Numbered from the stretch's first letter, positions 1 to 64,000 are shown. The stretch: DNA of 64,000 bases from Clostridia bacterium (GCA_017439965.1 JAFSID010000078.1:652-64651); one strand, 5' to 3'. Made by a program: numbers and translations. The notes: generated from the sequence alone by a model not told the origin.

Positions 1-94
1 ATCAACAAGTGGATGAAATCTACAAGTGGATAAAATCGCTCCTTGAGTCGCGGTTAAGGAAGAAAACCGCAAGCAATTTTCAAAAATTAACACA

Positions 95-122
95 AAAAAG
101 CCACTCTTTCGAGTGACTTTTT
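95..122. terminator. Weak bidirectional hairpin flanked by A and T runs
   Basis: AAAAAG-CCACTC-TTTC-GAGTGAC-TTTTT; the stem is only 5-6 bp. Confidence 0.3.
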
Positions 123-178
123 CGACAGTTTGAGGTGACCCAGAGAAATCTGTGTCGCCCATTTGTTTGTGTAAAATA

Positions 179-1129
179 TTAGTTACACTCAGCGGTAAGA
201 GGTCCTGCAAGCTCGGAAAGGTATACGATAACACCGGGGAGCGTAGGCATAAAGGTGGAAGGAATCCACATATCAGGACCGTAACGGAGAGTTGTCCAGA
301 GGGACATACCCTGCCACTGCATTCCACGGGAGAAGGTACCGTCGCATCCGCCGATAACCTTATCGGACTGGAGGAAGAGGCCGGGGCCTACGGTGTTAGC
401 ACGGCAAGGAACGAGAGTTGTACGGCTCTTGAAGCTGGTCATAGCGTTCTGCTCAACTGTAAGGGGATGAATCTTAGCAGCGATTCTGTAGCAGGGCTTC
501 TTCCACTCTTCAACGGAGTCGAACTCAGCAGCAAAATGAGGCTCCCAGAAAGCGATGTGCATCATACGTCCGATACCGAATACGGTAACGAGCTTTGCAC
601 CCTCTGCCTTAAGAGCAGCAATCTTTTCGGGGTAGGTGGGGAGGTTGTCCTTGGTAGCAAAGTTTCTCTGGCTTACAGGGATGGTAAGCTCTCCAAGGGG
701 ATTGTAGAATGCGTTCTCCATAGCGTTCTGGAAGGAACCGCTGCAGGAAGCATCGAGAGTGTTGCCTTCAGCGTCGGTCCACTCGTCCATATTGAAGCCG
801 TAAACGTGGTCGCACTTAACCTTCCACTCCTTGAGGAAGAATACAGCCCACTTGTACATACCCATAGGACCTACGGGAAGAATCATAGCAAGCTTTCTGC
901 CTTCGTCACGGCAGTTCTTGATTTCCATAGCGATCTCGTGACCGAGGATCATATCGAATTCAGATACGTTGTCAGCTGCCTTGAGGTTGAAGTCCTTGTT
1001 CCACCAGGGCTGTCTGTCTTCGATGGTTTCGGGAGCATTGGAACAGCAAGCGTCAATTTTTGCCATATCCCATCCCGCAGGATAAAAGTTCTCAAGCATA
1101 GAACCTTTAACGGTTGATAAAAAATCCAT
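179..1129 (-). CDS. NagB-family sugar-phosphate deaminase/isomerase (glucosamine-6-phosphate deaminase-like)
   Basis: 316-aa ORF. FNMDEW and [13 protein letters not shown] align with the NagB blocks FNMDEY and GxGxDGHIAFNEP. AAGGAG lies 8 nt upstream of the ATG. Confidence 0.7.
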
Positions 1130-1332
1130 AGTTAAAACTCCTTTGCATTTTTATTGCGTTTAATATGCTACTATATTGTATCACGCTTTTTCCTCAATTT
1201 CAATAAGTTTTAGGAAAAAGTCTGAAAAAATATGCTAAAAAATTCAAATTTGTTAAAAAAATCATCAATTTGTGTTTGGATTAACGCAATTTGTACCCAC
1301 TTATACAAAATGTTGTGTTGAATATGTGTCCT

Positions 1333-1449
1333 TTTTTATAACATAGGAAATTGCACGCAAAATGTGTGCAATTGCGTGTTCAAAAAAAGTCTTCCTTAAA
1401 TTTGTGAGCCTTGCGAACATTACAATCATTTGCCGAAGGTGACTTTTTT
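1333..1449. other. Conserved noncoding element, copy A (second copy at 40699-40807)
   Basis: Shares blocks with copy B: TTTTT-ATAACA-AGGAAATTGCA, AATTGC, AAAGTCT, CTTAAA, TGTG, GCGA-CAT-ACAAT, TTGCCGAAGGTG, CTTTTT. No conserved reading frame. Confidence 0.6.
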
Positions 1450-1450
1450 A

Positions 1451-1479
1451 TTGACACGGTTGTTTTGTTATGGTAAAAT
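1451..1479 (+). promoter_or_regulatory. Sigma-A type promoter for the tsaE operon
   Basis: TTGACA (1451-1456), 17-nt spacer, TAAAAT (1474-1479). Confidence 0.55.
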
Positions 1480-1952
1480 ATATACAAATTATTGTGAAAG
1501 GCAGAAGCACCTTGGGAAAATATATAACACATTCAAGTGAGGAAACGACTGCACTTGGCACAGAGCTTATGAAAACGCTTGAGGGCGTTTGCTTCGTTGC
1601 GTTATACGGAGACCTCGGAGCAGGGAAGACGGCGTTTGTAAAGGGAATGGTAAAAGCTTTTTTACCAGATGCTATCGTTACGAGTCCGACCTACAATATC
1701 GTTAATACCTATACCGACGGTAACAGCGTTTTACATCATTACGATATGTACAGAATCAGTGATGAGGACGACCTTTATTCCGTTGGCTTCTTTGATAATA
1801 TCAACGAGGGCGTTACGGTTGCCGAGTGGTGTGAGAATATCCCGTGGGCATTACCTAAGTCCTACGTTAAGGTTACTATTTTAAAGGATCCCGATGACGA
1901 TAATTTGCGATTTATTGAAACGGAGAATATAAATGCTGATACTTGCTCTTGA
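1470..1952 (+). CDS. tsaE: tRNA t6A37 biosynthesis ATPase TsaE
   Basis: P-loop GDLGAGKTAFVKG and TsaE/YjeE size. The ORF-track ATG at 1470 lies inside the -10 box, so the real start is probably in-frame GTG 1494 or TTG 1512. Confidence 0.85.
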   Translation: MVKYIQIIVKGRSTLGKYITHSSEETTALGTELMKTLEGVCFVALYGDLGAGKTAFVKGMVKAFLPDAIVTSPTYNIVNTYTDGNSVLHHYDMYRISDEDDLYSVGFFDNINEGVTVAEWCENIPWALPKSYVKVTILKDPDDDNLRFIETENINADTCS

Positions 1953-2658
1953 TTCATCTGCAACGACCGCAACCGTCTCGCTTCTCGAGGACGGAGTGCC
2001 TGTTGCATCGTCACATATATACGATAAGCTTACGCATAGCGAAAAGCTTTTGCCGATGATTGATTCATTGCTGAATTTTATTCAGAAAAGCATCGATGAC
2101 GTCGATTTGATTTGCGTTTCTTCGGGTCCCGGCTCGTTTACGGGTATCCGCATCGGCGTTTCTTGTGTCAAGGGCTTATCCATTACGAGAAATATTCCGA
2201 TAGCGCCCGTCTCAACTCTTGAAGCCCTCGCGTATAACATGAGGCTTTTTGAAGAATATTCGGGTGAGGAGACCGTTATTTGTCCTTGTATGGATGCAAG
2301 ACGAAACGAGCTGTATAACGCTCTGTTTTCGTATGACGGTAAAGAATTTAAACGAATAACTCCCGACAGAGCAATAAGCTGTGAGGCTCTTGAAGAGGAG
2401 CTTGCTACAATAAATAAGCGCGTTTTGTTGCTCGGTGACGGCGGTAGAAAAATGCACGCGTATCTCAAGGGGATAAATTCCGAGATTGACTATTCTGCCG
2501 TACCCGTGTCGTTGTGTATGCAGAACGCAGAAAGCGTTGGATATCTCGGATATTTGAAGCATCAAAGCGGTGAGACAACGGATGCCGCAGGACTTGTATG
2601 TACTTATTTAAGGCCTTCTCAGGCTGAGAGAAATATTAAGGAGGAAAACAAACAATGA
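1933..2658 (+). CDS. tsaB: tRNA t6A37 biosynthesis protein TsaB
   Basis: N-terminal ILALDSSATT ASKHA motif and YeaZ/TsaB length. Overlaps the tsaE stop. Confidence 0.85.
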   Translation: MLILALDSSATTATVSLLEDGVPVASSHIYDKLTHSEKLLPMIDSLLNFIQKSIDDVDLICVSSGPGSFTGIRIGVSCVKGLSITRNIPIAPVSTLEALAYNMRLFEEYSGEETVICPCMDARRNELYNALFSYDGKEFKRITPDRAISCEALEEELATINKRVLLLGDGGRKMHAYLKGINSEIDYSAVPVSLCMQNAESVGYLGYLKHQSGETTDAAGLVCTYLRPSQAERNIKEENKQ

Positions 2659-3086
2659 TTGCAATCGGAGCAGACCACGGAGGATTTGAGCTCAAGGAAA
2701 AAATCAAGGCATACCTTGATGAAAAAGGAATTGAATACGTCGACTACGGATGCAACGGTACCGAGTCGGTTGACTATCCCGTATACGCAGAAAAGGTAGC
2801 AGAGGCTGTTGCAACAAAGCAGGCTGAGAAGGGTATTCTTTGCTGTGGCACGGGTCTTGGTATGATGCTTTGTGCTAACAAAAAGGAAGGCGTTCGGGCA
2901 ATTTGTACCAACGACAGCTTCAGTGTAAAGTTCTCAAGACTTCACAACAATGCTAATGTTATAGCCTTCGGCGGACGTACAATGGGTATTGAAGCCGTTC
3001 TTTATAATCTCGAAATATTCCTGAATACACCTTTTGAGGCAGGCAGACATCAAAAGCGTGTTGAAATGTACGACACGATTTTATAA
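2655..3086 (+). CDS. rpiB: Ribose-5-phosphate isomerase B
   Basis: MIAIGADHGGFELKE start, CGTGLG block, 143 aa; RpiB/LacAB family. Confidence 0.9.
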   Translation: MIAIGADHGGFELKEKIKAYLDEKGIEYVDYGCNGTESVDYPVYAEKVAEAVATKQAEKGILCCGTGLGMMLCANKKEGVRAICTNDSFSVKFSRLHNNANVIAFGGRTMGIEAVLYNLEIFLNTPFEAGRHQKRVEMYDTIL

Positions 3087-3088
3087 GT

Positions 3089-5050
3089 ATGTTTGTAATT
3101 AACAAGATTACGAGTAATCACGTCGTTGATTTTGCCGCTGAGGAGCTTAAAAAGTATCTTCGTATGATGATGCCCTTCTGCGGTGAAATTGATATAAAAT
3201 ATTCGCCTTGTGCGACCGACGGCTTCCGACTCGGAATTATGTCTGATTTTGGACTTGATACCTCTGAGGCTGATGACGTAGAGCTTGACGATATCATTCA
3301 TATTGATACCGATGAAAACGGCGGTATAATTGCGGGAAGTAACGTTCGTAGCGTTTTGCTTGCCGTGTACAGATTCTTGACTATCAACGGGTGCAGATGG
3401 CTTTATCCGGGAGTTGACGGTGAGCTTATACCCGTAAGGGATATCGAACCCACAAGCTATCACAAAATGGCTGATTGCCGATACAGAGGTCAGTGCAACG
3501 AAGGGGCTGAAGCACAGCATCTTATGATGGATGCTATTGATTTCACGCCCAAAATCGGTATGAATATTTTTATGATAGAGTTTGAAAACCCAAAATTCTA
3601 TTATGACGTGTATTACAATCACAACGAGAACAACACACGTGAGCCTGAGCCCGTTTCGGCTGAAACCGTTTTACAGTGGAAGAGACTTTGTGAGGCGGAA
3701 ATTTCCAAGCGCGGATTACAATTTCACGATATGGGTCACGGATGGACGGCGGAGCCGTTCGGTCTTGTAAGTACGGACGGATGGACTACGAATTTTTCGG
3801 AGGATGCGATACCGGACAATTCCCGTCAGTACGTTGCGATGATTGATGGGAAGAGAGAGCTGTTTTACGGAACTGCACTTAATACTAATTTTTGTATGTC
3901 AAACCCTGAAGCTCGAAAAATTGTAGTGGATTATATTGTGGATTATGCCGCTCTCGCTACTAACGTTGATTATCTTCACGTTTGGCTTGCCGACGGCTTT
4001 TCCAATCATTGTGAATGCGATAGCTGTCGCGAGAAGATTGTCTCGGATTGGTACGTTACTCTGATGAATGAGCTTGATGACGCACTGACATCCAAGGGGT
4101 TAACTACGAGAATTGTTTTTATTTGTTATTCGGATTCTACCTGGGCACCGAAAACTGTAAAGCTAAAAAATCCTGAGCGTTTTTCTTTGCTCCTCGGCGC
4201 TATAACAAGAGATTATACTGAACCCGTAGCCCCCAATCTTGACATTGGAAATATTGAGCTTTCCGAATTTGAGTTGAATCGAAACAGACTTCCTCGCAGT
4301 GTCAATCAATACATTGCACACGCAAGGGAGTGGATGGATTGGTGCAAGGTTCCGTCGTTTGTCTATGAATATCATTTTTACGTTGCTCAGTACTGTGACC
4401 TCGGCTCGATTGATGCCGCGAGAATAGTATACGAGGATGTAAAGGGATATAAATCCAACGGATGCGACGGCGTAGTTGAGGATTGCTCACAGAGAAGCTT
4501 CTTCCCAAACGGTTTTTCGTTCTTTGTATACGGACAAACCTTATTTGACAATTCTGTAAGTCTTGATGAATTGACATCTGATTATTTCTCTCACGCTTAC
4601 GGTGATGATTGGCGAGAGGTTTATAATTTTCTTGCTTCCATATCCAATGACGTTGATTTCGGGTATCTCAACGGAAAGAGATCTTTCAACGTCGGAAGAG
4701 GTGCTTATTATAACCCCGAGCTTGTGGAAAGCTTCAAAAAAGCGGTTGAAACAGTAAACGAATTTGAAGGCTTTGTCAGGTCGCATATGAATATGCCGTA
4801 CAGAGTTCAGACTGTTTCTTATAGAATTTTGAATCGATTTCTTGAATATGTCAAGGGCATACTTGAGGCAATGATTTTGAAGGCTGACGGAAAAGAGACG
4901 GAAGCGCTGAACACGTATAACGCTTTTCTTGATTCCTTCGGCCGCTATGAGACGGAGCTTGAGCTATATTACGACCAGTATTTGATGTCACAATCGCTTA
5001 ACCGCGTATTCAGACGCATTAATTCCGCTTCGGGACTTAATGCCGATTGA
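3089..5050 (+). CDS. Uncharacterised large cytoplasmic protein, DUF4838/GH20-like (name recalled from memory)
   Basis: 653-aa ORF with no signal peptide. CECDSC cysteine cluster and N-terminal FAAEELKKYL resemble DUF4838 proteins as I recall them. Confidence 0.4.
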   Translation: MFVINKITSNHVVDFAAEELKKYLRMMMPFCGEIDIKYSPCATDGFRLGIMSDFGLDTSEADDVELDDIIHIDTDENGGIIAGSNVRSVLLAVYRFLTINGCRWLYPGVDGELIPVRDIEPTSYHKMADCRYRGQCNEGAEAQHLMMDAIDFTPKIGMNIFMIEFENPKFYYDVYYNHNENNTREPEPVSAETVLQWKRLCEAEISKRGLQFHDMGHGWTAEPFGLVSTDGWTTNFSEDAIPDNSRQYVAMIDGKRELFYGTALNTNFCMSNPEARKIVVDYIVDYAALATNVDYLHVWLADGFSNHCECDSCREKIVSDWYVTLMNELDDALTSKGLTTRIVFICYSDSTWAPKTVKLKNPERFSLLLGAITRDYTEPVAPNLDIGNIELSEFELNRNRLPRSVNQYIAHAREWMDWCKVPSFVYEYHFYVAQYCDLGSIDAARIVYEDVKGYKSNGCDGVVEDCSQRSFFPNGFSFFVYGQTLFDNSVSLDELTSDYFSHAYGDDWREVYNFLASISNDVDFGYLNGKRSFNVGRGAYYNPELVESFKKAVETVNEFEGFVRSHMNMPYRVQTVSYRILNRFLEYVKGILEAMILKADGKETEALNTYNAFLDSFGRYETELELYYDQYLMSQSLNRVFRRINSASGLNAD

Positions 5051-5081
5051 GAGAAAAAAATAAATAATTCGCCATTTACTA

Positions 5082-5110
5082 TTGATATTATCAGAAGTTT
5101 ATGGTATAAT
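5082..5110 (+). promoter_or_regulatory. Sigma-A type promoter for upp
   Basis: TTGATA (5082-5087), 17 nt, TATAAT (5105-5110). Confidence 0.5.
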
Positions 5111-5143
5111 AACAAGGATAAAAATATTAGCGAGGAAGAAAAA

Positions 5144-5782
5144 ATGAACGAAGTTAAAAATTTAACTATTTGCGATCATCCGCTTATCCAACATAAGCTT
5201 TCCATTCTCAGAAGCGTTGACACCGGATGTAAGGAATTCAGAGAGCTTGTAAGCGAGATTGCAATGCTCGTAGCGTATGAGGCAACACGCGATTTGCCCT
5301 TGCGTGACGTTGAAATTGAGACTCCTCTCGAAAAAATGACCGCCAAGGAAATTGCAGGCCGTAACCTTGCAATCATTCCTATCCTTCGTGCAGGTCTCGG
5401 TATGGAGCCTGGTATTCTTTCACTCCTTCCTGCATCAAAGGTTGGTCATATAGGCTTGTACCGTGATCACGATACTGCAAAGCCCGTAACTTATTACTGC
5501 AAATTCCCCGTCGATATTTCCGAGAGAATTGCAATAATTCTCGACCCGATGCTTGCCACCGGTGGTTCTGCTATTGCGGCAATCGATATGGTTAAGGAAG
5601 CGGGGGTTAAGAACATAAAGATGATGAACATCGTTGCGGCACCCGAGGGAGTTGCGGCAGTTCATGCGGCTCATCCCGACGTACAGATTTACTGTGCGGC
5701 GCTCGACAGAGAATTGAATGAGCATTCCTACATTCTCCCCGGACTCGGTGATGCGGGAGACAGAATTTTCGGAACAAAATAA
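5144..5782 (+). CDS. upp: Uracil phosphoribosyltransferase
   Basis: PRPP-binding block [11 protein letters not shown] and C-terminal [17 protein letters not shown]. Confidence 0.95.
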
Positions 5783-5792
5783 ATTTTACAAC

Positions 5793-6090
5793 AGGATACG
5801 GATTAAGACCATGCTAACCGGGGAGTCAGCGGTGCCTTGTAACCTGCAATCCGCTATAGCAGGGGAGAATTCCTTTATTGAGGGGCGCAATTGTGTGGCA
5901 GCACCTGCCGATTGGCTATGACGAATGGGTCTTACGCAATTAAAGGCTGCGAATCATGTCAGGTGGGGAACCAAGCAGCATTAAACAGTTTTTTAATGTG
6001 CCGTAAGGTTGCCTGTTCTGAGCCTTGAGTCAGGAAAGCGAGCATTTTTGTTGCTTCGATTTAAGGTGCATGGTCTCAATCCGTATCCTG
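5793..6090 (+). ncRNA. ffs: Signal recognition particle RNA, long Bacillus type with Alu domain
   Basis: GTAACCTGCAATCCGCTATAGCAGGGGAGAATTCC and GTCAGGTGGGGAACCAAGCAGC match B. subtilis scRNA blocks. Terminal helix AGGATACGGATT..GACCATGC (5793-5814) pairs with GCATGGTC..AATCCGTATCCT (6068-6089). Lies in the conserved position upstream of dnaX. Confidence 0.85.
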
Positions 6091-6112
6091 TATTTCTTAA
6101 ACGGAGTATTTT

Positions 6113-7657
6113 ATGTATCAAGCGTTATATCGCAAATGGCGTCCGCAGATTTTCGACGATGTTGTTGGACAAGAGCATATTACTTCTGTGCTTCAGTATC
6201 AGATTGAGCAGAACAGGGTATCGCATGCGTATTTGTTTTGCGGTTCAAGAGGTACGGGTAAAACAACCTGCGCAAAGCTTCTTGCAAAAGCTGTAAACTG
6301 CACCAATCTTCAAAACGGAAATCCTTGTAACGAGTGTGAATCCTGCGTTTCTATTAATAACGGAACCTCTCTTGACGTTGCAGAGCTTGACGCTGCATCC
6401 AACAATCGAGTTGACGATATAAGACAGCTTTGCGATGAGGTTATATATCCTCCTGCAAATTCAAAAAAACGTGTTTATATCGTTGACGAGGTGCATATGC
6501 TCACCCTTCAGGCGTTTAATGCACTTCTCAAAACCCTTGAGGAACCGCCAGAGCATGCAGTGTTCATTCTTGCCACGACGGAATTTCAAAAGGTTCCTCC
6601 CACAATTGTGTCAAGATGTCAGCGCTTTGACTTTTCGCGCATAAGAAAGCAAAAAATCGTTGACAGACTTATGACGATTTGTTCGGCAGAGGGAATAAAT
6701 ATTGATAGAGATGCGGCGTTCGTTATTGCTAATTTATCCGACGGCGCAATGCGAGATGCATTGAGCCTTCTTGAGTCTTGCGCTTCTAAGGGCGCGGATA
6801 TTACAACCGAGTACGTTATAAATCTGCTCGGCCTTACAAACCGCGAACAATTGCTTGAGCTTCTTTATTCAGCTTCAAGACAGAACACCTCACGCGCGCT
6901 TGCCTTACTTGAGGAGTTGTATAACAAAAACGGTGATTTGACTACTTGCTTTTCGGAGCTTCTCGATATATGTCGTGACGTACTCGTAATCCAGAACGTT
7001 TCGTCTCCGTCAACTTATATTAATGCTTCCGATGATGAGATGGCAAGGCTTCGTGAAATAGCAGAGTCAACTCCCCGCGAGACGTTAAATTATTACGTCA
7101 ACGTAATTCAGCACTTCATTTCCGAAACGCCTTCCTTCGGAATGAATAAAAAGGCGGCGGCAGAAATCACGGTTATAAAAATGACCTCTCCGTCATCGGT
7201 TGAGTCGGTTGAGGCGTTGACCTCGCGTATCGCAATGCTTGAGCGTGCGCTTGAAAATCCGAATTTAATCCCTCAAGCATCTGCCAAGTCCGTTACCGAG
7301 AAGAAGGACGCCTCAGCAAAAGAAGAGTCCCCTGAGAAGAAGGAGACCAAGCCTCAAAGACCTGTCGGTAACAAGGATGTATTTGAGCAGGTAAATCAGT
7401 TTGTAAGATTATTCGGTGAAAAATCACCGATGAATAAGTTTTTTGTTCAGGATGCGACAGTCCGTAAGGAAGGATGCGTTCTGAAAATATACACCTCTTC
7501 AATCGGAGCGTCTACCATTAAGGTTTCGGGTGCTGATAAGATTGCTTTGGAGGTTGCAAAACAGCTTGATCCTTCCATTGAAAGCGTAGAGCTTTTATCG
7601 GATGACGGTATTCCCAAAAAGAATACTAAGAATCAGGATCTTGAAGAATTTGAATGA
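6113..7657 (+). CDS. dnaX: DNA polymerase III subunit gamma/tau
   Basis: Walker A GSRGTGKTT, zinc module CNECESC and SRCQRF sensor block; 514 aa. Confidence 0.95.
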   Translation: MYQALYRKWRPQIFDDVVGQEHITSVLQYQIEQNRVSHAYLFCGSRGTGKTTCAKLLAKAVNCTNLQNGNPCNECESCVSINNGTSLDVAELDAASNNRVDDIRQLCDEVIYPPANSKKRVYIVDEVHMLTLQAFNALLKTLEEPPEHAVFILATTEFQKVPPTIVSRCQRFDFSRIRKQKIVDRLMTICSAEGINIDRDAAFVIANLSDGAMRDALSLLESCASKGADITTEYVINLLGLTNREQLLELLYSASRQNTSRALALLEELYNKNGDLTTCFSELLDICRDVLVIQNVSSPSTYINASDDEMARLREIAESTPRETLNYYVNVIQHFISETPSFGMNKKAAAEITVIKMTSPSSVESVEALTSRIAMLERALENPNLIPQASAKSVTEKKDASAKEESPEKKETKPQRPVGNKDVFEQVNQFVRLFGEKSPMNKFFVQDATVRKEGCVLKIYTSSIGASTIKVSGADKIALEVAKQLDPSIESVELLSDDGIPKKNTKNQDLEEFE

Positions 7658-7675
7658 TTTTATAAGGAGTTAATT

Positions 7676-8023
7676 ATGAAAGCAAGATTACCTCAGGGAA
7701 TGGGCGGTGGCCCTCAGAATATGAACGCCATGCTTCGTCAGGCACAGAAGATGCAGGAGGATATGGCAGCTCTCCAGGAGGAGCTGGAGAACAGAGAATA
7801 TGAGATCAGTGCCGGTGGCGGTATGGTTAAGATTGTTATCAACGGAAAAAAAGAGGTTAAGTCAATCAAGCTTAACGAAGAAATTGTTGATCCCGATGAT
7901 ATAGAAACGCTTGAGGACATTCTTATCGCAGGTGTCAATGAGGCAATCAAGCGAGTTGAAAGTGATGCTTCCGAGGAAATGTCAAAGATTACGGGTTCAA
8001 TGAATATACCCGGTCTGTTCTGA
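7676..8023 (+). CDS. ybaB: YbaB/EbfC family nucleoid-associated protein
   Basis: 115 aa. NMNAMLRQAQKMQEDM start and the conserved dnaX-ybaB-recR order. Confidence 0.9.
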   Translation: MKARLPQGMGGGPQNMNAMLRQAQKMQEDMAALQEELENREYEISAGGGMVKIVINGKKEVKSIKLNEEIVDPDDIETLEDILIAGVNEAIKRVESDASEEMSKITGSMNIPGLF

Positions 8024-8024
8024 T

Positions 8025-8621
8025 ATGTACACTTTTATTTCTCCGATAGAAAATCTGGTTGAGCAATTCAGACGCTTACCGGGTGTCGGCTATAAATCTG
8101 CCGTCAGAATGGCTTTCTCTGTTATAAATATGTCAGAGGAAGAGGTGGATGAATTTGCATCCGCACTTATAAGCGCTAAGAAGGATACGACCTTTTGCAA
8201 AATCTGTCATAATATAAGTGATAAAGAGATTTGCGATATTTGTTCGGATGATGAGCGAGACAGAAGTGTAATATGCGTTGTAGAGGATACCAACGACGTT
8301 ATTGCCGTTGAAAAGGTACGAGAGTTTAAAGGACTTTTTCACGTGCTCGGAGGTGTTATTTCTCCGTCCGACGGAATCGGTCCCGAGCAGCTTAATATCA
8401 AGGAGCTTCTTCACAGAATTGATGCGGACACGAAAGAGGTTATAATCGCAACCAATCCGAGTGTTGAAGGTGAGGCTACCTCGCTTTATATTTCAAAGCT
8501 CTTAAAGCCTCTCGGCGTAAAGGTTTCAAGGCTTGCTTACGGTATTCCCGCAGGAGCCGAGCTTGAATATACTGACGACCTGACGCTTCTCCGTGCATTA
8601 GAAGGCAGACAGGAAATTTAA
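8025..8621 (+). CDS. recR: Recombination protein RecR
   Basis: C4 zinc finger CKICHN..CDIC, Toprim block VVEDTNDVIAVE; 198 aa. Confidence 0.95.
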   Translation: MYTFISPIENLVEQFRRLPGVGYKSAVRMAFSVINMSEEEVDEFASALISAKKDTTFCKICHNISDKEICDICSDDERDRSVICVVEDTNDVIAVEKVREFKGLFHVLGGVISPSDGIGPEQLNIKELLHRIDADTKEVIIATNPSVEGEATSLYISKLLKPLGVKVSRLAYGIPAGAELEYTDDLTLLRALEGRQEI

Positions 8622-8641
8622 TAAAGGACATAAATCACGAT

Positions 8642-9052
8642 ATGAAAAGAAGAGATGCAAGACAAGCGGTTTTTGCTTTAATATTTGATAAAAGCTTTAA
8701 TCCAGAGACCACTTGTAAAGAAATATTAAAAAACGCTATTGATTGTGAGCACATTGAAGGGTATGATAACGACCCTTACGTTGAGCGCGTATTTTTTGGC
8801 GTGTATGACCGTGTAGACGAGCTTGATGCCGAAATTAACGAGGCCTCTCAGAACTGGGATTCCGACAGAATCTCAAGGGTATCCCGTGCGATTTTAAGGC
8901 TCGCTCTTTATGAAATCAGGTATGAGGATGATATTCCTACCAAAATTTCCGTAAATGAGGCAATAGAGCTTGCCAAGACCTATGACGATGAAAAAGCCTT
9001 TTCGTTTGTTAACGGCGTGCTTGGACGTCTCGGTACTGATTTCGACGACTGA
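8642..9052 (+). CDS. nusB: Transcription antitermination factor NusB
   Basis: MKRRDARQAVFALIF start and EAIELAKTYDDEKAFSFVNGVLG C-terminal block. Confidence 0.9.
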   Translation: MKRRDARQAVFALIFDKSFNPETTCKEILKNAIDCEHIEGYDNDPYVERVFFGVYDRVDELDAEINEASQNWDSDRISRVSRAILRLALYEIRYEDDIPTKISVNEAIELAKTYDDEKAFSFVNGVLGRLGTDFDD

Positions 9053-9987
9053 TGAAGAGAGCTTTTTTAGGTATTGATACGAGTAACTACACCACCTCCG
9101 CGTGTATTATGACGGATGACGGTACGGTTTATGATAAAATTCCTCTGACTGTACGGCTTGGAGAAAAGGGCGTAAGACAGAGTGAGGCTGTGTTTCAGCA
9201 CACTAAAAATCTTCCGATGCTCTTGGAACGAATCTTTGCTGAGGCAAGAGCCTCTCTCGGTGAGGATATCGGCATATCTGCCGTTGGTGTCTCAGAAAAG
9301 CCGAGAAGGGTAGAAGGGTCATATATGCCTTGCTTTCTTGCAGGTGTATCCTCTGCCGTATCAATAGCCTCCGCTATCGGATGTCCGAATTATTCCTTCT
9401 CTCATCAGGAGGGGCATATTCGTGCGGCAATTCTTGGCTCGGGGATGGACTCGAGTCTTTCGCATTTTTACAGCTTTCATCTTTCGGGTGGTACTTGTGA
9501 GCTTTTAGAGGTTAAAAAAGACGGGCACCGATATGATACTACCGTTGTTGCCGATACAGCCGATATTACTCTTGGACAGCTTATTGACAGGGCGGGTGTT
9601 ATGATGGGACTTCAGTTTCCTTGCGGTCCTGAGCTTGAAAGATTAGCAACAGAATGCGGTGCTATTCCGAGCGTTAAAATTAAGGGTGCTGATTCAATCA
9701 ATTTATCGGGCTTTGAGAACAAGGCTGAAAGGATGCTCTCCGAAGGTCTTTCGCATCAGGATATTTCTGCATACGTTTTCGGCGTATGTATCGGAGCAAT
9801 CAAAACGTTACTTACTGCAAGACGGTTTTATGATTTGCCCATACTGTTTTCTGGTGGCGTTTGTTCAAGTCATCTTATCAAGCACGCAATAACGTCTGCA
9901 TACGATAAATGTTATTTTGCACCTCCTCAGTATTCCGCCGACAATGCTATCGGTATATGTGCACTTGTGAAAGATATTAATTCCTAA
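9052..9987 (+). CDS. Divergent Kae1/TsaD-family (peptidase M22/ASKHA) protein
   Basis: GIDTSNYTTS phosphate-1 motif and metal-binding HQEGH. 311 aa, shorter than canonical TsaD and lacking its SCDET motif. Confidence 0.6.
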   Translation: MKRAFLGIDTSNYTTSACIMTDDGTVYDKIPLTVRLGEKGVRQSEAVFQHTKNLPMLLERIFAEARASLGEDIGISAVGVSEKPRRVEGSYMPCFLAGVSSAVSIASAIGCPNYSFSHQEGHIRAAILGSGMDSSLSHFYSFHLSGGTCELLEVKKDGHRYDTTVVADTADITLGQLIDRAGVMMGLQFPCGPELERLATECGAIPSVKIKGADSINLSGFENKAERMLSEGLSHQDISAYVFGVCIGAIKTLLTARRFYDLPILFSGGVCSSHLIKHAITSAYDKCYFAPPQYSADNAIGICALVKDINS

Positions 9988-9995
9988 GGTGTTTT

Positions 9996-11204
9996 ATGGA
10001 ACAGCATATTTTAACGGTAACACAGATAAATGAATATATAAAAGGAATTTTTGACGGCTCGCATTTTTTGAGTGACGTATACGTCAAGGGTGAGATTTCG
10101 AACTTTACCAATCACTATAAAACGGGTCATATGTACTTTACTCTCAAGGATGAGGGTGGAGTGTTACGTGCCGTAATGTTCCGATTTAACGCTTCCGAGC
10201 TTGCTTTTCTTCCCGAAAACGGAATGAAGGTCATAGCACACGGAAGAATATCATCCTACGCAAAGGACGGGTCTTATCAGATTTACGTTGATTCAATGGA
10301 GCCCGATGGAATCGGAGCGCTCTATATTGCGTTTGAGCAATTAAAGGAAAAGCTATCGGCTGAGGGATTATTTGATCCGAAATACAAAAAGCCTATTCCC
10401 AAATATCCTTCTAAAATAGGAATCGTAACCTCAGCTACGGGTGCTGCTGTTCGGGATATGATAAACGTATCGAGACGTAGATTTCCTATGACCGAGCTTA
10501 TTTTGTTTCCTTGTCTCGTTCAAGGGGATAACGCGCCCGAGCAAATTGCTCAGGGCATAAAGTTCTTTAATGCGCGATGTCCCGTAGACACTATAATAAT
10601 AGGTCGAGGCGGTGGCTCACTCGAGGAGCTGTGGGCATTTAACAACGAAGCCCTTGCGCGCGTAATTTTTGCTTCAAAAATACCGATTATATCAGCCGTC
10701 GGTCACGAAACGGATTTTTCAATCAGTGATTTTGTAAGCGACCTTCGTGCGCCTACTCCGTCTGCCGCGGCAGAGCTTGCCTTACCCGATTACGTAAAGG
10801 AAAAGGAACACCTTGAGCTTATAAGCTCGGTTATGCGTAAGGATTTATTAGGCAGAATATCTACGCTTCGTGAAAGAATTGAACAAATTTCACGTAAGAG
10901 ATGCTTGTCGTCACCAAGCGTATTTTTTGACGATAAGCGTATAGCACTTGATAATCTCGCAAACAGACTTTTAGACAAGACTGATGCCGTACTGTCAAGA
11001 AAAATGTCTGAGCTTCAGCTTCGCACAGCGTCCCTTGAGGCTCTTAATCCCTTGAAGGTAATCGCAAGAGGATACAGCGCCGTGTACAAATCGGACGGTA
11101 AGCTTATTAAGAGCGTTAATGACGTAGCTGTTGATGATGAAATAGAATTTAAGACGGTTGACGGTAGTGTAAGCGCTACTGTAACTCGTATTACGGAGGA
11201 TTGA
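9996..11204 (+). CDS. xseA: Exodeoxyribonuclease VII large subunit
   Basis: OB-fold N-terminus VKGEISNF..HMYFTLKD; 402 aa; followed by xseB. Confidence 0.95.
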   Translation: MEQHILTVTQINEYIKGIFDGSHFLSDVYVKGEISNFTNHYKTGHMYFTLKDEGGVLRAVMFRFNASELAFLPENGMKVIAHGRISSYAKDGSYQIYVDSMEPDGIGALYIAFEQLKEKLSAEGLFDPKYKKPIPKYPSKIGIVTSATGAAVRDMINVSRRRFPMTELILFPCLVQGDNAPEQIAQGIKFFNARCPVDTIIIGRGGGSLEELWAFNNEALARVIFASKIPIISAVGHETDFSISDFVSDLRAPTPSAAAELALPDYVKEKEHLELISSVMRKDLLGRISTLRERIEQISRKRCLSSPSVFFDDKRIALDNLANRLLDKTDAVLSRKMSELQLRTASLEALNPLKVIARGYSAVYKSDGKLIKSVNDVAVDDEIEFKTVDGSVSATVTRITED

Positions 11205-11206
11205 AT

Positions 11207-11455
11207 ATGTCCGATAAAAAAACAGAAGATATGAAATTTGAAGAGGCTCTTGCTGAGCTTGAAAAAATAGTCGCATCGCTTGAAAACCAGACTGCACCGC
11301 TTGATGAGTCAATAACGCTATACGAAAACGGCATTGCGCTTGTCAAACAGTGCTCCAAGCTTCTTGACGATGCTCAACAAAAGGTGGGAATTTTGTCAAG
11401 AAATGAATCGGGAGAAGTTGTTGTAAAGCCTTTTTCGACCGAAAGCAACGAATAA
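11207..11455 (+). CDS. xseB: Exodeoxyribonuclease VII small subunit
   Basis: FEEALAELEKIV..LE block. ATG 11207 sits 6 nt after GGAGGA; the ORF-track TTG at 11201 is less likely. Confidence 0.9.
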   Translation: MSDKKTEDMKFEEALAELEKIVASLENQTAPLDESITLYENGIALVKQCSKLLDDAQQKVGILSRNESGEVVVKPFSTESNE

Positions 11456-11476
11456 TTGCATAATTATACATAAAAC

Positions 11477-11505
11477 TTGATTTATTTGGTTTTATATGAT
11501 ACAAT
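11477..11505 (+). promoter_or_regulatory. Sigma-A type promoter for dxs
   Basis: TTGATT (11477-11482), 17 nt, TACAAT (11500-11505) with TG at the extended -10 position. Confidence 0.45.
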
Positions 11506-11538
11506 AATACAACGAATTTTTTTAAGGAGGCTAAACGG

Positions 11539-13368
11539 ATGGACTTTTTAACCCTTGACGAAGTAAAGAAGCTTTCCGTTGAGGAAGCCTCTGACTACTG
11601 TAACTTTCTAAGACGTCACATTGTTGATACGGTTATGGTCACGGGCGGTCACCTTTCGTCAAATCTTGGGGTCGCGGAGATTTCAACCGCATGTGTCAGG
11701 GTGTTTGACGTACCAAACGACCTTATCATATACGACGTCGGTCATCAAAGCTATATACATAAGCTTTTGACTGAACGTTATCTTGATTCAGATAATCTTC
11801 GTGCCTTCGGTAAGTATTCGGGATTTACGAAGAGAGACGAAAGCATATACGACCCCTTTGGTGCAGGACACAGCAGTACGGCTCTTTCGGCGGCTGTCGG
11901 CTTTGCAAAAGCTTCAAAGCTCAAGGGTGAGAATAAGACCGCCGTTGCGATAATCGGCGACGGAGCTTTTTGTACGGGTATGACTTTTGAGGCAATCAAC
12001 AATATTGACTCGGACGATAAAATTGTAATTATTTTAAATGACAACGAAATGTCGATTTCCAAGAATGTTGGCAGAATGTCTAACTATCTTGTTAAAATCC
12101 GCTCGGGTAAAAAGTATTTAAATTTCAAAAGTAAGACCAAAAGATTTGTTTCAAAAATACCTATTATCGGTTCTGCTTTATACCGATTTGCAAGCGCACT
12201 CAAGGATGCTTTAAAGCGCCTCGTGGTTAAAAATACGTTCTTTGAAGAGCTTGGAATAGATTATATAGGACCCGCTGACGGCAATGACTTGGAAACGGTT
12301 GAACGCCTGTTATATGAAGCAAAGAAAAGAACCAAGCCCGTTCTTATACATCTTTGTACGCAAAAGGGAAGAGGCTTTGAGGATGCTGAGAAGCATCCTG
12401 ACAGATATCATTCCGTATCTCCAAAGACTTCAGAATCAAACGAGGGCAAAACGTTTTCCGAATACTTTGGCGAAATAGTTGTCAATGAAGCCGTTAATAA
12501 TAAAAGCGTTATTGCCGTAACTGCCGCAATGTGTGACGGTACGGGACTCAACGGCTTTAAGGCTGCCTATCCCGACAGGTTTTTTGACGTTGGTATTTGC
12601 GAGGAGCACGCCGTAACCTTTTGCTCAGCTATGAACGCCGAAGGACTTGTTCCTTATTTTGCTGTGTACAGCACATTCTTTCAAAGGTGCTACGATCAGC
12701 TCGTGCACGATTGTGCTCTACAAAATCTTAAAATAATTTTTGCTCTTGACAGAGCAGGTTTTTCGTCCCACGACGGACCTACTCACCACGGAGTTTTTGA
12801 CGTTGCGCTTTTAATGTCCGTGCCTCATATTACGGTTTATTCACCTGCTACGCTTGATGAAATGAAGTATTCGTTTGATATGGCAAAGGATTGCAACACA
12901 GCGGTTGCCGTCAGATACCCAAAGGGGTGTGAATCTGCCGATCTTAAGGATATTTTTAAGGTGTCTGACCTTTCTCTTGATGAGTATAAGACCAGTGACG
13001 TGTTATTTATTACATACGGAAAAATCACATCCGAGGTCATTCTTGCCAAGAAATGCCTTGAGGCACTCGGAACAAGCTGTACGGTGCTGAAGCTTCTGAA
13101 AATAAAGCCTATTGATTTTGAAACCGTTGAGGCTGTCATTAACAAAATATCTCCGAAGGGGATATTTGTCGTTGAAGAAGGAATACGCTCGTCGGGACTT
13201 GGAGAGCATATCTTCGCTAATCTTTCGAGTGGCGTTAATAAGGCTGAAATATATGCCATTGACAATACCTTTATCCCTCACGGAAATTTAAGCCAGCTTT
13301 ATGATTTTGCAGGCATTTCTGCAAACAAAATTACACAGAGGGTTATTTCATGGATGAAAAAAGCATAA
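11539..13368 (+). CDS. dxs: 1-deoxy-D-xylulose-5-phosphate synthase
   Basis: ThDP motif IIGDGAFCTGMTFEAINN, GHQSYIHKLLT block; 609 aa. Confidence 0.95.
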   Translation: MDFLTLDEVKKLSVEEASDYCNFLRRHIVDTVMVTGGHLSSNLGVAEISTACVRVFDVPNDLIIYDVGHQSYIHKLLTERYLDSDNLRAFGKYSGFTKRDESIYDPFGAGHSSTALSAAVGFAKASKLKGENKTAVAIIGDGAFCTGMTFEAINNIDSDDKIVIILNDNEMSISKNVGRMSNYLVKIRSGKKYLNFKSKTKRFVSKIPIIGSALYRFASALKDALKRLVVKNTFFEELGIDYIGPADGNDLETVERLLYEAKKRTKPVLIHLCTQKGRGFEDAEKHPDRYHSVSPKTSESNEGKTFSEYFGEIVVNEAVNNKSVIAVTAAMCDGTGLNGFKAAYPDRFFDVGICEEHAVTFCSAMNAEGLVPYFAVYSTFFQRCYDQLVHDCALQNLKIIFALDRAGFSSHDGPTHHGVFDVALLMSVPHITVYSPATLDEMKYSFDMAKDCNTAVAVRYPKGCESADLKDIFKVSDLSLDEYKTSDVLFITYGKITSEVILAKKCLEALGTSCTVLKLLKIKPIDFETVEAVINKISPKGIFVVEEGIRSSGLGEHIFANLSSGVNKAEIYAIDNTFIPHGNLSQLYDFAGISANKITQRVISWMKKA

Positions 13369-14108
13369 CTTCCGTTCGACTTGACGTGTATCTGTTTGAA
13401 AACGGTATGTGTCAAAGCCGTGCTCTTGCAAAAAAGCTTATACTTGATTCAAGCGTGCTGATAAACGGCGTTACGGTAACTAAACCCTCGACGGTCGTTC
13501 AAGCAGACGATAAGGTTACGTTATGTGAAAACAAGCTCTCACGCTACGTCAGCCGTGGAGCGCTTAAGCTTGAAGCTGCTTTGGATGAGTTTGATATTTG
13601 TGTTGAAGGTTATACCTGCATTGATATCGGAGCATCTACGGGAGGCTTTACCGACTTGTTGATACAGCGCGGTGCTTCGCTTGTGTATGCCGTAGAAAAC
13701 GGCAACGGTCAGCTTCACGAAAGGCTTTTAAACGATAAAAGAGTTGTTTCTCTTGAAAACACCAATGCCCGCACTCTAACGTGCGACATGATACCCGTAT
13801 GTGATATAGCGGTTATGGACGTATCGTTTGTGTCTCAAACGCTTTTCTATAAAACCGTTTCAGAGCTTTTGAGAAAAGACGGACTCTTTGTTTCTCTTAT
13901 TAAGCCTCAGTTTGAGGCGGGCAGAGAGCATTTGAACAAAAAAGGCATTGTTAGGGATGTTAAGGTTCATAAGCGTGTTATCGAAAAAATAACCAACGAA
14001 GCCGCGCTTTACGGATTTAAAGCGCTTGGTATTATTCCGTCTCCCATTGAGGGCGGTGATGGAAACAAGGAGTATCTTGTCGCTTTCACATATAAAGGAA
14101 AGGAGTAA
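13350..14108 (+). CDS. tlyA: TlyA-family rRNA 2-prime-O-methyltransferase (hemolysin A-like)
   Basis: S4-like N-terminus RLDVYL and FtsJ SAM motif DIGASTGGFTD. Confidence 0.9.
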   Translation: MDEKSITSVRLDVYLFENGMCQSRALAKKLILDSSVLINGVTVTKPSTVVQADDKVTLCENKLSRYVSRGALKLEAALDEFDICVEGYTCIDIGASTGGFTDLLIQRGASLVYAVENGNGQLHERLLNDKRVVSLENTNARTLTCDMIPVCDIAVMDVSFVSQTLFYKTVSELLRKDGLFVSLIKPQFEAGREHLNKKGIVRDVKVHKRVIEKITNEAALYGFKALGIIPSPIEGGDGNKEYLVAFTYKGKE

Positions 14109-14112
14109 AAGA

Positions 14113-14970
14113 GTGAAGAACGTAACTGTTATTGCCAACACAAAAAAAGACCCGACACTTGAGGTTACAAAGAAAACAGTTTCTATACTTTCAAAACACG
14201 CTGATGCGGTGTATATGGATAAGGCACTTGCTTATGATGCACAGCCCTGCGTAAGCTTTGTCGAAGCTGACAGTCTGTTTGAAAACACCGAAGCGGTTAT
14301 CACCATAGGCGGTGACGGTACTATTCTTCGGATTGCTCCCGAAATATGCAAGCGTTCTATTCCCGTACTCGGTATCAATCTTGGCAGAGTTGGGTTTATG
14401 GCAGAGCTTGAAACCAACGAGCTTGAGCTTATTTCTAAGCTGTTTACCAGCGAGTATATAATTGATTCACGTATGATGCTTGATATCGACGTTGTCAGAA
14501 ACGGCGTAAAGATACATTCATTTACGGCGCTGAATGAGGTTGTAATAATGAACGGCAGCATTTCAAGAATGATAGAGCTCGACCTCTTTTGTAACGAAAG
14601 CTACGTTTCCTCATATCACGCCGACGGTCTTATTTTATCCACTCCGACCGGTTCAACCGCATATTCACTTTCGGCGGGTGGAGCTGTAATAGATCCTTCA
14701 CTTGAATGTATACTCGTAACACCCGTTTGCGCTCATTCCTTTCATAATTCAAGACCTATGGTTTTTTCAACCTCGTCCGAATTGACGGTTAAGGATGTAA
14801 GAGTCTGCGACGAGAATACGTATCTCACTCTCGACGGTAACAGAAACGTTCAGCTTTCCTTTGGTGACAGCGTTCTTGTTAAAAAATCACAATATACGAC
14901 CGATCTTGCCAGAATTAAAACGACACGCTTCTACAATACCGTATTCACGAAGCTTTCCGAAAGGAGATAA
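14113..14970 (+). CDS. nadK: NAD kinase
   Basis: GGDGT motif (TIGGDGTIL) and STPTGSTAYSLSAGG. GTG 14113 follows AGGAG; the ORF-track ATG at 14026 would overlap tlyA by 83 nt. Confidence 0.9.
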   Translation: MKNVTVIANTKKDPTLEVTKKTVSILSKHADAVYMDKALAYDAQPCVSFVEADSLFENTEAVITIGGDGTILRIAPEICKRSIPVLGINLGRVGFMAELETNELELISKLFTSEYIIDSRMMLDIDVVRNGVKIHSFTALNEVVIMNGSISRMIELDLFCNESYVSSYHADGLILSTPTGSTAYSLSAGGAVIDPSLECILVTPVCAHSFHNSRPMVFSTSSELTVKDVRVCDENTYLTLDGNRNVQLSFGDSVLVKKSQYTTDLARIKTTRFYNTVFTKLSERR

Positions 14971-14971
14971 T

Positions 14972-15427
14972 ATGAAGGCACAAAGACATGCTAAAATTAT
15001 TGAGCTTATAAATTCTAATGACATAGAAACACAAGAGGAGCTTACAACACTACTTGGACAAAGTGGATTTGATACGACTCAAGCAACTGTTTCCCGTGAT
15101 ATAAAGGAGCTCCGTCTCATAAAGATTGCTGATGAAAAGGGTAATTACAAATACGCAGTAAAATCAGCCAATGACGAGCTTAAGCTTTCGGCAAAGTTTT
15201 CGAGAATACTCGAAGAGACTGTTCTTCGAATTGACGTTTCAACTTCTTTAGTTGTTATAAAAACCTATCCCGCTATGGCTCAGGCTGCTGCTTCAGCGAT
15301 TGATAATATGAAATGGGACGAGATAGTTGGCACCATTGCAGGTGACGATACGATTTTCGTAGCATTGAAAACTATTGAGGATGCTGAGGTGTTTTGTCAA
15401 AAGGTAAGGGAAATTTTGTCAGTATAA
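14972..15427 (+). CDS. argR: Arginine repressor
   Basis: MKAQRHAKIIELI..QEEL..ATVSRDIKEL winged helix and C-terminal GTIAGDDTIF. ATG 14972 follows AAGGAG. Confidence 0.9.
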   Translation: MKAQRHAKIIELINSNDIETQEELTTLLGQSGFDTTQATVSRDIKELRLIKIADEKGNYKYAVKSANDELKLSAKFSRILEETVLRIDVSTSLVVIKTYPAMAQAAASAIDNMKWDEIVGTIAGDDTIFVALKTIEDAEVFCQKVREILSV

Positions 15428-15449
15428 AAATCGAAAGGAGCGATGCTTT

Positions 15450-17144
15450 ATGCTCGCATCTCTGCATATTGAAAACGTCGCTCTGATAAAGCGACTTGAC
15501 ATTGATTTCGAAAACGGCTTCAGCGTGCTTACGGGTGAGACCGGTGCAGGCAAATCAATTCTTATCGACTCCATCAACCTTGTGTGCGGAGTCAGAACTT
15601 CACGCGATATAATACGGACGGGCGAGGTTGAGTGCTTTGTATCCGCTTTGTTTTTTGTTGAAGACAAGCCTACGCTTGAAGCGCTTTCCGAGCTTGGAGT
15701 TCAACCCGACTCCGAGGATGGCTCGATGATGCTGTCACGGCGTTTTAACGCCGACGGACGTTCGGTGTGTAAAATCGGAACACGAACCGTACCCGTATCA
15801 CTTTTAAAGTCTGTTGCAACTCACTTGATTTCTATGAGTGAACAGCATGATTCCTACAGCCTTTTAAATTCAGAGCTTCACGGCGATTATCTTGACCGTT
15901 TTGCTCAGGCAAGTATTGACGGCTTTGAGACAGTAAAGAAAGCTTACGGCAATTCATATTTGCTGTATAAAAAAGCAAAAAGTGACCTTCAGGGAGCAAG
16001 GATTGACGAGAGTGAACGCCGTTCAAGACTCGACTTTTTAAGATTTCAATACAAGGAGCTTGAGGCTGCAAAAATCAAGGTCGGTGAAGAAGCACAGCTT
16101 ATTGCCGAAAGAAACGTTATCAGAAACAGCGAAACCGTAACGAAGGCTATAAAGGGAACTTCAGCTTTGTTGATGGGCTCAGCCAAGCCCGGAATTTACG
16201 ACCGATTAATTATGGCGTCCGAAAACGTTGAAAAGATTGCTGACGTTATACCCGAAGGTAACGATATCGTCGAGAGACTTGTGACACTTTCGGGGCAGGT
16301 ACAAGACGTTAACGAGGCGTTGTTAAAATATCTTCCTAAAAATCTCGATGATCCCTCAGCTATGCTTGATAAGATAGAGGATAGACTTGAAACCATTTCA
16401 AGTATCAAGGCGAAGTACGGAGAGACCGAGGAAGAGGTAATTAAAGCTTTTGAGGAAATCGCCCAAAAGATAAGCTTCCTTGAGGAATATGAGTTTTCAA
16501 TTAAGGAGCTTGAGGAGGCAGAGACAAGCGCGCGTAAAGAATGTACCGCTTGCGAAGAAAAGCTACGTTCACTTCGTATAAAAGCCGCCGAGCTTATGTC
16601 GGAGCAAATTAACGAGGAGTTTAATTTCCTCGATATGAGTGGCGTGCTCTTTGAGGTCTGCTTTAAACCGCTTGATGAGTTTGATGAAAGGGGAGGAGTT
16701 TTTCCTGAATTTTTCGTAAAAACTAATCCGGGAGAGCCGTTTAAGCCGTTGTCCGCTATCACATCGGGCGGTGAGCTTTCACGAATTATGCTTGCACTTA
16801 TGAAAATTCTTGCAGGCTGTGACAGTATAGGCACAGTCGTGTTCGATGAGATTGATACGGGTGTTTCGGGAAAGACCTCAAGCAAGATTGGTATTTCGAT
16901 AAAATCACTTTCCCGTGAGCATCAAGTGATTTGTGTAACGCATTCCGCTCAGGTTTCAGCTGTTGCACACCACCATTATAAAATTTCCAAGAATGAAATT
17001 GACGGCAGAATGGAGACCTCGGTTGAGCTTCTGCCCGATGATATGAGAGTACAAGAGATTGCTCGTATTTTAGGCGGAGTTACCGTAACCGAGCACACTC
17101 TTGAAACAGCACGTGAGTTAATTGCTCAAAGCAAAAATATATAG
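15450..17144 (+). CDS. recN: DNA repair protein RecN
   Basis: Walker A GETGAGKS, long coiled coil, C-terminal FDEIDTGVSG. Confidence 0.95.
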   Translation: MLASLHIENVALIKRLDIDFENGFSVLTGETGAGKSILIDSINLVCGVRTSRDIIRTGEVECFVSALFFVEDKPTLEALSELGVQPDSEDGSMMLSRRFNADGRSVCKIGTRTVPVSLLKSVATHLISMSEQHDSYSLLNSELHGDYLDRFAQASIDGFETVKKAYGNSYLLYKKAKSDLQGARIDESERRSRLDFLRFQYKELEAAKIKVGEEAQLIAERNVIRNSETVTKAIKGTSALLMGSAKPGIYDRLIMASENVEKIADVIPEGNDIVERLVTLSGQVQDVNEALLKYLPKNLDDPSAMLDKIEDRLETISSIKAKYGETEEEVIKAFEEIAQKISFLEEYEFSIKELEEAETSARKECTACEEKLRSLRIKAAELMSEQINEEFNFLDMSGVLFEVCFKPLDEFDERGGVFPEFFVKTNPGEPFKPLSAITSGGELSRIMLALMKILAGCDSIGTVVFDEIDTGVSGKTSSKIGISIKSLSREHQVICVTHSAQVSAVAHHHYKISKNEIDGRMETSVELLPDDMRVQEIARILGGVTVTEHTLETARELIAQSKNI

Positions 17145-17173
17145 TATATTATTAAAGAATTGAGGATACAAAA

Positions 17174-18397
17174 ATGACATTATTCGAAGAACTTCAAAAA
17201 AGAGGTCTGATTGCACAGACCACAGATGAAGCTGAAATCGCAGAGCTTGTAAATAACGGTAAAGCAGTATTCTATATTGGCTTTGACCCTACTGCCGACA
17301 GCCTTCACGTAGGTCACTTTATGGCGCTTTGCCTTATGAAGAGACTCCAGATGGCCGGCAATAAGCCCATCGCGCTTATCGGAGGCGGTACCGCTATGAT
17401 TGGTGACCCTTCGGGTCGTACCGATATGAGACAGATGATGACAGTCGAGACCATTCAGCACAATTGCGAATGCTTTAAGAAGCAGATGAGCCGTTTTATT
17501 GACTTTTCAGAAGGAAAGGCTCTTATGGTAAACAATGCCGATTGGCTTCTTGACCTTAATTACGTTCAGGTGCTTCGTGACGTTGGAGCTTGCTTCAGCG
17601 TTAACAAGATGCTTGCCGCTGAGTGCTATAAGCAGAGAATGGAAAAGGGACTCAGCTTCCTTGAGTTTAACTATATGATTATGCAGAGCTACGACTTCTA
17701 CGCTCTCTACCAGAAGTACGGCTGTAATATGCAGTTTGGCGGCGATGACCAGTGGAGCAATATGCTTGGCGGTACCGAGCTTATCCGTAAGAAGCTTGGC
17801 AAGGATGCATATGCAATGACAATCACCCTTCTTCTCAATTCCGAGGGCAAGAAGATGGGCAAGACCCAGAAGGGCGCTGTATGGCTTGACGCCGAAAAGA
17901 CCACTCCTTACGATTTCTTCCAGTATTGGAGAAACGTTGACGACGCTGACGTAATCAAGTGTATGAAGATGCTTACCTTTATGTCTCTTGATGAGATTGC
18001 TGAGTATGAAGTGCTTGAGGGCAGTGAGCTTAACAGAGCAAAGGAAAAGCTTGCTTATGAGCTTACCGAGCTTGTTCACGGTAAGGAGGAGGCTGACAAG
18101 GCGCTTGATGCTGCACGAGCAATTTTCTCCTCTAATCAAAACAGCGAGAATATGCCTTCCACTGAGATTGATGATTCCGTATTCGTTGACGGTAAGATTC
18201 TCGTTGCGGAGCTTATGACGGTTGCAGGTCTTACGCCTTCTCGCTCTGAGGCTCGCAGACTTATCGTTCAAGGCGGTGTATCCGTCAACGGTGAAAAGGT
18301 TACCGACGGCAACGCAGCTCTTGACAAGGAGCTTTTTGCAGAGGACGTCGTTATCAAGAAGGGTAAAAAGGTATTCCATAAGGTAATACTTAAGTAA
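17174..18397 (+). CDS. tyrS: Tyrosine--tRNA ligase
   Basis: HIGH-type HVGH, KMSKS-type KKMGKT, C-terminal S4 domain. Confidence 0.95.
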   Translation: MTLFEELQKRGLIAQTTDEAEIAELVNNGKAVFYIGFDPTADSLHVGHFMALCLMKRLQMAGNKPIALIGGGTAMIGDPSGRTDMRQMMTVETIQHNCECFKKQMSRFIDFSEGKALMVNNADWLLDLNYVQVLRDVGACFSVNKMLAAECYKQRMEKGLSFLEFNYMIMQSYDFYALYQKYGCNMQFGGDDQWSNMLGGTELIRKKLGKDAYAMTITLLLNSEGKKMGKTQKGAVWLDAEKTTPYDFFQYWRNVDDADVIKCMKMLTFMSLDEIAEYEVLEGSELNRAKEKLAYELTELVHGKEEADKALDAARAIFSSNQNSENMPSTEIDDSVFVDGKILVAELMTVAGLTPSRSEARRLIVQGGVSVNGEKVTDGNAALDKELFAEDVVIKKGKKVFHKVILK

Positions 18398-18402
18398 AAT
18401 TA

Positions 18403-18437
18403 AAGCGACGGGGTTTTCCCGTCGCTTAATTTTTTTA
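18403..18437. terminator. Bidirectional intrinsic terminator (tyrS / paralog P1)
   Basis: AAGCGACGGGG-TTTT-CCCGTCGCTT followed by a T run. Confidence 0.8.
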
Positions 18438-18445
18438 GTATTAAA

Positions 18446-19438
18446 TTATTTGTAGAACTTGTCTCGCGCTTCTCTGTATGCCGCAAAGGTTTCTTCAAAA
18501 TATTCCTTCTTTTCGGGAACAGTCATAAACCAAGGTGCAGTCATATAACCGACAATCTGCTCATCGGGAGCATTGTCACGGAAATACTCGAGAAGGTCAT
18601 CGTGGTTGTATTTGCATCTGTTGAATACGGATGCGCAGGGAACGTAGAGATAGCCCTCCTTCATAAGAGGGATTGCAACCTCAACGAAGTGAACGAGGAA
18701 GGGATCCTCCTCAACGTACTTGTAGCCTCTGTCCTTGTAAATGCCTTCGTTGTAGTAAACCTGATACTCACTTCTGGAATCAATGGGAGTGTAGTGGTCG
18801 GGACGGAGTGCATTATAGTGATAAGGCGAAAGAACCATTTCGTCGGGAGCAAATCTCTTCTTGTATTCTTCGGGATGCTCAAAGAGGGGATTGGACCAAG
18901 CCCAAGGCATAGCACCCGTATCAGCTACGCAGTCAACAAGGAAGCGTAAATCATGCCAGTACAACTCGCCCTGACGGAATATACAAAGATCGCCCGAGCA
19001 ATACTGAGCACTTTCCTCGTCCATTCCGATGTGGATATATTCGGGATGGTCAAAAAGCTCGTATACTTCTTTGATTAGATCGTTTGCTACCTTATAGTAA
19101 TCGGGAGTGGAAACCATTCTTGAGTAAATACCGAGCCACATATCGTGGTTAGTGGAGAAGTTAAGCTTGGGAATGAGAGCGATGCCGAGCTTCTTACAAC
19201 GTGCAACCTCGTCGCGTACTCTTTTTCTCGTCCAAGCGTCTTTAACTGCAATTTCGGGATGGCTTGCGTATTCAATTCCGTTTCCAACGTCGAGAACGAT
19301 AGTGTTTATATCCGTCTTGACACATTCGTCAAGAATATAATCCCACATTTCCTCGTCCCATGTGTTAACGTCCTTAACGGAGCTTGACCACATATTTGAA
19401 TTTAAATGAATAAGTATCGACCACATTTTTTCTGCCAT
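18446..19438 (-). CDS. Uncharacterised TIM-barrel glycoside-hydrolase-like protein, paralog P1
   Basis: 330 aa, no signal peptide. HIGMDEES resembles the GH20 H-x-G-G-D-E catalytic block. Highly similar to the ORFs at 19527 and 20672. Confidence 0.6.
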   Translation of the reverse strand: MAEKMWSILIHLNSNMWSSSVKDVNTWDEEMWDYILDECVKTDINTIVLDVGNGIEYASHPEIAVKDAWTRKRVRDEVARCKKLGIALIPKLNFSTNHDMWLGIYSRMVSTPDYYKVANDLIKEVYELFDHPEYIHIGMDEESAQYCSGDLCIFRQGELYWHDLRFLVDCVADTGAMPWAWSNPLFEHPEEYKKRFAPDEMVLSPYHYNALRPDHYTPIDSRSEYQVYYNEGIYKDRGYKYVEEDPFLVHFVEVAIPLMKEGYLYVPCASVFNRCKYNHDDLLEYFRDNAPDEQIVGYMTAPWFMTVPEKKEYFEETFAAYREARDKFYK

Positions 19439-19487
19439 AATAAATACCTCCGATTAGCAAAATTTTGGTGGATGCTTCTTTAATGCG

Positions 19488-19516
19488 AGTATATCATAAA
19501 CGCTAATAAAAAGCAA
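19488..19516 (-). promoter_or_regulatory. Sigma-A type promoter for P1
   Basis: Minus strand TTGCTT, 17 nt, TATACT, preceded by an extended -10 TG. Confidence 0.4.
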
Positions 19517-19526
19517 CAGTTTTTTG

Positions 19527-20522
19527 TTATGAATAGAATTTTTCTTTAGCGATTTTGAACGCCTCAAAGGATTCCTCGATATATTCACGACCCGTTTCAA
19601 CGAGAGAGTGCCAGGGCGCTGTCATAAATCCGACTATCTGCACATCGTTTGCGTTGTCGCGGAAATACTCAACGAGGTCCTCGTGGTTATATTTACATCT
19701 GTTGAAAACCGACGCACAAGGTACGTAGCGATAGCCTCCCTCCATAAGAGGAATGGCAACCTCCATAAAGCGAACGAGGTACGGGTCCTCCTCAACGTAC
19801 TTAAAGCCGCGGTCCTTATAAATTCCCTCGTTGTAATATACCTCGTATTCGCTTCTTGAGCTTATTGGAGTATAGTGATCGGGGCGGAGCGCGTTGTAGT
19901 GATACGGTGAAAGTATCATCTCATCGGGTGCAAATCTCTTCTTGAATTCCTCGGGATGCTCGAAGAGGGGATTCGACCAAGCCCACGGGGTAGCACCCGT
20001 ATCCGCAACACAGTCAACTATGTAGCGTAAATCGTGCCAGTACAATTCACCCTGACGTATGCAACAAAATTCTTTTTTGCCACAGTATTGAAGGCTTTCC
20101 TCATCCATACCGATGTGGATATACCTCGGATGGTCAAAAAGCTCGTAAACCTCCTTGATTATGTCATTGATAACGTGATAGTAGGTGGGAGTAGATATCA
20201 TTCTTGAATATACCTTGAGCCACATACAGTGATTGGACGAGAGGTTAAGCTTAGGAATTAGCGTGATACCAAGCTCCTTACAGCGAGCAACCTCGTCGCG
20301 TACTCTTTTTCTTGTCCAAGCATTTTTTAGCGAAATTTCGGGATGCGTTGCATATTCTATGCCGTCTGCAACGTCAAGCACGATGGTATTGATTCCCGTT
20401 GTAGATGCCTGCTTGAGTATATATTCCCAAAGGTCCTCGTCCCAGTTGAGCGTATCCGTAAAGGTTCTCGTCCACATATTAGGTGTTAGGTGAATAAGAA
20501 TTGACCACATTTTTTCAGACAT
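19527..20522 (-). CDS. Uncharacterised TIM-barrel glycoside-hydrolase-like protein, paralog P2
   Basis: 331 aa, collinear with P1 and P3, HIGMDEES motif. Confidence 0.6.
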   Translation of the reverse strand: MSEKMWSILIHLTPNMWTRTFTDTLNWDEDLWEYILKQASTTGINTIVLDVADGIEYATHPEISLKNAWTRKRVRDEVARCKELGITLIPKLNLSSNHCMWLKVYSRMISTPTYYHVINDIIKEVYELFDHPRYIHIGMDEESLQYCGKKEFCCIRQGELYWHDLRYIVDCVADTGATPWAWSNPLFEHPEEFKKRFAPDEMILSPYHYNALRPDHYTPISSRSEYEVYYNEGIYKDRGFKYVEEDPYLVRFMEVAIPLMEGGYRYVPCASVFNRCKYNHEDLVEYFRDNANDVQIVGFMTAPWHSLVETGREYIEESFEAFKIAKEKFYS

Positions 20523-20641
20523 ATTCAGTCCTCCCGAAACAGTATTTATATACCTTTAGTTTATCACATCTTTTAACTGCAAGCAATTGTTTTCAGAAAA
20601 ATAGTCAAAAATGTTATAAAAAGGGGAAATAAATATAAAGT

Positions 20642-20663
20642 CACCGACCCGAAAGGGTCGGTG
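20642..20663 (-). terminator. Intrinsic terminator after paralog P3
   Basis: CACCGACCC-GAAA-GGGTCGGTG, with a T-rich tract downstream on the minus strand. Confidence 0.6.
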
Positions 20664-20671
20664 TTAAATAA

Positions 20672-21664
20672 TTAATAATAGAATTTTTCCTTTGCGGTTT
20701 TAAAGGCTTCAAAGCTTTCCATAAAGAAGTCACGAAACTCCGGAATAACCTTTTTCCAAGGGGCAGTCATATAACCGAGAATCTGCTCGTCTGGTGCGTT
20801 ATCTCTGAAATACTCAATAAGGTCATCGTGGTTGTATTTGCATCTGTTAAAAACCGATGCGCAGGGGACGTATACGTATCCCTCTTTCATTAACGGAATA
20901 GCCCTCTCGATGAATTGAACAAGGTACGGATCTTCCTCTACGAATTTTATACCCATATCCTTATATTTACCCTCACTGTAATAAACGAGATATTCACTTC
21001 TTGATTCGATGGGAGTAAAATGCTCAGGTCGGAAGGCGTTGTAATGATAAGGGGAAATTATCATTTCATCCGGAGCAAAATGTGCTTTAAATTCATCAGG
21101 GTGGTCAAATAACGGACTCGACCATATCCAAGGCTTTGCGCCGAGATCTGCAACACAGTCAACGAGATAACGTAAATCGTGCCAGAATAATTCTCCCTGT
21201 CGGAAGGAGCAATGCTCGCGTCCTTCGGTATACTGAGCACTTTCTTCATCCATGCCTAAATGGAAGTATTTTGGATGCTCAAATAATTCGTAAAGCTCTC
21301 TTATCAGGTCATACGCCACTCGGTAGTATTGCGGTGTAGAAGCCATTCTTGAATATACTCCAAGCCATCTGTGGTGATTGGTTGAAAAATTGAGCTTGGG
21401 TATAAGGGTTATGCCGAGCTCACGGCATCTTTTGATTTCACGTCTCATTCTGTTGCGAGTCCAAGCTCCTTTTAAGGCAAGCTCGGGATGTGAGCCATAT
21501 TCGAGACCGTCGTTAACGTCAAGGACGATTGTGTTAATTCCTGTCCATACGCATTTTTCGAGAACCGTGTCCCAAAGCTTCTCATCCCATTGAAGCTCGT
21601 GATAAATGTTTGCTGACATATTTGGACCGAGCTGAATGAGTATTGACCACATTTTATCATTCAT
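20672..21664 (-). CDS. Uncharacterised TIM-barrel glycoside-hydrolase-like protein, paralog P3
   Basis: 330 aa with an HLGMDEES motif. Its start lies 2 nt after the stop of the CE15-like gene. Confidence 0.6.
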   Translation of the reverse strand: MNDKMWSILIQLGPNMSANIYHELQWDEKLWDTVLEKCVWTGINTIVLDVNDGLEYGSHPELALKGAWTRNRMRREIKRCRELGITLIPKLNFSTNHHRWLGVYSRMASTPQYYRVAYDLIRELYELFEHPKYFHLGMDEESAQYTEGREHCSFRQGELFWHDLRYLVDCVADLGAKPWIWSSPLFDHPDEFKAHFAPDEMIISPYHYNAFRPEHFTPIESRSEYLVYYSEGKYKDMGIKFVEEDPYLVQFIERAIPLMKEGYVYVPCASVFNRCKYNHDDLIEYFRDNAPDEQILGYMTAPWKKVIPEFRDFFMESFEAFKTAKEKFYY

Positions 21665-21666
21665 AA

Positions 21667-22719
21667 TCAGTTACCTCTTTCGGAAAATTTTTTATCGGCA
21701 AACTCTATAAGTCTTAACCAATCCTCGCGACCGTAATAGTGAGGACCGCGACGAAGGTGATATCCGATGCTACCTTCAAAGTACTTTTCTCCGATTTCTG
21801 CAAATCTTCCGTTGTGAATAAAGCCCTTCACACCGTCGTTTTCAAATACGGGTGAGGAAGCTACACAGCAAAGCATTTCGGATTGCGGGTCCGCCCACCA
21901 GTCCTCGTCGGCCGAACCAATAAGCACAAATCTCGGAGATATAGAGCCTACGAGATAGTGCTGGTCATACGGGAGAAGAGACTCATCCGTTGGTCTTTCA
22001 TTAAAGGCAGGCGTAAACCAATGAGGAAAAATTCTGCAAATAGGCTCTTTTCGTTCTCCTCCCTTGTCCCTTGATATTGCTGCGCCCATACATCCTGAAT
22101 CGTTAGAGTATGCAAGCTTGAAGCGTTTGTCGGTAGCCGCTGCAAGAAGAGCGGTTTTGCCAAGTCTTGAATGACCGCAAACACAAGCTCGTGACATATC
22201 GAGCTTGGAATTCGTTTCTGCCCAATCAAGTATTCTTTGTGATGCCCACGCCCACATAGAAAGCTTTCCGCAATCATACGGATTTCTGATGCCGTTTTCA
22301 AAGAGAACTGAGCACAAGCCGCTTTCATACTCGTCTTTGTCAAGCGTGATATCGTTATAATGTACAGAAAGCACAGCGTAACCGTGGTCGATAATCTCTT
22401 CTATCGGCAAATATCTGTCGGGTACGTCCGGTCTGAAATTGATAAAAACAAAAAAGGGATGCGGTCCTTCGCCGTTTGGAATTGATGCCGTAAAAGGAAA
22501 TGTAAAAGTCTTACCGTTGATTTCACAGCTACATTCGATCTTATTAATAGTTGCGTTTCCCGTACAGAATGGGCTTACAAGATAATCACTTATCGTCCAT
22601 TCAATCTTTTCGGGCTTTGGCGGTAAGTATCCGTATTGCTCCTTCACAATGATATCGAGCATTTCTTCTTTGCTTTTTATAGGAGGAAGTGCTCTTTTTT
22701 TGAGTTCATCGTATATCAT
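21667..22719 (-). CDS. CE15-like glucuronoyl esterase family alpha/beta hydrolase
   Basis: GHSRLGK matches the CE15 G-C-S-R-x-G nucleophile motif. ATG 22719 (MIYDELKK) sits 9 nt after GGAGG; the ORF-track start at 22914 adds an implausible N-terminus. Confidence 0.6.
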   Translation of the reverse strand: MIYDELKKRALPPIKSKEEMLDIIVKEQYGYLPPKPEKIEWTISDYLVSPFCTGNATINKIECSCEINGKTFTFPFTASIPNGEGPHPFFVFINFRPDVPDRYLPIEEIIDHGYAVLSVHYNDITLDKDEYESGLCSVLFENGIRNPYDCGKLSMWAWASQRILDWAETNSKLDMSRACVCGHSRLGKTALLAAATDKRFKLAYSNDSGCMGAAISRDKGGERKEPICRIFPHWFTPAFNERPTDESLLPYDQHYLVGSISPRFVLIGSADEDWWADPQSEMLCCVASSPVFENDGVKGFIHNGRFAEIGEKYFEGSIGYHLRRGPHYYGREDWLRLIEFADKKFSERGN

Positions 22720-22807
22720 ATCGTTAAACCTCCTTTTTTTATAATTATATATTATATATTTGCTATTTAACAGTGTTAAAATTGCCATAATTATTATAAA
22801 AATTGAC

Positions 22808-22838
22808 AAAAAGCCACAAGAAATATCTTGTGGCTTTT
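22808..22838 (-). terminator. Intrinsic terminator after the DUF378 gene
   Basis: AAAAAGCCACAAG-AAATAT-CTTGTGGCTTTTT. Confidence 0.7.
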
Positions 22839-22850
22839 TGGTAACGATTG

Positions 22851-23069
22851 TTATGCGTGCTGTCTTTCGGAAACAAGGTGCTCTCTGTTTCTGAACAGAA
22901 GAGAGATACACCAAAGTGCTGAAAGACCAACGAGAACAAATATTACTCTCGTGATTATCTCGGCTGAGCCTCCAAAGAGGTAGGATACGAGGTCGTACTT
23001 GAAAAGACCTACGCTACCCCAGTTAAGACCGCCGATTATCAGTATAATCAATGCTATTCTGTCAAGCAT
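22851..23069 (-). CDS. DUF378 family small membrane protein
   Basis: IGGLNWGSVGLFKYDLVSYLFG motif. Start taken at MLDRIAL (23069). Confidence 0.7.
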   Translation of the reverse strand: MLDRIALIILIIGGLNWGSVGLFKYDLVSYLFGGSAEIITRVIFVLVGLSALWCISLLFRNREHLVSERQHA

Positions 23070-23140
23070 ATTCGGACCGTTCCTTTTAATGTTTTGCAGT
23101 CGTTCTGACCGCAAAAATATTATGACCCGATATAATTATT

Positions 23141-24028
23141 TTATTCGCTTATAAGCGGATGCGTTCTGAGAAAATCTATCCAGATATTATAGCCTGATTC
23201 GTTAATGTGGATACCGTCGTCACTACTGCAATACTCAAGCTTCAAATATCCGTCCTCACCCTTGAGAGCGGGCGCTGAATTAAGGAAGTGAAGGTCTTCA
23301 CTGTATGCAAGTATTAGAAGAAGCAAATTGGAGCGGTTTATTAGAACGTTCGTGAATTTTTTGAAGGTGCAGGTGGTGGCAATAGGTGAAATACTTTGAA
23401 TGATTATTTCGCAGTCGGGACACGCTTCTTTAACGGCTTTTATGAGCTTTGTGTAATAGTTCAGGAAGGTTTCCTCTGACATAATACTGATTGCATTTGC
23501 GCCGAAGGTTAAAACGGCTCTTTTAGCATCAAGTTTTGACAACGCATCTGGAAAGTTAACAAGCGTTCCGTCCTCAAGCTCGATTAATGTTTTGTCAACT
23601 GCATCCATTGGATTTATAGAGCCTTTTGCAATTACCATATCTTTGGGATGGTTACCGAATACTCCGAGACCGAGCGAAACAGAGTCTCCGAGATATGCGG
23701 TTGAATTTTGATATTCGTCTCCTGCATCCTCGGATAACTGTAGCTGTACCTCGTCCAATATTCCGTCGAGAGTGAAGCCTGTCAGAGACGTGTCTACGTT
23801 CATCGAATCGGCAAGCGCGATGATTTCCTCAACGCTTGAGGGCTTTTGGTATTCAGGCTCTTCGGGAGATTTCTCAGTCACTTCTTCGGCATCGGACGTG
23901 TCAGGCTCTTCAAGGCTCGGAGAGGATGTGACGGGTACTTCATCAACGGGAGGCTCGTTTTCCTCAACGCTTGTACATCCGACAAGAAAAATACAAATAA
24001 GTGTGATTAAAATAATAATTCTTTTCAT
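23141..24028 (-). CDS. SGNH/GDSL hydrolase lipoprotein
   Basis: Signal peptide with lipobox LVGC and GDS block YLGDSVSLG. ATG 24028 overlaps the GH3 stop (ATGA) and follows GAGGT. Confidence 0.7.
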   Translation of the reverse strand: MKRIIILITLICIFLVGCTSVEENEPPVDEVPVTSSPSLEEPDTSDAEEVTEKSPEEPEYQKPSSVEEIIALADSMNVDTSLTGFTLDGILDEVQLQLSEDAGDEYQNSTAYLGDSVSLGLGVFGNHPKDMVIAKGSINPMDAVDKTLIELEDGTLVNFPDALSKLDAKRAVLTFGANAISIMSEETFLNYYTKLIKAVKEACPDCEIIIQSISPIATTCTFKKFTNVLINRSNLLLLILAYSEDLHFLNSAPALKGEDGYLKLEYCSSDDGIHINESGYNIWIDFLRTHPLISE

Positions 24029-26190
24029 ATTGTTACCTCGCATTCAAGCTTGTCTACTGTTATTTTAAATACTCCGCTTCCAACGGCTTTTTTCATATTT
24101 AAGTCTATATAGGAAATATCGTCATCGTTCAGAGTGAACGTCAATTCACGCTCTTCACCGGGCTCGTATTCCTTCTTTGCAAATCTCCTTAAACGCTTTA
24201 CAAACGGAGTTGTACTGCAAAACTCCTGAGAAACGAACACAAGGCTTGTCTCCTTTGCCTTTACGTTGCCGATATTCTTAACCTTGAAGGATACGTTTAT
24301 ACCATTGTCGGACCTTACGGCAGTCAAGTCACTGTATTCAAATCTCGTGTAGCTTAAGCCGTAGCCAAAGGGGAAGAGTGCTTCGGGAGAATCAAACACA
24401 TAGTCTCGTCCCGGGGATTTTACGGAGCCGTGCTTATTGTAATAGCCTCGCGCTGATACCTTGTAATTGTAGTAGCAGGGGATATGTCCCGTGCTTCTCG
24501 GGAAGGAAATAGGAAGCTTGCCGCAGGGGACTGTGTCTCCGTAAATCGCATCGCATATTGCATATCCGCCAAGCTCACCTGGATACCACGCTGCAATGAC
24601 CGAATCAACGAGCTCAAGCTCTTCCGTTATTGCGTAAGGACGCCCCGACGTGAGTACAAGTACAACGGGCTTTCCCGTCTTCTTAAGGGCTTTTATCAAT
24701 TGCTTTTGTGCATCGGGAAGCTCAATTGAGGACATATCAAAGCCCTCTCCCGAGGTTATTGCCGTGTCACCGTTTTCTTTGCCCCATCCGATTCCACCGA
24801 AGAAGCAGGAATTGTCACCAACTACCGCAACTATAACGTCACAATCCTTTGAAGCTTTTTCTATTTCTTCAAGCTCGTCGGCTATTACCTCGGCAATATA
24901 CGTTCCCTTGATATATTTAAGCTTATCTCCGAGCTTTTCTGCAAATGCACGCTTTACGGTTACGGTGTATTCAACAGCATTGTTTGGAGAATAGTCACCT
25001 GTTTGTGAGATGTCGGCGCAAGGACCAACGAGCAAAACTTTCTTATCATTTGATATTGGCAAGGTTGAGCTGTCGTTTTTTAAAAGAACAAGCGTTTCAT
25101 CTGCAACCTTTTTGCTTAATTCAAGTGATGCTTTACAACGAATATCGTTAAGAGAGTCCGTTTTTGCATAAGCGTCTTCAAAAAGCCCGAGCTTGAATTT
25201 AACCGTAAGTATTCTCCTGACCGCTTTGTCTAAAAGCTCTAAATACTTTTCATCGTATCTTATTGAATCGAGAAACTCGTCACAGTAAGCGTATTTAACG
25301 GGAGCCTCCATATCGAGACCTGCGTTGAGCGAAAGTCGTCCTGCTTCAACTCCGTCGCGCGCAACGTGATGCATAAAGTTCATCATACCCGTTGCACCGT
25401 AGTCAGATATTGTAAAACCGTCAAATCCGATTTCATCGCGTAAGAGGTCAGTTAATAAAAATCTCGATGCGTGTACGGGAATTCCGTCAAGCTCACTGTA
25501 GGCGGGCATAACCGATAGTGCCTTGCCCTCGCGACAGCAAATCTCAAACGGCTCAACCGCAATTTCACGCATTTCACGTTCTCCCATGTGAACAGGGGAA
25601 AGGTTTAAGCCACCCTCGGGAGTGCCGTGCGCAATATAATGCTTAAGAGTGGCGGATACCTTCTGTGATTGCAAACCCTTAACGTAGGCAACTCCGAGAC
25701 GCGAGGTGAGATATGGGTCTTCGCCGTAGGTTTCCTCAACACGCCCCCAACGAGGGTCGCGCGCTATATCAAGGTCGGGAGCAAAGGTCTGACGTATTCC
25801 CGAGACGTAAGCCTCATGTCCGATTACCGTTGCCATTTTTTCGACAAGCTCTTCGTTGAAGGTTGCACCGATTCCGATTGATTGCGGAAACACGGTTGAA
25901 TAATCCTTCATAAGACCGTGAAGTGATTCGTATGCGATTATGAGCGGAATACCGAGTCTTGTTGATTTCGCCATATCCTGAAGCTTGTTAACGTCCTCTG
26001 CAGAAAGCGTTTCTCCCCACATACCTCCAATGCTATTCTTAGGGAAGTCACCGTTTTTGACGACTGAGTCAATATAATCTGTGTCAGCAGTCAAAAACAT
26101 CTGGGCAAATTTTTCCTCTAAGGTCATTTTTGACATCAGGTCATTTACTCTGTCTTCGATGCTTGCGTTTTTATCCTTATATATTTCCAA
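24025..26190 (-). CDS. Glycoside hydrolase family 3 beta-glucosidase/beta-xylosidase
   Basis: 721 aa with GH3 N- and C-terminal domain blocks (RDPRWGRVEETYGEDP, GFTISDYGA). No signal peptide. Confidence 0.85.
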   Translation of the reverse strand: MEIYKDKNASIEDRVNDLMSKMTLEEKFAQMFLTADTDYIDSVVKNGDFPKNSIGGMWGETLSAEDVNKLQDMAKSTRLGIPLIIAYESLHGLMKDYSTVFPQSIGIGATFNEELVEKMATVIGHEAYVSGIRQTFAPDLDIARDPRWGRVEETYGEDPYLTSRLGVAYVKGLQSQKVSATLKHYIAHGTPEGGLNLSPVHMGEREMREIAVEPFEICCREGKALSVMPAYSELDGIPVHASRFLLTDLLRDEIGFDGFTISDYGATGMMNFMHHVARDGVEAGRLSLNAGLDMEAPVKYAYCDEFLDSIRYDEKYLELLDKAVRRILTVKFKLGLFEDAYAKTDSLNDIRCKASLELSKKVADETLVLLKNDSSTLPISNDKKVLLVGPCADISQTGDYSPNNAVEYTVTVKRAFAEKLGDKLKYIKGTYIAEVIADELEEIEKASKDCDVIVAVVGDNSCFFGGIGWGKENGDTAITSGEGFDMSSIELPDAQKQLIKALKKTGKPVVLVLTSGRPYAITEELELVDSVIAAWYPGELGGYAICDAIYGDTVPCGKLPISFPRSTGHIPCYYNYKVSARGYYNKHGSVKSPGRDYVFDSPEALFPFGYGLSYTRFEYSDLTAVRSDNGINVSFKVKNIGNVKAKETSLVFVSQEFCSTTPFVKRLRRFAKKEYEPGEERELTFTLNDDDISYIDLNMKKAVGSGVFKITVDKLECEVTI

Positions 26191-26222
26191 TGTATTTTCT
26201 CCTTATATTGTTGCTTTATAAA

Positions 26223-26251
26223 ATTATAATATACCGTATTTTTTTTGTCAA
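26223..26251 (-). promoter_or_regulatory. Sigma-A consensus promoter for the GH3 gene
   Basis: Minus strand TTGACA, 17 nt, TATAAT. Confidence 0.55.
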
Positions 26252-26298
26252 TGTTTCTTGATAAAAAACGCTTTTTTTCGGAATGTATTATAAAAACA

Positions 26299-26327
26299 TT
26301 GACATTGCAAAAGATTTTAGATAAAAT
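26299..26327 (+). promoter_or_regulatory. Sigma-A type promoter for the Nudix gene
   Basis: TTGACA, 17 nt, TAAAAT. Its -35 context AAACATTGACA is the inverted repeat of the divergent promoter. Confidence 0.55.
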
Positions 26328-26359
26328 AATATCGCTTTATATGAAGGGAGTGTTACGTT

Positions 26360-26860
26360 ATGAAGGAAATGCTTGACGTATATGATATAAACGGAAATAA
26401 AACGGGAGAGGTGGTGGAGCGTTATCACCATCAGATAGAAGGTAATTATTATCTTTGTATTCACGCTTATATTGTAACCTCCGACGGTAAATATATTTTA
26501 CAAAAGCGTTCTATGGAGAAGAAATATTTCCCGGGTATTTGGGATATTACCTGCGGTGCCGCCGATGCAGGTGAGGACAGCTATACTGCCGCTTTGCGAG
26601 AGGTAAAGGAGGAGCTTGGACTTGAGCTTGAGGGCTATGAATACAGACTTGTCGGCAGAAATATATATTTTGATTGCTTGAACGACGTCTATTTCTTTTA
26701 TACCGATTATTCGGTTGAGGATTGCGTATTGGATCCTGCTGAGGTAATGGAGGTTAAGAGCGTTGATGCAACAGAGCTTTTGAGCTTTATCAACGAGTCT
26801 CCGTTTAAGAGTACGGAATATTTCGCAATGATTAAAAATGAAACTGAACGTGTAAGATAA
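26360..26860 (+). CDS. Nudix hydrolase
   Basis: Nudix box GAADAGEDSYTAALREVKEELGL. Confidence 0.85.
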   Translation: MKEMLDVYDINGNKTGEVVERYHHQIEGNYYLCIHAYIVTSDGKYILQKRSMEKKYFPGIWDITCGAADAGEDSYTAALREVKEELGLELEGYEYRLVGRNIYFDCLNDVYFFYTDYSVEDCVLDPAEVMEVKSVDATELLSFINESPFKSTEYFAMIKNETERVR

Positions 26861-26862
26861 TC

Positions 26863-26905
26863 AAAGACCGTTAAAACAGATTCGCTGCTTTAACGGTCTT
26901 TTTGT
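26863..26905. terminator. Bidirectional terminator
   Basis: AAAGACCGTTAAA, 13-nt loop, TTTAACGGTCTTT, then a T run. Confidence 0.6.
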
Positions 26906-26910
26906 TAAAA

Positions 26911-28092
26911 CTAATATATTATGTTTACGAGAGTATCAAGCGCGTCCGTGATTACCCATTTTCCTTCTTCCTTGATACATTCAAGCTGTATCGTACATTC
27001 ATCGAACATATCGTTATGATGTTCGTATTCGTCAAGATATCCGTCGTAGGATATTGAATTGTAGGAATACGTAAGGGTCACAAGAATTGTAAATTCATTT
27101 TGATTTAGCGCAAAATCGTTTGGATATATTATGTTTGCAGTTGATTCGAGAAAACAGATATCACTTAAGCCTGAAGTCAATTCGCCTCTTGTGAATATAT
27201 CATACAGCTCGTTGTAGTCGTTTTCAAAGAAGTTAAGTGTTTCTTCGTTTTGAGAAAGCATATATTTGACCGCGTCGAAATCCTCTCCGTCCTGAAGAGC
27301 ATAATAGTATTTTTGAATGAATGATTCACCAAGCTCTTTGATTTCGATTTCGTTTTCGTCGTTTAATTTAAACTCTCGCAAAATATACGGCTCCTCGGAC
27401 GGTGTTAAAGTGTCCTCATAAGGTAGCGTATAGTCGGTTGTAACGGTAATATCGTATTCATTATCAAATACGTTTACGAAGCAGTAATTATCATATATGT
27501 CATCATAGTACTCAAAATACGTAATCGGTGTAATGCGCTCGTATTCTGCAAAGGATACACCGTCCTCAATTAAGCTTGCGTCATATTCCTTTTCAATCAG
27601 CCCCTCATTTACCTTGTAGCTGTTATCAAGAGAAGTGCCGTTAATTACGACGTCGGCATTGTGAAGAGTTACGAAATAAAGAAGAGGCTCGGACACGCTT
27701 TCAATCTTGATTTTGTACGTATCAAATAAGCCGAGTGCTTTTTTTGATTGCTTTACAAGCTCAAGTGTTTCTTGCTTGTCTCCGTAGCTGACAATATAAG
27801 TGTTAGTGGATTTTTTCTTGACTTCAAAAGAGTCAATTTTTTCAAATTTGTTAAACTCGGCAGAGTCAAGATAAGCGTCAAGTGAATTAAATGGGCATTC
27901 GGATTTCTCTGGAATATCAAAATAGCTGTAATATTTGTCAAGCTCCATATTTGCGCGGTATGTGAAAATTCTTTCAAGCATTGCTTCTTGAGAATAGTAT
28001 TTGCTAAGGAGTACTGCACCGACAACGACAACCAAAAGTATTGCGATTACTGATAATGATGCGGAAATAATCTTTTTTTTCACTTTTTTCAT
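26911..28092 (-). CDS. Membrane-anchored protein of unknown function
   Basis: 393 aa. N-terminal KK-rich segment plus one TM helix, then a Y/D/E/F-rich domain with no motif I recognise. Confidence 0.5.
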   Translation of the reverse strand: MKKVKKKIISASLSVIAILLVVVVGAVLLSKYYSQEAMLERIFTYRANMELDKYYSYFDIPEKSECPFNSLDAYLDSAEFNKFEKIDSFEVKKKSTNTYIVSYGDKQETLELVKQSKKALGLFDTYKIKIESVSEPLLYFVTLHNADVVINGTSLDNSYKVNEGLIEKEYDASLIEDGVSFAEYERITPITYFEYYDDIYDNYCFVNVFDNEYDITVTTDYTLPYEDTLTPSEEPYILREFKLNDENEIEIKELGESFIQKYYYALQDGEDFDAVKYMLSQNEETLNFFENDYNELYDIFTRGELTSGLSDICFLESTANIIYPNDFALNQNEFTILVTLTYSYNSISYDGYLDEYEHHNDMFDECTIQLECIKEEGKWVITDALDTLVNIIY

Positions 28093-28190
28093 TTTTATGA
28101 CCTCAAAAGTTTAGTAAATTTTTGCAAAGGTATTTTCAAAATCTATAATATATGATACAATAAAGTTATGAATTTTTCAATATTAATTAT

Positions 28191-29927
28191 TTGTTTGCGG
28201 AGAAAAAAGTGAAAAAACTTTTGAAATACTTTTCTGATTATAAAAAAGAGGTCGTACTCGGTCCTGCCTTCAAGCTTCTTGAGGCGTTATTTGAGCTTTT
28301 TGTTCCTTTTGTGGTTGCTTATATTATAGATATAGCAATAAAGCATTCGGACAAAAAATCTGCTGTCATTTTGTCCGTAGCACTTGCGTTGCTTGGAATA
28401 ATAGGCTTTGTTTTTTCTGTAACTGCTCAGTATTTTGCCGCAAAGGCATCCGTAGGATTTGCTTCAAAGCTTAGATCTGCGCTCTTTTCACATATTCAAA
28501 AATTTTCCTTTGAGCAGCTTGACAGACTCGGTACCCCAACTCTCCTTACGCGTATGACGAGTGACGTCAATCAAATACAGACTGGAGTAAATCTTTCACT
28601 TCGTTTATTGTTGCGTTCACCGTTCGTTGTATTCGGCGCGGCAATTATGGCGCTCGTCATAAGCCCGAGAATATCTCTTATTTTTTTAGGTGTTATCGTA
28701 GCGCTTTCAATCGTTGTGTTCGGAATTATGCTTGTGACGATGCCTATGCATAAAAGCGTTCAGTCAAAGCTTGACGGTCTTACTCTTGCTTCCAAGGAAA
28801 ACCTTGTTGGCGTCAGGGTCATTCGCGCATTTTGTAAGGAAAAAAGCGAGAGAGATGATTTCGACCTTATGAACGAGGCTTTTGTTTCGGCTCAAAAGAG
28901 GATGGCAGGTGTTTCGTCTCTTACAGGCCCTATTACGCAGGTTATCGTCAATCTCGGCGTGATATTACTTGTGCATAAGGGGGCTATATCCGTTAACGTC
29001 GGCTTGTTGACTCAAGGCTCTCTTATCGCTTTGTATAACTATATGTCACAGATACTCGTTGAGCTTGTTAAGCTTGCAAATCTGATTGTTACTATTTCAA
29101 AATCGCTTGCTTGTGCTTCAAGAATTTCTTCAGTTCTCGATATATCTCCCGAAAACACACACGGCGACGAGACTCTGTCTTGTGACGGGGCAAGTGTCAG
29201 CTTCGAAAACGTATCCTTTAAGTATGAAGGAGCGTCGGAATATTCAATTTCCAACGTTTCATTTAATGCCGAGGCAGGACAAACCGTAGGTATTCTCGGA
29301 GGTACAGGTGACGGTAAATCAACCCTCGTAAATCTTATTCCGAGGTTTTATAACGCAACTGACGGAAGGATTCTTATAAACGGCATTGACGTTCAAGCGC
29401 TTTCTCCCGAATCTCTTCGTGATTCAGTCGGCTTTGTTTTTCAGCGTGCGACCTTGTTCTCGGGAACGGTTAGGGACAACCTTACTCTCGGAAACCCAAA
29501 TGCTACCGAAGAGGACTTGCTTGATGCACTCAAGCTTGCTCAGGCGTATGATTTCATTACTGAAAAGGGCGGTCTTGACGCTGTTGTTGAGCAAGAGGGA
29601 AGAAACTTTTCGGGTGGACAGAAGCAAAGGCTCACTATTGCCAGAGCGCTTGCTAAAAAGCCCAAAATACTGATTTTTGACGATTCTTCATCAGCGCTTG
29701 ATTATCTTACCGAGTCAAAATTGAGAAAGGCACTGTCATCACTTCCTTATTCTGCCACTCGCTTTATCGTATCCCAAAGAGCTTCTTCCGTTATGACAGC
29801 CGACCTTATCGTTGTTCTTGAGGACGGTGAGGTTGTCGGATGCGGTAATCATACGGAGCTTATGAAATCGTGTGATGCCTACCGTGAGATATATGAGTCT
29901 CAGTTCGGAAAGGAGGAGTCAAAATGA
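28191..29927 (+). CDS. ABC exporter, fused permease/ATPase (heterodimer partner 1)
   Basis: Six-TM N-terminal half, Walker A GGTGDGKST, signature FSGGQKQR. TTG start; GTG 28209 is an alternative. Confidence 0.85.
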   Translation: MFAEKKVKKLLKYFSDYKKEVVLGPAFKLLEALFELFVPFVVAYIIDIAIKHSDKKSAVILSVALALLGIIGFVFSVTAQYFAAKASVGFASKLRSALFSHIQKFSFEQLDRLGTPTLLTRMTSDVNQIQTGVNLSLRLLLRSPFVVFGAAIMALVISPRISLIFLGVIVALSIVVFGIMLVTMPMHKSVQSKLDGLTLASKENLVGVRVIRAFCKEKSERDDFDLMNEAFVSAQKRMAGVSSLTGPITQVIVNLGVILLVHKGAISVNVGLLTQGSLIALYNYMSQILVELVKLANLIVTISKSLACASRISSVLDISPENTHGDETLSCDGASVSFENVSFKYEGASEYSISNVSFNAEAGQTVGILGGTGDGKSTLVNLIPRFYNATDGRILINGIDVQALSPESLRDSVGFVFQRATLFSGTVRDNLTLGNPNATEEDLLDALKLAQAYDFITEKGGLDAVVEQEGRNFSGGQKQRLTIARALAKKPKILIFDDSSSALDYLTESKLRKALSSLPYSATRFIVSQRASSVMTADLIVVLEDGEVVGCGNHTELMKSCDAYREIYESQFGKEESK

Positions 29928-31666
29928 AGGATAAGAAAACCCTGCGTCTTGTGTTAAGCTACGTTTCAAGACACGGAATAGCTCTGTTCCTTTTGATTCT
30001 TTTCTCTTTAGCGTCCGCGCTTGCGACCTTGTTTATCCCGATTTTTGTCGGAGATGCGATTGACTCTATTATTGACGTTGGTGACGTTAATTTTGCACTT
30101 GTTAAGGATGCACTTGAAGTTATACTTTTACTTGCTTTGGCTGTCGGCGTTTCTCAATGGCTTACGAGCTTTATCGGAAACAGAATTACCTTTCTTGTTG
30201 TGCGCGATATCAGACGTGACGCCTTTAGCAAGCTTCAGGTGTTACCCCTTTCGTATCTCGACAGTCACAGACACGGCGATATAGTAAGCAGAATTATTTC
30301 GGATGCAGAGCAGTTTGCGGACGGTCTGCTTATGAGCTTTACACAGCTTTTTACGGGTGTTACCACCATCATCGGCACCTTCGTTTTTATGCTTTTGTTA
30401 AACGTTAAGATAACCGTTGCGGTTGTAGTGCTTACTCCTTTGTCGCTTCTGTTAACCTCGTTTATAACAAGGTTTACCTATTCGATGTTCAAGGAGCAAT
30501 CCGAGGCAAGAGCTGAAATTACCTCTAACGTTGACGAGCTTGTCGTTAACCAGAAGCTTGTACGCGGCTTCAATTACGAGGTCAGAGCCGAGGCAAAGTT
30601 TAATAAGTCTAACGACAGACTAACCAAGGCTTCTACAAGGGCAATATTCTACTCCTCGCTTGTCAATCCTTCGACTCGTGTAATTAATAATATTATTTAT
30701 GCCGTTGTTGCATTACTTGGAGCCTTGACCGTTATAGGCGGAGGAATGACGATAGGAGGGCTTACCTGCTTTTTGAGCTATGCAAGTCAGTTCGCAAAGC
30801 CGTTTAACGAGATTTCGGGGGTGTTCGGAGAATTACAGAATTCCCTTGCTTGCGCTTGCAGACTCTTTGAAATGATTCACGAAAAGGAAATTGAGGAAAA
30901 CGGCACTCTCGACACCTTCGTAACCGAAGGAAAGGTTGAATTTGATAAGGTCGATTTTTCCTACAATCCAAATAAACCGCTTATAACCGATTTGAGCCTT
31001 AAGGTAAATCCAGGTATGAGGGTAGCCATCGTAGGTCCTACGGGCTGCGGTAAAACCACTCTTATAAATCTTATAATGAGGTTTTACGACCTTAACGACG
31101 GCTCAATTTCCTTTGACGGCGTGGATATATCTACGCTTACAAGACAAAGCCTTCGTTCTAACATTGGAATGGTGCTTCAGGATACCTGGATCAAAAACGG
31201 TACAGTCCGCGAGAATATTTCACTCGGCAATGAAAATGCAACTCTTGACGAGGTAATTACCGCGGCAAAATCCGCTCACGCACATAATTTTATTAAAAGA
31301 TTGCCTCAAGGCTACGATACCGTTATCTCAAACGATTCGGGTGATTTATCTCAGGGTCAAAGACAGCTTTTATGTATCAGCCGTATTATGCTGACAAACC
31401 CCGATGTTTTGATACTCGACGAGGCTACCTCGTCAATTGATACCCGTACGGAAATGAAGATTCAGGATGCCTTCTCTAAGCTTATGAAGGGAAAAACAAG
31501 CTTTATCGTGGCGCACCGCTTATCTACCATCAAGGAGGCTGATTTGATACTTGTTATGCGTGACGGCTCGGTTATAGAGCAGGGAACACATAACGAGCTT
31601 ATCAATAAGGGTGGATTTTACGCCACGCTTTATAACAGTCAGATGCCGTTTAATGAAGAGGAATAG
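29924..31666 (+). CDS. ABC exporter, fused permease/ATPase (heterodimer partner 2)
   Basis: Walker A GPTGCGKTT, signature LSQGQRQL. Overlaps the upstream stop. Confidence 0.85.
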   Translation: MKDKKTLRLVLSYVSRHGIALFLLILFSLASALATLFIPIFVGDAIDSIIDVGDVNFALVKDALEVILLLALAVGVSQWLTSFIGNRITFLVVRDIRRDAFSKLQVLPLSYLDSHRHGDIVSRIISDAEQFADGLLMSFTQLFTGVTTIIGTFVFMLLLNVKITVAVVVLTPLSLLLTSFITRFTYSMFKEQSEARAEITSNVDELVVNQKLVRGFNYEVRAEAKFNKSNDRLTKASTRAIFYSSLVNPSTRVINNIIYAVVALLGALTVIGGGMTIGGLTCFLSYASQFAKPFNEISGVFGELQNSLACACRLFEMIHEKEIEENGTLDTFVTEGKVEFDKVDFSYNPNKPLITDLSLKVNPGMRVAIVGPTGCGKTTLINLIMRFYDLNDGSISFDGVDISTLTRQSLRSNIGMVLQDTWIKNGTVRENISLGNENATLDEVITAAKSAHAHNFIKRLPQGYDTVISNDSGDLSQGQRQLLCISRIMLTNPDVLILDEATSSIDTRTEMKIQDAFSKLMKGKTSFIVAHRLSTIKEADLILVMRDGSVIEQGTHNELINKGGFYATLYNSQMPFNEEE

Positions 31667-31669
31667 AAT

Positions 31670-31957
31670 ATGAAAAATCAATTCGACAGTGAGCTTTGTG
31701 AAATAGTCGGAGCTTTTTACGAAAAGTCTAAAATCGGAATAATTGACAACGATGCCTTATGCCTCGTTGCACGTTGGCAAAAATATCTTTCAAGGGAGCA
31801 TTATGAGTGTACCGACGAAATGCTTGAATGTCTTGCTAAAATGTATCCGTCCGATGAGTTTCGCAGTAACATCGACGTGTTCGGAGAAGGTACCGCTGAT
31901 TATATGAGCCGCGCGATATTTGAATATCTTGACCAAAAAAAGAGCTCCTCAAATTGA
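31670..31957 (+). CDS. Stand-alone TipAS-like antibiotic-recognition domain protein
   Basis: 95 aa. C-terminal FGEGTADYMSRAIFEYL resembles the TipAS domain. No MerR HTH is attached. Confidence 0.5.
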   Translation: MKNQFDSELCEIVGAFYEKSKIGIIDNDALCLVARWQKYLSREHYECTDEMLECLAKMYPSDEFRSNIDVFGEGTADYMSRAIFEYLDQKKSSSN

Positions 31958-31962
31958 GGAGC
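31944..31962 (-). terminator. Hairpin spanning the overlapping 3-prime ends of the TipAS-like gene and birA
   Basis: GCTCCTCAA-A-TTGAGGAGC, followed on the minus strand by TCTTTTTTT. Confidence 0.5.
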
Positions 31963-32728
31963 CCGAAAGCTTTACCGATACGTCGGAGGAGGTAATTGTT
32001 TCCGTTCTTCCGTCTGCGTGCTTTACTGTTAATCCGCAACGGTCGTCAATTCCCAAAACCCTGACCGTTTCGCCGTTTGGAAGAAGTACGTCTTTTCCCG
32101 TGAGATACGACCTTTCTCTGTACGTTTCTACAAAATCTGTGCTCGGCAAGTCCTTGTAGACCGATATTACCGAGGATATAATCTCCGCAGTGAATTTTTC
32201 TTTTGAGCCGAAGTCTGCTTCGCTTTTGAAAAGAGCATCTGCTATATTTGAGATTTCATCGGGAAAGCCGTTTTCGGACTTTACAAGATTTATTCCGATT
32301 CCTATTACAGCCCAATCGGTTTTTCCGTTTGAGTTGAAGGCGGATTCTGTCAGTATTCCGCAGACCTTTTTTGATTTGACGTATATATCGTTTACCCATT
32401 TGATTTGAGATTCGATTGAGTATTTGTCGAGAAGCGTGCTTATTCCTACGGCTACCGACGGAGTTATGAGGAAAGCGTCCTCAAAGCAAAAGCTCGGGCG
32501 CACTATTATGCTCAGATAAATCCCTGTGTCTTTAGGAGAATAAAAGCTCCTTCCGAGTCTCCCTCTGCCCGCAGTCTGTCTGTCGGCTGTGACAATCGTA
32601 AGCTCACTTGCGCCGTCTCTTGCAAGCGTTTTTGCAAACGTGTTCGTTGAATCTATTTCCTCAAAGCAATAAACCGTTGAGGAAAGCTTATGACCTTCAA
32701 GCTCTTTTTTTAATAGAGTTTTATCCAT
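31949..32728 (-). CDS. birA: Biotin--[acetyl-CoA-carboxylase] ligase (no N-terminal HTH)
   Basis: Biotin-binding loop QTAGRGRLGRSF. ATG 32728 (MDKTLLK) sits after GGAG. Confidence 0.85.
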   Translation of the reverse strand: MDKTLLKKELEGHKLSSTVYCFEEIDSTNTFAKTLARDGASELTIVTADRQTAGRGRLGRSFYSPKDTGIYLSIIVRPSFCFEDAFLITPSVAVGISTLLDKYSIESQIKWVNDIYVKSKKVCGILTESAFNSNGKTDWAVIGIGINLVKSENGFPDEISNIADALFKSEADFGSKEKFTAEIISSVISVYKDLPSTDFVETYRERSYLTGKDVLLPNGETVRVLGIDDRCGLTVKHADGRTETITSSDVSVKLSGSSI

Positions 32729-32741
32729 TTTAACTCCTTTT

Positions 32742-32942
32742 GTGAGGTGTAGTATGAAAAAGAAGAAATGTACCAACTGTGAATCGTGTATGAATTACGT
32801 ATGGGATGATGAAGCGGGAGAATCCGTCTGTATGGCTAATCTTGACGAGGATGAATATCTTCGCTTTCTTCAGTCCTCATACGATTCCTGCCCGTTTTAT
32901 CAGCATTACGACGAATATAAAATCGTTCAGCATCAGAACTGA
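32742..32942 (+). CDS. Small Cys-rich protein (resembles the clostridial DUF6472 family as I recall it)
   Basis: 66 aa with CTNCESC..C..C. The start may instead be ATG 32754. Confidence 0.5.
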   Translation: MRCSMKKKKCTNCESCMNYVWDDEAGESVCMANLDEDEYLRFLQSSYDSCPFYQHYDEYKIVQHQN

Positions 32943-32943
32943 T

Positions 32944-33411
32944 TCACCGTATTTTCTTTCCGTTGAGTATTGCCGAGACCAGCTTGTCTCCCACGTATTC
33001 AAGCTTTAACGAAAAGAATGGTTCGTTTGTTTCAAGTAATTCAAGAAAGATGTAATCTCCTTCCCATGCGGGCAGGGAATACATCTTTTCTTTTTTTACC
33101 CATTCAAGCACTCCTTCGTCGCATTCCTTTAAGTCTCCCTCAAAACTGCACGACTTAAACAGATGCATATATTCGGTTTCATATTCATCGGATACAAAGG
33201 TTACGATTCCTCGGTATGAAATATCCGTAAGCGTAAGTCCCGTTTCCTCAAAGGCTTCTCGGATAACACATTCCTCGGGAGATTCCTTGTCCTCAAATTT
33301 TCCGCCTATACCTATCCACTTATCTTTATTCATATCGTTTTCTTTTTTTATTCTGTGCAGCATAAGGTAGGAGGAATCCTTTTCGATATAACATAGGGTT
33401 GTATTTCGCAT
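32944..33411 (-). CDS. Nudix hydrolase, MutT/8-oxo-dGTPase-like
   Basis: Nudix box GGKFEDKESPEECVIREAFEETGL; 155 aa. Confidence 0.8.
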   Translation of the reverse strand: MRNTTLCYIEKDSSYLMLHRIKKENDMNKDKWIGIGGKFEDKESPEECVIREAFEETGLTLTDISYRGIVTFVSDEYETEYMHLFKSCSFEGDLKECDEGVLEWVKKEKMYSLPAWEGDYIFLELLETNEPFFSLKLEYVGDKLVSAILNGKKIR

Positions 33412-33424
33412 TTTTAATCTCCTT

Positions 33425-33460
33425 TACGAATAATCGTAATTTACACTTGACTAAATTACG
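33425..33460. promoter_or_regulatory. Two overlapping palindromes in the Nudix/dinB divergent region
   Basis: TACGA-ATAA-TCGTA (33425-33438) and CGTAATTTA-N8-TAAATTACG (33435-33460). The second spans the dinB -35. Confidence 0.4.
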
Positions 33461-33475
33461 AAAATGAGTTATAAT
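33447..33475 (+). promoter_or_regulatory. Sigma-A consensus promoter for dinB
   Basis: TTGACT, 17 nt, TATAAT. Confidence 0.55.
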
Positions 33476-33498
33476 AATTGCTGAGAAGAGGGATATAA

Positions 33499-34800
33499 AT
33501 GAATTTAAGAGACAAGAAAATAACTGACGATAAATATTACGACTCGTTACAGATAACGTCGGATAGGGTGGTGCTGCATTCTGACCTTAATAATTTTTTT
33601 GCATCGGTAGAAGCTCTTTATCAGCCGTCGCTGAAAAACGTTCCTATGGCGATTTGCGGTAACGAAAAGGAAAGGCACGGAATAATCCTTGCCAAAAACG
33701 ATTTGGCAAAGCGCTACGGAATAAAGACGGGAGAAACGGTAAAGAGTGCCCGTGAAAAGTGTCGGGAGCTTGTAACCTGTAACTCGCGGTATCCTGAATA
33801 CGTTGAGTATTCAAGGGCTGTAAGGAGCGTTTATTTACAGTACACACCTCGAGTTGAGCCATTTGGTATTGATGAGGCGTGGCTTGACGTTTCCGCATAT
33901 GCGGGACGCGGAAGAGGTCGTCTGTTTGAAAATGCAGAGGCGCTTGCCGATGAAATAAAGAGCAAGGTGTTTAAGGAAACGGGCTTGAAGGTGTCGGTTG
34001 GCGTAAGCTTCAATAAAGCCTTTTCAAAGCTCGCCTCTGATATGAAGCGTAAGAATATTCCGACAGTTATTTCTCCCGATAATTACGAGCTTATAATAGG
34101 CAAGATTCCCGCAAGGGATATGATTTACGTAGGACGGCAAACAAACGAGCTTCTAAAACAAAACCGTCTTTTTACCTTATCTGACGTTGCAAGGCATAAA
34201 CGTAGCTATCTCGGAGAGCTTTTTGGCAAAAAAGGTGAAAACGTATGGGATTTTGCCAGAGGTTATGATTTTTCTCCCGTCAGCGTATATACTGTAAAGG
34301 AGGACACGAAATCGGTATCAAACAGCCGTACTCTGCCGTATGACGTTACGACCGTAGAGGAGGGGGAAAGCGTATTGTTCTCACTTTGTGAGAGTGTTAT
34401 AGAACGAATCAGAGAAAGGCGTATGGGCTGCAGAACCGTGCGTATATATATCAGAACGTGTGACCTGAGTACGATGACGAGACAGTCGAAGCTTGAAAAA
34501 CATACGGATTCTCTTTTTGAGGTGTTTTCGGAGGTGTCGCGACTTTTTCGTGAGAATGCAAAATTTTCAAAATCCATAAGAAGTCTTGGCGTGGCTCTTG
34601 AGGACCTGGATAGTATGGCAATGTTTCAAATGAACGTTTTTGACAAGGAAAGAGATTTGAAAAGAGCTGAAATTGATATGATGCTTGATAAGCTGAAGGC
34701 TGTATACGGTGATAAGAGCATTTTCAGAGGAAGCTCACTTATGAAGAAGGAGCTTTCAGAGTTTAACAAAAAGCATCCTGCGTTCAATCACAATCTTTAA
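33499..34800 (+). CDS. dinB: Y-family DNA polymerase (Pol IV-like)
   Basis: DLNNFFASVE and GIDEAWLDV catalytic blocks; 433 aa. Confidence 0.85.
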   Translation: MNLRDKKITDDKYYDSLQITSDRVVLHSDLNNFFASVEALYQPSLKNVPMAICGNEKERHGIILAKNDLAKRYGIKTGETVKSAREKCRELVTCNSRYPEYVEYSRAVRSVYLQYTPRVEPFGIDEAWLDVSAYAGRGRGRLFENAEALADEIKSKVFKETGLKVSVGVSFNKAFSKLASDMKRKNIPTVISPDNYELIIGKIPARDMIYVGRQTNELLKQNRLFTLSDVARHKRSYLGELFGKKGENVWDFARGYDFSPVSVYTVKEDTKSVSNSRTLPYDVTTVEEGESVLFSLCESVIERIRERRMGCRTVRIYIRTCDLSTMTRQSKLEKHTDSLFEVFSEVSRLFRENAKFSKSIRSLGVALEDLDSMAMFQMNVFDKERDLKRAEIDMMLDKLKAVYGDKSIFRGSSLMKKELSEFNKKHPAFNHNL

Positions 34801-34847
34801 CGCTTCCATTTTATCATACATTTTTAAAAAAATAAATAGTTTAAAAG

Positions 34848-34874
34848 GAATTCGTGTTCACGAATTCTTTTTTT
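34848..34874 (+). terminator. Intrinsic terminator after dinB
   Basis: GAATTCGTG-TT-CACGAATTC followed by TTTTTTT. Confidence 0.75.
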
Positions 34875-34877
34875 GGG

Positions 34878-34905
34878 TCATAAAGGCTTTTGAAGAGCAT
34901 AAAAT
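34878..34905 (+). promoter_or_regulatory. Possible sigma-E type (mother-cell) promoter for spoIIIA
   Basis: TCATAAA, 13 nt, CATAAAAT, compared with the consensus kmATATT-N14-CATACAmT recalled for B. subtilis. Confidence 0.35.
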
Positions 34906-34924
34906 CAAGTAAAGGGGTGAGGAT

Positions 34925-35824
34925 GTGATAAAACGATTGAGCTCAATGCTGCCGATAAATATATCAGAGCTGATAGGACGGCTGGATAAGGCTCTTGTGG
35001 ATTCTATATGTGAAATAAGATTGAGAGAAAATGCTCCGCTATCGGTTTCAACCTATACTAAAAACTTGATGCTTGATAAAAGTGGGAATATATGCCGTGA
35101 TATATGTGATTCCGTTGTATGTACATCCAAGGACGTTGCGTATCTTGTTAACAGGCTCTGTGAGGGCTCTGTATACAGATATATGTCAACCTTAAATTCG
35201 GGATACATAGTAACTCCCGAGGGGATAAGAGCAGGAATATGCGGTGAATGTATATACGATGGCGCTCGAATATCTGCCGTAAGCCGTTTTACATCCGTTA
35301 ATCTGAGAATACCGCACGAAATCGATGGGGTGGGAGATAGCATTTGCAGGTATATGTCAAAAAAACCGCATGCCTCGGTTTTGCTGTGTTCACCTCCAGG
35401 ATACGGAAAAACGACAGCTATACGCTCAATTGCAAAAGGGATTGCAACGGGGCGTTTTGCTCCGCCGAGAAGAGTGGCGGTAATTGATGAGAGAGGAGAG
35501 ATATTACCGAAGGGCAGTGTCGGATTGATCGACAGGTTTTCGGGATATAGAAAAAGTGACGGTATAGAGATTGCGACAAGACTCTTTTCACCTGAGCTTA
35601 TAGTTTGTGATGAAATAGGGCACAGTGATGACGTTAATTCCTTGCTGGCTGTTCAAAATAACGGCGTACCGTTACTTGCAACAACACACGGAGAAAGCTT
35701 TGACGGAGTAATGCGGAGGCCTAATATAAAAAAGCTAATGGATTCATGTGTGTTCGATGCGGTTGGGTTTATTGAAAAAACGGACAGCGGAAGTAATATA
35801 AGAATCGAAGAGGTAAAAGCTTGA
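34925..35824 (+). CDS. spoIIIAA: Stage III sporulation protein AA (ATPase)
   Basis: Walker A SPPGYGKTT, Walker B LIVCDEIG. First gene of an eight-gene collinear spoIIIA cluster. Confidence 0.85.
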   Translation: MIKRLSSMLPINISELIGRLDKALVDSICEIRLRENAPLSVSTYTKNLMLDKSGNICRDICDSVVCTSKDVAYLVNRLCEGSVYRYMSTLNSGYIVTPEGIRAGICGECIYDGARISAVSRFTSVNLRIPHEIDGVGDSICRYMSKKPHASVLLCSPPGYGKTTAIRSIAKGIATGRFAPPRRVAVIDERGEILPKGSVGLIDRFSGYRKSDGIEIATRLFSPELIVCDEIGHSDDVNSLLAVQNNGVPLLATTHGESFDGVMRRPNIKKLMDSCVFDAVGFIEKTDSGSNIRIEEVKA

Positions 35825-36321
35825 AATATTTAGGTTTGATTTTTGTGTTTGCGTCGTGCAGCGGTGTAGGAATTGTAAAATCCCTTGAATATACAAGGTC
35901 ACGGGATGAGCTTTATGCCTTTATACTTTTTGTGCAATTTATAAAAAGAGAGGTAAGCTTCTTTTTGACTCGTCAGAAGGATATATTTATGAGATTTGAA
36001 AACAAAACTCTCGAGAAGCTTGGGTTCCTTGAGTCGCTGAGAAGTCGCGATATAGACGATGAAAAATCACCGCTTTATTATGTTTTGCACGACTTTGAAA
36101 ATCGCTTGTCTATATGTGATGAGGCAAAGAATATATTGTTTGAATTTGCGGATGGCTTTGGTCGGATTTCAACGGATGAACAATCGGAAAAATGTACGGC
36201 TGTTATTACCGCACTTGATGAAATATACAAAAAGACAAAGGAGGAAGCTTCATCGGGCGTAAAGCTTTGTCGTACCGTGGGATGTGTAGTCGGTGCGCTT
36301 GCGGTTTTGCTTTTGATGTAG
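35821..36321 (+). CDS. spoIIIAB: Stage III sporulation protein AB
   Basis: 166 aa, N-terminal TM helix, position in the operon. Confidence 0.75.
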   Translation: MKYLGLIFVFASCSGVGIVKSLEYTRSRDELYAFILFVQFIKREVSFFLTRQKDIFMRFENKTLEKLGFLESLRSRDIDDEKSPLYYVLHDFENRLSICDEAKNILFEFADGFGRISTDEQSEKCTAVITALDEIYKKTKEEASSGVKLCRTVGCVVGALAVLLLM

Positions 36322-36331
36322 AGGTGCTTTA

Positions 36332-36526
36332 ATGGACGTATCGTTGATATTGAAAATTGCGGGTATAGGAATACTCGTTTCGGTAGCCTGTCAGGTGCTT
36401 AGCCGTTCCGGAAGAGACGATCAGTCAACAATGGTGTCGATTGCAGGCGTTATAATAGTGCTTTTTATACTTGTTGGAGAAATGGGAACGCTCTTTGAGA
36501 CGGTACGAGAGGTTTTTGAGCTTTGA
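36332..36526 (+). CDS. spoIIIAC: Stage III sporulation protein AC
   Basis: 64 aa, two TM helices; ILKIAGIGILV..VL..SGR block. Confidence 0.8.
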   Translation: MDVSLILKIAGIGILVSVACQVLSRSGRDDQSTMVSIAGVIIVLFILVGEMGTLFETVREVFEL

Positions 36527-36906
36527 CATTCAATCTGTCGGAAATATTTGCGGGAGTTCTTATTTGCGTGCTCTGTCTGATTCCTATAAGGGAGCTGAAA
36601 AAAGAATACGCTCCGCTGATATCTACCGCACTGTCCGTATTGCTTTTCGGTATTGCCTTCAAACGAGGGCTTCCGCTTTTTCAATATATTAAAAGCATAG
36701 GGCAAGGTGAATCGGAAGCATATTTCGAGATAATATTCAAGTGCTTTGGAATTGCCGTATCAACAAATCTGATAACTGAAATTTGTTCGGACTTTGGTGT
36801 TGGAAGTGTTTCCGGGAAGGTGGAATTTATAGGGAAGCTCGCAATACTTATGACCTGCATTCCGCTTGTTGAGCGCTTGTTTTCGTTAGTAGAGGCGTTG
36901 CTATGA
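36523..36906 (+). CDS. spoIIIAD: Stage III sporulation protein AD
   Basis: 127-aa polytopic membrane protein, position in the operon. Confidence 0.75.
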   Translation: MTFNLSEIFAGVLICVLCLIPIRELKKEYAPLISTALSVLLFGIAFKRGLPLFQYIKSIGQGESEAYFEIIFKCFGIAVSTNLITEICSDFGVGSVSGKVEFIGKLAILMTCIPLVERLFSLVEALL

Positions 36907-38015
36907 GGTGGTTTGCGATAATTATGGTGTTTGTATGCCTTTTTGTAAATGCTTCTGCCGAAGGAATAATTGACAAGATGGAAGCCGAGCTCGGAGTCGA
37001 GGGAGTGGATGAAACTGTCCCCAAAAGCATTACCGAAAATGAAGTGCTTGAAGGGGTTGAATTGAACTATCGCGACGCTTCGTCGACGTTAAATATATTA
37101 AGTGTTTTTAAAAGCTTTTTGCGGTTATTGTTCAACGGGCTTGAATCATTGATTCCGTTTGCTCTTTCAGTTGTTGCGTTTTTGATAGTTGCAAGTGTAT
37201 ATAAGGCTTTTTCGTCAAGTATAAAGAGCAGTGCGTTGAATGAATGTATTGATATCTCCGTGCTTGTTTTTTTATTTACAATTCTGCATAAAGAAATAAT
37301 TCTATCCGTTGATACCGTTGTATCCTACGTTAACGAGCTTACTGGCTTTATGACATCGCTAATGCCTTTTTTTATAACCGTAATGTGTGCTCAAGGCTCT
37401 GTTGCCGAGGCTACGACGTCAGGCGCTTTCGTCGTTACCGTTATTGCTGTTATAGAAAAAGTCTGCACAAGCTTTGTGATTCCGTTTGTGAAGATTTTAT
37501 TCGTTGTCGGCTTTGCAGGAGTTATTTCTAAGCTGAATATTTCGTCGATAACAGATTTTTTTACTACCTTTGCCGTTAAGTGCTGTACTATATCAATGTC
37601 AGTTATTTCGGCAGTTTTATATTTTCAGCACGCTTTATCATCTTCTGCCGATTCTCTTGCTTTGAGGAGCGTGAAGCTGGCTGCAGGCAATTTTATACCT
37701 ATTGTAGGCAGTATGGTATCTGAGGCATCGGGCACTGTGATTGCAGGAGCGAGGCTTGTAAAGACATCCTTGGGAGTATTTGCATTTGCGGTGCTTCTGT
37801 ACGTTACCCTTATACCGATTGTATCCTTCTTGTGCAGAAAGATAGTTGTAAGATGCTTGATTTCATTATCCTCCTTGCTCGGTTGTGATGATGCGACGAA
37901 AATTATTAGTTCCGTATACGGCGTATACAATATTTTATCTGCATTAATGTTTTCATGCGGATGCTTTTTTATAATAGCGATAGGAATATTCGTAAAAAAC
38001 GGAGTTGCGCAATGA
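36903..38015 (+). CDS. spoIIIAE: Stage III sporulation protein AE
   Basis: 370 aa, signal sequence plus multiple TM helices, position in the operon. Confidence 0.8.
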   Translation: MRWFAIIMVFVCLFVNASAEGIIDKMEAELGVEGVDETVPKSITENEVLEGVELNYRDASSTLNILSVFKSFLRLLFNGLESLIPFALSVVAFLIVASVYKAFSSSIKSSALNECIDISVLVFLFTILHKEIILSVDTVVSYVNELTGFMTSLMPFFITVMCAQGSVAEATTSGAFVVTVIAVIEKVCTSFVIPFVKILFVVGFAGVISKLNISSITDFFTTFAVKCCTISMSVISAVLYFQHALSSSADSLALRSVKLAAGNFIPIVGSMVSEASGTVIAGARLVKTSLGVFAFAVLLYVTLIPIVSFLCRKIVVRCLISLSSLLGCDDATKIISSVYGVYNILSALMFSCGCFFIIAIGIFVKNGVAQ

Positions 38016-38491
38016 AGGGGTACGTTATAGCAATATTAACCGTCTCGGTAATAAGCGGTTTCGTTCGGGTTGTGTCTCCGAAGACTCAAGACGTCTCTCT
38101 TGCTGTAAAGCTCGTGATTATTTGCATAATTCTTTCACCGCTTATACAGCTTGTAGGAAATACTGATACGGTAAGTGATATACTTGTCATAAAAGAAGAT
38201 TTTGAGCATAGTATTACTAACGAGGAAGCCGATGTCAATTGGAGAAGGTGGGTTGCAGAAGCAACGGCAAATCAACTGTCTGATGAAATAAGCAAAAGGC
38301 TTGAGGAGGTATACCGTATAGAAGCTCAAGTAATAGTACCGTGGAGAGAGGAGGAGGGCGGAATAGTGTTCGACAAGATTTTGGTATACGCAAACGTTGA
38401 TGAGGCAAAAAGAGAAAAAATTGAAAGCTGGATAAGTCTTCATTATTCTCTGGACTCGGTATGTGTTAACGGAGAGAGCGGTGACGGATAA
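38012..38491 (+). CDS. spoIIIAF: Stage III sporulation protein AF
   Basis: ATG 38012 overlaps the spoIIIAE stop (ATGA). Two N-terminal TM helices. Confidence 0.7.
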   Translation: MKGYVIAILTVSVISGFVRVVSPKTQDVSLAVKLVIICIILSPLIQLVGNTDTVSDILVIKEDFEHSITNEEADVNWRRWVAEATANQLSDEISKRLEEVYRIEAQVIVPWREEEGGIVFDKILVYANVDEAKREKIESWISLHYSLDSVCVNGESGDG

Positions 38492-38972
38492 AATAAAAAG
38501 TAAATCAAACTATATAGTACTTGCCGCTTTGCTTGTTATCGGACTTTTTATGGTTTTGTTTTCACCTAAGCAAGCCGAAGAAAAACACGTGGAGCAGACG
38601 GTAAGCTTTAGCGAAAATGAATATGAAAGGGAGCTTGAAGTAAGACTGAAATCGCTTATCGAACAGATAGACGGTGTCGGGACTGTTTCGGTTATGATCA
38701 CCCTTGAGGGCTCGGTCGTTTATTCGTATGCTCAGGACATTACCGAAAACGTAGGCAGTGACGGAGAAGTGAAAAGAGAATCTAATATCGTTCTGTCAGC
38801 TAAAGGAACGAGCGTAAAGGAGGCTGTCGTTTCAGGCTACACCTTGCCAAAGGTAAAGGGCGCGGCAGTTGTGTGTAAAAATAAGCTGAGCGCGACTTTA
38901 CTTGAAAAGGTGATCGGTACCGTTTCCGCATCGCTTGGTATTTCAACAGATAAAATATACGTAACAAATTAG
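38463..38972 (+). CDS. spoIIIAG: Stage III sporulation protein AG
   Basis: N-terminal TM helix and ring-forming C-terminal block VSVMITLEGS..KGAAVVC. Confidence 0.75.
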   Translation: MLTERAVTDKIKSKSNYIVLAALLVIGLFMVLFSPKQAEEKHVEQTVSFSENEYERELEVRLKSLIEQIDGVGTVSVMITLEGSVVYSYAQDITENVGSDGEVKRESNIVLSAKGTSVKEAVVSGYTLPKVKGAAVVCKNKLSATLLEKVIGTVSASLGISTDKIYVTN

Positions 38973-38988
38973 AATTGGAGGATTAGCT

Positions 38989-39747
38989 ATGAACAAACTT
39001 GAAAAAATCAGAAACACTTCGGGGGAGCTCATTGAACGGGAAGACGTTGAGAGGGAAGTGCCCGAGGAAGAAGTAACCGAGGAAAGTAAAAAGACGTTTT
39101 CTTTCTTCAAGCTTTGGAGAAAGTGTCAGGATGAGGGTGAAAACGAAGACGTGGAATTTGTGAATGAAGAAGAGCTTGTTGAGGATAGAAGTCCCACTGC
39201 TTTTAGACTTTTGAATAAGAAAACAACTGTTCTTGCCGCTTGTATTCTTGTGATTGGTGTTGCAGGCTTCCTTAACGTAAGATATTCAAATCCCGCAGAA
39301 ACCATACCTCCGGTTGAAAAGGTGGATGATATAGGGATTGCGTCAAGCTCGGTCGATGAGAGCGACGGTGAAATTGTAAACGTTGAAAATAACGATGATT
39401 ATTTTGCGCTTGCCGTTATTAACCGCGAAAGAGTGAGGGACGAGGCAATCGAAATGCTCAAGGACGTTGCGGGCTCTGACTCAACCGATGTTTCTGCAAA
39501 GAACGAGGCTTACGTTGAGATGACCAGAATGGCAAACGAAATTGCTAATGAAGCAAATATCGAAAGTCTTGTCAAGGCAAAGGGCTTCACCGAATGTGTT
39601 GCTGTAATCAGCAACGATACGGCAAACGTTATCGTAGAATCCGATGGGCTTACAATAAACGAGGTTGCTCAGATAAAAGAAATTGTTTATCTTGAATGTG
39701 GCGTTCTTCCCGATAATATCAAAATTATTGAAAAGAGCGAGGTCTGA
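38989..39747 (+). CDS. spoIIIAH: Stage III sporulation protein AH
   Basis: Acidic N-terminal region, one TM helix, C-terminal SpoIIIAH-like block FALAVINRER..; last gene of the cluster. Confidence 0.75.
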   Translation: MNKLEKIRNTSGELIEREDVEREVPEEEVTEESKKTFSFFKLWRKCQDEGENEDVEFVNEEELVEDRSPTAFRLLNKKTTVLAACILVIGVAGFLNVRYSNPAETIPPVEKVDDIGIASSSVDESDGEIVNVENNDDYFALAVINRERVRDEAIEMLKDVAGSDSTDVSAKNEAYVEMTRMANEIANEANIESLVKAKGFTECVAVISNDTANVIVESDGLTINEVAQIKEIVYLECGVLPDNIKIIEKSEV

Positions 39748-39756
39748 AAGCATAAG

Positions 39757-39785
39757 GTGTCAATCACGGGATTGACACTTTTTTG
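39757..39785 (+). terminator. Intrinsic terminator after spoIIIAH
   Basis: GGTGTCAATC-ACGG-GATTGACAC followed by a T run. Confidence 0.8.
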
Positions 39786-39804
39786 TTTTTATGAATGTAA
39801 CCCC

Positions 39805-39833
39805 TTGACAAATTGGTCAAAAACATATAAAAT
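39805..39833 (+). promoter_or_regulatory. Sigma-A consensus promoter for tRNA-Arg
   Basis: TTGACA, 17 nt, TAAAAT, ending 11 nt before the tRNA 5-prime end. Confidence 0.6.
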
Positions 39834-39844
39834 TATATGCACAC

Positions 39845-39919
39845 GCCTGCATAGTTAAATGGATATAATAAACCCCTCCTAAGGGTTAGTTACAGGTTCG
39901 ATTCCTGTTGCGGGTGCCA
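39845..39919 (+). tRNA. tRNA-Arg (anticodon CCU)
   Basis: Hand-folded cloverleaf. Acceptor GCCTGCA/TGCGGGT, D-arm GTTA-AATGGATA-TAAT, anticodon arm AACCC-CTCCTAA-GGGTT, T-arm ACAGG-TTCGATT-CCTGT, encoded CCA. Confidence 0.85.
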
Positions 39920-39956
39920 AAAAATCCAAGTCCTTTTTGGGACTTGGATTTTTTTA
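39920..39956 (+). terminator. Intrinsic terminator after tRNA-Arg
   Basis: AAAAAA-TCCAAGTCC-TTTTTG-GGACTTGGA-TTTTTTT. Confidence 0.8.
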
Positions 39957-40181
39957 TCCAAGCCGACAGGCTTGGTATATCATCAGCACGATAGGGCTGT
40001 ATATCATTACCGCACAAGTGCGGCGTATATCATCACACCGTAGGTGTGCATAAAAAACTGTCGGCTTGATGATATACAAAACTAAAGTTTTGATGATATG
40101 CAATTCCTGCGGAATTGATGATATACAACGGCTATGCCGTTGATTTATTCCCGCTTTTATGCTATAATACATCCAAGGCGG
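39956..40181. repeat. Inverted double array of the 11-mer GTATATCATCA with interleaved variable hairpins, bounded by ATCCAAG
   Basis: Forward copies at 39975, 39999 and 40025. Reverse copies at 40067, 40091 and 40116, plus a degenerate copy at 40140. The hairpins differ in sequence. See findings. Confidence 0.75.
40140..40168 (+). promoter_or_regulatory. Sigma-A consensus promoter facing the ASCH gene
   Basis: TTGATT, 17 nt, TATAAT with extended -10 TGC. Confidence 0.55.
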
Positions 40182-40188
40182 TGATTTT

Positions 40189-40299
40189 GTGGAATTTTTG
40201 TTTGATATTTTAGTTGAAGCATTTTTTGAAATCTTTTGTGAGGGATTTATCGCTCTTTGCTCTGCTTTTACATGCTACGGCGTGCTTTTTGCTTATTAA
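40189..40299 (+). CDS. Possible 36-aa hydrophobic leader peptide
   Basis: GTG 7 nt after AAGGCGG. Translation is (M)EFLFDILVEAFFEIFCEGFIALCSAFTCYGVLFAY. The stop lies 13 nt before the ASCH ATG. Below the ORF-track cutoff. Confidence 0.25.
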   Translation: MEFLFDILVEAFFEIFCEGFIALCSAFTCYGVLFAY

Positions 40300-40312
40300 G
40301 AGGTTTTAAAGC

Positions 40313-40657
40313 ATGAAACACAAAATGAATTTGATAAAAGAGCCGTTTGATAAAATTGCAAGCGGTCAAAAAACAATCGAATTGAGGCTGTACGACGAAA
40401 AGAGACGTGCTGTTGGTGTTGGTGACGTTATTACCTTTGTATGTACCGAGGATTCAAGGCAAATAAGCACAAGGGTTGTTGCTCTTTATGTGTTTGACAG
40501 CTTTGAAGAGCTTTATAAAAATCTACCGCTTGATAGGTGTGGCTATTCATCTGACGAAATAACTTCTGCACATTGGAGTGATATGGGAAAGTATTATTCC
40601 GAGGAGGAGATGAAAAAATACGGAGTCGTCGGTATCGAGCTTGCATTAATCAAATAA
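40313..40657 (+). CDS. ASCH domain protein
   Basis: 114 aa. KEPFDKIASGQKTIELRLYDEKRR is typical of the ASC-1 homology/PUA-like fold. Confidence 0.7.
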   Translation: MKHKMNLIKEPFDKIASGQKTIELRLYDEKRRAVGVGDVITFVCTEDSRQISTRVVALYVFDSFEELYKNLPLDRCGYSSDEITSAHWSDMGKYYSEEEMKKYGVVGIELALIK

Positions 40658-40670
40658 GTATATCAAAAAA

Positions 40671-40704
40671 TAATCTCCATCATCAAGATGGAGATTAATT
40701 TTTG
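40671..40704 (+). terminator. Intrinsic terminator after the ASCH gene
   Basis: TAATCTCCATC-ATCAA-GATGGAGATTA followed by ATTTTTG. Confidence 0.75.
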
Positions 40705-40807
40705 ATAACACAGGAAATTGCATCGCAATTGCATATTTAAGAAAGTCTGACTCTTAAAAAATGTGCGTCAAGCGAGCATCACAATCTGTTGCCGAAGGTG
40801 GCTTTTT
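40699..40807. other. Conserved noncoding element, copy B (first copy at 1333-1449)
   Basis: Same orientation and block order as copy A. Its 3-prime end overlaps the stop codon of the minus-strand CE2-like gene. Confidence 0.6.
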
Positions 40808-41804
40808 ATAATATACGCTTTATAAATCTTGCAAGCTTTTTAGAAACGCGTATTGATGCATTTACGTTAGGATGACCAACGGCACCAACCTCGTTCTTTT
40901 CTCTTGAAATCTTTTCAATCGGTAAGAAGTATACGTTTTTGTCACCGTCGCGCTGTCTTTCCTGGATAACGTTTTTGAGGGTGGGCAAAAACTTTGAATT
41001 CATCATTCCGTACATCCAGATTATCTTTGCATCGGGATAAGCTGCACGAACTTTGTCAAGCAATATGTTTGCTTCTCTTTGCATTTCCTCGTGTGTAGTT
41101 TCACCGGGTTCATCGTTTGTTCCGCAATTTAAAACCATAACGTCGGGAATCCAGGTTGAGTGATCGTAGCCGAGTGCATTTCTGACACTCATATCGAACA
41201 TAGATTTAAATTGAATACCTTCAGCCTTTCCGCAGCTTCTCCATACTCCTTGTCCACCGATAGCTTCGGTGCGGATATCTGCCTTCAAAAGCTCGGCGGT
41301 CATATAAGCGTAGGATTTGGTACTGTCCTGCTCAAAGGTATTAAAGGTGTCTTGCGTTCCGATGGCACAAACACCCCATCCGGTAGTTATTGAATCGCCG
41401 AGAAATTCAATGCGAAGCTTTTTGTCGGGGTCAGGGGAGAGAGGGTGGGGGGATTTTCCATAGACGGTTGCATCGATGAATCTTAAGTAGATTTCACCTT
41501 CGGAAATTCTTAATACCTTTACGCTGTGGCTTGTATCCTTTTCACAATCGATAAGAATTCTTGGTGTCTTTCCAACAAGGGCGAAGCGTTGAGCCTTGCC
41601 GTCAACGAAGACCTTGACGTAAACGGGAGCATCGCATATGTAGTCGGCAAAAGAAAGAACGATTCTTTCGCCGATGAAGTTAAAGCTGAAACCACTGTTA
41701 CTCCAAGAAATTAAGAGTGAATCGTCATTAGGCTGAACCCTGCCAATGCGTTTAATGGCTTGAGTATCATCAAAAGTAAGGTTGAAAAAATTAGTATTAA
41801 ACAT
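40806..41804 (-). CDS. CE2-like SGNH acetyl esterase
   Basis: N-terminal beta-sandwich region, then GDS block FLGDSITTGWG and C-terminal GHPN. No signal peptide. Confidence 0.65.
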   Translation of the reverse strand: MFNTNFFNLTFDDTQAIKRIGRVQPNDDSLLISWSNSGFSFNFIGERIVLSFADYICDAPVYVKVFVDGKAQRFALVGKTPRILIDCEKDTSHSVKVLRISEGEIYLRFIDATVYGKSPHPLSPDPDKKLRIEFLGDSITTGWGVCAIGTQDTFNTFEQDSTKSYAYMTAELLKADIRTEAIGGQGVWRSCGKAEGIQFKSMFDMSVRNALGYDHSTWIPDVMVLNCGTNDEPGETTHEEMQREANILLDKVRAAYPDAKIIWMYGMMNSKFLPTLKNVIQERQRDGDKNVYFLPIEKISREKNEVGAVGHPNVNASIRVSKKLARFIKRIL

Positions 41805-41824
41805 ATTTTACCTCATAATAGAAT

Positions 41825-41847
41825 GCCCATAGGTTAAACCTATGGGC
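41825..41847 (-). terminator. Hairpin after oadG
   Basis: GCCCATAGG-TTAAA-CCTATGGGC; the T tract is poor. Confidence 0.4.
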
Positions 41848-41854
41848 CTGTTAT

Positions 41855-42172
41855 TTATACCTTCTTTATAGAAAGAATTCTGATAGCGGAAACGTCCTTG
41901 CCGAGATTTTCTGCAACAGCGGCGGAGATAGCAGCTACAACCTCGCCTCTGTTTTCGATAGAAGCGCTTACGGTAGCAGGAGCATTTGCGGTCTTGGTAA
42001 CGACGGGTGCTTTTGTTTCTTCAGCCTTAGTGGTTGAACCAACGATCCAGCCGAGAACCTTGCACATAAAAATTATAACGATAAGACCAAGAAATACAAT
42101 TCCTACTCCCAGCAAAACTACTGTTAAAATGGAAGGTGTTGTAGAATCGAGTAAATACATATTATCCTCCAA
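41855..42172 (-). CDS. oadG: OadG-family decarboxylase gamma subunit
   Basis: One N-terminal TM helix, Ala/Thr-rich linker, C-terminal AAISAAVAENLG..IRILSIKK. Confidence 0.7.
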   Translation of the reverse strand: MEDNMYLLDSTTPSILTVVLLGVGIVFLGLIVIIFMCKVLGWIVGSTTKAEETKAPVVTKTANAPATVSASIENRGEVVAAISAAVAENLGKDVSAIRILSIKKV

Positions 42173-42307
42173 AATGATTAATTATCAATATTTGGTATAA
42201 TACTATCACGCAATGCGTAAAGATTGGATATTAAGTTCAGCCTATTGTATAAAGATTTCGCTAAGATTCAATGTTATATTTGTCGATAATTATCACACGA
42301 CATAAAA

Positions 42308-42327
42308 TGTTTATACTTTGTTTATAC
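42308..42327. promoter_or_regulatory. Tandem direct repeat TGTTTATAC x2 at 11-bp period
   Basis: Copies at 42308-42316 and 42319-42327, between the response-regulator 3-prime end and the oadG start. Confidence 0.35.
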
Positions 42328-42425
42328 AAATCAAAAATTGCAAACCCATTTTTTACACAAGGCTTGGTATAATATGAGCAAATGATAAAATGCGGAAATA
42401 TGGTTGTTTTATAGATTTAGGCTCT

Positions 42426-43124
42426 TTATGAAAAATCTGTGAAACGGTATCCGACACCTACCTCTGTGAATATGTATTGAGGCTTTGATGTGTCTTTTTC
42501 AAGCTTTCTTCTGAGACTTGCGGTACATACTCTTATGCTTTTTGCATCACCAGTTTCCCCGTAGTCCCAAACCTCCTTGGCAATCTGTCTGTGAGTAATT
42601 ACCTTTCCCGCGTTTGAAGCAAGAAGAACAAGAAGCTTATATTCCATTGGTGTGAAATGTATTTCTTTCCCCTCAAGTGTCACCCGTCTCTTTTCGGTGT
42701 CTATTTCAAGGTCGGGGAAGGTGAACACTTTGTTTTCTGCCATAGCCAGCTCTTTTGGAATATATCTTTCAAGAACGCGTATTCTTGCAAGAACCTCTCC
42801 CATTGAAAACGGCTTCATTATATAATCGTTTGCTCCTTTGTCAAGACACTGTATTTTATCGTGCTCTATGTTTCTTGTGGATATTACTGCGATCGGTATT
42901 TGAGACACTTCTCTTATTTGTTCTATAACGTTTATGCCGTCTGAATCCGGAAGATCGATATCCATTATTATTACATCGGGATTGCCCGTGCAAAACGCTA
43001 ATATTCCCGATTTACCGTTTGAGCTGCTTGTGACCTTGTAGCCTTGTGCTTTAAGTGCCATCGAAATGAAGTTGACGATTTTGTTGTCACTGTCGATAAT
43101 CAAAATGTGATTTTTCTTAATCAT
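42426..43124 (-). CDS. OmpR/PhoB-family response regulator with no adjacent kinase
   Basis: Receiver domain (DSD, MDIDLPD, KPF) plus winged-helix block LTPMEYKLL..GVGYRF. Confidence 0.9.
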   Translation of the reverse strand: MIKKNHILIIDSDNKIVNFISMALKAQGYKVTSSSNGKSGILAFCTGNPDVIIMDIDLPDSDGINVIEQIREVSQIPIAVISTRNIEHDKIQCLDKGANDYIMKPFSMGEVLARIRVLERYIPKELAMAENKVFTFPDLEIDTEKRRVTLEGKEIHFTPMEYKLLVLLASNAGKVITHRQIAKEVWDYGETGDAKSIRVCTASLRRKLEKDTSKPQYIFTEVGVGYRFTDFS

Positions 43125-43198
43125 TTTAATCTCCTTTATTCTTTTTTTATCTTGTTTAAACTAATTTTATCATATTTTTATATTTATTACAAGTCTTT

Positions 43199-43215
43199 TT
43201 GCTGTAATTTACAGC
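43199..43215. promoter_or_regulatory. Perfect 17-bp palindrome overlapping the putative oad -35
   Basis: TGCTGTAA-T-TTACAGCA. Confidence 0.4.
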
Positions 43216-43236
43216 ATTAAATATTAAAGTATTAAA
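43208..43236 (+). promoter_or_regulatory. Putative promoter of the decarboxylase operon
   Basis: TTACAG, 17 nt, TTAAAT. Confidence 0.3.
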
Positions 43237-43256
43237 TTTAAGTGAGGTATAAACTT

Positions 43257-43625
43257 ATGAAAAACTATCGCGTAATCGTAAACGGAACCACCTACGAGGT
43301 TGCTCTTGAGGAGATTGATGCTTCTCAGGTTAAGGAAGCTCCCGTTCAGACTGCTGCACCTGCAGTTAAGGCTGAAGCACCCGCTCAGGCTGCTGTATCC
43401 GCACCCGCAGGCGGTGAAAGCGTAACCGCTCCCATGCCCGGTACAATTCTCAGCGTAAACGTTACCGCAGGTAAGGCTGTAAAGGCAGGAGAGATTCTCT
43501 TTGTTCTTGAGGCTATGAAGATGGAAAACGAAATCGTTGCTCCTTGTGACGGTACCGTGGGTCAGGTTGCAGTAGCTAACGGTCAGAGCGTTGACACAGG
43601 TGCACTCCTTTGCACTATTGCATAA
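43257..43625 (+). CDS. Biotin carboxyl carrier subunit of the Na+-translocating decarboxylase
   Basis: Biotinylation motif EAMKMENEI and Ala/Pro linker. ATG 43257 sits 9 nt after GAGG. Confidence 0.85.
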
Positions 43626-43640
43626 CGACGGAGGTCTCAA

Positions 43641-44960
43641 ATGGACGCTATAATCAATTTTTGGCACGATACGGGCTTTAATTTGCTATCACAAAACTGG
43701 CTCAACCTTGTTATGATTTTGGTGGCGCTTTTCCTCTCGTATCTTGCTATTGTTAAAAAATTTGAGCCTATGCTTCTTTTGCCGATTGCCTTCGGTATGA
43801 TGCTTACAAACCTTCCGGGTGCGGATATGTTCCACGAAATTCTCTTCGCGGGCGGACACGTTCATTGGGAGCTTTTCGGAGGCGGAGAGGTAACAGTTGA
43901 ATTTCTTGATAATCTCAAGGCAGCAAACGTAAACCTTGACATTCTCCAGCCCTATTATGATGCAATCAAGGATGCTGATATGGCTGCTGTAAAGTCTCTT
44001 CTCGATACAGGTGTGCTTACAAGACCCGCAGTAACTGTTTCCGCTGGTCTTCTTGACTACCTCTACCTCGGTGTTAAGCTTGGTATCTATCCTTGTCTTA
44101 TCTTTATGGGCGTTGGTGCTATGACCGACTTCGGTCCCCTTATCTCTAACCCCAAGAGCCTTCTTCTCGGTGCTGCTGCACAGTTTGGCATTTTCGCTAC
44201 TTATACCGGTGCGTCTCTTCTCGGCTTTGATCCTCTTGAGGCTTCCTCAATAGGTATTATCGGTGGTGCAGACGGTCCTACTGCAATCTTCGTCACCTCG
44301 AAGCTTGCTCCCCATCTCCTTGGTCCGATAGCGGTTGCCGCATATTCCTACATGGCTCTCGTTCCCGTCATTCAGCCTCCCATTATGAAGCTTCTTACCA
44401 CAAAGAAGGAGCGAATGATAGTAATGAAGGAGCTTCGTCCCGTTTCCAAGAAGGAAAAGATTCTCTTTCCGTTTATGGTTACCATCGTTGTTGCGATGAT
44501 CGTTCCTTCCGCCGCTCCTCTTATCGGATGTCTTATGCTTGGTAACATCTTCCGTGAGACAGGCGTTGTTGAAAGACTTAATAAGACCGCTCAGAACGAG
44601 CTTATGAATATTGTAACCATATTCCTTGGTGTAACAGTAGGTGCCACTGCAACCTCCTCGACCTTCCTTTCGCTTGATACCATTAAGATTATCGTTCTCG
44701 GTGTTGTTGCATTCGGTCTCGGTACTGCAGGCGGTGTTCTTCTTGCTAAGTTTATGAACCTGTTCCTCAAGAACAAGATCAATCCTCTTATCGGCTCCGC
44801 GGGTGTTTCCGCAGTTCCTATGGCAGCGCGTGTTTCTCAGACTGTAGGTCAGAAGGAGAACCCCAAGAACTTCCTTCTTATGCACGCTATGGGTCCCAAC
44901 GTTGCGGGTGTTATAGGCTCCGCTATTGCCGCAGGTGTACTTATTGCTCTGTTCGGCTGA
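43641..44960 (+). CDS. oadB: Sodium ion-translocating decarboxylase beta subunit
   Basis: 439-aa polytopic membrane protein; OadB/GcdB/MmdB family blocks [10 protein letters not shown] and [14 protein letters not shown]. Confidence 0.85.
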
Positions 44961-44978
44961 TAATGAAAGGAATATAAT

Positions 44979-46376
44979 ATGGAAAAGAAACTGTTAATTA
45001 CAGATACTATTCTTCGTGATGCTCATCAGTCACAGGCTGCTACCCGTATGAAGACCGAGGATATGCTTCCTGCTTGCGAATTGCTTGACAAGGTTGGATA
45101 TTGGTCTCTTGAATGCTGGGGCGGTGCAACCTTTGATGCTTGTATGAGATTCTTGAACGAAGATCCCTGGGAGAGACTCAGAGCTCTCAAAAAGGCACTT
45201 CCCAATACAAAACTTCAGATGCTTTTCAGAGGTCAGAACATCCTCGGCTACAAGCACTACGCTGATGACGTTGTTGATGCCTTCTGCCGTAAATCCATTG
45301 AAAACGGTATTGATATAGTTCGTGTATTCGATGCACTTAACGATACCAGAAATCTTGAGCAGGCTATAAAGAGCGTTAAGGCTTACGGCGGACACTGTGA
45401 GGCTGCTATCAGCTATACCACAAGCCCCGTTCATAACGAGGAGTACTTTGTAACTCTCGCTTGCAAGCTTGAGGAAATGGGTGCTGACAGCATCTGTATC
45501 AAGGATATGGCAAACCTTCTTCTTCCTATGGATGCTTACAGTCTCGTAAAGAAGCTTAAGGAAAAGGTTTCGGCACCTATCCACCTTCACACCCATAATA
45601 CGACGGGTACCGGTGATATGACCAACCTTATGGCAGTTTGGGCAGGTGTTGACATTGTCGATACCGCACTTTCTCCTCTTGGTAACGGTACTTCTCAGCC
45701 TGTTACCGAAGCGCTCGTTGCAACTCTTCAGGGAACAGACCGCGATACAGGTCTTGACCTTCACACGCTCAGTGATGCCGCGGCGTATTTCAGAGATGTT
45801 GCAGGAAAGCTTAAGGAAAACGGTACACTCGATCCCAAGGTACTCAGCGTTGATACCAACACTCTTCTTTATCAGGTTCCCGGAGGAATGCTTTCCAACC
45901 TCATCTCTCAGCTCAAGCAGGCTAATGCTTCTGACAGATACTATGAGGTTCTTGAAGAGATTCCGCGAGTTCGTAAGGACTTCGGTTATCCTCCGCTTGT
46001 TACTCCTACCAGCCAGATTGTTGGTACACAGGCGGTTTTCAACGTGCTTCAGGGTAAGTACAAGATGATTACCAAGGAGTCCAAGGGACTTCTCAGAGGT
46101 GAGTACGGAGCGCTTCCCGCACCCGTAAACGAAGAGGTTAGAAGACTTGCAATCGGTGACGCAGAGGTAATTACCTGTCGCCCTGCAGACCTTCTTGAGC
46201 CCGAGCTTGCAAAGTATGCTGAAGAGGCTAAGGATATCACAACCTGCGAGGAGGACGTACTCAGCTACGCACTTTTCCCCCAGGTTTATAAGAAATTCCA
46301 CGAAGCCCGTATTGCAAAGCAGAATGAGGCTGCCGACGGAGTTCGCACTCTTATTGTTGAAGATATTAACTTCTGA
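44979..46376 (+). CDS. oadA: Oxaloacetate decarboxylase alpha (carboxyltransferase) subunit, without a fused biotin domain
   Basis: ITDTILRDAHQS HMGL-like TIM-barrel start, HLHTHNTTG metal site; 465 aa. Confidence 0.8.
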   Translation: MEKKLLITDTILRDAHQSQAATRMKTEDMLPACELLDKVGYWSLECWGGATFDACMRFLNEDPWERLRALKKALPNTKLQMLFRGQNILGYKHYADDVVDAFCRKSIENGIDIVRVFDALNDTRNLEQAIKSVKAYGGHCEAAISYTTSPVHNEEYFVTLACKLEEMGADSICIKDMANLLLPMDAYSLVKKLKEKVSAPIHLHTHNTTGTGDMTNLMAVWAGVDIVDTALSPLGNGTSQPVTEALVATLQGTDRDTGLDLHTLSDAAAYFRDVAGKLKENGTLDPKVLSVDTNTLLYQVPGGMLSNLISQLKQANASDRYYEVLEEIPRVRKDFGYPPLVTPTSQIVGTQAVFNVLQGKYKMITKESKGLLRGEYGALPAPVNEEVRRLAIGDAEVITCRPADLLEPELAKYAEEAKDITTCEEDVLSYALFPQVYKKFHEARIAKQNEAADGVRTLIVEDINF

Positions 46377-46382
46377 TTTAAC

Positions 46383-46417
46383 CCCCCCACGGTTATGCCG
46401 TGGGGGTAAGCTTTTTA
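46383..46417 (+). terminator. Intrinsic terminator after oadA
   Basis: CCCCCACGG-TTATG-CCGTGGGGG, then TAAGCTTTTT. Confidence 0.75.
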
Positions 46418-46534
46418 TGAGAGCTATTTTTAATTGTCAAATTTAAATTGCCGTGCATAAAATATTTTTTGAATAACGATTAAATAATGTTAGCTTGATA
46501 GCGCGTATGTTGTCGCGTATAACGATAATCGAAA

Positions 46535-46691
46535 GTCGAAATTCAAGAATTTCGACAGCAAAGCTTTGTTTTGCTAACAGTTTTCTTTGAGAAAACTGTC
46601 GATTTTCGGTCAAATGAAATTAGTCCAAAAAGAAATTTTCTTTTTGGGGAGGCTGATATATTAGCTTCGAAAAGGCTTTTTGCCTTTTCGA
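46535..46691. other. Cluster of perfect AT-rich hairpins
   Basis: Hairpins at 46535-46556, 46577-46599, 46625-46647 and 46667-46691 have 9-10 bp stems. A weaker one lies at 46557-46575. Confidence 0.6.
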
Positions 46692-46809
46692 CATCCTACA
46701 TTCATTATTGCTGTAACTTTGCAAATTAATAAAGAAAAACAGCTTGAAATAATTAAAGCTTGCACGTTTTCATAATTCCTATCATATCATATACAAAGGG
46801 GGATACGTT

Positions 46810-46956
46810 ATGAAAATGAGCGGTAGATATATGGGTATGAGCGTTATTGCCTTCGGGTGCGGATGCCTCATCACCTTCTTTTTGCCCGAAACGGTTTTAA
46901 CGGTACTGTTGGCTCTCGTAATTGTTGCCGCGGGACTATTATTCATCAAATGCTAA
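46810..46956 (+). CDS. Unannotated 48-aa membrane peptide
   Basis: ATG 6 nt after AAAGGGGGA. Translation is MKMSGRYMGMSVIAFGCGCLITFFLPETVLTVLLALVIVAAGLLFIKC. Confidence 0.45.
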   Translation: MKMSGRYMGMSVIAFGCGCLITFFLPETVLTVLLALVIVAAGLLFIKC

Positions 46957-46968
46957 AGGAGAATATTT

Positions 46969-47043
46969 ATGAAGGTATACACACTTTGTCCGCCTAAGCT
47001 TCTGAGAAAGCTTTTGTATAAGCTTACCTGCAAGAAAAAATAA
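46969..47043 (+). CDS. spoVM: SpoVM-like 24-aa amphipathic peptide
   Basis: MKVYTLCPPKLLRKLLYKLTCKKK compared with B. subtilis SpoVM MKFYTIKLPKFLGGIVRAMLGSFRKD (recalled): shared M1 K2 Y4 T5 P9 K10 L12. AAGGAG lies 7 nt upstream. Confidence 0.55.
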   Translation: MKVYTLCPPKLLRKLLYKLTCKKK

Positions 47044-47059
47044 TTGATCTGATAAAATG

Positions 47060-47090
47060 AACGGGGCTGAGTATTGAACTCAGCCCCGTT
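47060..47090. terminator. Bidirectional terminator
   Basis: AACGGGGCTGAGT-ATTGA-ACTCAGCCCCGTT; 13-bp stem. Confidence 0.8.
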
Positions 47091-47132
47091 TGGTGCAAAT
47101 TGAAATTTAATAAAGATTGGATTTCAGCTTAT

Positions 47133-48320
47133 TTATGCCTTGGGAACGTAATCAAATTCTCTGTCCTCACCTGCACCGATTCTGGTAACGTAAAGCTTGT
47201 GGTTTGCAGGGTCGATGGTATAAACGTCGAAGCAGTGCTCCATAATCGTGCCCGTCGTTCTTTCAAACGTAAGGCTTTCCGCCTGATGATTCCAGTCACT
47301 CATAATCGAGGTGCAAAGCGTATCCTCCATAACAGCGACTTTGTCAACGTGAGTATGACCGCTTACCCAAGCCGCAAACTCACCGCCACGTCCCGTGTAA
47401 TCAACGCTTATGCTTGCGTTGTAGCCGTCAATATCGTGAGTGGTGCTTACTTCATACTTGGTGCTGTTGCGGAAAGCTTTGATAAGACCGAGAATAACCT
47501 CGTAGTTGCGAGGTCTATCAGCGCATGAGGGTGCGGTATGCGTACAAAGAACTACCGTCCAATCATCCGAGGGCACGTCAAGAGCAACGTTTGCAAACCA
47601 TTCAAGCTGCTCCTGTCTGTAACCGAGGGTAGTAAACATATTGTATTTTGCCATACCCTCCTCGGTAACGTCGCAGTTAGGCACGTCGTAGGGGTTAAGT
47701 ACGACGAGACGGGTCTTGAACTCCTTGGCGTCTGCGTAGAAATATGAGCCATCCTCACTCATTACTCTGTCGGGATACTTCGTTTCATATCTGAATACGT
47801 ATTCAAAAAGCTCGTCCTTGTTCAGATTCTGTCTGTAATAGAGAGGAGCCTCAAACATAGAGTATGCAGGGTCGTGATTACCGAGAGCCATAAGAGTTCT
47901 TGACTCAAGATTCTTGAATGCCTTGCTGTAATTCTGAAGCTCGTCCTTTATTGTTGAAGGAGGACAAAGACCTGCGCCCGAAACGGTGTCTCCCGCGTTG
48001 AAAACGTAGGGAATAGCACAAGCGTTCATTACCTTTTCAAGAATAGCGGCTGAGTGCTTCTTGTTAGGACCCCAGTGAATATCGGATATAATAGCAAAGG
48101 ACATACCGTGTCTGCCTGCTCTCACCTGATTGTCGTGAATTTTATTAATTTTTTCCTTTATGTGCTCCGCCCAATAATCAGGTATATATTGCATAAGAGA
48201 ATAGTTGACCTTGGTAAAGGCGGACTTGTCAGAGCCACATACGATACAGGTATCGGGTGCCTCGTCGGTCTCCTTTACGTAAAAGCATTTATTACAAAGA
48301 TAGTATGGCATAATATTCAC
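47133..48320 (-). CDS. Zinc-ribbon metallophosphoesterase, paralog 1
   Basis: N-terminal CNKC..CIVCG ribbon and calcineurin-like motifs SDIHW, NAGD, GNHD, CTHT, SGHTH; 395 aa. Confidence 0.75.
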   Translation of the reverse strand: MNIMPYYLCNKCFYVKETDEAPDTCIVCGSDKSAFTKVNYSLMQYIPDYWAEHIKEKINKIHDNQVRAGRHGMSFAIISDIHWGPNKKHSAAILEKVMNACAIPYVFNAGDTVSGAGLCPPSTIKDELQNYSKAFKNLESRTLMALGNHDPAYSMFEAPLYYRQNLNKDELFEYVFRYETKYPDRVMSEDGSYFYADAKEFKTRLVVLNPYDVPNCDVTEEGMAKYNMFTTLGYRQEQLEWFANVALDVPSDDWTVVLCTHTAPSCADRPRNYEVILGLIKAFRNSTKYEVSTTHDIDGYNASISVDYTGRGGEFAAWVSGHTHVDKVAVMEDTLCTSIMSDWNHQAESLTFERTTGTIMEHCFDVYTIDPANHKLYVTRIGAGEDREFDYVPKA

Positions 48321-48338
48321 CTCTAAGTATTTTTTTCA

Positions 48339-48368
48339 ATTCTACCATAATTCATCACCGTTTGTCAA
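48339..48368 (-). promoter_or_regulatory. Promoter of paralog 1
   Basis: Minus strand TTGACA, 18 nt, TAGAAT with extended TG. Confidence 0.5.
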
Positions 48369-48401
48369 TAATCCTTGTGATTATTGAAGGGGAGATACCA
48401 C

Positions 48402-49589
48402 TTATCCCTTGGGCGTATAGTCAAATTCTCGATCGTCTCCGGCACCGATTCGCGTTACGTAAAGCTTGTGCCTTACAGGGTCGATGGTATAAACGTCGAA
48501 GCAATGCTCCATAACGGTGCCTGCCGTTCTTTCAAAGGGAAGCCTTGATAGCTGGTGATTCCAGTCGCTCATAACAGACGTACAGAGAGTGCCGTTTTCA
48601 ACGGTAACAGCGTCGTAATGAGTGTGACCGCTCACCCATATTGCAAATTCACCTCCGCGACCTGTGTAATCGGCGGAAATGCTTGCGTTGTATCCCTCGA
48701 TATCGTGAGTGGTGGAGGCTTCAAATTTTGTGCCCTTGCGGAATGAGTCGATAAGACCGAGAACGACGTCAACGTTACGGGGGCTTTCACCGCTTGATGG
48801 ATTGGTATGCGTGCAAAGCACGACCGTCCAATCGTCAGAGGGCACGTCGAGTGCAGTATTTGCAAACCATTCGAGCTGAGTCTGTCTGTAACCGATAGTG
48901 GTAAACATATTATACTTAGCGCTGCCGTCCTCGTTAACGTCGCAATTGGGAACGTCGTAAGGGTTGAGTACGACGAGACGGGTCTTGTATTCCTTGGAAT
49001 CCGCGTAGAAATATAAGCCGTCCTCGCTCATCGTTCTGTCGGGATACTTCGTCTCGTATCTGAACATATACTCAAAAAGCTCGACCTTGGTAAGATTTTG
49101 CTTGTAGTACATCGGTGCTTCAAAGGTTGAATATGCAGGGTCGTGATTTCCGAGCGCCCAAAGGGTTCTTGATTCAAGCTTTTTGAACGCCTCGCTGTAA
49201 TTCTGCATTTCGTTTATGATAGTGGTAGGACGGCATATGCCCGCTCCCGAAACGGTATCACCTGCGTTGAATACGTAGGGAATAGCGCAGGCATCCATAA
49301 TCCTTTCAAGAAGCGCCGCAGAGTGCTTTCTGTTTCCGTACCAGTGAATGTCGGAGATGATGGCAAAGGAGATTCCGCGTCTGCCTGCTCTTGCTTGATT
49401 TTCGTGGATTTTATTTATCTTCTCCTTGACGTGCTTTGCCCAGTAATCAGGTATGAACTGCTTGAGCGACGGAACCACCTCGGTGAATGCAGATTTGCCT
49501 GAGCCACAGACGATGCAGGTGTCGGGAGTCTCGTCTGACTCCTTGGCGTAAAAGCATTTATTACAAAGATAGTATGGCATAATATTCAC
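48402..49589 (-). CDS. Zinc-ribbon metallophosphoesterase, paralog 2
   Basis: Same length and motifs as paralog 1 and collinear throughout. Confidence 0.75.
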   Translation of the reverse strand: MNIMPYYLCNKCFYAKESDETPDTCIVCGSGKSAFTEVVPSLKQFIPDYWAKHVKEKINKIHENQARAGRRGISFAIISDIHWYGNRKHSAALLERIMDACAIPYVFNAGDTVSGAGICRPTTIINEMQNYSEAFKKLESRTLWALGNHDPAYSTFEAPMYYKQNLTKVELFEYMFRYETKYPDRTMSEDGLYFYADSKEYKTRLVVLNPYDVPNCDVNEDGSAKYNMFTTIGYRQTQLEWFANTALDVPSDDWTVVLCTHTNPSSGESPRNVDVVLGLIDSFRKGTKFEASTTHDIEGYNASISADYTGRGGEFAIWVSGHTHYDAVTVENGTLCTSVMSDWNHQLSRLPFERTAGTVMEHCFDVYTIDPVRHKLYVTRIGAGDDREFDYTPKG

Positions 49590-49607
49590 CTCTAAGTATT
49601 TTTTAAA

Positions 49608-49637
49608 ATTTTACCATAAATCATCACCGTTTGTCAA
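49608..49637 (-). promoter_or_regulatory. Promoter of paralog 2
   Basis: Minus strand TTGACA, 18 nt, TAAAAT, inside the duplicated upstream segment. Confidence 0.5.
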
Positions 49638-49746
49638 TAAATGTGAGCTTATTCTTAAAAAAGATTTGATTTATGAATAAATGACTTTATATTCTTGACA
49701 ATTCAGTAATATAAAGTTAAAATATAAATAGTAAAATATATACGGA

Positions 49747-50307
49747 GTGATCGCTTTGACTTTATCGGATATAGCAAAATATTTTTTTAAGGGTAAAATT
49801 GCACCCGACGGCGTTGCAGTTGACTTTACTATGGGCAACGGCTACGATACGCTTTTTTTATGCTCTCTTGTACCCGAGGGAAAGGTATACGCCTTTGATA
49901 TACAGAAGGATGCTATTGCCTCCACCGAAAAGCGCCTTGCCGAAAATGGCGTTACCAACGCTACCCTTATTCACGATTCACACGCAGAGGTGAAAAAATA
50001 CGTCACCTCGCCAATCAACGCCGCAATGTTCAACCTCGGTTATTTACCGGGAGGTGACAAAAGCGTGCATACTATGACCGACTCAACGCTCAAGGCTGTC
50101 TCCGATGCACTTGATTTACTTGCGATAGGTGGAGTTATGACCGTGTCCGTTTATCCGGGTCACGACGAGGGCACCCGTGAAGGAAACGCCTTGACCGATA
50201 TGCTGTCAAGGGTTGACCGTCACGACTTCTCAATTTTACAGTGCAAAATGCTTAACTCGCCTACGTCTCCGTTTATAATAGCGATAGAACGAAATAAGAA
50301 GGGGTAA
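49747..50307 (+). CDS. mnmM: MnmM/YtqB-family tRNA (mnm5s2U34) methyltransferase
   Basis: DFTMGNGYDT, VYAFDIQ, FNLGYLPGGDKS and PFIIAIE blocks match B. subtilis YtqB as I recall it. GTG start. Confidence 0.75.
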   Translation: MIALTLSDIAKYFFKGKIAPDGVAVDFTMGNGYDTLFLCSLVPEGKVYAFDIQKDAIASTEKRLAENGVTNATLIHDSHAEVKKYVTSPINAAMFNLGYLPGGDKSVHTMTDSTLKAVSDALDLLAIGGVMTVSVYPGHDEGTREGNALTDMLSRVDRHDFSILQCKMLNSPTSPFIIAIERNKKG

Positions 50308-50309
50308 AA

Positions 50310-51188
50310 ATGAAAAGAGCCTTAATAATAATAAATCCTCACGCAGGCAGAATGAAGCTTCTCCGTGATTTGCCCGACGTTGATATGATACTTTATAACG
50401 GCGGTTACGACCCCGACGTGTATTTTACCAAGTGTCGCGGAGATGCCACCGAGAAGGTTATCCGCTCGGCTAAGGACTATGACCTTATTGTCTGCGGAGG
50501 CGGTGACGGTACCTATAACGAGGTTATTTCGGGAGTGCTTAAGTCGGGACTCGATATTCCCGTCGGATATATTCCCGCAGGCACGACTAACGATTTTGCA
50601 AGCACGCTTGAGCTTTCTCCCGTTCATAAAACTGCCGCGCAGAATATAGTTATCGGCACTCCGAGAAAGCTTGATATTGGCAAATTCGGGGAGCGTTACT
50701 TCTCTTATATCGCTTCCTTCGGCGCTTTTACAAGCTCCTCGTATACGGCTAACCAAAAGATGAAAAATACTCTCGGGCATATGGCGTACATCCTTGAGGG
50801 AATCACCAATTTGTCCTCTCTCAAGCCCTATCACGTTCGTGTTGAGACCGACGATGATGTTTATGAGGACGATTTTATTTTCGGCGCCGTATGTAACTCG
50901 CGGTCGATTGCAGGTCTTATCAAGCTTGATGAAAGGCTTGTAAACCTTTCGGACGGTCGCTTCGAGGTCATACTTCTCCGTATGCCCAAGCAGATTATCG
51001 AGCTTCCGCAGATGCTCACCGCCTTACAGAAGGGCACGAATGAGAAAAACGTAGTTCTCGTTCATTCCAATTCCGTGAAAATTACTACCGCGGGTATGCT
51101 CGAATGGTCGCTTGACGGTGAATACGCTTCAAGCACAGGCGAGCTTCAGATAAGCAATTGCCACGAGGCAATTTCTCTTGTACTGTGA
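50310..51188 (+). CDS. Diacylglycerol/lipid kinase family protein (YegS/DagK)
   Basis: NPHAG, GGDGT and PAGTTNDFA motifs. Confidence 0.85.
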   Translation: MKRALIIINPHAGRMKLLRDLPDVDMILYNGGYDPDVYFTKCRGDATEKVIRSAKDYDLIVCGGGDGTYNEVISGVLKSGLDIPVGYIPAGTTNDFASTLELSPVHKTAAQNIVIGTPRKLDIGKFGERYFSYIASFGAFTSSSYTANQKMKNTLGHMAYILEGITNLSSLKPYHVRVETDDDVYEDDFIFGAVCNSRSIAGLIKLDERLVNLSDGRFEVILLRMPKQIIELPQMLTALQKGTNEKNVVLVHSNSVKITTAGMLEWSLDGEYASSTGELQISNCHEAISLVL

Positions 51189-51194
51189 GGTTTT

Positions 51195-52019
51195 ATGATA
51201 AATATCAACGATTCGTTTATACGTCTTCCGAGCCGTGAGGGGATTACCAATAAGGGTGATGCAGGCAAGGTGCTTATTATCGGTGGTGACGTCGGTATGT
51301 GCGGTGCGGTGGCGTTTGTCTGTGAATCCGCTTACCGAATGGGCTGCGGACTTGTCCGTGCAATCGTTCATCCCGAAAACCGTATTCCGCTGCAAACGCT
51401 CATTCCCGAGGCTGTTCTTGGCTTCTGGAATGACGAGGGGCTTCTTGAGACCTCTCTTGAATGGGCTGATGCCGTTGTTGTCGGCGTTGGCTTCGGCGTC
51501 GGAGAGGTACAGAAAAAGCTTTTAAAAAGAGTATTGACCGAGTGCAGAAAGCCCATCGTAATTGATGCCGACGGCTTGAATATTCTGTCAAAAAGCCGTG
51601 CTCTTTTGTCACGGCTTACGGAAAGCTGTGTGCTGACTCCTCACCTTGTTGAGCTTTCACGGCTTACGGGCTTATCGGTTGACGAAATAAAGAAGGACAC
51701 GCTTGGCGTTATTAAAAAATCATTTCCCACCGTATCCGTTGCCGCAAAGAGTGACGTGACGGTGATGAGAATAGCAAACGGAGAGGAATATATATCGGCT
51801 TCGGGCAACTCCTCTCTGTCAACGGGAGGCACGGGAGACGTGCTCTCGGGAATGCTCGGCTCACTTCTTGCTCAAGGTATGCCGATTGACTCGGCTCTGC
51901 CCACTGCCGTTTATCTTCACGGCAAGGCAGGAGTCAAGGCTGGTGAGCGTCTCGGTGAGCGTTGTGTGATTGCCCGTGACGTTATAGCCTCTATTTTTGA
52001 GGTATTAAAGGACTTTTGA
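51195..52019 (+). CDS. nnrD: ADP-dependent NAD(P)H-hydrate dehydratase
   Basis: GDAGKVLIIGG and GGTGDVLSGMLGSLLAQG motifs. Confidence 0.85.
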   Translation: MININDSFIRLPSREGITNKGDAGKVLIIGGDVGMCGAVAFVCESAYRMGCGLVRAIVHPENRIPLQTLIPEAVLGFWNDEGLLETSLEWADAVVVGVGFGVGEVQKKLLKRVLTECRKPIVIDADGLNILSKSRALLSRLTESCVLTPHLVELSRLTGLSVDEIKKDTLGVIKKSFPTVSVAAKSDVTVMRIANGEEYISASGNSSLSTGGTGDVLSGMLGSLLAQGMPIDSALPTAVYLHGKAGVKAGERLGERCVIARDVIASIFEVLKDF

Positions 52020-52027
52020 GGTGGATT

Positions 52028-52954
52028 ATGGATATTAAGGCTTTTGAAAAATTAGGACTTGAAATAAAAAACGGCGATTTGACCTCTGAGCAGATTACGG
52101 CTGTAAAGGGTCTTGGATGCCTGAGAGATAAGCGCTTTGACGACGTGTTCAACGTGCGCGTTATAACCCGTAACGGAAAGATTACGGCTGCTGAGCAGAG
52201 AGCGATTGCCGATGCCTCTGACCTTTACGGCTCGGGCGAGGTTGCAATGACCTCCCGACTTACCGTCGAAATACAAGGCGTGCCCTACGATAATATCCCG
52301 TCGCTCATTCTTTTTCTCAAGGATAAGGGGCTTTCAACGGGAGGCACGGGCGCAAGGGTAAGACCTATCGTTGCCTGCAAGGGTACGACCTGTCAGTTCG
52401 GTCTCATTGATACCTTTGGACTCAGCGAGAAAATACATACGCGCTTTTACGAGGGCTATCACAACGTTACCCTTCCGCATAAATTCAAGATTGCGGTAGG
52501 AGGCTGTCCCAATAGCTGTGTAAAGCCCGATATAAACGATATCGGCGTTGTAGGTCAGCGTATCCCGATTATCAAGGAGGAGCTTTGCCGAGGCTGTAAG
52601 AAATGTGCCGTAGAAAGCGCTTGTCCGATGAAGGCGTCCGCGCTTAATAACGGCAAAATCACGATAGACCCGTCCGTGTGTAACAATTGCGGACGTTGTA
52701 CTTCAAAATGTCCCTTTAAGGCTGTTGTCGGCAGCGGTGAGGGTTATCGTGTGTATATCGGCGGAAGATGGGGCAAGAAGCGTGCAATGGGCAAGCCCTT
52801 GTCCTGCGTTATTACAAGCGAGGAAAAGGTGCTTGAGGTTATTGAGCGTGCAATCATCCTCTTTCGTGACGAGGGTATCAAGGGTGAACGCTTCTCGGAT
52901 ACAATAGAAAGACTTGGCTTTGATTATGTTGAAAAGAAGCTTATTGCTGATTAG
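52028..52954 (+). CDS. Nitrite/sulfite-reductase-family protein with a ferredoxin insert (AsrC/DsrA-like)
   Basis: NIR_SIR ferredoxin-like half domain, siroheme/4Fe-4S cysteines CKGTTC..C, GGCPNSC, plus CRGCKKC..C and CNNCGRC..C. Confidence 0.6.
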   Translation: MDIKAFEKLGLEIKNGDLTSEQITAVKGLGCLRDKRFDDVFNVRVITRNGKITAAEQRAIADASDLYGSGEVAMTSRLTVEIQGVPYDNIPSLILFLKDKGLSTGGTGARVRPIVACKGTTCQFGLIDTFGLSEKIHTRFYEGYHNVTLPHKFKIAVGGCPNSCVKPDINDIGVVGQRIPIIKEELCRGCKKCAVESACPMKASALNNGKITIDPSVCNNCGRCTSKCPFKAVVGSGEGYRVYIGGRWGKKRAMGKPLSCVITSEEKVLEVIERAIILFRDEGIKGERFSDTIERLGFDYVEKKLIAD

Positions 52955-53852
52955 TCTTGTACTGTTGCTTTTTACCGCCTCCTGCTCTGACAGAAATGAC
53001 GGCGGTGAGTCGGTGACCTTTATTGACGCTCTTGGCAGGGAGGTGTCTGTTGCACCCTCCGTTGAGCGTGTTGCCACCCTTCTCGGAAGCTTTGCGGATA
53101 CGTGGATGCTCGCAGGCGGAGAGGCTTGCGCGACGTCTGAGGATGCCTGGGAGGATTTCGGACTTGAGCTTGATGCCGTGAATATCGGCGGTGCTCATTC
53201 TCCAAGCCTTGAATTGCTCCTATCATCCGACCCACAGCTCGTTATTGCAAGCGCCTCAACCGCATCAAATCTTGAATTGCTTGAGCCTCTTGAGGCTTTG
53301 GGCATTACGGTTGCTTATTTTGACGTTGATTCCTTTGACGACTATCTTTCCATGCTTGATATTCTCACCGATATAACGGGACGCAAGGATTTGTATCGGG
53401 TAAACGGAGAGAAGGTCAGGGATGAGATTGACGCCATTAAATCAAGACTTCCCGATAATAAGCCGAGCGTATTACTTTTGCGTGCCTCCTCGGGAAGCAT
53501 TAAGGCAAAATCGAGCGAGGGTACGGTGCTTGGTGAAATGCTCTCCGACCTCGGCTGTGTGAATATAGCGGACAGTGACACGGGGATTCTGGAGAATTTA
53601 AGCGTTGAGAGTATTATGAGACATCAGCCCTATCACATTTTTGCCGTAGCAATGGGTGATGAGAAAAAGGCTCTTGAGGGCCTTGAAAAAATGATAGAGG
53701 AAGACCCTGCGTGGAGCTCTCTTGAGGCTGTTAAAAACGGGCGTGTGCATATGATGGACAGACACCTTTTTAACCTGAAGCCCAATTCACGCTGGGGGGA
53801 ATCGTATGAAAGGCTCGTTGAAATCTTGTTATCAGACACAGTTGAAGATTAA
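52926..53852 (+). CDS. ABC importer substrate-binding lipoprotein, siderophore/cobalamin (cluster A) type
   Basis: Signal peptide MLKRSLLLISLVLLLFTASC lipobox and a periplasmic binding protein 2 pattern. Confidence 0.75.
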   Translation: MLKRSLLLISLVLLLFTASCSDRNDGGESVTFIDALGREVSVAPSVERVATLLGSFADTWMLAGGEACATSEDAWEDFGLELDAVNIGGAHSPSLELLLSSDPQLVIASASTASNLELLEPLEALGITVAYFDVDSFDDYLSMLDILTDITGRKDLYRVNGEKVRDEIDAIKSRLPDNKPSVLLLRASSGSIKAKSSEGTVLGEMLSDLGCVNIADSDTGILENLSVESIMRHQPYHIFAVAMGDEKKALEGLEKMIEEDPAWSSLEAVKNGRVHMMDRHLFNLKPNSRWGESYERLVEILLSDTVED

Positions 53853-54819
53853 AACGCTTTATGCCGTCGGAATAATTTTTGTGATTGTTTCGACGGCTTT
53901 CGGTATTGCCGTCGGAAGCACCGCGTTAAGCCTTGCGGAGCTTTTTGACGGTCTTGATACCGTTTCGGGCAGAATACTTTTATACGTCCGCTTACCGCGT
54001 GCTCTCGGATCGCTCGTCTGCGGTATGGCTCTTTCACTGTCGGGAGCGGTTATTCAAGCGGTGCTTGTCAATAAGCTTGCAGGTCCGAGTATTATAGGAG
54101 TTAATTCGGGCGCAGGTCTTGCGGTAGCCATATCGGCTGCTCTCGGAATATACGGAGGCTTCCGCCTTTCTCTGATTGCGTTTATAGGTGCCTTCGTCGC
54201 AACTATGCTTTTGAATTTCGGCGTGCAAAAATGGAAAATGGGAAGGGGAAGTGTGGTACTGGTCGGCGTGGCTTTAAACTGTCTGTTCAACGCCCTGACC
54301 GACGTTGTTACAACGCTTTTGCCCGATATCAGAATTATTACGGGTGACTTTAAAATCGGTGAGCTTCAAGGGGTTACCTATTCAAAGCTTATTCCTGCAA
54401 GTGTTGTTGTGACAGTATCTCTTGTAATCCTTATGACACTGAGAAACGAGCTTGGAGTTTTGTCACTCGGCGAGGATAACGCAAGAGGGCTTGGAATGAA
54501 TACCTCCCGTATGAGATGTGTTTTTCTGATTCTGTCGGCACTTCTTGCAGGCTCTGCGGTGAGTATTGCGGGACTCGTTTCCTTCGTGGGCTTGATTGTA
54601 CCGCATGCGGTAAGACGTGTGTCGGGCAATCACCCGAGGCACCTTTTGCCTCTTTGCGCCTTGTACGGAGGAGGCTTTGTCTGTCTTTGCGATACGCTTT
54701 CCCGTGTGCTCTTTTCTCCTTATGAGATTCCCGTAGGAATTATAATGGCATTTTTAGGTGTGCCCTTCTTTATACTTTTGCTTGTCAGAGGAAGGAGGAG
54801 TGATTATGCTGGAGATTAA
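53806..54819 (+). CDS. FecCD/BtuC-family ABC permease
   Basis: LRLPRALGSLVCGMALSLSGAVIQ block. The true start may be TTG 53842. Confidence 0.85.
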   Translation: MKGSLKSCYQTQLKIKTLYAVGIIFVIVSTAFGIAVGSTALSLAELFDGLDTVSGRILLYVRLPRALGSLVCGMALSLSGAVIQAVLVNKLAGPSIIGVNSGAGLAVAISAALGIYGGFRLSLIAFIGAFVATMLLNFGVQKWKMGRGSVVLVGVALNCLFNALTDVVTTLLPDIRIITGDFKIGELQGVTYSKLIPASVVVTVSLVILMTLRNELGVLSLGEDNARGLGMNTSRMRCVFLILSALLAGSAVSIAGLVSFVGLIVPHAVRRVSGNHPRHLLPLCALYGGGFVCLCDTLSRVLFSPYEIPVGIIMAFLGVPFFILLLVRGRRSDYAGD

Positions 54820-55558
54820 AGAGCTTTGCTCAGGCTACGGAAAAAAGCAGGTGCTCAATTCTGTGTCGTTGGAGCTTGAAAAGGGGAGACTCATTTCGGT
54901 TGTAGGGCCTAACGGCTCCGGCAAAAGCACGCTTTTAAAGCCCCTTGTCGGCATCAACCGAGTTTTTTCGGGTGATATAACCGTTGACGGAATACCTCTT
55001 TCAAGCCTTACCTCAAGAGAGCGTGCGAGAAAAATTTCTTATCTTTCTCAAGGCATGACTCTTCCCGATATGACTGTCGAGGAGGTGGTTTTGCAGGGAC
55101 GGTTTCCGCATTTATCCTACCCGTGTGTATATACCGAGCAGGATAAGGAGCTGTCTGTTGAAGCAATGAGGAGGGTAGGTATACTTCCGCTTGCTCAAAA
55201 CAGCCTTTCGTCACTGTCGGGCGGTATGAGACAAAGCGTTTTTATCGCAATGGCACTTGCACAGAATACCGATTATATTTTACTTGACGAGCCGTTGACC
55301 TATCTTGACGTATCTCACCAAGCCGAGCTTATGAGGCTTTTAAAGGAGCTTGCAGAAGAGGGAAGATGCGTTGTTACCGTAACTCACGACCTGCCTCTCG
55401 CCTTCAATTTTTCCGACAGCGTGGCGGTTATATCAAACGGTAGCGTTTTGTTACACGGAGCGCCCTGTGAGGCTTGTGAAAATGGATGTATAGATACGCT
55501 TTTCGGCGTTCAGATAATTAATACGGAATACGGATATATACTGAATAATATGAGATAA
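54806..55558 (+). CDS. ABC importer ATPase (FepC/BtuD type)
   Basis: Walker A GPNGSGKST, signature LSGGMRQ. ATG 54806 follows GGAGGAG. Confidence 0.9.
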   Translation: MLEIKELCSGYGKKQVLNSVSLELEKGRLISVVGPNGSGKSTLLKPLVGINRVFSGDITVDGIPLSSLTSRERARKISYLSQGMTLPDMTVEEVVLQGRFPHLSYPCVYTEQDKELSVEAMRRVGILPLAQNSLSSLSGGMRQSVFIAMALAQNTDYILLDEPLTYLDVSHQAELMRLLKELAEEGRCVVTVTHDLPLAFNFSDSVAVISNGSVLLHGAPCEACENGCIDTLFGVQIINTEYGYILNNMR

Positions 55559-55585
55559 ACGGCAGGTATCTGCCGTTTATTTTTG
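55557..55585 (+). terminator. Intrinsic terminator after the ABC operon
   Basis: AAACGGCAG-GTAT-CTGCCGTTT, then ATTTTTG. Confidence 0.75.
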
Positions 55586-55629
55586 TCATATAGCAGGTCC
55601 TTGACTCATAGCATTTATGGGAGGAGGTT

Positions 55630-57186
55630 TTGACCACGCTTAAAAAATTTTTCGTTAACGCTTCAATAATGAGCATCGTTTCGGTGCTTTTAAAAATAGT
55701 CGGCGTGTATTTTTCTGTATGGCTGTCTCGCACGATAGGTGAGGAGGGAATGGGTATATACGGGCTTACAAGCTCGGTTTACCGTCTCGGAATAACCTTT
55801 GCTTCAAGCGGTATAGGGTTTGCCGCAACGAGAATAATTGCCGAGGAGCTTGAAAAGAAAAATCCCCGTGAGGCTTTAAGAGCCGCTGAAAAATGTATTC
55901 TTTATTCCTTTATGATAGGCTTTGCTACCTCGGTGTTTTTCTTTACCTGCTCGGACTTTCTTGGGAACGTATTTTTGGGTGACGTGCGTTGCGTTTCATC
56001 TGTCAGAATAATGTCGGTAAGTCTGCCGTTTCTCGTTATGTCGTCGGTTATCAACGCATATTTTACGGGGGTCAGACACCTTGTCAAGCCTGCCGTGTGT
56101 ATGATGCTTGAGCAGGCTGTCAGGGTCGGCGTTACAATGCTTTTGTTAAGAGACTTCGACGGAGAAAATCTTGAATGGGGATGTCTTGCGGTAATACTCG
56201 GCGGAGTGATTGCCGAAATATTCTCCTTCTTGCTTTCTTATACCTTTTATTTATTTGACCGTCGCACTCTTTATTCGGGGGCGCATAACAAAACGAGGCT
56301 CGGCAAAAGGGTTTCGTCAATTGCGATTCCCGTTGCCTTAAGCTCTTATATACGCTCGGGACTTTTGACGGTTGAGCATATGATGATTCCCTCGGGCTTA
56401 CGCCGTTACGGAGTTGACCCGTCACGCGCTCTCGGTCTGTACGGAATTATTTCGGGAATGGTATTCCCCGTGCTATTCTTTCCGTCGGCGTTTCTTTACG
56501 CTGCCTCCGACCTTGTGATGCCCGAGTTTGCCGCCTGCCACGCATCAAAAAACAAAAAACGCACCTTAAGACTCACCAATAAGGTTATGCAGCTCACATC
56601 ATTTTTCTCGGTCGGTGTAGCGGGCATTCTTTACGGCTATTCTCACGAGCTGGGTACGGTTTTGTATAAAAGCCGTGACGTCGGTATATATCTTAAAATG
56701 CTTGCGCCACTCGTTATCTTTATGTTCTTCGACCACCTTGCCGATGCAATCCTGAAGGGACTTGACAAACAGCTTTCGGTGGTAGGCTTTAACGTTATTG
56801 ACTCGGTTATAAGCGTATTGCTTGTATGGATTTTAGTCCCCAAATTCGGTATCGGAGGCTATATTTTCGTCGTATGGTTCGGGGAGGTCGTGAACTGTAT
56901 TATGTCAACCGTTAGCCTCGTTAAGACCACGGGAGTCAGAATACGCTTGTTCAATTGGCTTATCTCTCCGTTGATTGCCGTCGGCACGTCTTTAATCGTT
57001 TCAAGGTCTGTGCTCGCTCTTTTGCACGGAGGCGTGGGTGGAAACGGAATAAGTCTTGCGGTAGCCATAACCGTTACAGCCTTACTTTACGCTCTTATAA
57101 TGAGGCTTATAGGCTGTATTACTCTGCACGATTATCACCTTCTTACACGGATTTTTATAAGAAAAGAAAAAAATGGCTCAGCTTGA
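55630..57186 (+). CDS. spoVB: SpoVB-type MOP/MurJ-superfamily flippase
   Basis: 518 aa, about 14 TM helices, N-terminal FFVNASIMSIVSVLLKIVG..IGEEGMG typical of SpoVB. TTG start. Confidence 0.7.
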   Translation: MTTLKKFFVNASIMSIVSVLLKIVGVYFSVWLSRTIGEEGMGIYGLTSSVYRLGITFASSGIGFAATRIIAEELEKKNPREALRAAEKCILYSFMIGFATSVFFFTCSDFLGNVFLGDVRCVSSVRIMSVSLPFLVMSSVINAYFTGVRHLVKPAVCMMLEQAVRVGVTMLLLRDFDGENLEWGCLAVILGGVIAEIFSFLLSYTFYLFDRRTLYSGAHNKTRLGKRVSSIAIPVALSSYIRSGLLTVEHMMIPSGLRRYGVDPSRALGLYGIISGMVFPVLFFPSAFLYAASDLVMPEFAACHASKNKKRTLRLTNKVMQLTSFFSVGVAGILYGYSHELGTVLYKSRDVGIYLKMLAPLVIFMFFDHLADAILKGLDKQLSVVGFNVIDSVISVLLVWILVPKFGIGGYIFVVWFGEVVNCIMSTVSLVKTTGVRIRLFNWLISPLIAVGTSLIVSRSVLALLHGGVGGNGISLAVAITVTALLYALIMRLIGCITLHDYHLLTRIFIRKEKNGSA

Positions 57187-57197
57187 GCCATTTTTTT
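57167..57197. terminator. Bidirectional terminator (spoVB / glnS)
   Basis: AAAAAAATGGCTCA-GCT-TGAGCCATTTTTTT. Confidence 0.8.
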
Positions 57198-57225
57198 GAT
57201 TGTGAAAATTGTCTTGGTGTAACAG

Positions 57226-58875
57226 TTATTTACCCTTGCTGTCCTTTAAGGGAACGATGCTGTTGAAGGTGTTTTCGTTCTTCGTGTCAAGACAGTAGTA
57301 GCCCATTCTTACAAACTGGAACTTATCACCGGGCTTTGCCGTCTTGAGAGACGCTTCAACCTTTGCTCTCTTGACGGTCTTTGAGTCGGGGTTAAGAAAG
57401 TCGGTGTATTCCTTATCCTCGGGAAGCTTTGAGGGGTCCTCAAGGGTAAGGAGGTTTTCGTAAAGCACAACGTCTGCATCGTAGCAGTTAGCCTCTGAAA
57501 GCCAGTGAATAGTACCCTTTATCTTGCGTCCGTCAACGGGGTTTCCGTTGCCCGTTTCAAGGTCTGCGGTACAGTGGATCTCCTTAACCGTTCCGTCGTC
57601 GTTCAGCACGATATCTCCGCACTTGACGATGTAAGCGCCCATAAGACGAACCTCGCCCTCGGGCTTGAGACGGAAGAACTTGGGAGGAGGTACGAGAGCA
57701 AAATCGTCCGCATCAATAAAGATGTTCTTGGTGAATTTAACCTCACGCGTGCCCATCTCGGGATGCTGAGGATGATTGGGAAGCTCAAATATCTCTTCCT
57801 TATCCTCGGGATAGTTGTCGATTATAACGCGAATGGGATTCAATACCGCAACTCGTCTCGGTGCAGTTTCATTAAGCTCGTCACGGACACAAGCCTCAAG
57901 GAGTCTTATGTCAACGAGGCTGTTTGCCTTTGCAACGCCGACTCTTGAGCAGAAGTCAACGATAGCCGAGCCCGTGTATCCACGTCTTCTCAAGCCACAG
58001 AGAGTGGGCATTCTCGGGTCATCCCAGCCGTCAACTCTTCCGCTTTCCACCATAAGTCTCAAAAATCTCTTTGAAAGCACCGTGTTGGTTATGTTGAGTC
58101 GGGCAAACTCAATCTGTCTGGGAGTATGAGGTACGCTTACGTTTTCAATTACCCAGTTATAAAGCGGTCTGTGGATTTCAAATTCAAGTGAGCAAAGAGA
58201 GTGTGTGATACCCTCAAGCGCGTCCTGAATAGGATGAGCAAAGTCGTAGGTGGGATAGATGCACCATTTGTCGCCGTGACGGTGATGATGCATATGCTTG
58301 ATTCTGTATATGACGGGGTCTCTCATCCAGAAGTTGCCTGATGCAAGGTCGATTTTTGCACGGAGAGTGTATTTTCCGTCGGGAAATTCTCCGTCCTTCA
58401 TACGACGGAAAAGGTCAAGGCTTTCCTCGATGGGTCTGTCACGCCAAGGAGATATCGCAGGGTGAGAAAGGTCGCCTCTGTACTTTTCCATATCGTCAGC
58501 CGAAAGCTCACAAACGTATGCAAGACCCTTGTTTATAAGCTCAATAGCGTACTCGTAGTCCTTTTCAAAATAGTCCGAGCCGTAGAAGAATCTGTCGTCC
58601 CAGTCAAAGCCGAGCCAGTGAATATCTTCCTTTATAGCGTCAACGTACTCGGTATCCTCTTTAGCGGGGTTTGTATCGTCCATTCGGAGATTACAGAGAC
58701 CGTTGTACTTCTTTGCAATACCGAAGTCGATAGCAAGCGCCTTACAGTGACCTATGTGCAAATATCCGTTAGGCTCGGGAGGAAAACGGGTATGCACCTT
58801 TTCAATCTTTCCCTCTGCAATGTCGGAGTCAATTATTTCTTCAATAAAATTTTTGTTGTCTTCCATATAGTCCAT
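57226..58875 (-). CDS. glnS: Glutamine--tRNA ligase
   Basis: HTRFPPEPNGYLHIGH and VLSKR motifs, GlnRS-type C-terminal beta barrels; 549 aa. Confidence 0.9.
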   Translation of the reverse strand: MDYMEDNKNFIEEIIDSDIAEGKIEKVHTRFPPEPNGYLHIGHCKALAIDFGIAKKYNGLCNLRMDDTNPAKEDTEYVDAIKEDIHWLGFDWDDRFFYGSDYFEKDYEYAIELINKGLAYVCELSADDMEKYRGDLSHPAISPWRDRPIEESLDLFRRMKDGEFPDGKYTLRAKIDLASGNFWMRDPVIYRIKHMHHHRHGDKWCIYPTYDFAHPIQDALEGITHSLCSLEFEIHRPLYNWVIENVSVPHTPRQIEFARLNITNTVLSKRFLRLMVESGRVDGWDDPRMPTLCGLRRRGYTGSAIVDFCSRVGVAKANSLVDIRLLEACVRDELNETAPRRVAVLNPIRVIIDNYPEDKEEIFELPNHPQHPEMGTREVKFTKNIFIDADDFALVPPPKFFRLKPEGEVRLMGAYIVKCGDIVLNDDGTVKEIHCTADLETGNGNPVDGRKIKGTIHWLSEANCYDADVVLYENLLTLEDPSKLPEDKEYTDFLNPDSKTVKRAKVEASLKTAKPGDKFQFVRMGYYCLDTKNENTFNSIVPLKDSKGK

Positions 58876-58880
58876 CCTTA

Positions 58881-60566
58881 TTAAAGAGAATTTATCATTG
58901 CGTCAATTCTTTCAAGCGTCTTTTGACGGCCGAGTATCTGCATAACGGTATAAAGGTCGGGAGCGTTCATCTTGCCCGTTACGGCAACTCGGATGAACAT
59001 ACTGATGTCGGCAACACTGCCCTTGAAGGCAGACGGGTCAGCCTTGTAAGCCTTCATATCCGATGCGTAGCCGAGCGAGTCCGCAATGCCCTTGATTTTG
59101 TCAAACCACGTGTTCATATCGTCGTTCTCGTCGTAGGAAAGATTGAAGGTGACGAGAGTCTTCTTTATATCGTCACGGTCAAAGTTTTCGGGATACTCAT
59201 CCTCAAGCTTGAAAAACTCGTCGTAGAAGAAGCTCATATAAGGTCTTGCGTCTGCAAGGGTCGCAAGGTCACGGCGAGGCTTCTTTCCGCCTCTGCCGAT
59301 AGCGAAAATTCTTTCGGCAAAGTCGGGAGTTGCTTCAAGTGCCTTTCCGAAGGGCTCGTCAAACTGAAGCGCCCATTCGGTAACCTTTTGAGTAACGGTT
59401 CTTGCATCAAGTCTTGAAATAACGTTCTTGGAAACGTCGTTGAGCTTGTCAAAGTCGAAGAGACAGCCTGAAACGGACATCTTCTTTACGCTGAAGGGGA
59501 ATTCCTTGTAGGATTTATCGGGATTCTGCGCGTGCCATTCCTCATAGTTTGAGTTGAGAAGGGTCATAACGTATTCGCATACAGCCTCGGGAATGTAACC
59601 CATTCTGGTGTAATCGTCCATGTTAGCGCCCATATCACGCTTTGAAAGCTTTTTCTTGTTGCCGTTTTCGTCAAGCTTCATTATCTGAGAAATGTGCATA
59701 AACTTGGGAAGCTTGAAGCCGAGATAACGGAAAAGCTGAATGTGCTTGGGAAGGCTGGGAAGCCATTCTTCACCGCGGATAACGTGGGTCGTGCCCATAA
59801 GGTGATCGTCAACGGCGTGTGCAAAATGGTAGGTAGGAATACCGTCTGACTTGAGAAGCACGAAGTCCTCGTCGTTTTCGGGGATTTCGAGATTGCCTTT
59901 AATGAGGTCGGTAATCTTTACCTTTCTTTCTCCGTCTCCGTCAGACAGAACTCTCAAAACGAAGGGGTTACCCTCTGCAAGATTCTTTTCCACGTCCTCT
60001 ATCGTAAACTCACGAGCCTTAAGCTGTGCAGCCTTCTTTTCAGCCGCCGCGGTGGTCCAGTCGGTATTCTTGATTTCTGCCTTCTTGTCGGTTTCAAGAA
60101 GCTCCTCAAGCTCCTCCTCGGTGGTGAAAACGGGGTATGCAAGACCCTTTTGTACAAGTGACTTTGCAAAGGTCTGGTAAATCTCGCGTCTTTCACTCTG
60201 CTTGTAGGGACCGTAGTTGCCCTTGTAGGTTATCTTTCCGTTTTCGTCAAGCACCGCGCCCTCGTCAAAGGATACGCCGTAGCGCTCAAGAGTCTTGATA
60301 AGTCCTTCTGCCGCACCCTCAACCTCACGCTTAGCGTCGGTATCCTCAATGCGAAGGAAGAACACGCCCTTTGAAAGATGAGCCATACGCTCGCCTACGG
60401 TAGAAGGGAAAAGTCCTCCGAAATGTACGAAGCCCGTAGGACTGGGAGCAAATCTCGTAACGACCGCACCCTCGGGAAGCTCACGTCTCGGGAATCTTGC
60501 CTCCATATCCTCGGGAGTGGTTGTAATGTCGGGATAAAGTAATTCTGCAAGTCTCTCAAAATCCAT
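58881..60566 (-). CDS. gltX: Glutamate--tRNA ligase (long form)
   Basis: VTRFAPSPTGFVHFGG and KLSKRD motifs; 561 aa. Confidence 0.85.
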   Translation of the reverse strand: MDFERLAELLYPDITTTPEDMEARFPRRELPEGAVVTRFAPSPTGFVHFGGLFPSTVGERMAHLSKGVFFLRIEDTDAKREVEGAAEGLIKTLERYGVSFDEGAVLDENGKITYKGNYGPYKQSERREIYQTFAKSLVQKGLAYPVFTTEEELEELLETDKKAEIKNTDWTTAAAEKKAAQLKAREFTIEDVEKNLAEGNPFVLRVLSDGDGERKVKITDLIKGNLEIPENDEDFVLLKSDGIPTYHFAHAVDDHLMGTTHVIRGEEWLPSLPKHIQLFRYLGFKLPKFMHISQIMKLDENGNKKKLSKRDMGANMDDYTRMGYIPEAVCEYVMTLLNSNYEEWHAQNPDKSYKEFPFSVKKMSVSGCLFDFDKLNDVSKNVISRLDARTVTQKVTEWALQFDEPFGKALEATPDFAERIFAIGRGGKKPRRDLATLADARPYMSFFYDEFFKLEDEYPENFDRDDIKKTLVTFNLSYDENDDMNTWFDKIKGIADSLGYASDMKAYKADPSAFKGSVADISMFIRVAVTGKMNAPDLYTVMQILGRQKTLERIDAMINSL

Positions 60567-60584
60567 AAAAATATATCCTTTCGT

Positions 60585-61463
60585 TTATTCATCCAGAATG
60601 AGTTTGTTTTCGATTTCTTTTACAGGGAAGATTACAGGTCTTTCGGTGGTGGGAACGTTTGGCTTGTGCATTACGAAAAGCGTTTCTCCCTCAAGACTTG
60701 TGAAAATCATTCCGTGACCTCCGTCACAGTTTGATATAGGTGTGTCGATAAGCTTCCAGCTTCCGTCAATGTCACCGTTGTCGCTGACGGAAACAAGCTC
60801 TGCATATCCCTTTGCCGAATATGTAGACCATATACATGCAAGGCTTCCATTTTTGCATCTGTGGAAAAACGGACCGTCGGTAACGAGCGCCTTTTGGTCG
60901 GGAAGGGTAGAGATAACGTCCTTGTACGCTGATGCTTTCCATAGGATTCTCGGCTCTGTTACAGCGTGTGTCAGGTCATCGGATAATTGTACCTCGCAGA
61001 TTTCTCCGTCTCCTACCTGCGCCCATTCGTGACAAAATACAAGGTGAGGGTTTCCTGATTTATCTACGTAAAACGTTCCGTCGAGACATTCCCAATCGGA
61101 AGGAGTTTGCGGATTTTCGGATATAGGCTTGAATTCTCCGTCGGGGATGTCGCAGGAAAGAATGTGTGTTCCTCGGCATCTGTCATCCGACTTGAAGGTC
61201 GCAAACATATAAAACTTGTTTTTGTAAACGTGCACCTCGGGAGCCCAGAACTGATATTTACCCCAGAAGCTTTCGTTTTCTGCAAAAACAGTATTTCCCT
61301 TAACCCAATTTTCAAGGTCATGGCTTATGTATACGTCTATTCCGTTCTGCCTGCCGTGAAAAAGGTTTCCCTCGGGGAGTCCAACTCTTGAGCCGTACAT
61401 ATAGTAGGTGTTATTATGTGTGAGAATGAATGGGTCTCTTATGTTGATTTCATTGATTTTCAT
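60585..61463 (-). CDS. Glycoside hydrolase family 43 protein
   Basis: IRDPFIL..YYMYGS and WAPEVH blocks, no signal peptide. ATG 61463 overlaps the upstream stop (ATGA). Confidence 0.8.
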   Translation of the reverse strand: MKINEINIRDPFILTHNNTYYMYGSRVGLPEGNLFHGRQNGIDVYISHDLENWVKGNTVFAENESFWGKYQFWAPEVHVYKNKFYMFATFKSDDRCRGTHILSCDIPDGEFKPISENPQTPSDWECLDGTFYVDKSGNPHLVFCHEWAQVGDGEICEVQLSDDLTHAVTEPRILWKASAYKDVISTLPDQKALVTDGPFFHRCKNGSLACIWSTYSAKGYAELVSVSDNGDIDGSWKLIDTPISNCDGGHGMIFTSLEGETLFVMHKPNVPTTERPVIFPVKEIENKLILDE

Positions 61464-62581
61464 TTGTTCTTTTTGTAATACTGATAGTAGAAGCAACGGA
61501 GCATACCGTTGTACATTTTTCTTACGTTGTCTGCCTTTCTGCCGAAATGCTTTTCAAAATATTCACTTGAGGTGAATACGTAATATCTTTGAAGCCCTGC
61601 TTTTTCAAAGGCTTTTCCCATTTTTCGATATAAAGCCTCCGCCTCCTGAACGTCGAGAAGCCTCTCGCCATATGGCGGATTGCAAACGACGGTTGCACGC
61701 TCACCGACCTCAAGTTCGGCAACGTCCCTTTCAAAGAAGGTTATATATTCCTCAACACCTGCGTTTTTAGCGTTTTCACGGGCTATTTTTATCATTTCAG
61801 CCGATATATCACTTGCCCATATCCTCACAGGCTCGGGACGTATTGATTCCCTTGCCTCCTCGCGCGCCTTACTCCATATGTCACGCGGAAGAAATCCAAA
61901 GCACTCGCTTGCAAATCCGCGGTTGATACCAGGTGCTATTCCCTTGAGGTAGAGTGCCGCTTCAATTGCAATCGTACCCGAGCCGCACATAGGGTCGTAA
62001 AAAAGCGTGTCACGGAACGGACGTGCTATCTGAACGAGTGCGGATGCAAGAGTTTCACGCATCGGTGCCTCACCCGTTGCCGAGCGGTAGCCTCTTTTGT
62101 AAAGACTTTCACCGCTTGTGTTTATCATTAATGCAACGGTGTCGTTGAGAATGAAAAACTCAATCGGAATTTTATTCTCGGTTTCCGACAGTCTGTCGGT
62201 CTTATACGCCTTGAAGAGTCTGTCAACTATTGCCTTTTTGATGATACGCTGACAGTCGGTAACGCTGAAAAGCTTTGACCTTATCGAGTGTCCCGTAACG
62301 GGAAAGGAATCGTTTTGGGAGATATATTTTTCCCATTCAATTCCCTTAGTGCTCTCAAAAAGCTCGTCAAAGGTGGTTGCGTTAAATTCAGATACGATGA
62401 TATAAAGCTTTTCGGCACAGCGGAAGCCTACGTTACAACGGGCAACCGCATTCTCGTCACCCTCAAAGTAGACCCGTCCGTCAATCGTGCCAAGCCTCTT
62501 GTAGCCCAGTCTGTCAACCGTCTCACCGACGAATTTTTCAAGACCGAACATACACGTTGCGGCATATTTATAATTTGCCAT
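61460..62581 (-). CDS. THUMP-domain class I SAM-dependent RNA methyltransferase (RlmL/YpsC family)
   Basis: THUMP N-terminus, DPMCGSGTI SAM motif, NPPYG catalytic motif. Confidence 0.8.
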   Translation of the reverse strand: MANYKYAATCMFGLEKFVGETVDRLGYKRLGTIDGRVYFEGDENAVARCNVGFRCAEKLYIIVSEFNATTFDELFESTKGIEWEKYISQNDSFPVTGHSIRSKLFSVTDCQRIIKKAIVDRLFKAYKTDRLSETENKIPIEFFILNDTVALMINTSGESLYKRGYRSATGEAPMRETLASALVQIARPFRDTLFYDPMCGSGTIAIEAALYLKGIAPGINRGFASECFGFLPRDIWSKAREEARESIRPEPVRIWASDISAEMIKIARENAKNAGVEEYITFFERDVAELEVGERATVVCNPPYGERLLDVQEAEALYRKMGKAFEKAGLQRYYVFTSSEYFEKHFGRKADNVRKMYNGMLRCFYYQYYKKNK

Positions 62582-63063
62582 TATTTACGCTCGTAGGTGG
62601 TGTAATGGAACTCAATGCCGTTTTCCTCAAGCGTTTCGGATACGTCAACGGCATTCCATTCACTGTCCTTTATTTCAGGGAAGAAGCGGTCAGCGTCAAA
62701 GCTCTTGTGAATATGAGTGATGTAAAGACGGTCACAGTAGGGCATAAGCGTTGCGTAAACCATAGCGCCTCCGATAACGAAGGCATCCTCAATGCTGTTG
62801 GCATTAACGTATTCAAAAAGCTCGTCAACGCTGTGTACCACAACCGCGCCCTCAATTTCAATATCCTTTTCGTAAAGTACGATGTTGGTGCGGTTCTTGA
62901 GCGGTGCGGACTTCGGAAGGGAAATAAGGGTATTGTAGCCCATTATAACCGTCTTACCGATGGTGACCTCCTTAAAATGCTTAAGGTCTGCGGAAAGGTG
63001 GCAGAGAAGGTCTCCGTTCTTTCCGATGCCGTTTTTTTCATCTATTGCAACAATAAGATTCAT
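62581..63063 (-). CDS. folA: Dihydrofolate reductase
   Basis: LIVAIDEKNGIGKNGDL start, VIMGYNT and VIGG blocks; 160 aa. Confidence 0.9.
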   Translation of the reverse strand: MNLIVAIDEKNGIGKNGDLLCHLSADLKHFKEVTIGKTVIMGYNTLISLPKSAPLKNRTNIVLYEKDIEIEGAVVVHSVDELFEYVNANSIEDAFVIGGAMVYATLMPYCDRLYITHIHKSFDADRFFPEIKDSEWNAVDVSETLEENGIEFHYTTYERK

Positions 63064-63073
63064 TTTTATCTCC

Positions 63074-63904
63074 TTATTCAGCGACCTCTATTCTGTCGGT
63101 GAATTCATTGAATTTATATCCCTCAAGGGTAAAGCTGTTTTCGTCAAATTTGTAGAAATCGTCGATTGACTTGTCCAAAGTGAATTTCGGGGCGTCGAAC
63201 TGCTCACGCTCGATAAGTCGCTCGATAATTGGAATGTGACGCTCGTAAATGTGTGCGTCGGCAATAACGTGAACGAATTCACCGACCTCAAGTCCTGCAA
63301 CCTGCGCGAGCATATGAACGAGCACCGAGTACTGAACCACGTTCCAGTTGTTTGCCGCAAGCATATCCTGACTTCTCTGGTTGAGAATTGCCGAAAGCTT
63401 GCCGTTTGCCACGTTGAAGGTCATACTGTACGCGCAAGGATAAAGGTGCATCTCGGAAAGGTCCTGATGGTTGTAAATGTTGGTGATTATTCGACGGCTG
63501 TTAGGGTTGTTCTTAAGGTCGAAGATTACTCTGTCAACCTGGTCAAACTCACCCTCGCGGTACTTGTGCTTGATACCGAGCTGATATCCGTAAGCCTTTC
63601 CGATAGAGCCCGTCTCGTCAGCCCACTTGTCCCAGATGTGTGCGTCAAGGTCGTTTATGTTGTTTGACTTCTTCTGCCATATCCACAAAAGCTCTCTTAC
63701 CGCCGTCTTTATCGCAGTACGGCGAAGTGTCATTATGGGAAATTCCTTTGAAAGATCGTATCGGTTTACGATAGCAAAGCACTTTTTAGTGTATGCGGGA
63801 GTGCCGTCTTCCCAACGGGGTCTGACCTCAAACTCCTTGTCCCATACGCCGTTCTCGAGTATGTTTTTACAGTTTTCCACGAAAATTCTGTCAGCAAGAC
63901 TCAT
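63074..63904 (-). CDS. thyA: Thymidylate synthase (ThyA)
   Basis: ELLWIWQ, PCAYSMTF (catalytic Cys) and NQRSQD blocks; 276 aa. Confidence 0.9.
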   Translation of the reverse strand: MSLADRIFVENCKNILENGVWDKEFEVRPRWEDGTPAYTKKCFAIVNRYDLSKEFPIMTLRRTAIKTAVRELLWIWQKKSNNINDLDAHIWDKWADETGSIGKAYGYQLGIKHKYREGEFDQVDRVIFDLKNNPNSRRIITNIYNHQDLSEMHLYPCAYSMTFNVANGKLSAILNQRSQDMLAANNWNVVQYSVLVHMLAQVAGLEVGEFVHVIADAHIYERHIPIIERLIEREQFDAPKFTLDKSIDDFYKFDENSFTLEGYKFNEFTDRIEVAE

Positions 63905-64000
63905 TTTAATGCCCTCCGATACAAATTATTACTAATTATTATAACACTAATTACCCGAGCGGTCAATTACCTAATTGCGTAAAGGTGCAAATTTTTGTAC

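Follow-up and report, generated by a model that had tools for sequence, protein, structure and literature searches.

A Dispersed Intergenic Element of Gut Clostridia with Alternating Words and Hairpins, Possibly Bound by a Four-Helix-Bundle Protein

The window analysed here, a 64,000-nucleotide stretch of DNA from a Clostridia bacterium, carries one copy of an apparently undescribed family of intergenic elements, about 200-250 bp long, in gut Clostridia. The explanation that we tentatively prefer is that of a dispersed intergenic DNA element of Oscillospirales and Christensenellales, similar to REP/BIME elements, which would be bound by a four-helix-bundle protein and of which the window holds a copy without an adjacent partner gene. 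The preliminary description knew of no family with such a layout, and this still holds. Searches of the region against Rfam, also at a permissive E-value, return the tRNA alone, all other scores being far below the gathering thresholds, and a full-text literature search for the 11-mers yielded no relevant paper.

The Array in the Window and Its Relatives

The element begins straight after the CCA end of tRNA-Arg(CCT) (39845..39919, + strand; ARAGORN, and 60.4 bits for the Rfam tRNA model). A bidirectional intrinsic terminator at 39919..39954 consists of an A-run, a hairpin (TCCAAGTCC / GGACTTGGA) whose 15-nt arms are 100% complementary, and a T-run. It is followed on the + strand by the left border at 39956..39975, formed by ATCC and hairpin H0 (CCAAGCC GACA GGCTTGG) and recognised by the motif TTTTTATCC+H0. 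The left half of the array (39975..40048, + strand; sequence reading and repeat search) comprises three copies of the word GTATATCATCA, with at most one mismatch, at 39975-39985, 39999-40009 and 40025-40035, together with hairpins H1 (39986-39998, weak here), H2 (40010-40023) and H3 (40034-40048). The centre at 40049..40067 on the + strand is made of CATAAAAAA plus CTGTCGGCT(TG), the second part being complementary to the 5' arm and loop of H0. In the right half (40067..40141, - strand), three reverse-complement copies that read GTATATCATCA on the - strand, again with at most one mismatch, lie at 40067-40077, 40091-40101 and 40116-40126, with hairpins H4 (40077-40092), H5 (AATTCC/GGAATT, 40102-40116) and H6 (AACGGC/GCCGTT, 40127-40141). 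The extended unit of this array is 14 nt long (TTGATGATATRCAA). The heptamer ATCCAAG is present three times at the locus.

This layout of three GTATATCATCA-type words followed by three reverse complements, with small palindromes between them, occurs once in the 64 kb. The six word copies and the palindromic gaps had both been described before, and both were confirmed; shuffled sequences are expected to give 0.89 word matches, and none of 100 shuffles reaches 7. Likewise, the left-edge segment had been proposed to pair with the centre, and the two indeed form an 11-nt perfect inverted repeat, CAAGCCGACAG (39959-39969) and CTGTCGGCTTG (40058-40068). The only other match in the 64 kb with up to one mismatch lies at 19489. 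A scan of the window for a second periodic array found no other 8-mer with three recurrences at a spacing of 17-40 nt, and a search elsewhere in the window for a displaced tRNA 3' half or variant-B sequence was also negative. Predicted folding of the array is far stronger than that of shuffled sequences on both strands (z = -8.4 on the + strand and -6.0 on the - strand).

On its right side, the array runs into an outward promoter on the + strand (40140..40168), with a -35 of TTGATT, a 17-nt spacer, TG and a -10 of TATAAT, which scored 10/12 with TG in a promoter scan. As had been suggested, a degenerate seventh word copy supplies this -35 (TTGATT at 40140), and a TTGA[TC]N hexamer ends the last hairpin in 40 of 56 copies (71%). 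A Shine-Dalgarno sequence read at 40175-40184 (AAGGCGGTGA, + strand) precedes a hydrophobic small ORF of 36 codons that translates from a GTG at 40189 (40189-40299, + strand). The next gene encodes an ASCH-domain protein (40313..40657, + strand; PF04266, E = 1e-8) and is the cargo gene of the window copy. The array in the window adjoins the promoter of the small ORF and the ASCH gene, and the window has no four-helix-bundle gene.

The word-and-hairpin layout is widespread. A pattern scan for three TGATGATA cores 14-19 nt apart, run over 185,579 genomes with one genome per species, gave at least 119 loci; among the matches listed, 112 arrays remained once unrelated 12-nt tandem repeats had been dropped. 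The search for the layout elsewhere, which had been recommended at the outset, therefore uncovered at least 112 homologous arrays in other genomes. The listed arrays come from about 100 MAGs, several contigs carrying two copies, and nearly all of their hosts are Clostridia MAGs from ruminant and other animal guts, with record labels of Acutalibacteraceae, Oscillospiraceae, Christensenellaceae, Eubacteriales or Clostridia. In phage and plasmid collections, BLAST of the element gave chance matches only, and what a pattern scan of viral contigs picked up was for the most part unrelated 12-13 nt tandem repeats. One distant locus, without a tRNA, was added by a metagenome scan for SpoIIIAH relatives.

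The copies share a common plan. On the 5' side, an upstream gene or tRNA is followed by an A-run, a terminator hairpin, a T-run, TTTTTATCC / ATCC and H0; the interior contains two to four word-and-hairpin units, a centre complementary to H0, and two to four inverted units; at the 3' end, GATT(T/A) supplies the -35 (TTGATT) and the promoter follows. Copies of GTATATCATCA (two to four) come first and TGATGATATAC second, and the reverse order was seen in none of the listed arrays with both orientations. The gap at the centre of the array measures 36-46 nt, and all 58 of the 58 canonical copies carry the motif TTTTTATCC+H0. One-directional arrays of up to 12 units also exist and originate from tandem duplication of hairpin-and-word units.

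A tRNA lies within 400 nt upstream in 46 of the listed arrays, and in 30 the first word stands 52-65 nt past the tRNA 3' end. These tRNAs represent at least 14 amino-acid specificities, with any anticodon, and are usually the last of their cluster; arrays also follow non-tRNA genes. Flanking genes are co-directional at 48 of 55 sites on the promoter side (downstream) and at 36 of 49 on the terminator side (upstream). The window and other loci are homologous over about 39893/39917-40191 alone, with unrelated flanks. Within the element, the terminator hairpin of the window recurs after other tRNAs in two loci (L126 and L136), and its promoter is homologous in these two and in L152, L128 and L185, while the gene that starts at the position of the small ORF differs in other copies. 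Pairs of arrays have also been found bracketing single unrelated genes, for example those for lipoproteins, for a MazG-like or a TIM-barrel protein, and for an XRE regulator.

The Linked Four-Helix-Bundle Gene

The commonest gene directly downstream of the arrays encodes a 114-aa protein that matches PF05635 (23S_rRNA_IVP; E = 1.3e-18) and TIGR02436 (four helix bundle protein; E = 1.5e-20). It starts 61-64 nt past the last word in at least nine loci, and when 23S_rRNA_IVP genes were taken irrespective of their own array type, an array stood directly upstream of all ten examined. Neither this association nor the family-wide link to terminators and tRNA 3' ends formed part of the preliminary description. 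Further four-helix-bundle genes in the loci are each preceded by a terminator, an inverted word array and a promoter, and it is the word that differs; the terminator before these arrays mostly follows a tRNA or tRNA fragment. The word upstream of the gene is GTATGTAATC / GATTACATAC in L149 and L069, CAACATCATTTG / AAATGATGTG in L175 and TTCACT / AGTGAA in L131, and L117 has contiguous ATTCATT / AATGAAT heptamers without hairpins.

The proteins divide along the same lines. Those of the TGATGATATAC clade are 82-92% identical to one another, the GATTACATAC pair shares 87% mutual identity and 60% identity with the TGATGATATAC clade, and the heptamer-type (ATTCATT) proteins show 56% mutual identity and less than 50% to the rest. 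As a control for bias, extra four-helix-bundle homologues were picked solely for their long contigs. The three picks of the main clade (L189, L192 and L193) all have a 3+3 TGATGATATAC array that ends about 60 nt before the ATG, and the two picks of the heptamer clade (L196 and L198), like L117, have five contiguous ATTCATT-type heptamers, a centre and five AATGAAT-type heptamers. Homologue queries with each clade yielded at least 120 distinct clusters (90% identity level), none of them below 89% identity and most on contigs shorter than 2 kb. Both queried clades are extremely abundant.

The predicted structure of the partner protein is a four-helix bundle (pLDDT 93.8). The model aligns with 2RLD at a TM of 0.84-0.89 and with Avd (4DWL) at 0.75-0.81, and it also matches 2GSC and the Avd of the DGR ribonucleoprotein 8UB7; the entries 2RLD, 2GSC and 4DWL each contain chains A-E. 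A relation between PF05635 and Avd has been drawn earlier (PMC10053308). This four-helix-bundle protein may be the one that reads the words. Since the word sequence changes with the protein clade, the words are most likely binding sites of this protein. Alternatively, the agreement of clade and word may stem from the common descent of a linked gene and array, and not from binding specificity.

Turnover, Hairpin Evolution and Rival Explanations

Copies of the element have been shown to spread and to be reshuffled by recombination between copies. At the orthologous site of a sister species (L184; SpoIIIAH 89% identical), an identical tRNA-Arg(CCT) is followed by a decayed array with three left words and one right word. 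Its terminator has a different hairpin from that of the window between identical flanks, no more than a promoter/RBS remnant is left, together with a three-codon ORF, and the small ORF and ASCH gene are absent; the array runs straight into the terminator of a convergent CE2 esterase gene. The differences between L184 and the window indicate that modules (terminator, units, promoter, cargo gene) are swapped for others or lost. In a related species (L185; SpoIIIAH 73% identical), the orthologous tRNA-Arg(CCT) is followed by the same plan with other words, ATGAAATA on the left and TATTTCAT on the right, with a different H0/centre pair (TCGTTCC/GGAACGA) and with reversed polarity. An array of the ATGAAATA type also stands in tandem with a TGATGATATAC array in L099. 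Under the explanation preferred here, the tRNA 3' flanks of these bacteria would be modular sites, at which a terminator, an array, a promoter or a small cargo gene (e.g. ASCH) is swapped. Metagenome contigs of the window species break inside the array from both sides, as is expected for a dispersed repeat, and contig L008 reads through the array, with no difference from the window. The idea of an invertible segment was also considered; the contigs break at other points than the inverted repeats on either side of the left half.

The main rival explanation starts from this mobility. It holds that a REPIN- or MITE-like non-autonomous element is mobilised by an ssDNA-specific enzyme encoded elsewhere (e.g. 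a HUH/Y1-type transposase), with the four-helix-bundle gene as a frequent cargo and the terminator and promoter effects secondary. This is not exclusive of the tentatively preferred explanation, and we consider it rather unlikely. Copies that are 75-88% identical behind different tRNAs and protein genes in many species support it, as do the inverted-doublet design known from REPINs (PMC3116915), the hairpin-plus-tag units that resemble GTAG-tagged REPs (PMC3733652), a unit number that ranges from 2 to 12 through tandem duplication, the contig breaks from both sides, and the gain, loss and replacement at the orthologous site. However, the marks of transposition are missing where they were sought. 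The three ATCCAAG copies that had been taken as bounding repeats do exist, but the right-hand one reads ACACAGG, CCCAAGG or CTTAAGG in homologous copies; being unconserved at the right border, ATCCAAG is neither a conserved border nor a target-site duplication. A comparison of the tRNA-Arg/ASCH junction in relatives, as had been advised, did reveal turnover, yet L184 offers a decayed array and no precise empty site with a single ATCCAAG was found. Clustering of ORFs over about 110 flanks of up to 8 kb found no recurrent transposase or recombinase, and the position of the element always runs from a terminator side to a promoter side. The linkage of the four-helix-bundle gene in 10 of the 10 cases examined, with clade-specific words, also counts against mere cargo. 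The largest ORF cluster in the flanks is a spurious ORF that runs through the array. Of the earlier suggestion of a miniature mobile element, what stands is that the element is dispersed, recombines and turns over at an orthologous site; a target-site duplication, a transposase and an empty site did not turn up.

The evolution of the hairpins bears on the remaining explanations. Among 272 spacers folded from 69 distinct arrays, stem pairs comprise 1747 Watson-Crick pairs vs 14 G·U pairs on the + strand and 1741 vs 9 on the - strand, so that G·U accounts for less than 1%. Aligning 58 canonical 3+3 copies showed changes on both sides, with pairing kept, in 19 of the 43 consensus pairs and almost no one-sided changes, in agreement with the earlier proposal that the stems are conserved as structure and not as sequence. 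Stem positions of H0 covary (AU/UA 34/24; GC/UA/AU 26/26/4), and changes in its 5' arm are matched in its own 3' arm and also in the centre segment. For the 5' arm and the centre, 93.7% of cells are paired, which none of 500 shuffles matched, and three columns change on both sides. The H0/centre relation is broken in a few recombinant copies (L173 and L177) and is kept in other word families with unrelated sequence (TCGTTCC/GGAACGA in L185; AATCCGAAGG/CCTTCGGATT in L149). Pairing of left with right words is unsupported as a selected feature, given a T·G at word position 2/10 in 26 of the 58 copies and the uncompensated conserved C5 of word 3 (frequent variant GTATCTCATCA). Since the words are invariant or mismatched, with no compensation, they behave as a recognised sequence.

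The loops differ between the two halves. On the + strand, left-half loops have G first in 69% and A last in 81%, and right-half loops have T first in 88% and C last in 78%, which is the same motif on the other strand. Each half of the array is thus optimised on the opposite strand. Read on the word-sense strand (GTATATCATCA), 276 of 401 hairpins (69%) have GNA or GNNA loops, 268 of these 276 being closed by C-G, and about half of the tetraloops (GACA, GTCA, GTTA) are not GNRA. The GNA and GNNA hairpins correspond to GCGNAGC and GCGNNAGC, mini-hairpin motifs that have been described as exceptionally stable in DNA form (PMC13037366, PMC3201870). The loop type, the Watson-Crick stems and the position between terminator and outward promoter together favour folded single-stranded DNA over RNA as the form in which the element would act.

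A conventional double-stranded operator array, in which another transcription factor controls the promoter at 40140-40168 and the palindromic spacers are incidental, appears distinctly unlikely in light of these data. The last word copies abut or overlap the -35, and a symmetric 3+3 arrangement suits cooperative binding or looping; the part of the preliminary description that proposed an operator for the promoter is borne out to the extent that the array abuts the -35 in 71% of copies. Such an operator leaves unexplained why stems evolve by compensation without G·T intermediates and why strand-specific GNA/GNNA loops are mirrored between the halves. Moreover, the downstream genes are functionally unrelated and the 23-26 bp period departs from one helical face.

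A structured non-coding RNA, whether a small RNA, an RNA serving as a protein sponge or a 3' trailer of the tRNA with a cis-regulatory role, is less probable still and can be given little credence. It draws on the strong predicted folding (z = -8.4), the stem covariation and some GNRA loops. Against it, Rfam has no match, the array stands behind a good terminator and the sole good promoter is directed away from the array, G·U makes up under 1% of pairs with no strand bias, about half of the tetraloops depart from GNRA, and the halves are optimised on opposite strands. The structured RNA among the earlier hypotheses is accordingly disfavoured by the terminator and outward-promoter position, the near absence of G·U and the mirrored DNA mini-hairpin loops. 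It is barely conceivable that the words are arm-type integrase binding sites, tRNA-Arg being the integration target of an element whose attL or attP arm would hold them. The idea arose from strains whose sequence departs from that of the window precisely in the anticodon loop, and from phage contigs (L043 and L059); an array lies next to a tRNA 3' half on a phage contig. Against this, arrays follow at least 14 tRNA species as well as non-tRNA genes, the array of L043 lies on the host side of the phage junction, and no integrase is adjacent. The distribution of arrays across many different tRNAs contradicts an attP or arm-site reading.

Under the tentatively preferred explanation, the element would act as folded single-stranded DNA. 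Its word-sense strand could lie open either in replication, on the template of the lagging strand, or in read-through transcription, as the non-template strand; as GC skew is positive over the whole window, the + strand, with the left-half hairpins, is the likely lagging-strand template there. Folding would leave the 8-11 nt words as single-stranded linkers between hairpins, and the four-helix-bundle protein would bind the words, probably in this single-stranded form and with one oligomer per half-array. The 5+5 words of the heptamer variant would fit a pentamer, and the 3+3 words of the window type would fit it less well. Binding at an array that overlaps the -35 may shield the unit downstream from read-through out of the tRNA, govern how active the outward promoter is, or do both; in the window, this promoter would drive the small ORF and the ASCH gene. 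Copies that lack a four-helix-bundle gene next to them, that of the window included, may respond to the same protein in trans. A cognate protein in the window genome has to be assumed, since the window has no such gene.

Several observations constrain this mechanism. The window type usually has three words per half, not five, which counts against it. Some families, the heptamer type among them, have no hairpins, which implies that these are not universally required, and the opposite polarity of ATGAAATA-type arrays relative to terminator and promoter argues against a model of read-through from upstream only. What Avd-family proteins are known to bind is RT and RNA; they are not known as readers of DNA words. 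It is possible, though doubtful, that a new protein-DNA repeat system is at hand, in which Avd-like pentamers would read ssDNA-linker words between mini-hairpins, with diversified protein/word specificities and arrays that colonise tRNA 3' flanks and terminators. If so, it would be a RAYT-independent counterpart of REP/REPIN systems and would provide the first function for the large 23S_rRNA_IVP family outside DGRs. The broader explanation, if true, would establish a widespread class of intergenic elements, hitherto unannotated, in Clostridia that abound in the guts of ruminants and humans, explain why genome assemblies of these Clostridia break after tRNA genes, offer a testable ligand for the enigmatic 23S_rRNA_IVP/Avd-like family, and provide a case in nature of genomes selected for DNA mini-hairpin motifs (c-GNA-g).

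Comparison with Known Systems

The closest likeness is to the REP/BIME/REPIN-RAYT systems (PMC3116915, PMC3337134, PMC3733652). Both kinds of element are extragenic, dispersed and placed after genes, and both have palindromic units with a short conserved tag, inverted doublets and one linked protein gene per family; both are thought to act as ssDNA hairpins. The array is a dispersed, extragenic, multi-copy element with inverted doublets, in an invariant order of halves. However, it lacks the conserved 20-40 bp palindrome with a GTAG or CGTC tag of REPs, and instead conserves an 8-11 nt word between hairpins, the stems varying between units and copies. It has 3+3 or more units, a fixed polarity, and a terminator and promoter within the unit. 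The linked gene encodes a 114-aa Avd-like four-helix bundle and not a Y1 transposase, no transposase-like family that could serve as a RAYT-type partner recurs in the approximately 110 flanks of up to 8 kb, and the hosts are Clostridia as opposed to mainly Proteobacteria.

Other classes differ more. MITEs are recognised by terminal inverted repeats, target-site duplications and empty sites, and the array does not match them, with its unconserved ATCCAAG and a decayed array in the sister species. CRISPR arrays have repeats of at least 23 nt, unique spacers of about 30 nt, a leader and cas genes, whereas the array has repeats of 11-14 nt, spacers that are 10-20 nt palindromes homologous by position, and no cas genes in its flanks. 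Integrase arm sites go with one tRNA target and an adjacent integrase, and integron attC sites with a single imperfect palindrome, R/L boxes and cassette arrays beside intI; the array resembles neither, its architecture being different from attC and no tyrosine recombinase recurring in the flanks, although single genes bracketed by two arrays do occur. No Rfam covariance model matches it.

Pneumococcal BOX and the intergenic mosaic elements of Neisseria are modular intergenic repeats with variable internal units, complementary end modules and promoter effects. The array is likewise modular and intergenic, with a variable unit number and complementary ends, but these elements have no sequence relation to it, and BOX units are 45-59 bp long without an alternation of word and hairpin. 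We know of no cognate protein gene for BOX. In R1 parC/ParR and Rep iterons, arrays of about 11-bp sites lie at a promoter and a small oligomeric protein encoded just downstream regulates its own expression. The array shares the sites of about 11 bp flanking or overlapping a promoter and the linked downstream gene. Iteron and centromere arrays differ in being plasmid-borne, double-stranded direct repeats on one helical face without hairpin spacers, whereas word-hairpin arrays occur as many chromosomal copies after tRNA genes.

Avd functions as a pentamer in complex with nucleic acid. The partner protein, whose gene is absent from the window, has the PF05635 and TIGR02436 matches and the four-helix-bundle fold, which is the same fold as that of the Avd of DGRs (4DWL; 8UB7), and PF05635 is a related family. 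Identity between partner and Avd is only about 15%, no reverse transcriptase, template repeat or variable repeat lies near the array, and the ligand proposed here is a DNA word array. A final point of contact is the survey of Altae-Tran et al. 2023, in which '23S rRNA IVP' appears among proteins linked to CRISPR-like arrays and in which non-CRISPR interspaced arrays and tRNA arrays are mentioned (PMC10910872). Those non-CRISPR arrays likewise combine short repeats at regular intervals with variable spacers, and have no cas genes. The word-hairpin element is undescribed there, and window-type arrays are set apart by their 11-nt repeats, position-conserved palindromes and inverted halves.

Probable insertions into tRNA genes near arrays

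In other strains of the window's species (L006:3706-3854, L010 and L011), whose SpoIIIAH is 100% identical to that of the window, tRNA-Arg(CCT) diverges from the window sequence (39884 onward) immediately past the anticodon loop (CCTCCTAAG). At this divergence point the tRNA is broken and ARAGORN detects none; a second, complete-looking tRNA-Arg(CCT) lies approximately 70 nt beyond the broken one. The divergence probably represents an element that integrated at the anticodon loop and supplied its own tRNA.

A phage contig (L043:150-390, the same sequence as L059) carrying portal and capsid genes and encoding a 1978-aa protein terminates in a tRNA 3' half on the reverse strand, starting at the anticodon loop, with a terminator and then a TGATGATATAC-type array next to it. 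Given this order, the prophage appears to have entered a tRNA gene with the array already present downstream. At four further loci (L077:4020-4365, L180:1880-2247, L081:4760-4974 and L196:226-400), the array is preceded by a tRNA 3'-end fragment of 19-37 nt, with an intact tRNA 130-300 nt beyond the fragment. An arrangement of this kind points to short insertions that entered the tRNA at its T-loop or 3' end, on the upstream side of arrays already in place.

Terminators and gene order around the array

The terminator hairpin that follows tRNA-Arg(CCT) in the window (39919-39954) and that of the sister species (L184:4926-4960) are entirely different, and their flanks, GCCAAAAAA and TTTTTTTATCC, are identical. 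In other species the same hairpin modules follow different tRNAs. It appears that terminator hairpins are exchanged as cassettes. A bidirectional terminator with a perfect 11-bp stem (window 40671-40697) separates the ASCH gene from the convergent CE2-esterase gene and is kept in the sister species. More distant relatives (L185:4864-6217 and L188) have a phosphofructokinase gene between spoIIIAH and tRNA-Arg(CCT) or the CE2 region. This gene has been lost or moved in the window lineage, and the spoIIIAH/tRNA-Arg(CCT) junction is therefore prone to rearrangement.

Genes downstream of the array promoter

A very hydrophobic 36-codon ORF (VEFLFDILVEAFFEIFCEGFIALCSAFTCYGVLFAY; window 40189-40299) begins where other copies have the start of their cargo gene. 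Pfam gives no match for it; the ORF may encode a leader peptide, represent a remnant or have arisen by chance. The four-helix-bundle gene (23S_rRNA_IVP/Avd-like) is often inserted between the array promoter and a second RBS, that of another gene (AGGCGGTGAT...ATG; L182:142-486, L115, L092 and others), and by this position it behaves like a leader gene that is co-transcribed with varied cargo.

Variation in array length and centre

Single-orientation expansion to 9-12 units is seen at L141:1-390, L106:827-1031 and L100:2135-2415, where one hairpin-plus-word unit is repeated in tandem with minisatellite-like length variation. The pattern scans also matched GATGAT-containing tandem repeats of 12-13 nt in viral contigs (L058, L016, L015 and L044) and genomes (L073 and L148); these are unrelated, fall outside the array family and are probably coding or simple repeats. 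In heptamer-type arrays (L117:4020-4086, L196 and L198), the terminator hairpin upstream has a 3' arm whose sequence recurs in the centre segment (GCGGATTTTT), a parallel to the relation between hairpin H0 and the centre in hairpin-type arrays.
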